DNA of 62,123 nt, the filler included, from Choristocarpus tenellus KU-1152 (lineage: Eukaryota; Protista; Phaeophyceae), in the NCBI GenBank assembly GCA_964200185.2. It is 10 parts of 10 records of this genome, joined end to end, with 100 filler letters (N's around TTAATTAATTAA, not from the genome) between each part and the next. Parts side by side here need not be neighbours in the genome. Positions count along the whole stretch, not along the records: positions 32,177 to 46,585 come from CAXNAD020001199.1; 9 more parts are not named here. The stretch is one strand, 5' to 3'. Positions 1 to 62,123 of this stretch are shown one piece after another. The notes under the pieces were generated by a model. The model was not told where the DNA came from, did no database searches, and worked only from the letters and a program-made list of their open reading frames with translations. The first letter of the stretch is position 1. Each line of letters begins with the position of its first letter. The position numbers were made by a program, and so were the translations under genes.

Positions 1-2222
1 GAGTAGAGGATTGTTTTGGGGAGAGGGGGAAAAGAGGAAGGGGGGGGGGAGGAACAAATGCGAAAAAATCGCCACCTCCGCTGACTAAGAGATCAAGGGG
101 TCGGAGTCTCAGGATCATATGGTGTTAAAATAGTGTGACCATTAAAGGGGAAAAAACCTTTGACACATACACTGTCAAAATGTTTATTGGGTAGTCACCC
201 TGTACTACCACCTGTACTACTACCTACTACTGCTCACTACAACCAACCCATTGGTATTGGACCAAGTAAGTACACCACATATGAATTGCAAAAAGTTGCC
301 CTTAAAAGGGTTAGGGATGCCACCTTATGTCCATTACATTGCAAAAAAAACACACACAAGTGTGCTGCCTGCCTGCCTGCCTGCCTGCTTGTGAGTTTCC
401 ATCACTGGCTCTTGTTCTCGAACGATTTTTTCTTTCAAGGTAAGGTAAGCATAACGTTTACCAATTCAATATTTTCATCTTACATTACATACCAGAGAGA
501 CCTGGCGTCCAAGCAGGTTCTTGGTCAACTGCAACCAGCTCCACACACACAGATCACCTGCACCAACTCTCTCTATCAACTCTCTCTACCAACTCTCTCT
601 ATCATGAGTCTGCTCGCATCTCACGCATCTCTTCAGTTTGCGTTAACCCTAACCCTAGTATACACCACACGCACTAACAACTGTCACTACTTCTTTTCTT
701 TCTCAGACACTGACCACTCTCTAGGAAGGTCACTTTACCTTGTCCCGTCTCGTCCCGTCTCGCCTCCGTTACCTCTCGGCATCGTGCGTCTGCCCGCTCA
801 CTGCCGTCTCTCTTCTCATGCGTTCTAAACATAAAAGCACGTATATATATATATATATATATATTAATTATATACATTCAGCGACTTTTACAAATATACA
901 TAAATAAAAAATGTGTGTTTTATTCAGCAGGCGTTTTGATCGACACGTGCGCCGTCGGTGGTTTGAGCTGTAAAATGTACACCAGACAAGTCACACAAGG
1001 AGAAACCACCCCAACACAGCGTTGGCATCGTCAGTTACACGATGCTTGAAACCACCCCCTACATGGCAGAACTAGGTTGAGGAGATGCACACACCCCGAA
1101 TAGAAGGAGCCGGAGCAATGAACTTCTCTTACGGTTAAATCTCATTACACCACATGCCACTTGTCATCGAATCTCATTCCGGAGACAACGCCGGTCGCAA
1201 CTGAAACGTGCGCAGACGCTGCGATAGTGATCTCTCTAGCAAATCATGGTGGGGGCCAACAAATGGTCAAAAGGCTCGTCGCGACAACAACGAGGACGGA
1301 ATTCGAACCGTATTGCCCTGGTGCAGTACGACTTCAATCATGGCCTCCAATACCGCACACCGTAATGTGTGGTACATTACACGGCTACTGTATACTGTTG
1401 CAGTACGAAAAATGGAACGGGATGTGTTTCCGTAATGTAGACCTGTGGAAATAACCCTGGAAAACCGTGGATGACCTAAGAGAAACCATACCGTGCCTTC
1501 CCAAAACGGGACTGTACTATTCAAACATGTCGGTTACACTACAAGTGTATCAACACATTTATAAAGTTATCCGTGTGCAAGTGTGCAGACACATGAAAGA
1601 GTGCGCGGACACTACGGAATCATTAATGTTAATGTTATTATTATTATTATTATTCTTGGAATTATTGGTGTGAGGGTGTCAAGATCCCAGAGCATTGACG
1701 CCATGTAATTGAAAATGGCAACACTGCAAATGGTAGCAAGCATGTCATAGATAGCTGTCACTTGTTTCCTTTTCGGGACTGATTCATGGAGATTGAAAGC
1801 GGAATGCCAAGGGTTGAGAGCAAAGGGGTATGGAGAATGAAGGGGTAGAGGTTGCCTCTTTGTCCAAGGATGACTCGCGTGGGCATGGAGGAGGCAAGAA
1901 TCTTCTGTGATTGGCAGATCGCCACAGGGTCAGGAAGACCTACTTGACTTCTCCTGAACTTGGCTTGAGGGGTAACACAGCAACGGTGGTGACTACCGTT
2001 TAGGCCACCAACTGGGAAAGTCTGCTATGGGATCAGTGCTATGGAAGCTATTTCAGATGTTCATCCTCCCCAAGGGAACCACAAGGAACAGGAGGTGTGC
2101 TGTCTTGGTCATTATTAATTTTGGCATGACCCAATTAGATTAACAACTCATGAATCCTACAAGTACCTTCTTGAATATTACTTCAAAACAGAACGTCTTG
2201 ACTCAAGTGTATCCCTCGGCCA

Positions 2223-2225
<3 letters not shown>

Positions 2226-2266
<41 letters not shown>
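2226..2266. repeat. (CT)n microsatellite
   Basis: Seen directly. Confidence 0.95.
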
Positions 2267-2271
<5 letters not shown>

Positions 2272-2757
2272 CGGAGATGCATACACTCTAGATAAGGCCA
2301 GGAACCAAAATATCACGTCACACGTTATCGTGACATTCAACATACTTAATCATTCGATTGGACTAGTGATTCCTATGCTAAGATATGTGTTGGGTCAGTT
2401 GTTGTGCTAATATGAACTATCAGCGGTGCCACAATCCTGATCATGGAACATGTTCCCCAGTCAAAACTCTCTCCCAGACGTCGCTCGATGTCTTGGAAAT
2501 GTAGATAATAGAAAGTGATGAACAAACTCAACCTTACGGGGTACAAAGTAACCTAGGTAGGCATATGACATGACCTCGCACATGACAGGTTGAGTACAAC
2601 GTGATGTAAACAAGATCAAGCAAGATTAACAAGAACAAGTGTATAACCAATAGCTCTTCTGCCAAGCTTCGACTGCCCTCGCCTGACCATACATGAGGTC
2701 ATTTACATGCCATACAATCATTCCCAGAACTCTGTAAGGTTACTTACGTACACTCAC

Positions 2758-2902
2758 CTTCGTCACCTCCTGACGAACAATGCCCTCAAAAGCAACCACA
2801 CCCGACGTACTCTTGGATAGATCGGCACTCAGCAGTTTTGAGCTCTCAGTAGTAGGGAGCTGCCCACTGTCGTGTATGGAGTTACACCATTTCTTTTTAT
2901 CA
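2758..2902 (-). CDS. Isolated candidate internal exon, unknown protein (DKKKWCNSIHDSGQLP...VRQEVTK)
   Basis: Open frame between a pyrimidine-rich AAG acceptor and a consensus AAG|GTGAGT donor. Neighbouring exons could not be resolved. Confidence 0.3.
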
Positions 2903-4993
2903 CTTGATTGAAGAGGAGATTGTGGAACCACCATACAATTGTATGATTGCCCTAGAGTAGAGAGTCAAGGAACAATCCACCTGGACAATTTCCATCAGTC
3001 CTACTCTATTTTCACTGTAGTTATTAAGGAACACTGTACCATGAAGGAAGAACTTGGCTTTACGAACTCCCTGGTGAATGGGAAGCTGCCAATTGAGCAC
3101 ACTCCACAACGATCGCATTCAAGATTTTGTCAGGGTTGCCAAGAGCGCAGCCAAGTTAGATAGCAAGATTACGTTCCCCACCAGGCAAGGGTGCGAGACA
3201 ACAGTTGAAGCCCATAATCGCACCTCACCTATGCACTCTTTGTTTTTCATCCTTGGCTCTACTCAGTCTATTGATCTCGGCCTTGAGCCCCTGATAATCC
3301 ACATAGCTTGAAGTCCAAATAGACACTCGGTTGTGCTCTAATTTCAATCCAAAATGGACCATCACTTTACGAGGTTTTTACCAGTGCATACGACTGTGCA
3401 GAGCAGGGAAGTAAAGCAGATCGACAGTCGACAGGAGAGTAGTCAGTATCCAACAATCAGGGAGTCAGCAAAGGACAACGAAAACTTGACCAAACATGTA
3501 TATTGGCTGATAATGAAGACAAACCTAGGAAACGAGTTGGCTACAGAAAACATAGACCTGCACTCGTACGCGACAGTTAAAAAGGAAGCATTGAACACAG
3601 AATCTCCTATAAACCCACTTTACAGCTTCAATCCTTGGGTTGTATCCCTCCTTTGGTTATGGATACAATGTGTATGTGGAGAGGGTGAGGGACAATATCC
3701 AACCAACAACACTCAACAGTTATGGAACACGACGTCTTTGTGAGATTGGTTGACCTTTTAAAATATTTTGACCGCTTCTGGATTGGTCGTTCCTCAAAAA
3801 TATATAATATATTTTCAAGGGTATTTATTAGTCCATGCATTACTGGATGGTGAGGAGTTGGGGTTGTTGTGTTGATGGTTTGTAAACCTGAGACGTTGAA
3901 GAACAGTACCATCATGAACTAACCCTGTTTTGAATATATTGGTATGGGACCGACCTCTGTCAGAACCAAGTTCAAACATATAACGGCCTTCGACCCGGTT
4001 TTTATCACTACATGTTGTGGCACTACCATATCGCCGACGAGACAACGAAAACAAAGAGAAACAAACAAATTCACATTTACGACGATGGTTACTTTTACAG
4101 GGGTCCTGTGATATTGATTCGGCTTTTCTCCTCACCCGTCTTCAAATTGCCAGAGGGCGTCATATTGTATTATAAACGAAGAGGTTTGAAGCAAATAAAT
4201 GGATGGTTAGAATACTTTCAGGGTGTGACAAAAATAGGCACTAAAACGTCAACAAGGATTCAAGAGATAGATGTGTGCGGCAATGACCATATCCCTGTAG
4301 CAATGATGATGTATAATCTACTATTTTGAAGGGTTCAGGGTTAGGGTCAAGATCAGGTTTAGGGGTAGGGTTAGAGTATTGTGGGAGTATCATTTCTTAT
4401 TATATTGATGTGGTTATTTCCAGATCCCTTGGGTCCTATTTGACCTGGTTGAATGAGATACCAACAAAAGTCAGAAATAATTGCGTTGGTGTGGATGTGC
4501 ATGTGGTGGTGACGAAGGTTGAAGTTGAAGGATCAGTGTTGTGGTTTTGAATCAGATATATATGCCGATGGTGAGACCTACACTGATAGTGTAATTAGTA
4601 TGAATAGTATGTAGTATTAATGAAAGTACGTTCAAGTGGTAGGTAGGAGTTATTAGTTTAGGTTTACCAACTGGACACCCAGGTGCCCACATTTTTATGA
4701 GGACACCCACTCATATCTCCTATTATTGTTGTGCATAATATATATATTTTATCTTGTGTGTTAGGATTAGGTTAGGGATACATTTTTTTCCCTGCAGTCA
4801 ACTTACTGTTCAAATCGCTGAGGAGAGAGAATTGAGGCATGTGTATTTGAGAACGCACAGCATACAATTCGCAATATCTTCTATTTTTTACTACATATTG
4901 ATACACGCAGTATTTCGTGTCATGTCTCCGTGTGGTGACCGCTCAGTACCATACAAGAAGGTACGCACTTTGTGTGTAAATAGTGATGTAACC

Positions 4994-5013
4994 GACTCAA
5001 AGTATCTGGGGGG
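4994..5013 (+). mobile_element. MITE family B terminus, truncated by contig end
   Basis: GACTCAAAGTATCTGGGGGG matches the family B TIR. Confidence 0.7.
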
Positions 5014-5113
5014 NNNNNNNNNNNNNNNNNNNNNNNNNNNNNNNNNNNNNNNNNNNNTTAATTAATTAANNNNNNNNNNNNNNNNNNNNNNNNNNNNNNN
5101 NNNNNNNNNNNNN
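5014..5113. other. Artificial contig linker (44 N + TTAATTAATTAA + 44 N)
   Basis: The same 100-nt cassette with stops in all six frames recurs at 12462-12561, 20287-20386, 23079-23178, 26073-26172, 32077-32176, 46586-46685, 52784-52883 and 58968-59067. Confidence 0.97.
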
Positions 5114-5893
5114 GGGGGTGGGGGGGCACGAGAAGGTTGAAAAGGAAGGTGCACTGGAATAATTTGGGGGGGGGGGGATTTTGTTACAATCATGTTCTGT
5201 TTTCCTGTTCCCAGCAGAAAACAAGCATAAGTTCTTTGAGAAGGTTTTTGGCTGAGGAACTCCCAAATATTTGTCCTAAGAAACGGAATCGATTCCGAAG
5301 AGTGTTGGATATCTTTTTTATTATATATTTATATATTTCTTTGTGTTGATTATCTTTTTTATTTTTGTTGTTGGACGTCGGTTAGTGGGTAGTGTCAACA
5401 AGAGACATGTTTTTGACAAGATAAGATACACCTTATATTGTGTAGACGTGTTCCATTGCCATGGATTTTTTTTTATTCAAGATTTGTTCACTCACTCCCT
5501 TGCTCTTCTCACCACATTTTAGATGTCTCACTGTCAAGGTAAATACGTTTTTTTGTTTGTTGTGTGTGTTATTATTATTATTATTATTGCTAGTGTTTTT
5601 CTATTTTTATTGAAAGAGTTGAAGTTTTGTGACCGTAAGGTTAAAATCAAAATCGGCTGCAAAAAATAATAATTTTATTTATTTTACTATTCTGCTCGTG
5701 AATGGAGTTGTCAAGGGGTGTGTCTCCAAACAAAAAAACAGTCAGTGGACAGGACGGGGTGTGTGTGTGTGTGTGTTTTTTGTTTTTTTTTAGATCAAGC
5801 GGTGTAAGGTTTCCCCCTCAATTTTACAGTTACAATCAAATTCATAGCACGATTCAAGTGTCACAGTTTCTATCATTATTATTATTATTATTT

Positions 5894-5928
<35 letters not shown>

Positions 5929-7918
5929 TGTGAATAGTTTATCTTTTTTATCAAGTTAGGGTTTATATCTGAATGGGATGGCGTGAATTGTAAACGTTTT
6001 GGGTGTGGACTAGGTTGAGGTGGTGTAACAATGATATTAAATGATATTTATAATGATAATGATAATGATTTGGTGGAGGAAATAACACAAGTGGATTTTG
6101 TTGGCATTTTCTTTTAAACCTTACTGTATCATTTTTTTTTTTTATTGTTTTGAAATACAGTAAATGGCAATGGAGAAATTTGATTGGGCTCTTCCGAGCC
6201 TCCCCCCCCCACCCCCCTCCCCCACAGACACACATCACACATGTGGGTATAAGAATGGAGTAATGGTAAGTAATTTGTGTTGATCATCGAAGTGATGGAT
6301 TGTAGTCAGTTGAGACATTTGATTGTACATGAAGCAAGACAGTTGAGGGCTCCAATTGTCACAGGAGAGATGAAATAGAGTGTTTGGTGTGGCATGGTGT
6401 GCATGCTTAGGAGAAAGGAAGACATGAAATGGATTTGGAATATCCCTTCAGTCTTTGGTGTTATTAATATTATCTTTGGTCTTTGGTCTTTAATAACTTC
6501 GTTACTGCTGCTGCTCACAGCGCCATGAGTGTTTCATGATCATGATGAAATGGAGAGCGAGCCGATGTAACCATGGTGTTCATATCATGGGTGTGATGGG
6601 TGTGGTTGCTTGTGAGGCCGTGAGTGAACAAGCTGATGAGCTGTGAAGTGAACAAGCTATCGATTTGGTCTTTGAGTGGAGCTGTGAAGTTAGTTTTTTC
6701 GAGAATCTAAAATTTGTACTTTATATTTTATTTTATTGTTACACTCTGTGGACAAGGAAGAAAAAAAAACTAAGCAGTGCCCAGGATGGAATCGGGTTTT
6801 TATTTTCACTTTACCTGGAGTATACCGGAGGGCCGGGAGGGGGCAAAGGGGGAGGGGGGTGTTGTGTTGTGGGGAGTCATCTGTGTGTGGACTGTTTTTC
6901 TGATTTTCCATTTCTGATCCAAATCCTTTTATCGTGGTATTATAGATTATATTATTATATAGTGTCACAGGACCTTCTACATCCACAGACTCTTGATGGG
7001 GGTGGCATGAATTTGAACCAATAGAATGGCATGTCGGGCTTCGCATTTATAAGCCCCTTATCAGTGTTTTGGAACTCCCTCTAGGATGCTCTCGACCCTT
7101 TGTTGACGCAGTCCTTGAGTTTGTTGGTTCGTTTCGGGTTGGGGTTAGGGTTAGGGGTAGTGACTATCAATAGGAAAAGACATCTCTTGGCAAAGGCGAT
7201 CGCCTCGATGGGATATATGGGATGTACACCTTGGGCAACGTAGTACTTTCATAGACCTGTGTTGTTAATAATACTCTGCTTTAAAAGTTAAGTTAGTACC
7301 GTGTATCTTGTGAGTGATGTAGGTGGACATTTGACGGGTGCTTTGGGAGGTTCATGTTTTGAACTGTGTTGTAGGCGTTACGGATGTTTTTTATTATTTC
7401 GGGCAATAAGAACGTACTGCTGTTCTGGATGTTTTTGTCTCCAGTGTTGTGGACATAACATAACATAACATAGTGTAGAGTATTATGTTATGTTGTTATT
7501 TTTGTTGCCCCAGATCTTTTTTTTTTTCAACAGAGAGACACTCTTGACTGGTACAGTACCTCAGATGTGGTGGAATTGATTGAAAGTGATTGGTTTGGTG
7601 GTATCTGGTGAAACTAAGACTGTCAACGGGTGATCATGATATGGTCAAGTCAGTCAGGGAGGTCAGTTACCTCCAAAACATTTAAAAAAAAATCAAGTGT
7701 GGATCAAATGACTTATTGTTCAAATTAAAAAAAACAACTGAAAATCGACCTCTAGAAAATGGTATCATTTGTCTCCAAATGTTGTGCTTGGATACATAGT
7801 GTATGTGTGTGTATGTACTCAAATTTCGTAGCAACAAAATCTACCCCTCATACATAACTTTTTTGTGGTGCATGGTAGTAATAGTAGTACAATAATGTTC
7901 CTGGTGTTGGGAACCTAG

Positions 7919-8253
7919 GTTATAAGGGCCTTCGGACAAGAATGTCCCAGAAAATTCTGGGCAAAGGTAGCACGAGGGCTCTTCTTTTTTTTTTCCTTCA
8001 ATGTGCCCTTCCAGTCGATATAGTAAATAATATATATTTTGTTCGCATTGTGTTGTCAATGTAAGCATGACTTAACAGCAATGGTCAGACCTTATCATCC
8101 CAAGCGGCCCTCGTTATTGTTAGGACTCCCTCATTTGCCCTACAGTCAGTTATTCAGTAGCTCTGACCCTAACCCTGTCTCTAAAGGTAGTCCACCCCCC
8201 AGTCCTCAATGCCTAATCACATGCATTCCAGAACTCAATATCTTGCCTCTGTT

Positions 8254-8305
<52 letters not shown>

Positions 8306-9256
8306 ACCCCCCCTATACCACCCTCTCCAACATCCCTTTTTCTTTCTTTTTTCCCCCCCCCCCCCCCCCCCACCTACTGCCCTCACATCCCTGCGAAGGT
8401 GCAGGAACTGCTGCGAGAAGTTGAGAAACAACAAAAAATCGGGGCATCCTCAGTCCAACAGAAGATGGTACCAGTGCCCCCAGTGAAGACAGAGAGTGCC
8501 ACCACCTCTCAAGTCACCACCTCTCAAATCACCAACAAACCCGCGCTCACGCTCGTACTTCCAACCCAAACCAAGAGCCCACCTCCTCTGTTGGCCCCTT
8601 TGTCAGCACCAGCCCAGAGCTCGGCCCAGAGCCCAGCTCAAGTGCTTTCACAAACCTGGCAGGCGTCGGTCCCCCACTCTTCTGCAGGTACAGCAGCCCC
8701 ATCCCGAGGCTCAGATTCGCACCTCTTACAGGCTCCTCCTGCAGATGCAGAAAAGCCGAGCACTGGGGGTGGAAGACCTAAGGGTGGTGGTGGTGCTCTG
8801 TCTCTCAGCCGCCCTGTTGCCTCTGTTACCCAGTCTTCCTCTGTCAGTGGTTCGAACATCAATCCGCCTTCAGCACCTACTTCTACCTCTCCAGTTCCAA
8901 CCCGGTGTGTTCCGCCTGCAAACTTGATACAACCAGCTCCAAGTACCCATCATGGATCGAATCACCAACCCGTTGCAGCAGCTCAGGTCTTGTACCCACG
9001 GGGAGGGGCTGCTTCAGAAAGGGCTGACATGGGAAATCGTGCTGGTTTGGGGGTGAAGGAAGAGGGAGGGATTGTCACGGGGGCAGGCAAGCCAAAGGTG
9101 ACCCAGGGGGGTTGGGGATGGGGAACGGGAACGGGAACAGGGGGTGCGGTTCAGGATGGAGGTGGGCGGGGGGGAAGGAGGCAAGGGGACCTAGGAAGGG
9201 GATCGCGAAACAGTCGTGGTACAACTGCGGACAAGGATGATTATGATATGCTGTAG
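7919..9256 (+). CDS. 3' end of an unknown gene: candidate exon 7919-7966 plus terminal exon 8399-9256 (Pro/Ser/Gly-rich low-complexity tail)
   Basis: VIRAFGQECPRKFWAK (TAG acceptor, AAG|GTAGCA donor) joins in phase 0 to VQELLREVEKQQ...DDYDML*, a 286-codon open exon after a long pyrimidine tract. The upstream exon chain is ambiguous. Confidence 0.6.
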
Positions 9257-9504
9257 TACTCGGTCCTATGTCGCGGATTATTTTGGTATTGTGTTGGATG
9301 GCTTGCTTCGAGCTACTGTGGTGTACAGTGATGTGCTGTTCATTGAACACTGCACCCGATTGAGTTTGTCGTGTTTGTGCCCTGCGTGATAAGATGAGTG
9401 AGGTGGTGAAAGGGAGTTGTGCAGTGCATGCCTGTAGTGGACTCACTTCAGCCCTTTTTTTGTATGCTTTATTGATGTATGTATGTACAGTATGTATTGT
9501 CTGA

Positions 9505-9535
<31 letters not shown>

Positions 9536-11294
9536 CTGGTGGGGGGGGGGGAGGAGGGGTACATTTTGAGGACAGCATGGAGGGCTTGAGGACACCATGA
9601 TGGAACCAAGCGTTTGGTCATAACGCAAGCGTTTTTCTTATCTGTACACTACTTTTATTTCACTACTTCTTTCACCACTTTTATCATATCGGCATTCACC
9701 TGGTCAAGGGAGTTCACCCTTGCTCAGTATACAAGATATACAACGTAGTGAAGGAATAAACACAAGCTGTGTAGAATGAGTGCTTCGTCAAAGCTCTTGT
9801 TGTATTTTCTGTTGAATTGGGAGGGTTGTGTAGTGCAGATGATTGAGGAGAGTAACTATGATGCACTCCAGTTGCTCGGCCAGAAGATGCAGGCACCTGA
9901 TCCTACCAACATGAAGCTGTGTTGAACGAAAGTAGCTTACACGAGTGATTCACATGGTTAGTTTGTGTGGTATGGAAAAGGCGTTTGGTAGGTAGCCTTT
10001 CCGTGTCATTCACACGTTATGTGGTTGGTTCTCTTGTATGCCTGTTCATCCTCCTCCAAGAAGTTGCCACCCTTATTCTATTTTATTTTATTTTTCTACA
10101 CACTGCTATATCTTTTTACTAATATTACTACAAGGAAATGCTTTACATCGGATGTTACACATTGTAGCGTGTGTGTTCCGTGTGCATGGAATGAGCTCTG
10201 CCGTTTCTTCTGTGGCTGGTCGTGAGTAGAACTACTACCATAAGATGACTGATCAATGAAAGCTGCGACAGATGGTAAAGATATTTTTGTTTTTGTGCAG
10301 GTGTGTACCGTATCTACTCAGAGTGCCAGGAGAGCACCTTGAACGAACTAGATGGGGTTTCAACTCACAACCCCAGTTTTGTCTATGCATTTACAGTCCA
10401 CTACACTTCATTATTATTTTTTTATTATTTTACGACAATAGTTGTATCTACTCCTTGTATGCACACGACACGTATCATGCACTCCTGAGTGAGTAGGAAG
10501 AAGTCAAGGTAGCCAAAGCTCTTCCTTAAAGGTTATTTTCCTCCTGTGCTATTGCATAACAGCATTGATTGAGAGTGATGTGTGACGTTATACAACACGA
10601 CTTGGAGCAACATGATACTGCGTATCATTATCTCAAACCTGTTTTTAATTTGATCAATAACCACGTCGTCTGATTTCTCATCAAGTTACACCATCCAAGT
10701 ACACGTATGCTTGGAGTAGTGCAGGGGAAGTTTTTTGCCGTTTGTTGATAAAGTCATTACCACGAGAAGGTGTTTAGAGTGTTTCCCATATTCGTGTGGA
10801 GTAGATCTGAAGAGGGATAAAGAATGGCGGCAGCACCCTTCCTCCGGCCACGGTTTTGGCTACTTCTGGATGGAGAAGTTCGCTCTGAAGTAGTGGCGTA
10901 CAACGAAGCAGACATCCAAATAGGTTTTGTTGCGGTTAGCGGAACCATGGAGTGGTTGTACAAGAAAAAGTTCGCAACTTTAGTTTGTTTTCGTATTATT
11001 GTAGATATTTTAGGGGGGTAGGTGTCTTAGCGTTGACGACATTTGACTGTTACCATTGTATCTACAGTGGTCCTCGCTGTACAGTACTGGCCCCGGTTCC
11101 CCCCTCCCCCATGACATATCTGTATAATATCAAACGGCATGATAATATCTACATATTATCATTTAAGCTTGATTGATTGATGGCTTGGTCTTTCCTATCT
11201 TTTCCCTTGTCACGCCACAGGACCACCTAGCCTAGTCTGGTTATCCTTTTACCAGTGAAGCAGATCCCCACTCACATTTTGAATGGTATTGTAT

Positions 11295-11549
11295 GTTTCG
11301 TCCATTTGAGTGGCTGAGGTATTGAATTTACAAAAGAGAGGTTCTGGGTTCAAATCCCGATTGAGAGCAATAGTACGGCTACTTTGCAACTTTGGTTCAA
11401 GTGACGGAAGGATGGCGATGTGAGGCACCCGCTTTGCTGACGCCAAGACAACCGGACCACGTTGGGTGACCTTGCAGAGTGCCTTAGGCTAGCCTTGAAC
11501 GAGTAGGAGGGAAGACTGGTCTTGATCAGGAAGTCACGAAGAAAAAAAA
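11295..11549 (+). mobile_element. Candidate tRNA-derived SINE (degenerate tRNA-Val(TAC)-like head, A-tail)
   Basis: 75-nt head 11295-11369 with an A-box-like TGGCTGAGG, a TTTACAA loop and B box GGTTCAAATCCC. About 170 nt of body follow, ending in A8 at 11542-11549. No TSD seen; single copy here. Confidence 0.4.
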
Positions 11550-12400
11550 CTTGGGCGTTTCTATTTTTAAAACATAAGGAGCACATCCATTCGCTGGACC
11601 GCACAAAACAGCGACAGGCATTTTTAGCATTTATTTTGGCATCCCCATAAGGCTGTTTTGGAGACTTCAACCATTATCTATGCAAACCATAGTGTCTCCT
11701 CAAACACCTGACAATGAGGGCGCTAATACAATGTATGAGGTGTTTTGTTGTGGCACTTATACCAACTTAGGGTCAACAGCGGCCCCTCCTCCCATACTGT
11801 GTCCACCCCTGGTTGTGAAGCGAGCAACAGAGCACCCCTACAGGCGAGGCATGTACCTAACTAAATGCATCAACCATCACGTTTCCCCCTGTATTTGAAA
11901 CAGTCGGCCGTGCCTCCAGTTCAAAGGGTAAAACATCTCAGAGTACATGTATCTTGGCAGTTAGTTCTATTGGGCTGGTTCCACTAGGCTATATGCCTCC
12001 CAAGAGATACATCAAATTCTAACCGCTTTGAAGTAATTTGTATTGTGTTAGCACACACCTGTGACGTGTTGACATAGGTTTGTGTAGTTGCTAAAAATGA
12101 TACTCACACCTACCTGTATAGGTTTATTCATAATTAAACACAACATGACCATTATGAAGGTAGGTTTATTGCCATAATAGTGATGCCAACGATGATATAA
12201 CAGGATCAGTGTAAACAATATTGTTTGAGACATCTATGTATTTTGCAATATCAAAATCTTGCAGCACCCTCATTGCAGGAGGTCGGTAGCTGCTACATCA
12301 TAGTGCTGGGGTCTGTGGCCTTGTCATGGAGTGCATACAAATGATATTCTCCATTTTTCTATCCCACTCTGTCTGCGTGAAAGGTTGACAACTAACAACC

Positions 12401-12461
12401 GATTTCAAAAATTGAGGATGGAGCTTTTCATTGAGGATGGGCTTGACCCAAAATTGACTAG
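12401..12461 (+). mobile_element. MITE family C, left TIR (truncated by contig end)
   Basis: GATTTCAAAAATTGAGGATGGAGCTTTTCATTGAGGATGGGCT is the exact reverse complement of 26238-26280. Confidence 0.75.
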
Positions 12462-13398
12462 NNNNNNNNNNNNNNNNNNNNNNNNNNNNNNNNNNNNNNN
12501 NNNNNTTAATTAATTAANNNNNNNNNNNNNNNNNNNNNNNNNNNNNNNNNNNNNNNNNNNNCATCACAACCCCACTATCACTGCAACCAACTTGCGGGGG
12601 GTACACCCCCCCCCACCCCCCAAAGATAAATATCAACTGAATCACACACACACACACATCAATAGTGTAAGTCCAACCATAACGATTCGTGTGTTCCTCT
12701 TTATTTTTCTCCATGCAACAAAAAAGAAACAAAATCTCTCATACAACCCCTGGCCCGCCTCTTGCCCAGACAGATTCCCAATACCAAACACTTCTACCTC
12801 AGTTGACCTGAAGAGACTCCCCCCTCCCCAGATGACCTACCCTTGGTGAATTTGGGGGTTGGGTATGTGTGACACATTAAACTTAGACAAGCTCATCACA
12901 CCTTTCGCTCAGCCTCTGCTAGGAGTTCATTGGCCTTCTTCATCATGGCATGCCCCTGGTCTCTCATCTGGCAGGCTGTGGTCTGTTGTAGCTCCATTGT
13001 ATTCCTGTGGAACAAGTCAAACACACAACCAGTGGGGAGGAACTCAATATCCCATCATAGCGAGGTCTTGGGCTAAGGGGCAGCGACCAGCACCACCCCA
13101 AGGCTGTATTACCAATAGCATTAACGGCATCAGAAACTCAGGCACTTCTATGTGTACTGGGCATGTCTGATATGATGTAATGTGATGTGACATCTACAAT
13201 CAAGGGGAATTGGGCAAACGTAAAAAAGACCATTTGGAAACAACTATACACACACACACACACATGATACAACAAGATTACACCCTTTGAGTCTATAGAT
13301 TGAATATCGCACTGGTGTTTGCTATATTGACAAAAAGGATCATAACCAAATTAAACCATGTCTGTCACCACTACATTCAACATTCCACTCAAGTTTAC

Positions 13399-16300
13399 CG
13401 GAGTGAAAGGCGGTTCTGTGCCTGTGCCTTGAAAGATGCCATTTCCGTATTGGCCACCTCATTCAACTTGCTCAGTCTCTCGCTCTCCTAATAAGTAATT
13501 TTCACACCAATTGATGCGATCAACACGTCACGTACGCAGCATGCAGGGGATGGGGAGGGGGAGAAAGAGAGGTAAGCTTCACAGATGTGAAAAAAGGCAA
13601 CAAACCTGCACGTAGAAATCCTTCATAAAACACTCAAACTATAGGAATGAGGAGATGGTACTATGCCCCTCACCAAGCCAGCAAAACAAACACATTTGTT
13701 ATCGAATTACTCTTAACAACACAATGGTGAGATTGGATCATAATCAACACCACAAGTCATAGAGCTTCCTTGCACAGTCCCAGTCATGGTCAACATATCA
13801 TAGAGAGAGTTTTGGTGTCACAAAATAGGCAATATCATCGCCATGCATTACCAATAATTTCCTCTGCCGTCTTACCAAGCCGGAGAATCAAAACACATAC
13901 ACAAATTAATCTTCTTGTGGTTGTAAGGTATACTTCATGACTAGGGAGGTAGCAATGGCAATTATGGTTACTTTAAGGAGCAGGTACTACTCACCTCATT
14001 CTCTGCAAACAAGAATTCTCTTCTTTTTATTTTATTGTGCACAAAACATTGCCATTTTTTTCTCAAAGCATTTATCTCCAGTCCACAAACATACACTACT
14101 ATACCGTATCAATCCCTTGTATACCGTTTGAAATACTTTGAACCTGAGATACACTCACTATGAATCACTACATTGTATGCAATACAGTAATTTTCTTCTG
14201 ATTGACAGGGTGTATAAAATAAATGTCAAATACTGACTCTTGGCATCCACAAAGATTTGTGTATATTTGCCATAGCTGTAGAACATTGCAATGATACTTG
14301 AGCCTCTTCAAAACGTTTCCCAAATCGTACTTCAACCCCTCATTTGGTACTAGGGAGGATGAGGAGGTAGATACACTGCAGCACTACAACTAATCCAAAG
14401 GAAGCACCAAATTGTAGCACCATGGTTTTTCACACCTCTAATAGGCGTATGTTCTGCGCCTTTGACTCAGCATATGCAGCCACGGTGGCATTAAGCTCAG
14501 TCCCAAGCGCTTCCTCTGTCATCTTGGATGCTGCTAGCTGTCGAGCAGTGTCTGCCATCTTCATCTGTAAGAAATAAATAGTCAAGTCGCAATACAACAG
14601 TAGTACATTCAAACACATTTAGTGTCGCAAGCTACGGAGATATAGGAGTAAGAACCAACATAATGTTACAAGGTGTTGCAGAGAGTATAGGTAGATGTCA
14701 AGGTACCTCTTTACTGACGTAACTTGACACAATGGTATTTTAACACTGGGAAGAATGTCGTGATTGGATGACAGTATCCTATCTTAGGCTGGTTACCTAC
14801 CTGTACAGATAGATCTACGAGTAACTGTAAAGTTCAGCTATCCATAGTGGCACTCACCCTCTCTTGATCTTTCCCCCCAACAACTACAAGGACAACACGC
14901 AACCTCCTACAACATGATCTACATCCCCCAACACAGGTTGCTTATCTTAGGAGGTGAGGAAGTGCACGCCCTTTACCACTTCTACTGAAAACTATCTTCA
15001 AGTATTCTTGCAGCTATTTCAAGACTATCAACGAAAGGTACCAAAGGGGATGTGCATGGAATGGTCAACTTCAAAATTAAGAATTCAAAATTAAGACCGC
15101 AATCAATGCAGGAGGGTAGAAGAAGAAAAAACCCCCATCAGAGTGAAGGATCCAAGTAAATTTCAAGCAGTTTTGATGAGGGAGGGGAGAAGTGTAGAGG
15201 CACACAGGCAGTGAAGAGTGGAGGTCACTGACAACTACTACGGTGAAAGATAGCATAGTTAGTAAGTATAGTAAGTACAGTATCTCAGGCGTAACCTCCA
15301 CCCGCATCTCCTCCTAAGACTATCAGCCAGGAGAACAAAAAAGGCACAGATACAAATTAGAGTAGGTAATAACAAAAATAATCATGAGATGGTGTTAAGA
15401 TAGTTCAAACAGTTCATGGAGCAAGGGAGGAAAACCCTATTACTATATGCATTCCATATAGTATAAAGAAATCGATATGATCTGTCTAGCCCTTGCAAAC
15501 AGAACTGACTGTGCCCTCTTCCTCCCCCTCCTCCATGTCCCCCTTTGTACCTATCAAAGAAGTATACCGTGAGAATCCAATCTTTCCATTTTTTGAAGTC
15601 CAGGGTGACTCCTCTCAACTACCCAGGAGGGAAAATCACTTACGTCTGAGGAAGCAAAATACAAGTGGGTATACAAAGTACCAGAACACCACTCACCCTC
15701 AGGGGCTCGTTAGAATCTTCCCTTCCTCCAATGATCCTGTCGAGACGAGTTCTGTCCTTAACTGCCTTCCAACACAATAGAACAAACAGTATACCAACAT
15801 GCACCGGGACAGAACGCGAAAATTTCAAAATGAGAAAATAATCGCATAGCAGAGTTAAGGGGTTGTAGCAAAAGTGGAGGTAAGGGGGGGGGGGGGGGGG
15901 GGGGGGAGGGGAGGGGAGGATGGAAATAAAAACATATGAGAGAAGTTGTCATCCAAACCACACTTGTACTTGTCACAGATCCCTTGATGGGAGTCCAAAC
16001 CATTTATCAAAATAAGCAATTTCATTACTTGCCCTCAAAACATAAAGCAGACATGTTCCTGACATGCAGTAGCCACAAGTTATCTGAATATCTCATGAGC
16101 TAAGTGACAAAGTTGTGACCCTCTCTGTCCACCACCCCCCACAAGGATACCTGTACCTGCATGGAAGGCTTGCAGTGAACTATCACCCCAAGGCACAAGA
16201 ACTCTCACTGCAAACACAGTGAAATCATCTGCAAACTACAATCACATACTGTGAAGACGAGTATGTACACACACCGTACATAAAAACACCAATACAGCAC

Positions 16301-19300
16301 CCCCCCCCCCCCCCGCCCATCCCCCCCCCCCCCCACCCCCNNNNNNNNNNCCACAAAACAACAACACAAACTCGGAAAAGCGAAATGTAACCCCCCCCCA
16401 AAAAAAAAACCCCCAACCCCCCCCCCCCCCCCCCCCCACCCCTGATGCACCTGCTGTTCAGCTTCCTGCAGTTGCCTTTTTACTCTCTTGAGTGATTCTC
16501 GAAGACGTCCCGCCTCCTCATTGGATTGGCGTACCAAGACTTTGTACTCATCGCGCTGGAAAATAATAATAATGAAAAATAATAATGAGTGAGTTCAGAG
16601 GAGGTGTGTCCATTCTACAGTGACCAATCATATTATTGCTAGTATTTCACACTTTTTTTTTTTTCAAATCAAGCAAGGCTATTTTTCCTGGGCACCTGAC
16701 TAGTTCAGGAAACACCCTATTTCAGCCTACCAAAAAAAGGAGGGTCTATGGAACAGTATGATGTTACAAAGGCACTTATTAATGGTATAAGCCATATCCC
16801 TAATGGTGTAAGCCATACCACTAATGGTATAAGTCATGCACCAAAATAAATAAATAGATAAGGTTCTTGCACACTTACAAGACTAACATATTCTGGTGTA
16901 CCAATGTACACCAAGCATGTCAACTACAGATCACATCCTCACCAAGGGAAGGTCTTTGGGATGAAGGAGACTCAATCGCTGTGTTGTGCATGGGAATCAC
17001 ACCTAACTTCTATCAACATCTTCACCCTTTCCTGCTCATATTTGTCTACCTCCCCCTGAACCTATCACCTCTTCCTCCTTCCCGGTGTCTTGCACCCTCA
17101 GATCCCTCACCTCTTTGACAGCAAATTCTATATGCTGTATCTGCCTCAATGCCTTTTCAAGGTGCCTATCCTTCTCATCTGCCTCCTCTTGAACCTGTGA
17201 TGGACCAATGCCAACAGTTTCACAAGCATCAACAGTGCTCATCACATCATGTATTTAGAGCATGCTGCACATGGATTGTAAGATATCTTGTTGAAGTGTT
17301 ACTTCTTGTTTATGTTCCATACTCAAATGGATGGGAACTGAATGGAATGGCCATTGGACAATCAAAAACAATATTAATAGCCACTGTGCCAAAAAGGGGA
17401 TGAGCATGATAATACACCCCTGGTCAGCACTAGGAAGGTGAAGAGAGTGTTGATAGATCGATTGATGTAGTTTTTGTTTGGGTATGGGGTGGACATGAGT
17501 TAGAGCATTGTTTGACACCGTCAGAGCGAATATACTATCTGAAAAGCCTACTGGGGGAGAAGGGGGAAGAGAGGGGACTTTCAAAGCATTCACACCCAGA
17601 ATCATTAGTAAGTCAACAAGCAGTAACTATAGGAGAAGAAATATTACACATGTTACAAGAAAAAGAACGAAGCGTTCAGTGTATTCACCTGTTCATCTCT
17701 ATTAGGTACTTGAGAGTAGTGCACATCACACAAAGGACAATCACCTTCCAACTGCAACCAATGCGCACACCTACTATACACATATATTTCCTCTGAGATC
17801 AACACATATCTATATCCTGCCCGCATAACACCTACTCAAACAATCACATCTCTCTACACTAATGATAAAAGAAAAACAAAATAATACCCACATCTCTCAA
17901 GATAGTGTGAGATTCCTCCACCACTGGCTCCCAACGCAGTCGCTGGGAGTGCAACTCACGGGGAAGAGACAGGTCCAGCTGCTGAACCTATCAGAATAGC
18001 ACAGATACAACAGAGTAAGGTAGGGAGGGTTAGGGTGGGGACTAATAACAAATCTCATATTGCATGCTGTCACACACCTTACAAAGTGCAACCACACACC
18101 CCATGCCAGCGCAGTATCATTCAATCAAGAGTGAAAATCCACAACAAACTTAAGAGTGCAACACATTTTTACCAAACAACACTGCATTCACAAGCCCTCA
18201 CACTCAGTAAGGACATCACAGCAAACATGCTGAAATTTTTTTCCACATGAGCCAACTGCACCAAAAAAGTAGAAACATCTGCTTCTACACTATTGGAAGG
18301 ATCACAATCTAACCTTCCCCCATCCTTGATAGCACAGTTTTGTTCCTTCCTCAAAGTTCTATGGGTCTGATACTCTTTACTGCATGATGTGTGTACCAAG
18401 CACACATTTTAACAAGTCAACTCCAGGTGAGGTATAAAATGTTTTATCATACCCAGATATCTATGCATATCAGCTTTATCAACAATCGGTTGGCCAACAC
18501 TTAACAAAAACACTCCCTTCCAACCTGATATTTTGACGACTCAACCTCTTATCATTCTCATCTCTCATGATTCAACATCCCATTCTTTCCATGCCTCTTA
18601 AAAAACCAACATATCTGCTGTCACATTATTCACCAACTATTAATACCGTAAAAGAGCAGTATCATACTAGAGACTAGACTACCAACACCACATCTATTCC
18701 AACAACTACATGTGTATGTGCCCATCACGCCTCAACTCCAAAATGAACAAAGCATGCTATTGACTGGCTCTATTCACACCTTTTCTACAGATTTAGCCAG
18801 CTGACCCTCCAGTTCTTGGACTCGACTCTTCTCCATCTTGAGCATGTCTTGCTCTGCCTCCAGCTGTGTGGACAGCTGCAATGATGAACAACAGCATATA
18901 TTCCAGACAAACACAATGAGTAGCATGATACAACACCCAAGTGCTACAAAGCAATCAATTACTTAGCAATAAAAATCGCTCTGACCAGAACGTGAAGGTG
19001 ATCATGGTAGTGGTGGCAGGTAAATGCTTGGGTCCATTACACTCATTATGTCCACTAACATTTTGCAGTTGTTGCCATGGAGAGAACAAGAACAAGAACT
19101 TAAGGTTAATACAACAACCATGACATCAACAATTGAGTCTCTGTGTTGCCTACAGTTAAGGCTTTCTAATAAGCCAATCAGAGTAGTTGTATTGTGTTTA
19201 AAAAAAAGAAAAAAATACAGTTGAAACTTCAACATAGCAGTTTAACATTGACTACACTACAGTATAATTGCAATTTACTCAAGAAGGTCACTCTTGTCCA

Positions 19301-20043
19301 CGTGTCATGACTAAGAAATACTACGAACAGCTTACTGTCATCACAATCATCTACCCCGCCTTGATCAAAATCTTACAGTTTCAAAACTATTTACAAGAAC
19401 TGTGCCCCTGACATCAAAAAGAGAAGAACCTGCTAATGTCAATACCAATACATAAAAGATAACAAAACAATATAATAGGAATGTACTTGTTCTTGCCAAC
19501 ATTAACAATCTAGAGTTGACTGATAATACCAATAACGTACAGAGTACCTCTTATTGTCAATATAAACTAAATACTTCAAAGCACATTAAAGTACAAACAC
19601 AAAATGACCATTTCATTTAGAATTCTAACACGAATATTGTGTAGAATTAGTACCATCAATAATACACTAGCATAGTCCAACCAGACTGTCAGAGTAATCT
19701 CTCCCCTCCTCCACCTTCATCCTCAAACTGTGTATCACTGTAGTCATATACATCCATCCACAGGTATTGTAATCATTCTTATCCTCACATCAAAACCACC
19801 CTCAGGACAAGGGTGCACAAAGCACAACGGGGTAAAATGCTCCTAACAGACCTCTCCCTCCCATCCTCTCCAACTCTGAGGGTGATGACTCAAGTTCCAT
19901 TCAAAGCAGCGCTGGAACCCACCTTCTTGAACTGAGGGTGCGAGCAAATGTCTGTCCCCTCAAGATCGCTCTTGGCAGCCTGCCTTGTCATCTCTTTCAC
20001 CAGCTCTGCCTTCTCAGCACGCAATGCCTCTGCCTCCCTCAAC
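13399..20043 (-). CDS. BRE1: E3 ubiquitin ligase BRE1/HUB1 (RNF20/40)-like coiled-coil region, internal fragment
   Basis: GT-AG exons 20043-19923, 18875-18780, 17987-17892, 17194-17111, 16555-16451, 15765-15697, 14564-14436 and 13487-13399, phase compatible; small extra exons near 15310 and 14870 are possible. EEALGTELNATVAAYAESKAQNIRLLE resembles the RNF20/40 segment [27 protein letters not shown] (from memory). The RING domain is not in this contig. Confidence 0.65.
16780..16842. repeat. 21-bp tandem repeat x3 (TAATGGTATAAGCCATATCCC-like), intronic
   Basis: Three imperfect adjacent copies. Confidence 0.85.
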
Positions 20044-20443
20044 CTGTTAAAAGGGACAAGGTCAACCTTTTTGACAACTTGAGGCTACATTAGTAGCTTC
20101 AATTCATTGAGGGCAAGGGATATCAACCCACATTGGTGCGAAAGAATAAGCAAAAACTCTCCTGACCAAGATTCTTATGCATCAAACAAATACCCAAGGT
20201 TTTTGGGAGATGCAACTCATGTCCATTATATACTTTTTACACAAACGACCCCCCCACCCCCCCCCCCCCCCGACACCCCCCCCCCCNNNNNNNNNNNNNN
20301 NNNNNNNNNNNNNNNNNNNNNNNNNNNNNNTTAATTAATTAANNNNNNNNNNNNNNNNNNNNNNNNNNNNNNNNNNNNNNNNNNNNCCCCCCTCACCTCC
20401 ACCTGGGGGTGACTGTTTTCTTGTTGTTCCATGTGTCCCTCAG

Positions 20444-21950
20444 ATGATGCGCCCCCAGATTCAGAATGACTTTGCTTCCTACAGGCGCCTCCTCCCAAAG
20501 GTGAAGGATGACTTGGACAGGGAGGGGATGCCAGATCTACCTATTCTCGATACGGAAGCAAATGCCGTTTCTATGTTCATAGCAGAGGTGTGCAACTTCG
20601 CTCTCACCACCCCCCCGTGTGCATATGCCTCCAGCAAGACCTGCCTCATGCATAGAGTTTTGTGTAGACAGCTCACACCGTGCCATGAAGAGTGCCGTCT
20701 TTGAAGGTCTTTGAAGGTCTTTGCCTTCTCCTCTGACTCCCTGATGCAGTCTTGATGGTGTTGTGTGACCACTGGACAAGAGGAGGTACTTGCCAAGACT
20801 TGAGAACCGTGATAGCATCCATGTTTTCCTTTGGATTATGAAGCTTCCATTTTTTTATAGGTTTGGAAGTTCTTAGTATTTTCAACACTGCCCTTTATCC
20901 CAACCCCCCCCCCCCCACCCCCCACCTACACCCCTCTCCCTCCCATGCTGTGCTTGCATAGAATGTACCTTTTACAGTGATGCTTGCCAAGGTTATTAGC
21001 TCGATGGCTGAGTGGGAACCCCGTGTGGTCCAAGTGATAGCAATAGTAGCAAACATGTGCTGTGGGATGGTGCACCGGGGGAACTACAGGTGCGACATGT
21101 TTGTAGAGGTGTTCATGTTTACCAGTGTGGGTTATAGACTTGATTTTGATGTACATTGTGTGAAGGTTTGGATATTTTTTCTATCATCACTGTTGGTCTT
21201 GTGGGTCAAGTGTTTTTGGTCCACCTTCATCTCTTCTTCTTATTCAACTGTGCACTGTCTTGACAGGGACTGTGTCTTAGTTTGGTGGAGTCTTGTGTTA
21301 TGTTAGTTTTTCATGCTGCGTTGAATGTTTCTGTGTAAGAGGTGGTGTATTGTAGTGCCCATTTTGTTCATGTCCAGTAGAGCCATGCTAAAGGCTGCGA
21401 AATGACTCCAAGTTAGGCCCCCAGTGAGGCAGATCATCTCACCGTTGTAGTGAATGCTAGATGGACAACGTGCAGGTCTTTCCACAAAGATAGGGCACCG
21501 TTTTATATGGAATGTTAGCTGTCAAACTGATTCAAACCAAATTAGATGGGTGTGCCCCTTAGCCTGCTTCAACGTGACATCATCGTAAGGTCATCCCCCC
21601 CCCCCCTTCCTGAGCGAGGAGTCTAGTAAGGGATCCTTTGTTGTGAGTACAAATCATCGGCCACTTGCAGAGCCTCGTCTCTTTGTTGTTCATAACATTT
21701 CCTAGTCACTCTTCTCACTGCCTAATGTTTTTCTAAAATAGTCGTTCAGGACTATTTTGTATTCCCTTGCCATGGATACCCGACTACGCACGCCTCTTTC
21801 TCTCTATGTTCACCTATGGCTATGTTTTTTTTTATTATTATCAGTGACAAGGAAACAGAAAGACGATTGCTCATGTCCATGACAAGCGCGGTGGTGCTGT
21901 ATGATCGAATCACAGATACAGGGGTGTTTGTAAGGCATTCAAGCGTAGGG
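20444..21950 (+). CDS. CYRI: CYRI/FAM49 (CYFIP-related Rac1 interactor), internal fragment
   Basis: Exons 20444-20587, 20962-21089 and 21845-21950 are in phase. MMRPQIQNDFASYRR, ANAVSMFIAE and MTSAVVLYDRITDTGVF match the FAM49 motifs IQNDFSYYRR, ANRMSLFYAE and MVGVIILYDHVHPVGAF. Confidence 0.88.
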
Positions 21951-23007
21951 GTGAGTGGGCACAAAGGCGTATGGAAAAGAGAGTTGTTTTTTTTAAGGGG
22001 GGGGGAGGGGGGTTGCTTCTGTATCTTTTTGTTGTGTATTGTGCTGTTGTATTGTGCTGTGTTTGTAAGTTGTCTTTTTTTTTCAGGCGATGCAGCTCGT
22101 TATCAAATGGGCTTGTTGGGTGTAGCAGTGCCCTGTTTGTTTGGTACTGTGCAGGGATTGTAAGTTTTGTTTTAGATAGCTATCTTGGACAATTTTTTCA
22201 GATTAGTTTGTGCATCTTAATGTTCTTCATGAGCACAGAGGAAGCTGGTCTTGCTTTGTGACAGGGGCGGTGCATTGGTGCTGGAGTAGTCAAAACTTTG
22301 TTCAAGGTTTGTGTGCAATGGTATGGATGGCCTAAGACCATCCGAAACAAGTGTTTTGTGTTGTACATTCAAGCAGTCTAGGAAGGCAAGAATGTTCTTA
22401 CACCTGTGCTTAAGGTTCTTGCCTAAGGATATCAGACAGTGCTCATTTCACCAACTGTTGTTATTTGGGACTGATAGGCACCACTGTTGGAGATTTCCCT
22501 CATCCCCATAGAGAGTCATTATGAAGTGTAAGTGAAGGTTTCTTTCATGTACTTCATGCCCAAGGTTTACAGACGTTATTGTAGTGTCTATATTATTATA
22601 AATACCCATGGACTGGGCCCTTCTGTCTACTTACTACTATCTAGTGTGATTGTTACATTTGTAGAATATTGTTAAGGTGGTGTTAGCGAGGAGGCGGTGG
22701 TGGTGGTGGTACCTGAAAGGGTATCTCTATGTTGAGAAGGAGACTGTAGTTGTGGATGCTCTGCCTTCTTGAAGTGAAGGAGATGTAGGAACTAGGCCAT
22801 TTTAACTGATATTCATCAAAGCCTTGGGGAATTTGGTTGTGCCTTCTTGATGAGGTAGTCCTTTGAACTCCCCAGTATGCTGGATTTTTCTGCTGTTGCA
22901 ATATGATCAAAGTCCTCGTGTAGGACCTGGTCTACACTTTTACTTGGTACTTTGTCAAGGTGTTTTATTGCTAATTTCCATCGGTTTGTGCTCTCATGTC
23001 TCAGTTT

Positions 23008-23078
23008 GGCTCAAAGTATCTGGGAGGGGGTAGTGGCTGTCCATTTGGGGTCAATTTTTTCATGTCGCGATTTTGGGG
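23008..23078 (+). mobile_element. MITE family B, left part (truncated by contig end)
   Basis: GGCTCAAAGTATCTGGG...GCTGTCCATTTGGGGTC, homologous to 37211 and 42272. Confidence 0.85.
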
Positions 23079-23178
23079 NNNNNNNNNNNNNNNNNNNNNN
23101 NNNNNNNNNNNNNNNNNNNNNNTTAATTAATTAANNNNNNNNNNNNNNNNNNNNNNNNNNNNNNNNNNNNNNNNNNNN

Positions 23179-23799
23179 CGACAGACACCACAGGGTTGGT
23201 GGGTGGGGCGGGGGGGGCGGTGCGGGTCTCAGGCAACACCGTCGACAAAACAAACAAGGACGCTTTTTATTGTTCGTCTGTGGTTAACTACACATACATG
23301 CTACATGATCACCCGAAAGTCAATACTTTGGTTGACAAGGTTCCTAAACGCGGGATAACTATCTCAACTTAGGTTGAATAGCAGGACACAGAGAGATTTC
23401 ACAACAGCTGTAATCCAACTAGAGGAGGAGTAGAGCGCCACCATCCCACCAACGTTGACTATGCAAAAGAGCACTCTTCCAATAGAGTCTTTGCTTTAAG
23501 TTGTATGGATTTATTTCTTAGCCGAGTGAGCACAGCCCTTGGTGGTGGGGTGCTCTTCCTTATATTATTATCTATTGCGCACGTCATCAGGCACGTCAAA
23601 ATGTGTCCGTGTCAGTCGTACTACGTCAACCACTTATATTGAACAAGATAAGAAGTCAATCCATCGAAACTCGAACCTGCGACTCGAAGCACACCAAATC
23701 AAATCCTTGACCCTTACTCTACTCGGTCAATACTTCTGTTGTGTTCCATTGTTCACTAAATATATAACTCCCTATAGACTGCCTAGCCTATATTGCACA
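23179..23799 (-). mobile_element. Probable 3' LTR of the adjacent Copia element (runs to the contig end)
   Basis: On the minus strand the polypurine tract GGGGGAG (23806-23800) is followed directly by TGTGCAA. AATAAA lies at 23271-23266. No second LTR is available to confirm the boundary. Confidence 0.55.
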
Positions 23800-23837
23800 C
23801 TCCCCCATGAGCGTGCAGCAAAGTTGCTGACTAAAGC

Positions 23838-25350
23838 TCACTGTCGACGTGAAAGTACTGAATGCACAAAATCAGAAATAAAACTCTTGCGTGAAGACTT
23901 GGTTAACACGTCTGCCATTTGCTTGCATGTTGGAATATACTCGATGTGAAATATGCCTTTATCTACATACTCTCTGGTACACTTCAACTTCATATCTACG
24001 TGCTTAGTCCTGCCATTGAAACCTGTGATGCTTCCCGCCTGAATAGCAGCACGGTTGTCACAGAACCAGGGAGTCTGGTCCTGTAGTGTGCCTATCTCCC
24101 CCATGCCTCTAATAAAAATGCAATGGCGCATGCCATATGCCATTGCTGTCCATTCTGCCTCTGAGCTGGAGAGGGTGACTGCGCCTTGAACTTTGGAGCG
24201 CCAGGGCAATCGGCGACGTGCTGAACAGTAGCAAGTAGCCTGTGACACTTCTGCGTGTTTGGGAGTCTGTGCCCCAGTCAGAATATCCATAACCCACCAG
24301 GAGTTCTTCGTCCCTCTCGTTCATATCTTTATCCGCTCGATCATAATGAATGCAGACATCCAATGTCCCTGCTACGTAGCGCAGAACGTGCTGTAGACTG
24401 CGCCAGTGTCGCATGCATGGAGATGCTGCTCTACGCCCCAGTTCACGTATACTGTTAGCCAGATCGGGTCGAGTCATGCCTGCTAAGAACATAAGTTTCC
24501 CAAGAATACTGGCATAGGGGTATATGATGGGATCTAGCTCCTACTCATGATCTTGTTTAGCAGAGAGGTCCATGCCGGGGTCCAGTGGTGTTGATGTCTT
24601 TCGTACTTCTAAAGTGCCCATCCCAGCCATAACAATGCTTTTAGCGTACATTTGTTGATCCAAGGTGATTCCATCTTCACCCACAGTGATGCCCACCCCA
24701 ATCAGCTTGTCTGGTGTACCTAGGTCCCGCCCCTCGTACGTTTCGAGCAGTGATGCCCTCATCCTCTGGATTTCTTCTGTGAAGTCCCCAGTGGTGAAAG
24801 TGTCGTCCACATAGGTCGTGAGAATGGCAATGCGTCCATCTTCACTCTTCTTGAAGTAGAGGCACTCGTCATGTTGGCTGCTTGTCCATCCTTCTGATAT
24901 AATGGTATTGCGTAGTTTATGGTACCATTCCATTGCTGACTGCTTCAACCCATAAATTGCCTTCTCGGCCTTGATAGCGCAGCCATCAGGAAGCTCCAAC
25001 CAGATGTCCTCCTGCAGATCAGCGTTGAGGTAGGCCTGTGTAAAGTCCAGGGCGTCTATGCTCCAACCTCTCTACGCTACAACTGATATGATGCATCGTA
25101 GTGTGTCATATCCCACCACCGGGCTGAAGGTTTCAAAGAAGTCCACTCCTGCATTTTGGGTGAACCAACGGGCCACAAGTCTAGCCTTATATCTTTCCAC
25201 TGACCCGTCTGCTGAGGGCTTGATCTTGAAGACAAATCGTGTCTAGATAGCTTTCCTCCCTTGGGGCATTCGTGAAACCTCACTCCTGGCTACAAAGTAA
25301 CATTCATGCTTCCATACCGTTGATGTTCTCGTGCTCATGGATTCCACCTT
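23838..25350 (-). mobile_element. Ty1/Copia retrotransposon RT-RNase H, decayed and 5' truncated
   Basis: Motifs FVFKIK, RYKARLVA, ETFSPV, LDFTQAYLNA, KAIYGLKQS, TTYVDD, TRPDLA, SSSEAEW, CDNRAAI, RTKHVD and QMADVLTK; several stops and frameshifts. Confidence 0.96.
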
Positions 25351-25351
25351 C

Positions 25352-25891
25352 GCAGACGATGAAGCCGTTCAGAGAGCGAAACACAAGCAAAGCGAGTCTG
25401 TGCGGCTTATCAAAAAGACAGGGGAACGAGAGTTCGACCTCCCAGTCCATTGGCTTCCCACCGATGACGATGGTGCTGGAACTGATGCCAGCGACGTCGA
25501 AGACACCGACCAGGGCGAACGTTCGGGTGGAGGAGATAATCTCGTCAGCGGTGACAATGATCTCGGTGGGCTCGAGAAAACAGACTCTTCCTCATCGGAC
25601 AGTGACAAGGAAGAAGCTGGCTCCCGTCGACAGGGTTGGCCTCATGCTACCTTGACATCGGCGATCCATGGAAACCTCGGCTCCGTGCAGGAAGGCAGAT
25701 TTGCCTTTTTTGTAGCAACAGAGGCGCCACTCTTGGTCGGCAAGATCCTAGCGGAGCGGGTCGGCGAGGACGGGGAGCGTGGGGTGGATCTTCACTTGCT
25801 TCGGCCGACCAGTGACCACACACGTGACAGCGCCGCGTGTATGACCCTCGAGAAGTACGGCAAAAGTAGAAGGCTACATACACGCTGGTGA
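25352..25891 (+). pseudogene. Intronless GC-rich ORF fragment (acidic linker plus small beta-rich domain), probably TE-derived
   Basis: About 180 open codons abutting the truncated Copia RT on the opposite strand, with no start or splice acceptor. Family not recognised with certainty. Confidence 0.4.
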
Positions 25892-26172
25892 TAGATCGGG
25901 GCAAACTGGGAAACAGAAGCGGGTTAAAGACATAAGCTGGGAACCTGTGGCGAGCATTGTTTCGACTTGCGAGAAACTTGTTGGGAACGGCAAAAAGGTT
26001 CCTACCAACGTCTTGACAGTTCTACAGTCTGCTATAGAGGCGAGGGAAAGGGGGGGTTTTGTGGGAGAAGGANNNNNNNNNNNNNNNNNNNNNNNNNNNN
26101 NNNNNNNNNNNNNNNNTTAATTAATTAANNNNNNNNNNNNNNNNNNNNNNNNNNNNNNNNNNNNNNNNNNNN

Positions 26173-26280
26173 CATTGAGGATGGGCTTGACCCAAAATTG
26201 ACTGGGAGAAAGTATCGACATATTTTTTTTTGTAATGAGCCCATCCTCAATGAAAAGCTCCATCCTCAATTTTTGAAATC
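26173..26280 (+). mobile_element. MITE family C, centre and right TIR
   Basis: Local inverted repeat CATTGAGGATGGGCT...AGCCCATCCTCAATG. The first 31 nt are identical to the end of the contig finishing at 12461. Confidence 0.75.
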
Positions 26281-26376
26281 TGCTGTTCTATAGGTTGATC
26301 TGTGTGTTACACTCTTCCAATGGGATGCAGTCTCCCATATGGTATACTATTCTATACTTTAATTTGCTCTATTATT

Positions 26377-26453
26377 TTATACTATACTATACTATACTAT
26401 ACTATACTATACTATAACTATACTATACTATACTATACTATACTATACTATAC
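26377..26453. repeat. (ATACT)n pentanucleotide microsatellite
   Basis: Seen directly. Confidence 0.95.
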
Positions 26454-28285
26454 TTGAAATTTGTTAGTGGTAACATGCATACATCAACCCTAACCCCAAC
26501 TCAATAACCAATACACAACTTGCTCGTGTGCTTTTTTTCCTACATTGTTTTCATTTGAAGAATATATTCAATGATGCACTATAATTGACTATCGTCCTTG
26601 CTAGTCCTTCACCCTGTCTAAATATTAATATGAATAACAATGTTTACGATAATAATATAAAGGTGGAGTAATGATGATGTAGTACTAGTAGTATGTCATT
26701 GCAATAATGGATGGGCTGAAACACTTTGACACTTCATATACAACTGAGTGTGATTATCTTGGTTTTTGTATCATACCATGAAGCATTTTTGGAGGGGGTG
26801 ACATATTTATTGTGCTCTTGCCAAGGTCGTTTGTGTATGTGTATGATGATGAAATCGTTTCTAACACTTTTCTTTGTTTTTTTTCTTCTCATTAATCGGT
26901 AGATCTATTCTCAGTGACACTGCATTGTGGTCGAGTCAAGGACCTGTGATTGAGAGATCTCGACCTTATTTTTGTTATTTTTGTGTAATGCTCACCAACG
27001 TTTGTGTGACCCTGTTGTGTGACACTTTCTTACGAAGAACAGCGAATATTAACTATTCAGTATATATAGTATTAATTTTACTTTTCGGGGTTAAATTGTA
27101 GTTATACTGTGGAGTTGAGTATTTCTATTCAAAATATATTCTTTTTTCAGTATAATTATTTTATGCTCTCATTTTTTGTTTTGTCTTTGATGGCGGGTTC
27201 TAGAATATTATATGCTGTTGCTTGCTTTCTTCATGACAAGTTGTTCAAAATATTTTGAGGATCCTTGCAGCATCAAACATTGAATCCAACTGTTCAAATC
27301 AATCTTAAATCTACTAGTATCCCCAACTAATCCTAACCCTAACCATCTAAAGCTGTAAAAAGGAACCATGATATTGACAGTAAAATGTGGCTATGATGAA
27401 GAACACTACCTCTACCCCTAACCATTATTCTCTGATTGTTTATTAACAATATATGTTAATAGGTGTGCTCCTCCAATTACCCTCTGGGAGGAGTGGTTTT
27501 CCTTGAGATGTGTGTGGTGTTAGAGGCCACTGGAATGTCTTCCGAAGCGCAGGACATCTACAAATTGCTGAGGAGGTTCAATAACAGAGATGTGAAGAGA
27601 GCAAGGCCAGAAAGCAATAATATATATACAAATACATGGTATTTATACTCTTTCAATAGCACTACTAATTTGAACAGAGATGGGGTTAGGGTTATTATGA
27701 AGAGTGAGGAAGTTTTTATGCTTGCTTCAACACAAGGGTTAGGGTTAGTTGAGTATATATCTCATATATATGCATTTCTATGTAGAAGAGGAACTATGAT
27801 ATTGATGTCTTCCTGGGATTTTTCTACTTTTTTCCAAATTTCATATATTTATATGCTTCTAAGAAATATATATTATTAGCTGAACTTTTTGGTATGGAGC
27901 AAAACAGTAGTTGTTGTATTGCATGCTGCGTGGACTTGTCTTCTGTATACTGTATACTGGCGAACAAACCGCACATTGATTTGACGTGTCCCTATGTGAA
28001 GGGTGTGTGGTCTGTGTCATGCCAAGCATTTTGCTAATGTTCATGATCTATGCTTCAATCTCACCTATATCTTCTCCTTCCTATTTTTGTGTTTGGCTCA
28101 TTTAACCCACTATGCGCATATGTACTGAGATCCTTACTGAATTTAGCGTGTTTGTAGAAAAATATCAAATCAATTCAGTATGTATAGAATAATCCGATTT
28201 TCGAAGTCCATTTTTATCGCAATTCTCTGTTACATCTTTCCATCTTTTCACTGTCGGTGAAGGGCTGAATGAAGGCCTAGAAGCA

Positions 28286-30627
28286 ATGGACTTTCTCAAG
28301 TACAGTCGAACTGGGGAGGCAGAGGTGGTGTCTGAATTTTCAAGGATGAGGTCCGCCTCTTACGAGCAAATATCCCTCAAGACGGATGACCGGTTCGCTG
28401 CAACATACTTCGTGAAGGACAGATGGAAGGCCGGAGCAGTCCAAGGTCTTCAGTGTCAGCGACGCCAAGGATGTGAGTTAGGGTTAGGGTTCGGGAGAGT
28501 GTTAACAAAAACTCCACCTGAATTTTTTTTTTCGGCAGTTACCTGGTTTGGAATTTATTTCTGCTTGATGAATTGAGTGTAAGTAGCAGTTTTTGTCCGT
28601 TGCTGAGGAAAAGAAGTCTTGATTAGTGTTCGCTGTGGTCTATGTACTCTTGTTGATATTTGAATATTTGGTTCAAAATGGAGGCCAATGTAGAATGGTC
28701 TCTTTCAAGAAGACCAGTTCCCGTTTCTATTTCAGGGGATAGACCTTGTAACATAGCTTTGAGGCTACAAAAAACAATAATGTACATACTATTATCAAAA
28801 ACAAAGCAAACACATGTCCACAGCTCCATGGGGATCTACTCTTATCATAGGTGGTGATAACTAACCCCTATCGTTGGGGACACTGGGTTTTATGTTGCTT
28901 CTATGGCGTTGCCTTGGGGGACAATTTCGAAATATTAGATTTATGGTTGGAGAAAGGTAATGGAGTGAGGCATAATATGAAATATCACTCCTGAGGCAAC
29001 CTTTTCAGCAGCCATACTCCCCCCCTTCCCCCATGCATGCAATCAATTGCCATATGTACCCCGCAGGCGCTCCTTGCTTCAGACGGGTTCAAGGGCAGCC
29101 TATCAGACTTCCAAGATCTCCAAGTCCTTGAGTTCCTCGAGGGTCAATCTGAGGGCGCTGCAAGGGCTGCAGATATGGACCAAGAAGCTCTTCAACAAAG
29201 GGAGGAATACAAACTGGAAGTAGCAAGGGCGGGGCAGCCAAAGAGGAAGAGGCAGAGGGAGGAGAGTCTGAGAGGCTGGGTGAGGGAGAAGGAAGAGTCT
29301 CGCCTGGTTTAATGTCTCTTGTGAGAGATCCTGCATCGATAGGGGAGAGACTTAAGAGGACTTGGCGATTTTCCGTAAGGGCAGAGCGCAGGTGTGTGCC
29401 TGTGTGGGGTTAAGGGGTGGTTTTGTAGTGTGTTCCCAGCAAACTAATCCTAATGATGGTAAAGAGGAGACGTTTTTCAAACGGTTGGGTTAGGTAACAC
29501 AATTGGTTGTCTATTATACTATTGTATGAATGACTCTTTATCTTTCTTCTGGTGTTTTTTTCCAGTCCTGACCCTGACCCTAACCTCAATCCCCCCAATA
29601 AATAAACATATAATGAACATGTTATTGCAAACTTTGTTTACACGAGTTCCAACTTACATGTTGTTGTGGCTTTATAAATATTCTAGGCATCTTGGTGTCG
29701 TATGCTTTGATTTTATTGTCACGAACCTCATGTGATGTATCTCACAGGGATAGCTCCTCTATGTATTTGGTGCGAAGGTGGATGACCCACTGTGCTGAAA
29801 TGACAGTTACACTATCCATCTGTTGTGCCTTGAATTTTGTTCTGTGTGAAAGTATTTTAGAGGGTAAGAACTTTGCCCTGTTTGTCCATTTGGGGCTTGG
29901 CTTCCCATGGGTATTTTATGACATTTTACCTACCCCGAAAACATTTCAGGGTAGGTTATAATACGTTATTAAAATGTGTGTCCGGAACAAGGATATTGAC
30001 ACTTCCTAACAAACACAAGAGCCAAAATTACATCAAAATCCCAAATGGACACGGCTCTACCCTCTAAGATAATTTTACTCTTTCTGCACTGGATATGGAT
30101 GATGCTCTTATCAGAATATTTTCCAAGCAATGGGTGGACAATTTAGCTGTGCAGAGCATCCTTGAGGATTGTCTAGTCAGTACCTGAACTTCTGGTCCTG
30201 TTTGGCCTTGAGGTTAGAAGTATCTATCTTCCTCTGGCTAATCTCTCCTAGTGTTTGCTCCTGGTAAGAATCAATTTTTGTTCACTTCCCTCTTCATCTC
30301 TTTCATGCGTCAATCCTTTTTTTTCCCTCTGTGTATATTTTGTTTCATTCTGACCTCGTATCTCTGTACATGTCCAACCGTATTGTGTGCCAATATGATT
30401 CGAAAATATATATTATTGATATGGTAATGATTAGTATAATAATAGTTATCCTTATCCTCTCTCTGCAGCGTGGAATACAACAAGAAAGAGGCTCGTTTGA
30501 CTCTTGGTGGTGGTAGTGATGGCATGGCTGCTGTTCTATTACGGTCACCTGGGCTTGCCTCAATTGAGAATATCGGGACCTGGGTACTGGACTAGGAGAG
30601 TCGAATCGTGTCATTGCAATCCCAAAG
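28286..30627 (+). pseudogene. Decayed multi-exon gene of unknown family
   Basis: Exon-like blocks 28286-28472, 29067-29391 and 30469-30627 have good splice sites. Continuity needs a frameshift near 28417 and read-through of in-frame stops; a MITE sits at 29844. Confidence 0.45.
29844..30080 (+). mobile_element. MITE family A copy
   Basis: TIRs GTGTGAAAGTATTTTAGAGGGTA / TACCCTCTAAGATAATTTTACTC with the family internal sequence. Confidence 0.9.
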
Positions 30628-31921
30628 GTACTTGCAACAAGCAGTCAAGTAAGATCATTGATCCGGGTGTTTTTGGTGTTGTTGAATCTCGATTGTATCA
30701 ATTGGATCGATATAATTATGTAGAACCTCCTGATGAATTGAAACCGACAGTTGAGGGGTGGTTTTTGATTGGATACTTTTTCTTGTGATTCCACATATGC
30801 AGATAGACAACAGAGATTGACAAATCGCAGCGACCCGATCGTGCCCTGCTTGTGTTTATTTGTTATTTTAGTCTATTGGTAGTGGAGTTCACGGAAGTGT
30901 CTTAGTTGATATAGCTCCTAATCATAGAGGATTTAACTATTGATTCACAACGCTATTGAAATAGAAATTTTGCATTCTTGAGAGTGGAATTTCCTTCAGA
31001 GCCCTGGTGGTGAGCAATTGTTACCTAAGATCAAAAATGGTTGTTTGGTTATTGGTGATAGGGTTAAGGATGCCGCAAGTACACTTGACATATTCTAGAA
31101 GATGTACAAATCGTTCCACTACTAATGGAGCTAATAATTCTCGGCTCGGGTGTTATCACAGCTTGATCCCACCGAGTATGAGGTAGACCTCCTGTACCTT
31201 TTACCTTTCTCCTTTAGAAGTTAATTGCTTACTCTTCCCCTTCCATTCAAATCACTTTTGAGCCCTTGTCGTATTTTGTTGACCTTTTCCTCCTCTTTGA
31301 CATTCTATCAAGTGTTTAGCTCGGTTGGGTTATATTGATTCTATCCTCATGGGACAGGATAAGAGGTGGTTTGTTTCTTTTGAAAATCTGCTTTTGATGA
31401 AGATCTTGGACACCAGTGTCTCAGATACAGGTGTACAGAAAACACACACCAAAAGTCAGTACTAAGCACAAAAGGATCATTTATTTGTCGATCATTTTAT
31501 GGGTACAGTAGTGATTATATATTTGTCCCTCAGAAGCTACTTAATATTAGCCATTGATGATTTCCAACCTTCTAATGCATTTCATTGTCCTACGCTACTT
31601 GTTGGCAGGGCCACATGGGGCGGGCTCTGCCCCAAGGGAGGGGGGCCAGGAAGACCTGGAGGTGATTGTTGTGGGATGAAAAGACGCTTGTAACAGATTC
31701 GTTGACACCTGGCCTCAAGGTCAACCGTTCCCGACCCCTTAAGCATCGATTGTGGGTTCGTGATTCTCCATAGGTTTCGGGTTACAAATGTTCGCGTACT
31801 GATTGATCCTACTTACCCAGATTAGACTTGTTCTGGAGGCAGCAGAACCGCTCTACTACATGGCTCGACCGAGGACTATTCTTGGGTTGTGTTGCGTTTG
31901 CTGCTTCTTCTTTTGATTAAT

Positions 31922-32076
31922 GACCCAAAGTATCTGGGAGGGGTGGGGGGGGGGGCTCTACACCAAGGTGTCCATTTGGACCAAAATCAGGAAAGTGCAT
32001 TTAGATTATCCATCCGACGTATGCAACAAAAAAAAAAAAAAATCGTGACATGGAAAAATTGACCCCAAATGGACAG
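31922..32076 (-). mobile_element. MITE family B copy (truncated by contig end)
   Basis: GACCCAAAGTATCTGGG + G-run + CTACACCAAGGTGTCCATTTGG; reverse-orientation homolog of 42272-42453. Confidence 0.9.
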
Positions 32077-32188
32077 NNNNNNNNNNNNNNNNNNNNNNNN
32101 NNNNNNNNNNNNNNNNNNNNTTAATTAATTAANNNNNNNNNNNNNNNNNNNNNNNNNNNNNNNNNNNNNNNNNNNNATCTCCCTCCAG

Positions 32189-35100
32189 TCCGAAATCAAG
32201 AAGTACGAGGAAGAGCAGGGGGTGGAGGAGCAACAGCGGGTGGCAATCATTCGAGACCTGCACGAGAGGGCAGACGCTCAGAAGGCAGCGGATGAGGAGT
32301 GGGCGAGGAGAGTCGAAGTTGCGCAAACTGTGGCGGACCGTCTAGCCAAGAAGGTATCATTCCTCTCTCTTGCTGCATGTGGACCGCTTGGACAACACAA
32401 GATTTTGTTTGTAGTATGCGAGGTCAGGTCACATGGCCCTTGGGTCCTCCAAATTGGAAAAAAAAAAAACTTTTTTTTTGCAGTAAGTGTGCCCTTTTTC
32501 CGAGGTCTTGGGTGAGACTCTTTTTGAAGATTTCCCAAAAGGGTCCAGTGGTGGTGTCTACCACTCAACCCAATCAATCTCTTCGAGCATGAACAACAAA
32601 GTTTGGTTGATCTTCTTACAATATCGGAGCTCATGAGTTGTTGTATTGGTTCCCTGTTCCGTTCCACAGGCTCAGTCGATCTTCTTCAAAATTCAGTGTG
32701 ATCAGTACCTGCAAGCAGTTGCCAAGGATGCAACAGGCGAGAAAGCTGCTGGTCTTCAGTCCATGGCCAGCACATTGACTGGACAGGGAATAACCGCATC
32801 TAACATCCTGGACTACATGAGCCTTATTGAGCAAAGATCAGTTCAGGTGAGGTCCACCAACCTTTTGGGAGGGGTACAGTACCAGCATTTAAGCTTGAGG
32901 CAGAATAAAGGAGAGGCATTCAGGTTTTGGCCGTTTTGTAAATTAAGCCTGTTTTTTCAAACTTTTGCAGTTCACCCATATTTCTACAGGTGAAGTTCTA
33001 GTTTTGAATTGAGAGCGTTGATTTCTCTATTGTTTTAGAATTTTTCGACAAAAATGCAGAAAATATTCTCTATGTATTTGTACATAAAAATACAATTTTG
33101 CACACGTTTGTCAGCATCCTTAAAGTGCTGCTCTCATTCACTTCGACTCAATGCCCCATTTTTTTTTGAAGCAGTTAGCACTCTATCACCACCAAGCCTC
33201 AGACATACTGTGTTGATCCCAAGGGTTAAAGCTACATGGAGAACCAACGCCTATACATAGAACATAATCTCTTTTCAATGCCTAGAATAGCTGCAGACTG
33301 TAGGCCCTGTGGGCCTGGGGTTCATTGGTGCACCTTTGCATACCGTCAACCACTTGCATCTCCAGCCCATGCCTTTTAAAACACAAATCAGTGCTTGATA
33401 TCTTGATGCGCAGTTTTTTGCGCATTGTTAAGGCGTTGCCTGATGAGTGAAAGTATCTTGGAGGGTACGAGTTTTGCCCTGTTTGTCAGTCTGGGGCTTG
33501 GCTTCCCACAGGTTTTCAATGACATTTTCCTATTCCAAAATGTTTCGGAATAGGTAAAATGTACACGTTTTGGAATAGGTTTCACGTATAAAACTATAAA
33601 ACGTTGTGTCTGGAACAAGAATATTGACACTTCCTTACAAATACAATAGCCAAAATTACATCCAATCACAACAGTGAAATTTTGGCCCCCAAACGGATGC
33701 AGCTCTACCCTCTAAGAGACTTGGACTCTGATGGAGCTTACACAAGCGACATTTGGTCAATGCTATACCGAGTTGAACATGCTGTCCATGCACTCTTTGA
33801 AGTCTTTCACACAAAGAGAGTTGTCCATCCAACTAAGCAACATGAACATTAAGGTACAGTGTTATCATTTGCTCAGGATAGACTGACTCTATTTCGCAAA
33901 TCATGCTAACACCAATAACAAACCCTCCACTAATTCACACCGATCCATCCATCCATCCATCAATCCAACTACATGGTTGTTACGTATTTCTGTCAGAGGA
34001 CATAGTAGCAAGAGAGAGGCTCTCATCATGCACGTATGTATTTCCTCATTACCTCAGTTAGTGCTCAAGTGGTTCCAAGTCTCCTTCCTTGATCCACCAC
34101 TAGATGCCAGACGATGCCATAGGTATATGTGTCTCTCTTGTAGTGTATGCTAGTATTGTGTGTCAAACAGGCAGTACATTCCATTGTTTAACAGGTGTCA
34201 AGAGCATCAAAATGCTGCTGAATAAACTGCTTGATAGTTTGATCCACAGTGCCTAGCTCTGCTACTTGTAATAGGTCTCCACTGGAATGCACCTCTCTTG
34301 CAGAAGTCACCTACTAGTGCTTTGAAGAGTAAACAATTCTGAGAATGCAAACAATTCTGAACTTTCGAGTTGAAGTATCTTAGGGTTAGGGTACGAGTTT
34401 TGCCCTGTTTGTCCGTTTGGGGCTTGGCTTCCCATGAACTTTTTAATAACATTTTCCTACTCTGAAATGTTTCAGAGTAGGTAAAAGTTCTGCGTCATGA
34501 AAAGTTGTGTCCTGAACAAGGATATTGAGGCTTACTAACAAACACGATAGCCAAAATTGACATCTAAATCGCAACATTGGATTTTGGCGTCTACATGGAA
34601 GCGGCTCTACCCTAACCCTAAGATAATTTGACTCTTCCACAATAGCTCCCTCCTGGACAAACACGTTTTGACCAGGCACCTGTGGCATGTTTAAGCCCAC
34701 AGTTACTTAGAACGCCCGTACAAGTTTGCTGGGCTTGCATCTGCAATAGTACATATTTATGATAGTCTCCTCTCATCATTGACTTGGAGATCCCTACGCA
34801 TCCTCACCTGTGCATCACGTACCTCAACTTTTTTTTTGCTCAGTCATGCTTTTTTGCTCAGTGTTCTGCATGGTATTTTCCAGTGCCTTTGTTGTTCGTA
34901 CATAAACAATTTGGGTGGGCTGCCATGCGAAATTGATAGGTTCAACAGGTTCTGCTGACAGAATCGACTTTCTTTTTTTTTTCGGAGCATGCCGCTTTGC
35001 TGGCTCTACTAGTTAGTGGGGGAAATGGACTAAGTGTAATATACACTGCTGTGATGGGTTGAGATTAATTGCTTTTGTCCATTTACGTTGTTATTATCTT

Positions 35101-35905
35101 TTTACTTCAGTTTGATCCCTTACTGCACTCACCATCCCAACATTTCTACAGCTTGCATTTCCTGTAAATTGTAGCTAGGCTATTTGGATCGAACAAGATT
35201 TCCTCTTGAATACATATCTTCATAGCATCATGAAAATCCTCAAGGTCCTGAGAAGGTTTGTCTCAAAATCAAGGGAACTGTCCTGTGTTGAGCATACTTA
35301 ACACAAATTTTACATAAATACACCCACTGCAATTCCCCAGCTTCGGAGCAATTCTCTCTTGGAAAAATCTTCCTATTTTTCTCTCATAGGTTTCATTGAA
35401 CTCTGTGCAGAAATTGGATGGCGTTTCAGCTACACCTAGACTAGAGCAGCACATGTACTTGGAAGGCACTACTATGAAGGTCCTCACCCAATTACAGCAT
35501 GCGGAGTAGCTCTTCGCTGATCTTCACTCAAGACTCACATAACTCTTCAAAAAAATGAGCTGATGTGGCCTTGTCAATGCCCCTGTTCTTGCTGCACCAA
35601 AACAGGTGATTGGCAACTACACCATGAAGCTTTTGTCTAACGATCCAGATGCCACTCCTATGTCTGGTCCTTGTCGGCCTCCAAGTTGGGAACTCCAAGA
35701 GCAAAGTCCGTACCTGGACCTGTCAGGTGAAGAGTCGGAAGGAGAGGAGATCACGGGGGACAGACCTCTGTCGCTGGAGGAGGCCCGAAAGGAGGTTGAG
35801 GAGAAGATTAGCAGAAAGGCAAGTAGACCTCAAATGCACGATCACTTTGAACTCACCTCTGTACCCATGCCAAAGATTGTGGAAGCCGAGGAGATTGAAC
35901 TGTGA
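32189..35905 (+). CDS. ODAD1: Outer dynein arm docking complex subunit DC2-like (ODA1/CCDC114/CCDC63 family), C-terminal three exons
   Basis: Exons 32189-32353, 32670-32846 and 35606-35905, all phase 0. QSIFFKIQCD, GQGITASNILDYMSLIEQR and an acidic stretch followed by RPLSLEEAR match the family pattern (GVTESNMMQYLGIIEQR, RPLTREEL). Paralog identity is uncertain. Confidence 0.8.
32897..33149 (+). mobile_element. MITE family D copy (diverged)
   Basis: Homologous along its length to 36264-36522 and to the reverse complement of 42456-42713; ends GAG...CTC. Confidence 0.75.
33445..33728 (+). mobile_element. MITE family A copy, TSD TGAT
   Basis: GAGTGAAAGTATCTT...GGACTC flanked by TGAT on both sides. 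Confidence 0.93.
34367..34634 (+). mobile_element. MITE family A copy with TTAGGG units in both TIRs, TSD TTC
   Basis: AGTATCTTAGGGTTAGGGTA...TACCCTAACCCTAAGATA. Confidence 0.93.
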
Positions 35906-36263
35906 ACAAAAATCTTGAAATGAGGTGTATAGGATGTTGTATCAGTGTCTACTAGATGTTGATGGTTGTATATCATCTTCTATAGGTCCTTGACGTGGCA
36001 CTCACATAAACGCTAAGTTGTTTCAATAGTAGAGCAATATGCATACAAAAACATCCACACGCGCGCGCGCGCACCCGCACACACACCCAAATAGCTCAAG
36101 GGGTTCACTACAGTAGAGAGTAAAGAGGGGATGAAAACGTTCACACAAACAATTAAAATATCAGATATTAACATCTAGTTGCAGGTTTTGTCCATTTGGT
36201 CATGCGGAAGGAAAAATAGCAAGCTCTTGAGTAAAATAGCCAAAGCGATACACCACTTGCCTA

Positions 36264-36522
36264 GAGCCAAAGTAAACGAGAGGTAGGCACCCACACTTTT
36301 GGCCGTTCCGCGTTTTAAGACACTTTTTTTTATCTTTTGCAATTCACCCTTACTTCTATGGTTGAAGTTGTGAGATTGAGCAGCATCAATTTCTATTTTA
36401 TATACTTTTGGACAGAATTCAGAAAAGTTCATTTTTCGAATATGCAAAAAAGTTCAATCTTGCACATAATTGCCAGCATCCTTAAAATGCAACCCTGGGT
36501 TCCTCTCGTTCACTTTGGGGTC
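36264..36522 (+). mobile_element. MITE family D copy
   Basis: TIRs GAGCCAAAGTAAACGAGAGG / CCTCTCGTTCACTTTGGGGTC. Confidence 0.8.
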
Positions 36523-37210
36523 CAAGCATGTTGACAAAGTTCAAGTTGACCAACTTCTCATAACTCCATTGGATGCCCTTGCCCCTCCATCAATGCTGAC
36601 ACACAGACACAGGCAGCACAACGTAAAGCAGCAATGCAGAAGAATCGCTCTTCACCAGTTAAATGGCAGGGGTTTGGGTAGAACTAGTTCAGTTGTGTGG
36701 TTCATTCACACCTTGATTGCGAATGCCCACAGTTTGCTTCATATCCATACACTGGGCCAGCTCAGCAAGGATAGCAATAATATACCAAAACTTCATGTGC
36801 AGAAGCGGCCTTGGAGTGCACACAACTGAAAATTGACATAGCAGACAAGTATCCCTCTCCCCCTACTGCGAGGTTTTCAAATCCTATGTCAAGTAATTCA
36901 CTTCCTATGTATCAGTACATGGCCCAACAAAAGGAAGTGGCAATGATCTCCATTTGCACACAATCTTTACCACTTCAACTATCCGCACTGCAGGATAATG
37001 TTGTCAGCATCATCACTTTTCCCTGGAGTACATCTGATGTGGCTGCAACTGTGTGATTATATTTTTTGCACAATGCTATCAAGCACTCTAGTACAATATA
37101 TTGAACATGCTCATCATCGCAAGACATTTGGGCATATATATTTGCCTTCACCCACTTTCATATCTTTCAAGTACTGAACAAGAAAGTCACTAATCAACAC
37201 TAACACCAAA

Positions 37211-37389
37211 GGCTCAAAGTATCTGGGGGTGTGTGGCGGCTGTCCATTCTGGGTCCATTTTTACATATCGCGTTTTTGGGGGTGATTTGGTTCCGTGCGT
37301 CGGATGCATAATATAAGTGCACTTTTCCTGGTCAGGGACCGAATGGACCCTCTGGTGTAGACCCCCCTCCCCTCCAGATACTTTGAGCC
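37211..37389 (+). mobile_element. MITE family B, complete copy, TSD AAA
   Basis: Perfect 16-bp TIR GGCTCAAAGTATCTGG / CCAGATACTTTGAGCC. Confidence 0.92.
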
Positions 37390-38067
37390 AAATTCAAAGT
37401 CCAAGGTGTTCTCCCAATTTGCATATTTGCTTGCTCACTCATCATTCCACCCACAAGGTGGAGAGTGTTCCTGCAACTGGACAGGCCCTTCAAAAAGAAG
37501 ATGTTTGAGGTTCTATCCTGTCCTGTAGAAGATCACTTGGCTACCCCTTTACCATAAAAGGACTATTTGTGTAGTAGTGTGCACTTTGCTATTTGTCGGA
37601 CTTGCAGTCACTAGCAATGCTGTGAATATGTGCTAGAGTAGATAGAGTACATATAATCAATAAAGATAAACTACTGGATCGACCGCCAACTTCTGATCTC
37701 TGTTTCATGGACTGGGAGAATTCAGGCGTGTAGAGCTCTACCTAAATACCCACAGGTGATAGCACAGCAGTGAGCGATACTGGTAGCGCTTTCTTAGTTT
37801 CTTACTATTTGGACTATTATAGCACTATTTTTCTGCGGAGTATGCCGATGCTTTCACTACTACTGATATAGTGAGACAAAAACGTTAAACTTGAAAAGTT
37901 GCAGCGAAGGGTGATGAAACGCCAGGAGGTTTCACCAAGTTCGATAATAAAGTACACGGAACATGTACCAGGAGAGCACAAAAAAATAAATAGGTGCTGA
38001 GTTGGAGGTAGAAGTGCGTCTGGCTCTTCCAGGTCAGGACCGGGGTAAGGCTTATGCTCAATCGACC

Positions 38068-41000
38068 ATGCCAGGGAGGCGGAGTTCGGCGGGACGAGCA
38101 CGCCGCCGCCAAAGTGCGAGCGAAATCGACTGGCGCTATGCTGTGAACACAACAGATGTCGCCGTCAATGGCTTCATAGACCCCGACAAAGCTATTAGGA
38201 AGCTCAAGCTCCATGGGTTGGGACTCTGGAGTATGCAGGCCTTGCTGGCGTTTATTATGACTGTGGTTGCTGTTGTTGCTGGTGAGAGGCCACAAATTCC
38301 TATTACATTTTTTGTAAGTTTATGGGGATGGGGTCGAAGCTGGACAAGTGTCCGACTGCACCACTCTGGTTAACAATATGCTCAGAGTCTCAGGAATACA
38401 TCGATGCAGAGTATGGCGTTTCAAGTAGCATTCCAGCATTTATGTCGTTGTAAACCCATACTCAATGACACGTTCGCCTGTTCCAATCTTTGTATATGCA
38501 GATATTCGGTATGGTGTCACGTACTGGTACACAAATACGGAAGCGGGGGGGAAGCTGCGGGACATGCAATATGCGTGGGCTTTCTTCAACACAATTTGTG
38601 CGATCTGTGGGGTATGGGTATACTTGTTATGGAAGGAGGTGATGGGTACAGACAGGAACCAGCAAGTTTTTCGACAAAAGGTAACCGTGTGCCAAATAAA
38701 TAACACGTATCCCCAGAAACCACTCAAACTAACTCTTGGACAATCCACATTCTGGCGAGACGTTGGAGTGGAAAGTCTGGTGAAGTTGTGATGCCTAGAC
38801 CCTATATATAACATTGTTAACATCACGACCTTCCTTTATCCAACGAACAGGTACACATATGGATTTCGTATTTCACTTGGGCGTTTGGGATCTGGACCTC
38901 TGCGGTTGTCTTGGTCAGCTTTGAAAACTACTCTTTCTCCGGTGAGACACCACATGGTTCCTTTTCTGAGCGATCAGGTTTACTACCTTGCATGTTTTCC
39001 ATTCAGTACGCTCTGACCAATAAGTATTTCTCCCTCTAGTGCTGAGGGCCTTAGTGTGAACAATTTTCTGTTCCATCCAGGACAGGCAGGCAAAAACATA
39101 ATTTCAGAGCAGGATTATCTTCTGAAAAAGTAGGCACAAGGATAAGATCCATGACGACAACAAGACCTCAATTTGATTCCCTTGCTACCTCCCACCCAGG
39201 CTTGCCTTGGATCAGTGGGCAAATCTCAGTTGTGTCTGCAGTGATGTTGTTACTCTCCGAATTAGATACATCAATATGATTGTCATGTCTCTCGCCCTCC
39301 TCCTCCCTTCCCATATACCACAGGCAACTACCCTACAGAACTCACATGTGCTTTCCTGGGAGCAGTCGCTTGCTGCTTTATTTCGGATTTATGGGGCTTG
39401 GGCAAGCTGTGCTCGCTAGGCACTTACACTGCCCGTCTGGAGGAGGAATGGAGAATTCATCCCCATGACCCCGACCAAGGCCCCCAGAATCTGATGTAAT
39501 ACTCTGGTATTTGTTGTGAAAGTGCGTTGTGTTTCTGAGCATTTGCAAATGTCGACCAGGGCATCATTACTGTATACATTTCTTGGTATTTGGACTGATG
39601 ATGTGTTATCCAGCCACTCCAAAATGTGATCTGTCCTGTTTTTTTACAATGCTTTACATGGAACTCTCACCGACCATAATTCTCATAACTGTCTTCTCCA
39701 TGCAGGGAAAATGCGCCAGAAAAAAATGTGAACAATAATGACTCCCAAGACAGACAACGTGATGAGAGGCGAAGAAGCCGGCATGAGAGGAGAGAGAGTA
39801 CAAGGGATTCAAAATCAGGTTGGTCATGCATTCCAAATGGGGAGATGGAGAAAAGTGTCAAGACTTCCAGTTTCCACTGGCACCAAAATTTACACCACCC
39901 TACTCTTTTGTTCCCCATGCAAACTCGATTTGTATGCTGCTCAGGAGTACTTTGTAGTGTACATTTCTCCATGCAATCTCACCTTCAAGAGGACAGGTTG
40001 CCATGACCATTGAGAGTGCAATGTTGCTGCAGTGCCTCCAGATTATTTGGTCATGGTTTAATCCCTCCGTAGGTAGGCTTTAGCAAGGAGCCACACGCCG
40101 TCTCATATAGGAACTCCAAATGTGTGATCGGGTAAACCTTCCTCTCACAGGGCCCTCAAGCGTATTGTTGGAGCAATCGAATTAAACTTCGCTTGAACCT
40201 GTCACAACCAACAGTGGGTCAAATTGCCTCAAATGATGTGCTTAATCCCTCTCACTAGCGCTATCAAACTAGACCTCTATAGAAATGGCATATGAACTAT
40301 GCACTCAATAGTAGTGGACTTGGAAGTTTTTGGCTTGGTAGTTTTAATGTAATAGTGGAGCTACTGTTTGGAGTTCGAGGTCTAGTGATGAACAACCAAC
40401 AACAACTAAGTACAATCACAAAATCCGCACTTTCACTTCCATCCCTGTTTTTTTTCCAATCCCTGCAACTGATCTCAGGAATTGAGGTTAGCATTAATGG
40501 GAAGGACCCAGAGGCTGGGTGAGTGTGGTTTCATAGATATGTGCTGCCCTCCCTGCTGTGCTATGTTTCTCTTCCGAACTTGAAGCCCAGTCAGCACCTT
40601 CTTGATCCCTGCACTTGGGAAATCTGCATACTCTGCAATGTACATAAATCATGTAATCCATCCCAGATATCAAGGGCATGTAGCATTGACTGCCTTGAAG
40701 TAAAATTAAGTTGAAAAATTGAAATAGTTTGGAGCTATTCCGCACAACTGTGTTGAACAGTGTATCCCAGCAGTATCTCATCAGTGTAGACTCAGGCATG
40801 CACATTCGATGGCATTCAGATCAGTGCGCTTCTCAGAGAGCTGTCCGAGACATGACAGGTCTCTTCAAGATATGCCATGGAAAAGGGGATAGAGGTGACT
40901 CTTCCAGTGGTGTTGGCTCATGGCAGGAGGACCTGGGAAGCATACACGCTGCAGCTTGCACCAAGTACATCATATGCTTTGAGTCATAGCAACTAGATGG

Positions 41001-43693
41001 GGGTATTGTTTGAGTGAAAGTATCTTAGAGGGTACGAGTTTTGCCCTGTTTGTCCGTTTAGGGCTTGACTTCCCACGGGTTTCTTAAATACATTTTCCTA
41101 CTCCGAAATGTTTCGGAATAGGTAAAATGTATACGTTATGAAAAGATGTATCCGGAGCAAGGATATTGACACTTCCTAACAAACACAATAGCCAGAACTA
41201 CATCAAAATCGCAACATTGGATTTCGACCCCCATTTGGACACGGTCGTACCCTCTAAGATACTTTGACTCTTGAGTAGAAGGGACCTCTGTGACTGCCTT
41301 CGATACATGTGCCCCTGGCACTATGGAAAAGCGATTTTGTGCTAGTGTGGATTGACTCTCGTCTCCTCTTCTATGGCCGCAGCCTCCTCATGGGGGTTGT
41401 CCGTATTTCGGGCATGGGAATGGGTTATCAGGCAAGGGAAAATAATATGAGCTTCTTGTACTAAAAATAAGCTAAATCGACCCCCATCTAGGATATTATG
41501 ACACCTCTCCTTGAGAGTCAAGATAGATCAAAACCATTGGAAGTTTGTAGGTGTCTGCAATGGATTAGGAGAGCACTAATCACAAGTATCCCCCCCTGGT
41601 GCCCTGAAACCTTGCATTATATATTTAAGGTTTGGACCCCTGCCACCAGCAGTCAACCCTGAAACAGATGCCTCATCAAATCGATCACTGGTATCAACCA
41701 ACTCCCAACAAGGTGAGCAACAACAGGCAATGAGAAGTGGGACCTGATCACACTCTACTGAACCCAAATTGCCCAACTCTTTCCATCAGGAATTCCTTAC
41801 TGGTTCACAAGGAAGCGGTGTTGTTATTAAATTAAATACTTGAGTATCTCATTGAAGTATCTCAATATGTTGCTGGCAGCCTCAAAACCTGGTGACTGCC
41901 TTACAACTGTGTGTGGAGCACCCAAAAAGAGATCACGTTTTGCCTTCCTTTCTCCTCCCATTCTCCAATGTTTGTACCTGTGGGCTTGTTGTGTTGAAAG
42001 TCGGAGAGGACGAGGTACTCTTGCCGCACGCCTTTGAACGTCTGTGGATCAATCTAGAGCAGAATGGAGGTTTCCAGACCCGTATTACCTCTCCAGTGTC
42101 ACAGACCAAGGTGGTGAGACACCTCAATGACAGGGGATTTCAGGCAAGTTGTCTCCTGAAGAAAAAAATGTTGTGTGCTAAGGTTTAGAGCTATTTGGAA
42201 GTGCTATTGCATTGATTCAAAGCAATCAATTGGAGTAGCTGCTGCTGCTTCCAATTTCTAGAGTGCATCAAGGCTCAAAGTATCTGAAGGAGGGGGGGTC
42301 TGTCCATTTGGGGCAATTTTTTTCAAGTCGCGATTTTCGTGTGATTTGGTTGCTTACGTCGGACGGATGATGTAAGTGCACTTTTCCTGATTTTGATCCT
42401 AATGGACACCCTGGTGTAGACCCCCCCCCCACCACCACCAGATACTCTGGGTCTTGAGTCAGCGTAAACAAGAGGTACCCAGAGTTTGTTTTTAGTATAC
42501 TGCCAAGTATGTACAAAATTCTGTTTTTGATACAAATGCATATAGGACTTTTTTCCGAATTATATCGAAATTTTCAGACAACAGAAAAATCAACCCTCTC
42601 ATGTCAAACTTAGCACTACATCCATAGAAATATGGGCGGATTGCAAACGTTTGAAAAACCTGCTTATATTGCAAAACGGCCAAAAGCTGGGTACCTCTCA
42701 TTTACTTCGAATCATTGGCCCATAAAGGTGTGATATCCCCCATCCTCATGCCATGCTAAACCAATGAGGTAAAAAGCTCTGTAATATTTTCACGGGATGC
42801 TGAGGTAGTGGGTAAGAGAATCTGGCATCATCAACTGTGAGATCTCAGCTATGGGATGGAGCCCTTACCTTTGGATATTATTAACCGTAATGCTTCTTTG
42901 ATTACCGGTCAAACAGAAATTAACTGAAGGTGAAAATCTTGTCTAAAGAGGCAGATCGTCGTCCTTAACACACTTAATCCCTTTTGTTAGGTGAATATCT
43001 AGTCTGGAGCCCATACACATGTACGTGCAATCATTTTGGATACTTCTATACATACCTGTTTTTCTACATCATCTGAATGGACGTGTGAAATGTATGGGCA
43101 ATTTCCTTTATCTGAGCACACGTTCCTTTTTTATCCCCCTGCCTGAACCAAAACTGAAAGAAAACCACCCGCAAAATGGGTGTCGAGGTGGGGTATCTTA
43201 CCACACTTCATCAAGCCCCGAATGGACAACATGCCCTAAACACACACACCCCTAAGATACTATGGGTTTGGCTGCACTGGGGGTTTCAATGTTGAACAAG
43301 TCAAACTGCTTTGAAGAAAAGTTTCAGTACACTCCATACACAGTTTAATAACTGTTGCAGATAACAATTGACTCCAGCAGTCTCCTCTCCTCATTTCTAT
43401 GCATAGGTCCACTGAGACACTACCAACTTCACTTATCATATTGTTTCATTTTTTTCGCTTTTTGCGGTGAACTTCAGGTGGTAGCCGCTGGTACTATTGG
43501 CACACTGATGAGAGTACTGTTCTGCGCCAAGGAGGCCACCGTCAATGGCACAGGGGAATGGTTCCTTGCAGAATTTCTGGTAGACGAGGCAGCATTGACA
43601 TTGGGTGCCACATTCAAGAGCAAAAAGCCTGCACTTGTGCCCATCTTTGTCCAGAGCTTCATGCTGCATCAATTGTACACCATAGCATCATGA
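38068..43693 (+). CDS. Predicted 416-aa protein: N-terminal 4-TM domain, charged linker and C-terminal beta-adaptin appendage (platform) subdomain
   Basis: Exons 38068-38281, 38502-38680, 38851-38941, 39324-39495, 39706-39818, 40479-40518, 41630-41712, 42001-42143 and 43478-43693 total 1251 nt, and all eight junctions are phase compatible; the last intron is GC-AG. The C-terminus LLPHAFERLW...LNDRGFQVVAAG...FLAEF...LGATFKS fits the B2-adapt-app_C pattern (judged by eye). Confidence 0.72.
41012..41270 (+). mobile_element. MITE family A, near-consensus copy (intronic)
   Basis: GAGTGAAAGTATCTTAGAGGGTACGA / TCGTACCCTCTAAGATACTTTGACTC, plus the central hairpin. Confidence 0.95.
42272..42453 (+). 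mobile_element. MITE family B copy (intronic)
   Basis: GGCTCAAAGTATCTG...CAGATACTCTGGGTC. Confidence 0.9.
42456..42713 (-). mobile_element. MITE family D copy, 2 nt downstream of the family B copy
   Basis: Inverted ends GTAAACAAGAGGTACCCAG / CTGGGTACCTCTCATTTAC. Confidence 0.8.
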
Positions 43694-46324
43694 ACAAGCG
43701 TGAGTGCATGCTCTGACACGACCAACTCTGCCTTTTTCCCTGCTGCACTCTATTTGTGGACTTGGCGCCATTGTATCCTTTACTGTAGTGCCTAACTAGC
43801 AACATACATAAGTTGGTGCAGCTTGTTGAATTGATTAGGAGGAACAACTACCTTCCTAAGAATGATACACCTGCAAGTACTGCTGTATGATATGATGGTT
43901 TTCATATTATGTACCAGGCATAAGGTATTCCAATTGGACGGACAAGCTTAAGGGATACAAAAGAGTGCTCCCACACCTCCTCATTCTTTGTGTCACCTTG
44001 CAACTCCTAACCCTCATTGTCATTCTAGTTCATGATGCTGCTCCTCATCAGCATTGTCAACGCTTCTATTACCTACGATTCCCCCTTGTCTCTCTCCTCA
44101 ACACCACCCCTTGCCATCCCATTCTTGACTTTCTGAAACTCCCTTCAATGCTCCTTAGGTGACCAATTTCTTCTCAATAGATATACAATATCTTTCAGCT
44201 ATTTTAGCTTGACACAATTTTCACTCCATAGTTGGAAGTATCATTACCTCACACACAGCTAAAAAATAGGAGGAGTGGTGATATACTCAACCGGTTTTAG
44301 ACCTTGCCAAATGGGGTGGGAATGATCAGCAATACTTGACAGACACCTCAGTTGTACTCTGTTCATTTGGAGATCCCGACTGTAAGCTCAAGGGATGTTT
44401 GACTCACCTCTCATCGTTGAAGGATGGTTGCATCTCGGTTCCAGAACAGAAACGTGCCAATTAATACTGCAAAAAATTAGTATTCCAACACCGCTGTGCA
44501 CACCCATGCATTGCAATACCATTTCTATTGATACTCGTATCTCACCCATACAGAGAACAGAAATGGAAGAGTAGACATCTTCTTAAGAGTAGACCTGTAG
44601 TGAAATGTGGTCGAGAGCGCTAAGGCTAACGTAGAGATAGTGCCTTTCCCAAATATATTATTCTTGCTTGCACAAGTTGCAACAACCTAGGAGGCGTGTA
44701 TGCGACCATTCTAGATGGGGTAAATCACATCTTCTGTCTTATTTTCTGAATGAGTTGCTTAACATAGGGGTTAACATGGTTCATTAGCGAGATATCAAAG
44801 GCTCTTTAGGTTTAGGACTGGAGGATTTTTTCAGTTGTAGCTGTTCAGGACATGTTGATATCACATCTCTGTCTCCAATATTCTGAACAGTATCCTACAC
44901 AACTCAGCATTTGTTGGGCCCTGCTTATCAAGTCCGGGGGCGGGGGGAGGAAGGGGGNNNNNNNNNNTATGTGAAATAGTAGCGTAAAAATGTAGGAGGG
45001 GGGGGGGCCGGGCTTAAAAGGGCGGGGGGGGGGGGGGGGAGGGGGGGGGGGGGGTGCAGACCATTTGCCAAAAAAAGGCTAGTCTGTCTAGCATTGTGCA
45101 GCGTTAGTAAGGCTTGTGCAGTCTAGCCTATTTCAAACTATTGTTGTTCTTAGTAGGACATACTTGCCACTAGAGGACCATTGTGACACCATTCAAAACA
45201 GCAAAGGACCCTGGATGAAGGCCACCCGGCAGTTGTGAGTCTGCCAAAGTTGAACTACTCTGTAGTATTACCATACATACACATCTTAAATATGCACCTC
45301 CTCCCATGCCTGTGGGTAGCAGTACAATGCGGTTTACCCTTAATTCAATAAAAAAACACCATGAGTCACATCAAGGTGCGTATTTTACCTTGCATGTACA
45401 TGCTCCTATCAAATACACCCAATCAGAGAGAAGTGCGAGGGTCCAAGGACCTTGACTGCTCTTGCTCGAAGCATATCAGAATATCTGTTTGGCTGCTTTG
45501 CCTTGACTGTGATACAGTAATGGGAGACTACCTAGGCTCTACTCAATATCAAATTTGACTGCCTGTTTTGACTCTTCAATCTACCTAATAACTACCACTA
45601 CCTCAACCTCTTCATGAAAAGTTACCTTTGAGTTTCTAAGGCCCTTGATCCAACTCGATACTAACAACAACCCCAGCCACATCATTCAAAAAGTTGCAGT
45701 TTCAACAACATTACTTTTTTCTTTCAAAATTTCAATTACAAGAATACACTTCCCTCCCCTAACCCTTGAATATGCAACTATGTGTCATCTAATTACAACC
45801 CATACAACCAGCTCGATAACAAGAACAGGACATGTGTGCAGAAACCAGGGGCTCTGCACCAAGCCCAATGAAGGGGGGTTCCTCAGGTAAACTTGCCAGT
45901 GTTTAATTGAACCACCCATAAAGTCCAACAGTTACCCCTGAGCCCACCTCAATCATTTGAACAGACTAAAAACTCACAAAATGGAATACACGGTTATCTA
46001 CAGCAAAGGTCAAAGCCCCTTCATGACCTCAACAAGACCAGGCAGTCAGTGGAAGCTGAGGTAAAAAACCCGTCACAGGCAATCCATCTCCCACCGCACA
46101 ACCCAACACATGAACTGCATGTCGATAAAAAAAGGTCTTCCAACAAAGTACAAACACCACACCAAGTATACTGGTCAGGGGGACCAGTCAAGTCCTGTTG
46201 AAATGAACATTTCCAGGCAATGCGATAGGTGCACCTTTCACCAATTCCCCCTCAAGCCACAAAGCTCACAAGCCTTGGTTCAAAAAAACAAAACTATAAC
46301 AAGGTACAAGGGGAACCCTTCCTC

Positions 46325-46585
46325 TCACTGCCAGACCCGAACCCAATCAACCACCAGGGCAGACGCCTCCCCAGCCTCCTCCCAAGAAGGTAGCCACCTA
46401 TCCCGTTTATCCCAAAATATCTGACGCTTGGAACGGGGGTCAGCACCCCCATCCCCATTCTCACTCTCTGACCACGGAGACCCTGACCAGTAGCCAAAGT
46501 TTCCTCCCACGTCACCCCCGACGGCAACATTCATCACCAGGTAGAATTTTTTATCGAAAGGTGCGCCACGTGATGTGCCCGGGAT
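46325..46585 (-). CDS. Glycoside hydrolase family 16 (beta-1,3-glucanase/laminarinase-like), C-terminal fragment
   Basis: APFDKKFYLVMNVAVGG, FWDKRDRWLPSW and LVVDWVRVWQ* are the typical C-terminal motifs of this GH16 subgroup. The catalytic ExDxxE is outside the contig. Confidence 0.9.
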   Translation of the reverse strand: MPGTSRGAPFDKKFYLVMNVAVGGDVGGNFGYWSGSPWSESENGDGGADPRSKRQIFWDKRDRWLPSWEEAGEASALVVDWVRVWQ

Positions 46586-46956
46586 NNNNNNNNNNNNNNN
46601 NNNNNNNNNNNNNNNNNNNNNNNNNNNNNTTAATTAATTAANNNNNNNNNNNNNNNNNNNNNNNNNNNNNNNNNNNNNNNNNNNNCCCTCTCCCCCCCCT
46701 GCCCACGACAACTCCCACCCAAAAATAAAAATAAAAAAATGAACACACTGGTGACACAGGAAGAGCGTTTTGCTCGCCGCGTGAAAGACGATCGCTTCGT
46801 GCGCTAGGTGTCGGATAAAATAAAGAAAGACACACCATAAAAAAAAAAATCTCCTTTTTAAGACGAACTCTTGCAATTCAATCTTTCTCTCGGTACCATT
46901 CCAAGTTTTCCACATAAAAGGCGTCAAGAGTTAGCAGCTAAAAAAGCACCGCCATC

Positions 46957-46995
<39 letters not shown>

Positions 46996-47696
46996 CCCCC
47001 CCCCCACCCCCCCCCACCCAAAGCCCCTCCCTTTTCTTTTGTTTTTTTTTTCATTGGGGGGCTGAACGGCNNNNNNNNNNTTTACACCACAAAGGCGTAA
47101 AGACGTAGCCACAAAAAAAGCCCCCCCACCCCCCCCCCCCCCCCCTCCCCCCCCCTTCCACATCGCAACCATGGCTCACTCCAGTGAAAAAAGTTCCAAT
47201 TTTTTTTGCTTAAATTTTATTCCGCTGTTGGTGTCAAACCACTACATTAATGACACCACCACCCGAGCTATGCTTATATCTTAAAAGCCCTCGATGATTC
47301 TAAGTGATGCACAAGCACAGCACTTAGATCGTGTTTGGAAATCCCTAACCCTAACCGAAACAATGCCGCTCCAATTCACTCACTACAGGTAGAAAAAAAA
47401 ACAACAGGCGTTACCATCTCGCATGAGGTGTAAGGAAGGCGTGCCACAGTTCTAGACTACTACTATCGGCTGGGGGCAAGGGCCTTCAAAATGCCTGACC
47501 AGGTGTGAGGATGCAAGATCGCATTCAGGTCAGGAGTGAACCCAACGGCATCGGAGGGGTTGTCAAGGGCGGGATTGCATTGACTCGACAATGGACTGGA
47601 CATGGGCATGACCCTCTCGCCACTAGGGATGGGCAATAGTGCTTTCAAAAAGTGGAGCTTGGGGGTGGTTGAGGGAGAACCCTGTGCTTGAACTGC

Positions 47697-47701
<5 letters not shown>

Positions 47702-47732
<31 letters not shown>
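47702..47732. repeat. (GA)n microsatellite
   Basis: Seen directly. Confidence 0.95.
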
Positions 47733-47734
<2 letters not shown>

Positions 47735-49899
47735 TGGCCCAGGAAGGGTAACAACATCACCGCATACAAGATCAGGAGGTGTGTTGTGGAGATATATTTC
47801 AAACTGTTCCGGGAAGGTTGTCGAACCTTTCCTCTCTGACCAGCGCAAGAATGAAAGGGTGGTCTTGATCATCAGCAGCACCAGCACCAGCACCAGCATC
47901 AGCATCAGCAGCAGCATTCACAACATGCGCTAGAGTATGTCCTTCACCCCGTGTTTGTTTGTTTGACAAGTGATGTCCAAGTCCATCTGGAAGAGGAGCG
48001 AATCGACCCCATCTTTTTACTGCGGTTGGGGTTCATCTCATCCATGGGGAAGTACCACCAAAGCCTCCTTCCATTGCAACCAAGTCCCTCCCGCCAGAAA
48101 AAAGGAACGTTCTTGGACAGAGAATGCGCTGCCCCCGTGCCTTGCCGGAGGATGAGACTTGATGGGATCGGATGGTTTGACTTTTAGCCGCTGGCAGAGC
48201 GCAGAGCGCAGCTAGATGGCCATCCTGTGTAAGCCTGTCTGACTGAGGCTATCAATGTGGCTGGTGAGGTCAGCGAGAAAACCCTGCAAGCCGTTGCATC
48301 TGACTTAAGCCTGTTAAGGCAGTACATTGTTTTCCTTCAGGGTGAATGTGCAAGGCCACACAGAGCATCTACTGATTAGGCAGTGGGTGCTTGGGTCTCT
48401 AGAAGAGGCTACTCAATATGTGTGCCCAGGCAACCTGCCCAGACATTGGATTTCAACACTCTGGACCCCAGACTCTTCTGCTCGTTGCAGATCTGGTCAA
48501 GTCGGGTTTGCTCAAATAATATCAGTAATCTTGGAAAAATTCGGTGAAGACATACCAAGAGGATGTGCTGAAGACTATGAGCTGGACTGGCAGAGCCCCT
48601 TCCACTCCTTAAGCCTGTGCTCTACCCCTTGGAAGACAACAACTTCAATGGAATGCACAAAAAGCAAGATGATGGGTTTAGAGTAGTGAGTGTCGATGGG
48701 GCCTTGGTGGCCAAGGGAAAAGCTTTCCTGAAGGGTGTGGGGAAGGAGGCAGTTCTCGGGTTCTATTGGTTTGTTTTGGATCAAAATATAAACAGAGTGT
48801 GGCGACAGTATCTACAAATTCAACCAACTTCCAATGCCCTCCTTGGTCCAGGGTATACCATACCACCCTGCAAATTTCATTGTCACTAAATCTATTGGAC
48901 CAGAGCGAGTATTTTTTTTTCCATGATGTGCTCTGAGCTTAAACAAAAAGAAGAAGAAACCGTGCATGGGATGGTTAGTGTCTTAGCCTAAGACCTTAGT
49001 CAGCTACAGCTACTCTCAAGTAAAGGCAGGGGGTCAAGGTTCAGTAGTAGGGTGGGGTTGATTGGATAGTAACTGCAACTGGTTTAGCCTCGGTTTGGGG
49101 AGGGGGAGGGGTGTTGTTGAAGTAAAGGGGCAATTGCAGGGAAATATTATCAACAGGGCGTCGATTGTTTTGTTTTGAGATATGCTAGAGAAGTCAATCC
49201 CCCACCCAATTGCAAATATTTTCATAACACGACCAGTGTATGGTTCTTACCAGACAAGATCTAACCAGCACAACACTATTTTATTTCAGCCGGAGTGCAT
49301 GCCTTGAAGTAGCAGTGATTCTAAAACATACAAGTGCACAGTAATGATTCCAGAACGTTCTTGTAATGAATGTTCTATCTCTTTCACAATCCTCTTCCCC
49401 CTTCCCTGATAACTTCTAATCTCGAGGGCAAAATTGAAATTGAAACCTCCATAAGATTCTCCACACCAATTTCAGCCCATAGGACAAGATCATATGGCCT
49501 TACCCCCTCTCTCCCTCACGGACGACCATTTCGGGTCGTTTACACTGCCAAGCTCTCCTTCGTGCAGACCCTGCATGTTCTGGGAGATCTTGGCGCCCTG
49601 TATGCTCTGGGTGATCTGAGGCCCTTGCAGTGAACCCTCCAAGTCGGGAGAGAGGCGAAGGTCCGTTTGTCCCATTCTCGTCCCGCTCGGTTCCTCCACT
49701 AAGCTTGTTTGACACTCACGGTGATCTGTTTACCGGGGGTGGAACGGTTGATCTGAGAGGAGTTGACCAGCCATTAGAAAAAATCCCAGAATATCAATCA
49801 CTTGCTCGTGCCTGAAGCAGCAGCTAGACGCTTGTGTCGTGTGATCCAAGCAAACGAATTGAAAGAAATGATGCCAAGTCTCTAGAGGTGGGACAAAGC

Positions 49900-50753
49900 G
49901 GAAAAACGATGAGTAGGTACTAGGCTGGGGACACGTATGATCAACCCTAATGCTCGTCTTCCATTTCTGGTCGCTGGAGGAACTGCTAATCGGCGAGGAT
50001 GTACATGATTTGTTGAGAGTTGCAATCGATCGTGTTGTGATTGGAATTTTATCCTCATTCCATTTTCCTATCGATAACCTGTTCCCTAATCCCCATCCTT
50101 CCGTATCTCCTTGGAAGTGAACACTGCTAATCACCTGTCACATCTATCAAAACATGAGATATTTGTAGGGTACAGTCCTTCACTGGATGTCAAAATGGGA
50201 TGGCATTAACTACGTGGGCAGATACACTGGAAGTGTACCTTCAACATGACTTGGACAAGGTGAGGGAATACCGAATGATCAGCAACGTCAGGTAAGGCGA
50301 CCCCAAGCGGAGATAGAGCATCAACTAACAAAGTACAGATGATCCCTTGGTGAGCACCCACGGGAGTCGCCACAACAACAGTTCCATTGATTCTGGACTG
50401 CCAGCGATCTGCACAAGATACATATCAACCCATCGAAGTTGCTGAACGAACATATAATAGTAAAACAACTCGCGATCTTTAAAGGGAGGTCTCAAACCCG
50501 ATGGCATCTTCATGGCATACGCCCTATGACGATAGCCCAGAAGGATCTGTCCAAAATGTAAACTCTATTTGGTACTCTAAACAATCTTACCTTGCGTTTC
50601 CAATCGGTCCCCGTCGTCTTGGCCTCCATCACGCAGGCGAGTGTACTGCCCCCGTCGAAGCATCTTGTCTACCCTGCACCCTTGCCCCTCTGACGACACT
50701 TCGGACAAACCTACCGTCCACTGTATCCTCGATCTGCCATCAACTTCGTGCAA
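49900..50753 (-). pseudogene. Disrupted short-intron gene with a PD-(D/E)xK nuclease-like motif
   Basis: Exon 50753-50591 reads ...GCRVDKMLRRG/STLACVMEAKTTG only if one base is removed from the 5-G run (50649-50653). A 44-nt GT-AG intron (50590-50547) joins it in frame to ILLGYRHRAYAMKMP...; later exons need a further shift. Confidence 0.35.
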
Positions 50754-51485
50754 CTAAATAGATTTTTCGAAGGATAGAATATAGATATTTTGATCGGAAA
50801 GTTCATGTTTTACTTAGAAGTACGCCACAAGTTCAAGTAGCTAGCCCAGAGCTGGTGTTGAGAATACACAAAACATAAACATAATTCGAGACTGCCATTT
50901 TCAGCGTTTCAAGGTCGAGGTAGTTCCCAGGATGAGGGGTAGAATTGCCTTTCCATGAAAGTAGGTAGGTGATAGATGCCAATTCTCTCGAGCAGCTTTG
51001 AGTAGTCCGCATAGATACTTTGAAGGTCCAGGACTTGAGTGATCAAGTGTCGTGTGTACGTTGTTCAGAATCTTTGTCGGAAAAAAAATGTAACAAGGGT
51101 TGAGAGAGATAGAGATAGTGACAAGTCCCACGGGACCTTCCACCTTTTATGGTGTTAGTGCCACCAGTTTATTCTCTCTGTAGTGTAGATAGTGGGGTCG
51201 ATGTACTGCCTTGTGGCTACTTCCTTGCGTCAGATCAAAAAGGCCTTTGTTTCCAAGTCATGCTTGATCTCCCATTGATAACAAAACCATCCTGGTCCTG
51301 AAAAATACTCCTTGAACAGATCTTCAATACCATCCAACTATGATAACTCCTCGCTTTGTTTGATCTCACACTGCGCTCAGGAGTAGGCGGTAAGTCCCTG
51401 TAACACGGAACGACAAAACTCTTTTATAGGTGCAAGAAACCCACCAACCCCCCCCCTCCAGTGAGGGTGGTGGGTAGAGACGGAA

Positions 51486-52783
51486 ATGGATCACATCCAA
51501 CCTCCGGCGGCCAAGAGACCGCGGGTTGGGGAAAGTGATTCATCTCCCGTTGTCTGCAAAGAGTACGGTGGGTGTATGTCGGAGGTGCATGGACTTCAGG
51601 GAGTGGGGTTACCCTCACTCGCCGATCATTTCGACAGAGGAGGAGACCCCATAGAGGGGTTGAGCGACCAGGTGGAGGAGGGAAGAAGAGTGGAAGAGGT
51701 GGGAATGGCGGGAGTCGAGGGCCGCAGATCTGATGAGGAATCGAGTGTCATTGGGGATGGGGCACAGCAACCAAGGATGCTTTGGTCGGGTCGAGATATT
51801 CAATACGTCAGTCTGGAAGGCATGCACAGTCCAAGTCATGAACCAGAGTTACAACGAATCAAGTTTGGCCAAGATATGGAATGCGTGACAATACAGTCGT
51901 CGGGTTCGGATGTGGGAGATCAGGAAAAGTCAATTCATTGTTCACGGATTGACAACACTGTAGAGTGTAACAGGGGTGCAACGGATGCTGGAGCGGCCGG
52001 TTCGATCCCCTCGGGTTTCGTACCTACTGCGACCCTCACCCATCTCCATGAAGGCGTTGCTGGAAGAGGGCCAAGGGGTCTGGATTATTTGGATGGTTCT
52101 TCCAAATATGGAACTAGTGACCATCAAGGACGTACCATTATTGGCAGGGATCTAGATCCTAATTCTGAGTCCTGGTCGCCTATGCGCTCTTCTGATAAGC
52201 CAAACCTACTGGAAACAGGGCCAGAGTGTCCACGAAAACGTCCAGGGTCCTGTGTCGGCCCCTGGTCGTCGACCCTGTCTCCTAATATATCAGAATTGCC
52301 GGTGCCCTCACAAGGGACAGGAGAGGGACCAGGACTGGGAACGGAACTGGGGACAATACAACACAGTGGATCCCACTCGCACTTTCCCTCCTCCCCTGCC
52401 ACCATAGATCCAGCACTTACCCCAGCAAATACTGGTGAGATACCAATGGCCACAAATAATCAAACGAGGGTGGCCTGGATCCAGGAGCTAGGTGAGGGAA
52501 GAGAAGCCCCACCCTCCATATTAGGATCTACGCCCACCTCCTTCACCAGCTCAACCAGAACCAACAACCCACAGGCAGTCCCAAGTTCGTTGGGTATAGG
52601 GGCTGAGGCAACCGGTACCACTAGGGGTATGGGTGATGGAAAGGATACCACCAGAAGGACAGTAGCTGGCGAGTGGAATTTAGCAAGCAAAGATGGGGAA
52701 CTTGTGGTAATTGAAGAATCTTTGCCTGCCGATGGTCCAGCCAGGGTGGTTAGGAACGGTCCGAGAACACCAGAGGCCGGGGG
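51486..52783 (+). CDS. Long low-complexity ORF (>430 codons), N-terminus of an unknown, probably nuclear protein; truncated by contig end
   Basis: ATG after an in-frame stop, then no stop for 1298 nt. Ser/Gly/Pro/Glu-rich, with NLS-like PAAKRPRV and PRKRP. Confidence 0.6.
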
Positions 52784-52883
52784 NNNNNNNNNNNNNNNNN
52801 NNNNNNNNNNNNNNNNNNNNNNNNNNNTTAATTAATTAANNNNNNNNNNNNNNNNNNNNNNNNNNNNNNNNNNNNNNNNNNNN

Positions 52884-52925
52884 CCGATTGTAGCCCCCCC
52901 CCCCCCCTCCCAGATACTTTGGGTC
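52884..52925 (+). mobile_element. MITE family B right end
   Basis: C-run followed by CCAGATACTTTGGGTC. Confidence 0.75.
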
Positions 52926-53494
52926 TTTAGATGAGGTCATTGTTCAGTACTTGGGGTCGCTGAGACTGTCCTCTGGTAGACATTCTTCTGGCACCCTGGA
53001 AGGCGGTTGCGAGTGTACATTGAACACTGTCCATCTCTTCTTTGTTCGGTACAAGCCTTCAGTACTTTCAGACATGGGAATGGAGTTTCCGGTGGAAGAT
53101 TTGCAAAGTCCAAAGTGCAAAAAAAAAAGGAAAAAAATAGAACTTCCTCCTAAAGTGGGGTGGCTCGGATTGGAGTTAGGGTTAGGGTGGATTTAGATCA
53201 ATTGGTCCGATCAGCTACTGGGCTGTGAGGGATAGACTTAGGGTTAGGGAAAGAGTTAGTGCTAGGTATGTCTTGGAGTGAGGATAGATGAACTGATACC
53301 TGTTACAGAGAAATGATCCGAAACAGACTTTTTTAGTTGATGAGGTAGGATAGGACTGTGGGGAGAAGGTGATAATAGGACTGGGACACTTCTTACTGAA
53401 TTGTTACAATTTATAAAATTGCTCGGAGAATAATATTCGAAAGATACATAAGCGTGTGTGCGTGTGATGGCAAGGAATATTTCCGATAGCTTTT

Positions 53495-53782
53495 GAGTGA
53501 AAGTATGTTAGGGTTAGGGTTAGGGTTAGGGTTAGGGTATGAGATTTGCCCTGTTTGTCCGTTTGGGGCTTGGCTTCCCACGAGTTTTTTTTTAATGACA
53601 TTTTTTAACTACTCTGAAACATTTCGGAGTAAGGAAAAATATATAAGTTATGAAAAGGTGTGTCTAGTACAAGGATATTGACACCTTCTAACAAACATGA
53701 TTGCCAAAATTACATCAAAATCGCAACATGTGACTTTGGTCCCCAAATGGACACGGCTCTACCTTCTAAGATACTTTGACTC
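53495..53782 (+). mobile_element. MITE family A copy with (TTAGGG)5 in the left TIR, TSD TTTT
   Basis: Five telomeric units at 53508-53537 replace TTAGAGGG; the right TIR is the standard type. Confidence 0.93.
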
Positions 53783-55015
53783 TTTTTAGTATGGAAGTAG
53801 AGGTAAAGGTGTTCAGGTCGGGTATGAAAATAATAGCCAAGGTAGGTATCGTGTGGATTCTGGTGAATTAGAGAGTCTTGTCAACCAATTTCTCGGGGAT
53901 CAACGGATTGGTATGGCGTTATAAGGTACACATATCGCCAATATACATACACAAATAGCCCTGACAGTATATATTCAATCTTTCATACTATCATATTTTT
54001 CTTTTTCAGTGAGCATAAAGTTCTGCCCACTCTATACCTTACATATTTCCTTCCCTTGTTCTGGTGGTGGAAGGAGTAGATTGTTGACTTTACATTTTCT
54101 TCTGAAGGATTTATGTACGATGCATGAGGTCTATTTCACGGATGGAGTGATGAGCCGGAAGCAATGGCACATTGCATTGCCATTATTTAATTTTTTGAAG
54201 GATAGAAAGTGGCGCATGCGCTTAGGTTAAAAATATTATTCTTGCTGGGAGGATTCAAGATGTGGCACGGTGAAGTTTTTCTTTTAAGAGTTAGGGCTAG
54301 CTAGCTAGTTCTGAGGATAGCACCAAACTTGTCGCTCTTGAGACTTTGCATAAAGAAGAGAGTAAATGTTTTCTTTGCTAGTAGGTGCAAGGTCCTGCTG
54401 ACATAAACCATATTAGGGCACCACTGCCCAGTATCCAGTCCACGAATGTTGAATTATATATCTGCCATCTTTTGCTCCTGTTCGAATGCTACTAAAGAGT
54501 GCACTGCTTCACCATAAAGAAGAACCAACTGCCTAAGGAACTGGTGGCATGCATCAACATGTTTTGTCCTAAATCTAATATTTGGGTGTCCCGATAACTT
54601 CACTGGCCCCCCATTGTCCTCATACATAAAGGTGCAACTAGCTGTCCTCTCCAGGTTTACAAACTCCAAAACCTGTCTCAAGAAGAACACTCTCTTAGCA
54701 TGTGGCGCTTAAAGTCACATATTCAGTTCCAGTAACAGACATATCCACCGCCTTCTTCACCCTTGAAAACCACAATAATGCCACACCTCCAATGGTTAGT
54801 GGGCCCCCAGATACAGACCTCTGTTGGTCCAGATCAGATGCATAATCCGCATCAGCAAACGCCTCCATTCGTTTTTCCATCTTTCTGTTGTGTGTGATGC
54901 CAGTCCCCCTAGTGTACCTCACATACCCCAATTTTTTTTTAACAGCTGCCCAATGTCACTGCTCTGGGCCACTGCTAAATCTGGTAACTCTCATATTACT
55001 GTGTTGGCAATATCA

Positions 55016-55274
55016 GAGCCAAAGTATCTTAGAGGGTAGAGCCGCGTCCATTTGGGGGCCAAAATCCTATACTGCAATTTCGATGTATTTTCGGTTATTG
55101 TGTTTGCTAGGAAGTGTCAATACCCTTGTTCCGAACACATCTTTTCATAACGTATACATCTTACCTACTCTGAAACATTTCGGAGTAGGAAAATGTCATT
55201 AAGAAAAACATGGGAAGCGAAGCCCCAAATGGACAAAAAGGGCAAAACTCGTACCCTCTAAGATACTTTCACTC
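55016..55274 (-). mobile_element. MITE family A copy inserted in the Copia RT, TSD TCA
   Basis: Removing the element and one TCA restores the codons for K-P-D-I-A-N. Confidence 0.96.
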
Positions 55275-55994
55275 TCAGGCTTGTTCATGGTTACTGACCA
55301 AATTAGTGACCCCACTGCATCCCTATATGAAGTAGATGGGTCCAGCTCTACACTCGAACCCCTCTCCAACAGTTCAGATTGCTCAAAACATAGCTCCAAC
55401 AAGCACCCACCAGCAGTAACTTGCAGTTCCAAGATACTTCGACTATCCCATGCAGGGGCTTTGTCAGCAATCCCACAGTTCCATCAAACTTTGCCACCCT
55501 GCAGTCCTTAGCCCAGCCTTGGACCTCAGCACTCTCCCTTTCCCACCCATCTGCCTCGGTCAAAAACCCTTTTCATATTTAATGGGTAAGCTAACTGGAT
55601 CTTTGCCCGCCTCCTGTGTATGCTCGTTTCCACATTCACAGCCCCTTTCCACAAGGGCCACTCCTCAGACTCCATTGCATTACTCATAATCTTTGGTTCA
55701 GGTGGTAGTAGTATTCTCGCTTTCCCACCAACAAGCAGACCAACCAGTCCTCATACCTCAGTTGTCGCTCGGATGGTGCACCTGGCTCAGGTGGGGTATT
55801 ACTCTTGTGATTTGCAAGTCTCACACATCCATGTATTACTTCCACTCCCTTGCTATGACTTCTGATCCACGTCACCTATGCCTGTATCCAATTCACCATC
55901 TGACCCCACTGTCTCATCTTCCAACTTCTGCTCGCTACCTGGTACCTCAGGACTTACAAAACAAATTCCGCAGTGTCACCTCTATCTGACTCCT

Positions 55995-56520
55995 GAACCA
56001 AAGTATCTTCGAGGGTAGGTCCGCGTCCATTCGGGGATAACATCCGATGTTGCGATTTTGATGTAATTTTGGCGATCGTGTTTATTAGGAAGTGTCAATA
56101 TCCTTGTTCCAAACATACCTTTTAATAACATACACATTTTACCTACTTCGAAACACTTCGGAGTAGGAAAATGTCATAAAACATGGGAGCCCAAGCCCCA
56201 AATGGACAAACAGGGCAAAACTTGTACCCTAACCCTAAGATACTTTCCTTCGATCGGCTTCGAACCAAAGTATCTTAGGGTTAGGGTAGAGCCGCGTCCA
56301 TTTGGGGTGATGATCCAATGCTGCCATTTGATGTATTTTTGGCCATCGTGTTTGTTAGGAAGTGTCAAAATCCTTGTTCTGGACACACCTTTTCATAATA
56401 ACGTATACATTTTACCTACTTCGAAACACTTTGGAGTAGGAAAATGTCATAAAACATGGGAACCCAAGCCCCAAATGGACAAACAGGGCAAAACTCGTAC
56501 CCTCTAAGATACTTTCACTC
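55995..56520 (-). mobile_element. Head-to-tail dimer of MITE family A (55995-56251 and 56262-56520), single TSD TCCT
   Basis: Two full units with a 10-nt spacer; TCCT flanks only the outer ends. Confidence 0.93.
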
Positions 56521-58818
56521 TCCTCCAATGGTTCGTCTAGTTCAGGTGGAGGGTCACTATCGGGACCTAAATATTGCAGTAACCTCTTCTCACGCTCCCC
56601 TGCTGTGACATTGCATCCAAACCACCAATGCCAGAGTCCAACTTTTCATCCAACACCTCAAACGACGTCTCGGGTAAATCCAACAACAAATCAGGCTCAT
56701 CAGCTGTAAATGTCCTCTCCAGTTTCCTTCATGCCCGAAAAATTCTCTCCCCGTGGCATTGGAGCACAGTGAGCTTTGGACACTAATCCAGTTGAAGTTT
56801 CTCGGGGTAAAATCCGATATGTGCAGCCCATGTAATGCCATTCACCACTGGTATCACGATATCATCCAGGCCATTATTTCCCTCAATCGTCAACGCTTCA
56901 GTCTTGACAATACAGCATAGCCCTGTCGTCTCACATATGGTCCGAGCTGAGCACAAGTTGTATCCTAGTGTGGGCACAACAGCAGCTTTCTTCATGATCA
57001 CACTGTACCCCACTACCTCTTTCCCTGATATCAGCATCATCTCTATCCAGCCCCATCCAGCAACATGGTGTTCCTTTCCATCTCCGACAACCACGTGGTC
57101 TCCAGTTTTATTCTTCCTCCAACCTCGCACACCAGCAAAAGAATTGGTCATGTGACCGCTTGCTCCAGTGACGAAAATACATTCTTCAGCACCTGTTGGT
57201 CTACCCTTGTCGCAGGTTGTTTCGCCTGTCACTGCAAATTCTCCTCTCCTACTTTGGTGTCCCATGCCAACATTCGTACCGCATGAAGCATGATCTTGAG
57301 TGCTCTTGCTTCCATCAGTACCATCACCACCACCATCACTATTTCCAGCGCCTCCACAGCAGTATGACCACGATCTCCTGGGCCCCTTTCTCTCCCATTG
57401 TTGCCATGACCGTAACCCCTTCATCGTTCACGGCAGGTCGCTGCCAGATGCCCCGTCTTTCCACAGATGTCACACTTCTTGCGCTTTTTTTTAAAAAAAA
57501 CGGACATTTCTTGCTGAAGTGTCCGTTTTTGCCACAGGTGTAGCAATTTATCCACTCCGACCCCGGTGCCGCATTCTACCTCCTGATCTGCTGTCAAAGC
57601 TGCCGTGGTTCTCCCCTGATCAACAGTAATCTCGGTATTCAACTGTTGGAACCGGTTCGCAAGCCCTTGTTCTAACTCCGCCTTCGTTAGAGCAGTGGCC
57701 CTCTTTAGCAAAGTCCGTCCCACCAGTCCATAGTCCTCTGACAGTCCTCCCAGAATGGGCACGTTCAGTTCCTCATGGCTGACCATTTTCCCCAATGCAG
57801 TCAGCCTCTTCCCAAGTCGACTTGCCTTCAGTATATATGGTTGCGGTTCCTCCCCAGGCCCAAGTCTGATGGATTGGAACTCCTCGCATAACCCAAGTCT
57901 CTTATCTAGGGTATGTGGTTCATAGTACTCGTACGAGGCATCCATGGCGATTCTTGGTCTCTTGTGCTCCATCACGATCTCCAGCACCTTCCCTTCACAA
58001 CCATTCCGAAGGGCGATCCACCCCCCGTTGTAGATATCCCAATCATCCGCACTCCCTCGATCTGCTCCTTCCTGCAGGTGGTACAACTCCCCACTGAACT
58101 ACTCGTGACATGTACTGCACGCTTCTATGAAAGCGCGAAAAAAAATAAAAAAATACCATGCATTACATTAAATCAGTCTCTCTGTTCCACGCGGCCACCT
58201 CCGACATGTATGCGTTGAATCCTTGCTCCTCTGCGGGGGTTGTGATTGCACTTGTTCCTCCTGTTGCCACAACCGGCCTACCGTAGCCCACCCCCCTTGC
58301 TGGGCCAACGCAGCTTCCACACACCCCTAGCTACAGCCAAGGCCACACGCTCCCCTAGCTGTGCCTCAACCCTTTCTGCCAGTCTCGATTCAACGGCTGC
58401 CTCGATTTCTTCCGCCATAGTTTGGGTGCCTCCCGAAGCCATGATGTCCCTGACTCTTCCTTCTGCTGCCTCCCCCGACAATGAATGAGTGTACCCCTTT
58501 ACCAAAACGAAGAAGATGGTGATGTAGAATATGCAATGTTTAGTTACAGGGAACAGCGAGATCTATGTATCTGGGTTGGGTTCGTAACCTCCATAGTTTC
58601 ACACAAATCGGTAGATCACCCACTAATACATTTCTAGAACGTTACTTCAACATTATGATATTGGAGCATTAATAAAAATACTAATTATTATTAAAAGCTC
58701 GTAGTAAAATAGAAATAGGTAATAAAATATGGTAAATGGATTAATGTCTTTCGCATCTACGACAACTAACTGTTATATATTATTTTAGGGGTTACCCTGA
58801 CATTTGAATGGTTTTCTT

Positions 58819-58967
58819 GAGCCAAAGTATCTTAGAGGGTAGAGCTGCGTCCATTTGGGGGCCAAAATCCAATGTTACGATTTTGATGTAATTTTGGCTA
58901 TCGTGTTTGTTAGGAATTGTCAATATCCTTGTTCCGGACACCACTTTTCATAATGTATACATTTTAC
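58819..58967 (-). mobile_element. MITE family A copy truncated by contig end
   Basis: GAGCCAAAGTATCTTAGAGGGTAGAG plus the family internal sequence. Confidence 0.93.
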
Positions 58968-59294
58968 NNNNNNNNNNNNNNNNNNNNNNNNNNNNNNNNN
59001 NNNNNNNNNNNTTAATTAATTAANNNNNNNNNNNNNNNNNNNNNNNNNNNNNNNNNNNNNNNNNNNNAAAAAAAAAAAAAAAAAAAGGGAAAAAAACGAC
59101 CCCCCCCCCCCCCCCCCCCCCCCCCCCAGATACTTTGACCCAAGGAAACAAAAAAATATCGGAAGTCAAGCCCTGACCGGAAAAACAAGGAAAAACTCCC
59201 ACCCTCTTAGATGCTTTGGAACAAAACTCAATGACAATGGAGAGTTCGGCTGGCTCAATGACAATCATGATGGTATCACAGATGAAGGACTTGC

Positions 59295-60474
59295 CTGAGC
59301 AAATCTTAACAAGGCACCCTGTGACTCTAGGTTGTGCATTGCCTTCAGCAGGGCAGGACCGTCAATAACCAATGCCCTTGGCTTTGGAGGTGGAATTTGA
59401 CCACTTTTGTCTTCATCATACTTGTTGTGCTCATCAATGTCTTTTTGGAGTGCCTCTGATTACAAGTATGTTGCAAGTAAAGCAAGTGCAGGCAGCATCA
59501 CACAGACAGAGTTGGACACAGCAGCAGGCAATGAAACGACCTTGGCAACTACACCCTGTGCTAAGATGCTGGCATGTGTCAACCAGGACTGGTGTAGAGC
59601 TGGTGAAAAAGGTAGAGAGTTCACACAAATTTCGCACTTTAGTTTCAGAGTAGCAGTAGAAGCTTTGCATATTATACCAACTTTGAACCTAACCATGCTA
59701 CAGGACAAACAAAATGACTCAGAACCCACAGGGCGGTCTCAGAGCAACTTTTTTTTTGTCAGGAACAAGAAAAAATCACACTAATGCCTGCAATGGTTTA
59801 ACGGTAGTGGTATAATTAAGGAGCATGGGATTGAGGGGATGGGGGACTTGATACGAAGAGTATCATTCGCACCAATAGAGCATTTCGTGTATCTCATTCA
59901 ACCAATGGGATACAATCATCCTACGACACATTCTGCATCTTTCAACCAATAGGATTAGCGGCCTTTTGCTGGCGCTACAGGCCTGGTTGACCTAATGTAA
60001 AACAGAGTCACCTCACACATGGTGTTCCACTTGCAATGCACCTTCAAGGACACCTTGGATATCAGCCGCTGTCTTGAGTTTTCCCCTGAGGCTGATGACA
60101 ACGCGCTCCATGCGAGCCTCTGACCAGATTAATTGGCAGGCAACTGCAATGTTGATGGCGGTTTCCTCCCTGGGAAAGCGACATCATGACAGGGGTGGGA
60201 TACCTGGAATGTCTAGGAGAGGCTTTTCTCCCTCTTTATGCTTTCCCTGTCTTATGCCATATCATCAGGTTGTTCCAGAAAATGATCTCATTTCGAAAAA
60301 AGCACAAAATTTGTAACAGGCCCAAAGTATCTGCTGGGGGGGGGGGGGGGGGGGGGGGGGGCTACACCAGGGTGCCCATTTTGGGTAAAAAACAAAAAAA
60401 AGGCACTAAAAACAACCACCCAAAAANNNNNNNNNNAAAAAAAAAGCAGAAGATGAAGAAGCAGGAGGGGGGGG

Positions 60475-60521
<47 letters not shown>

Positions 60522-61097
60522 CTACACCAGGGTGTCCATTTTGGATCAAAATCAGAAAAAGTGCACTTACATCAACCATCCGACATATGCAACAGATAAC
60601 ACAAAAATCGTGACATGAAGAAATTGGCTCCAAATGGACAGCCACCAGAAACTTTGAGCTACATACTGTGCTGAAAACAAATTCTCTTCCTCCAAAGTAC
60701 TCTTGGAGTACTTGATTTGGTGACTCAACAACAATATACTTGCCAAAATGAAGTACTTTGATATCATAGTTTGATTTCAAAGAAGTTACAAATTCGTATC
60801 TTTTCAGGAATCCTATTATTGCAGCTATGCTCTCACCCACACCATTGCACACACTGTATGTGACTTGGGTGCATTCACAGTAAGGCTGCATTCAAAGTTC
60901 CAAGACCTTCCGACTCAGAGGCTTATATTATTGCATTTATATTTCTTCAGGAGGGGGAGGGGAGAAAAGAAATCGGCAAATTGATCTCACTTGTCCCCCG
61001 TGAGAACCCATATCTTCAATCCAGCCATCATCAGGTCCGATACCGTGCTTGGTACCCCAGCCTGCAGCTTGTCTTCGATAGCACTCGAGCCAATCAA
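59295..61097 (-). CDS. P4-ATPase (phospholipid flippase), internal fragment of the P domain
   Basis: Exons 61097-60991, 60169-60042 and 59455-59295 are in phase: [16 protein letters not shown]...[11 protein letters not shown]|[13 protein letters not shown]...[10 protein letters not shown]...LRFAQ. The last donor is GC. Confidence 0.96.
60319..60660 (-). mobile_element. MITE family B copy in a P4-ATPase intron, TSD ACA; 5' part probably duplicated by assembly across a 10-N gap
   Basis: GGCCCAAAGTATCTG...CAGAAACTTTGAGCT; CTACACCAGGGTG occurs on both sides of the gap. Confidence 0.85.
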
Positions 61098-61272
61098 CTT
61101 CGTTTTGAATGGCAAAGACATGTTCAAAAATCGAATTGAAGATAAGATGAGGTTATCGGTTATCGGTCATTGGTCGCTCGCGTTTCGCGTTTGCATTCTT
61201 TGAACAACTTATTTGTGGTAAATAATGGGCATTCTTGAAGAGGTGGATTTTCTTTGTGTACAGTTGTTTGTG

Positions 61273-61375
61273 ACTAACTTTGAGGATGCGATTATCATTC
61301 ACACACACATACTGAAACCTCATTTTTTGTGTCTAACTTTGAGGATGCGATTATCATTCACACATACTGAAACCT
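61273..61375. repeat. Local direct duplication (about 45 nt, CTAACTTTGAGGATGCGATTATCATTCACAC...TACTGAAACCT x2)
   Basis: The two copies differ only in CA-repeat number. Confidence 0.9.
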
Positions 61376-61812
61376 GTCTGGGTCAACTGCCAAGCCAACC
61401 CTGGGGGTCCCTGGAGTGGATGGCAAAATGCTCCTTTCCATCTTCAACTCATCTCTCTGGCTACCAATCGATAAAAAAGTATGAAAAGGTTCAGCAATGA
61501 AATTCCAACCACAGTGATAATACATAAAAACAAAACAATGTGAACTATTGACAACTGAAGATGTGACCATCGTGAAATAAGAAAACGCTCTTTCGAAAAA
61601 ATGTAAGCACGACAACACCCACTTTCAACTACCTGTTCTTATAGAAAAATGATTTGAGGGGTGTGGTTCCAGAATCCTGGTCGTAACCCTCGGAATACTC
61701 CCAGACGGTTCTCTAAGGGGAACAAAAACCGTCCACACCAACACTCTACAGCTCTCCTACTGTTTGTGTTTGTTTGGAGCATGAGGGGCATGGTGGTGAG
61801 TATTAGAGACGA

Positions 61813-61861
<49 letters not shown>
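61813..61861. repeat. (TTA)n microsatellite
   Basis: Seen directly. Confidence 0.95.
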
Positions 61862-62123
61862 GATCGATCAGCCTGGGAAATATTATTCTGCTCTATATGC
61901 CCCCCAAGCTTTCGTTCTATGACTCTTATCCTTTTTGCAACTATCTACTCCGTGGCTGGAGATGTATCAGTGCTACAAATAGCAGAGTGTTCTTATGTAG
62001 AAAGGTGCAGAATCATTGGTTGGAGGAACGTTTTGCAATCTAAGCCATCTTTCTTAAACCCAAAGTATCTGGGGGAGGGGGCTCCTCACAAATTTTCTAT
62101 CTCAGAGTCATTGTAATTGTAAC

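Follow-up and report, generated by a model that had tools for sequence, protein, structure and literature searches.

A predicted four-helix membrane protein carrying a beta-adaptin ear in the brown alga Choristocarpus tenellus

The window, 62,123 nucleotides made of ten joined parts of the Choristocarpus tenellus genome with filler between them, holds on contig CAXNAD020001199.1 a gene at 38068-43693 whose nine exons total 1251 nt and encode 416 aa followed by the stop, with zero internal stops. The sequence-only reading had proposed this single frame; it stands, and the presence at these positions of a gene for a membrane-anchored adaptin ear is confirmed. The exons are the following.

38068..38281, + strand: exon 1; start codon, basic N-terminal tail (putatively cytosolic) and TM1 (aa 53-71, at 38224-38280); matches the public model
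38502..38680, + strand: exon 2; conserved loop 1 (putatively luminal) and TM2 (aa 96-114, at 38573-38629)
38851..38941, + strand: exon 3; TM3 (aa 134-152, at 38857-38913)
39324..39495, + strand: exon 4; TM4 (aa 170-188, at 39347-39403) with a conserved helical extension; the GT donor, of phase 2, overlaps an apparent stop at 39497-39499
39706..39818, + strand: exon 5; charged disordered linker; in the public model
40479..40518, + strand: exon 6; linker, phase 1 to 2, sequence unconserved; putative, from splice signals and a same-phase exon in Ascophyllum and L001
41630..41712, + strand: exon 7; linker, phase 2 to 1, sequence unconserved; putative, from splice signals and a same-phase exon in Ascophyllum and L001
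42001..42143, + strand: exon 8; first half of the platform (F309, E310, W313); AAG acceptor, GC donor
43478..43693, + strand: exon 9; second half of the platform (V347, A348, G350, L359, E377) and stop

Seven introns are of the GT-AG type and the last one is GC-AG (CAG/GCAAGT); relative L001 has a GT donor at the place of the exon 8 GC donor. All eight intron phases match those of Ascophyllum. Two sequence runs over the locus are unspliced and apparently genomic. Exon 1 is 56-64% identical to its Ascophyllum and Undaria counterparts, exons 2 and 3 reach 69-80% and 77%, respectively, in the ortholog comparison, exon 5 shares 35% identity and the same phases with L001, exon 8 is 70% identical to L001, and exon 9 has 62-75% identity to brown algal orthologs. 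The linker exons 6 and 7 are defined by splice signals and conserved phase only, not by sequence similarity. pN/pS ratios are 0.17-0.28 in the TM exons, 0.25-0.35 in exon 8 and 0.25-0.32 in exon 9, and the ear exons are under purifying selection. The public model of the gene, CAM9269542.1, is a 257-aa protein identical to the first 257 aa of the 416-aa model; the ear was missed. The apparent stop at 39497 had been read as overlapping a splice donor, correctly so: junction 39495/39706 is present in the public model and Ascophyllum splices across in the same phase, which rules out this codon as the true end of the gene.

Five PX-clade species, Undaria, Ascophyllum, Laminaria, Tribonema and Chrysoparadoxa, share the layout of four TM segments, linker and ear, and L002, L003 and L009 carry it in uninterrupted single ORFs; looking for this architecture in stramenopiles was a check that the sequence-only reading had proposed. 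The Choristocarpus model is therefore no splice-model artefact, and the uninterrupted ORFs together with the conserved phases also rule out two adjacent genes. The ear is kept in every complete relative found. The architecture is that of a conserved ochrophyte family. Relatives were sought by a word search with the full alignment (at least two matches) and by metagenome locus scans, the latter yielding nothing informative on the family. P0011, a multi-TM protein with an ear, hints at a second membrane-tethered ear family.

Hydropathy peaks at aa 53-71, 96-114, 134-152 and 170-188 of the Choristocarpus protein recur in the family average. The sequence-only reading had described a 4-TM anchor followed by a charged disordered linker, and both features are borne out, the linker measuring 75-130 aa in the family. 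In the family alignment, mean column identity peaks in loop 1 (0.73) and the TM half is at least as conserved as the ear. An excess of K/R in the N-terminal tail and loop 2, with none in loop 3, fits an N-in/C-in topology placing both termini in the cytosol; this topology is moderately supported, and no better than that because loop 1 carries no net acidic charge. The predicted structures are those of ortholog P0007 (AF2) and of P0022, and the N-terminal half is predicted as a four-helix TM bundle. The TM domain has no sequence match in the PDB sequence search or in Pfam, and the nine members searched give no Pfam match at E<=1 to tetraspan families (MS4A/CD20, MARVEL, sarcospan) or to SCAMP. 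The best natural structural neighbours of the bundle are sarcospan (Z 14.6), FceRI beta (Z 13.6), uroplakin (12.7) and LCI1 (10.8); a designed maquette is the top match and such Z values are usual for generic four-helix bundles. The TM part is a generic tetraspan-like bundle and matches no family. The ESM Atlas feature search gave no match at 0.9 and its shape search was also uninformative; a CD20 row at 0.82 is a lead only.

Tetraspan proteins (sarcospan, MS4A/FceRI beta, synaptogyrin/MARVEL, uroplakin) share with the modelled family a similar predicted four-helix bundle with its ends on one side (Z 11-14.6), but a sequence match is absent and the family's loops are too short for tetraspanins. 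The hallmark of the latter is a large second extracellular loop with a CCG motif and disulfides; loop 3 is about 13-17 aa long and has no CCG, and Pfam gives no tetraspanin match. We know of no tetraspan protein that carries an adaptin ear.

The identification of the C-terminal domain as a beta-adaptin appendage platform holds along the whole profile of Pfam PF09066 (B2-adapt-app_C), exon 8 covering model positions 2-49 and exon 9 positions 50-109. Exon 9 alone scores 23.5 bits, above the gathering cut-off of 22.6; the orthologs align from about position 2 to 109 of the model and score 26-50 bits. The AF2 model of ortholog P0007 displays the platform fold, a five-stranded sheet with flanking helices. 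The structural match to this fold, set beforehand as a check, was found with an ortholog model, whose ear is best matched by the AP-4 beta4 appendage 2MJ7 (Z 14.8, rmsd 1.9 Å, 109 residues, 18% identity), followed by beta2 (Z 13.4-13.7; 1E42 13.4), alpha (11.4-11.9) and gamma-COP (10.6-10.8). The preference for beta4 over beta1/2, of 1.1-1.7 Z units, is a structural one; PDB sequence searches for an alignment with beta4 gave nothing informative, and trees of the ear and of the TM parts have mostly unresolved branching.

Other parts of adaptins are missing. Neither the exons nor full-length orthologs match Adaptin_N, the N-terminal alpha-solenoid trunk. The beta-sandwich subdomain is absent, residues ahead of the platform being low-confidence coil and the alignments to 1E42 starting at residue 828. 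Ten linkers were searched for the clathrin box, W box, DPF/DPW and NPF, and all lack them; the Choristocarpus model likewise has no NPF. Lacking trunk, sandwich subdomain and clathrin box, the protein is no AP subunit, and it probably does not nucleate clathrin. AP-4 beta4 (AP4B1) also has a platform-only C-terminal ear behind a linker, but it is soluble and carries an alpha-solenoid trunk where the Choristocarpus protein has four TM helices. With beta1/beta2 of AP-1/AP-2 (1E42, 2IV8, 3H1Z) the family has in common the platform fold (Z 13.1-13.7) and residues F837, W841, A877 and E902, with I876 as V, but not the sandwich subdomain, clathrin box or trunk.

The ligand groove was compared in ten ears in beta2 numbering, with residue roles taken from PMC1540706. 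F837, W841 and A877 are invariant (10/10), E902 is kept in 9/10, and I876 is V in 9/10. In most members R834 is replaced by P, L838 by E and R879 by G, while E849 is variable; the Y888 position holds L in the profile alignment register and F in the pairwise register. Y888V abolishes arrestin binding in beta2 (PMC1540706). With R834, R879 and probably Y888 replaced, the groove may serve another use; the ligand probably differs from that of beta2 and the bound motif is probably not DxxFxxFxxxR. Since a number of ligand contacts have changed, neither tepsin, with its LFxG[M/L]x[L/V] motif (PMC13335578), nor epsin can be taken for granted as a partner, canonical though both are.

A single polypeptide thus joins four hydrophobic helices, all conserved, through a disordered linker to a beta-adaptin platform fold at its C-terminus. 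We favour, with moderate confidence, the hypothesis that it resides in the membrane as a docking protein or cargo receptor of ochrophyte vesicle traffic. The linker would stand in for the adaptin hinge, the hydrophobic top groove of the platform would hold a short motif of a coat-accessory or sorting protein in the cytosol, and the conserved loop 1 with TM3 would either bind a client in the membrane or lumen or determine where the protein is located. Soluble AP complexes are recruited upon triggering by GTPases and lipids; here recruitment would be fixed by where the protein resides rather than by such a trigger. A functional analogy, homology aside, may be drawn with SCAMPs and Sys1, which also span the membrane four times and bring in trafficking factors from the cytosol through short motifs or loops; the Choristocarpus protein would instead offer a folded domain that binds motifs, and it lacks NPF repeats. 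Replacement of the trunk by the membrane anchor would be one possible history. More tentatively, the family could be an ochrophyte-specific integral-membrane adaptor and 4-TM cargo receptor that captures clients with a luminal loop and uses its tethered ear to recruit a coat/accessory network particular to the lineage, without an AP heterotetramer, maybe as one of at least two tethered-ear families (cf. P0011).

It is rather unlikely that the 4-TM bundle is the working part, as a small channel, scaffold or auxiliary subunit, and that the ear was repurposed for oligomerisation, self-sorting or a non-coat partner. The nearest natural structures, sarcospan and FceRI beta, are tetraspan scaffolds or auxiliary subunits, the TM half is conserved as much as the ear or more, and several beta2 ligand contacts are gone, all of which would suit such a role; yet the Z values are of generic four-helix level with a designed maquette on top, known ligand-groove residues are among the invariant ear positions, and no complete relative lacks the ear.

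That the protein nucleates clathrin coats alone, as a natural counterpart of the engineered membrane-tethered beta2 hinge and appendage, is improbable. The spacing of TM part, linker and ear resembles that engineered hook, likewise an ear held on the membrane by a flexible linker, which gives rise to coated pits (PMC9337851). Vesicle formation by this artificial construct depends on its clathrin box and on the Y815 site of the sandwich, the contribution of the platform site being undetectable (PMC8488560); the Choristocarpus protein has neither element, and clathrin box, W box, DPF/DPW and NPF are missing from 10/10 linkers. Of the two roles offered by the sequence-only reading, accessory recruitment is plausible and coat nucleation is weakly supported.

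There is equally little to commend a real family in which the main Choristocarpus product is the ear-less 257-aa form, with exons 8-9 skipped or decaying: the public model stops after G257 with its gene range ending at 41930, high-copy repeats lie inside the linker introns, and ear identity to other brown algae (61-69%) is slightly under that between Undaria and Ascophyllum (72-75%), but exons 8-9 are intact with pN/pS similar to that of the TM exons, eight of eight intron phases agree with Ascophyllum, Gly-stop can arise from one AG acceptor only, a GAG that lies 8 nt past a CAG, and the public Ascophyllum and Laminaria models also appear mis-spliced around the ear exons.

The finding flags a truncated public gene model in Choristocarpus. 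As a bait the ear is small and soluble, and several brown algae have orthologs, so that the idea can be tested directly. To our knowledge, adaptin ears sit on soluble coat subunits that are transiently recruited. No account of such a family, with the adaptin ear fixed permanently to the membrane by four helices, was found in the literature searched. A natural, conserved membrane-integral ear would wire the coat accessory network to one membrane by another route, a candidate trafficking innovation of brown and yellow-green algae, groups whose cell biology is little studied.

The positions 32177-46585 are identical to contig CAXNAD020001199.1 (GCA_964200185.2) of the brown alga Choristocarpus tenellus, on which the following features were found:

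38068-43693 (+): ear gene, nine exons
32177-35905 (+): tail of a coiled-coil gene, with exons near 32177-32353 and 32697-32846 and probably 35607-35905
41011-41272, 33440-33730, 34367-34636: MITE-like element of about 260 bp with 26-nt terminal inverted repeats
42270-42455, 37209-37389: repeat family with terminal inverted repeats
42455-42714, 32906-33130, 36296-36515: further repeat family with terminal inverted repeats

The nine exons of the ear gene sum to 1251 nt and encode 416 amino acids and a stop; the intron phases are 1,0,1,2,1,2,1,0, and splice sites are GT-AG in seven introns and GC-AG in the last. Exons 1 to 4 carry the hydropathy peaks at residues 53-71, 96-114, 134-152 and 170-188, found also in the family average, and the last intron divides the Pfam domain B2-adapt-app_C between exon 8 (model positions 2-49) and exon 9 (50-109). 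The frame, the four hydrophobic segments and the carboxyl-terminal β-adaptin platform proposed in the sequence-only reading are upheld. The exons are intact in unspliced contigs from two sequencing runs, whose comparison at the locus gave one Ala-to-Val change relative to the window, in TM4 (position 39369).

The public protein CAM9269542.1 (257 amino acids) stops after residue 257, without the ear. A product devoid of the ear in Choristocarpus alone is nevertheless improbable. CAM9269542.1 is identical to residues 1-257 of the 416-residue model and therefore uses the 39495/39706 junction, as had been predicted. At the Ascophyllum locus a nine-exon reading is possible in which all eight phases equal those of Choristocarpus. 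The algal contig L001 has exons 5-9 in equal phases; its donor is GT where that of Choristocarpus is GC, and an AAG acceptor precedes exon 8 in both. Against the Ascophyllum and L001 orthologs, where synonymous sites are nearly saturated, pN/pS is 0.25-0.35 in exons 8 and 9, comparable to the 0.17-0.28 of TM exons 3 and 4. The linker of about 110 residues agrees with the 108 of Undaria. The shared phases, the low pN/pS of the ear exons and this linker length favour the longer model. Exons 6 and 7 show no sequence conservation in the comparison with orthologs; we infer that they belong to the gene. The Ascophyllum public model CAM9253473.1 seems to lack the 26-nt exon 44520-44545 and to read the intron into exon 8 (L006:43521-45000), and that of Laminaria has a 20-residue insert at the last junction.

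Exons were searched separately and database orthologs served for full-length analyses. A profile of exon 9, compared with 1.84 billion representatives, gave 13 proteins at E ≤ 0.001 among the matches listed, none a recognisable canonical AP β subunit. Full-length matches have counterparts of TM exons 1-4 and of ear exons 8 and 9, in the same order:

Chrysoparadoxa australica: CAM9172481.1
Tribonema minus: KAG5187950.1, named in UniRef merely as a β-adaptin appendage domain-containing protein
MMETSP transcript cluster; environmental sequences

A further search, with the TM region, brought in Ascophyllum nodosum, Undaria pinnatifida and Laminaria digitata, each of which has PF09066. The layout recurs in other stramenopiles, and the named members among the matches listed are all PX-clade ochrophytes. 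Both parts lie within one uninterrupted ORF in the contigs L003 (eukaryotic, gene-dense, 24 kb) and L002 and L009 (short and probably transcript-derived), which makes the layout independent of splice prediction. The ear gene is head-to-head with SBDS in Tribonema minus and in a metagenome eukaryote (L007:4-4931, L008:3430-6546), a microsynteny conserved between these two that did not show up on the Choristocarpus contig. TM part and ear are called as two ORFs in L008, probably split by a linker intron. In the 702-residue single ORF at L004:181-2289 (P0011), the same platform (PF09066, E 1.5e-9) occurs together with about 7-8 hydrophobic segments and a linker that is acidic and rich in Ser. The TM region of P0011 bears no more than a faint likeness to TM1-loop 1 of the ear family (hhalign probability 27%), and P0011 possibly represents a second family of membrane-tethered ears.

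The AlphaFold2 model of the ortholog P0007 has four long helices, a disordered segment (residues 223-294, pLDDT under 50) and a platform with pLDDT of about 80-90. The closest structural match of its ear is the human AP-4 β4 appendage (Foldseek E 1.4e-4; VIA Z 14.8, 1.9 Å, 109 residues), in agreement with the expected platform fold, followed by β2 (Z 13.1-13.7), α (11.4-11.9) and γ-COP (10.6-10.8). The preference for β4 over β2 is a small margin in a structural score, not a phylogeny. The β2 top groove holds DxxFxxFxxxR helices via R834/R879, F837/L838/I876, W841/Y888 and E849/E902 (PMC1540706). HMMER alignments to 1E42 map F837, W841 and A877 as kept in all ten ears compared and E902 in nine, the I876 position being Val in 9/10. 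R834, L838 and R879 are changed almost throughout to Pro, Glu and Gly. At Y888 the ungapped profile register gives Leu in most ears and Tyr in the two most divergent, and the pairwise register Phe. The Glu at L838 is presumably a β4-like feature. By these alignments the hydrophobic core of the groove appears to be kept, and the motif recognised probably differs from that of β2.

Clathrin nucleation, which would fit the coat-nucleating role first envisaged, is doubtful: a motif scan of the family's linkers found no clathrin box, W box, DPF/DPW or NPF, and the protein has no sandwich subdomain. A less unlikely alternative is that the protein serves as a tetraspan scaffold, as a channel or as an auxiliary subunit and carries a repurposed ear. 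The Choristocarpus TM domain is predicted as a four-helix bundle (pLDDT 80.5, pTM 0.76), as in known tetraspan families, with sarcospan (Z 14.6), FcεRI β (13.6) and uroplakin (12.7) as best natural neighbours. Designed bundles reach equal scores and Pfam and PDB sequence searches gave zero matches, so the domain is placed no further than tetraspan-like, and the protein is a member of none of these families.

Upstream, the coiled-coil gene, whose public model has the first two exons only, is presumably similar to a subunit of the docking complex of outer dynein arms; a Pfam search with its exons gave no match. The MITE-like element occurs three times in the Choristocarpus piece; its copy depth is very high in both sequencing runs, and it shares the core AAAGTATCT with the 42270-42455/37209-37389 family. 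Copies of both other repeat families lie upstream of the ear gene and inside its last intron.

A targeted literature search, with most subscription journals outside its coverage, found no published description of a membrane-anchored ear family. We privilege, with some reserve, the reading of a docking site or cargo receptor that resides in the membrane, since a single polypeptide combines four TM helices with a long, flexible linker and with a β-type platform whose groove is conserved. In the putative N-in/C-in topology the ear would extend from the membrane and capture a motif of a cytosolic sorting or accessory protein. Conservation in the TM domain is highest in loop 1, in TM3 and in the helix that follows TM4 (mean column identity 0.70-0.73); loop 1 and the TM surface may engage a client or determine where the protein resides. 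Unlike AP subunits the protein has no trunk; it is not an AP subunit, though its mode of action is probably that of an adaptin ear.
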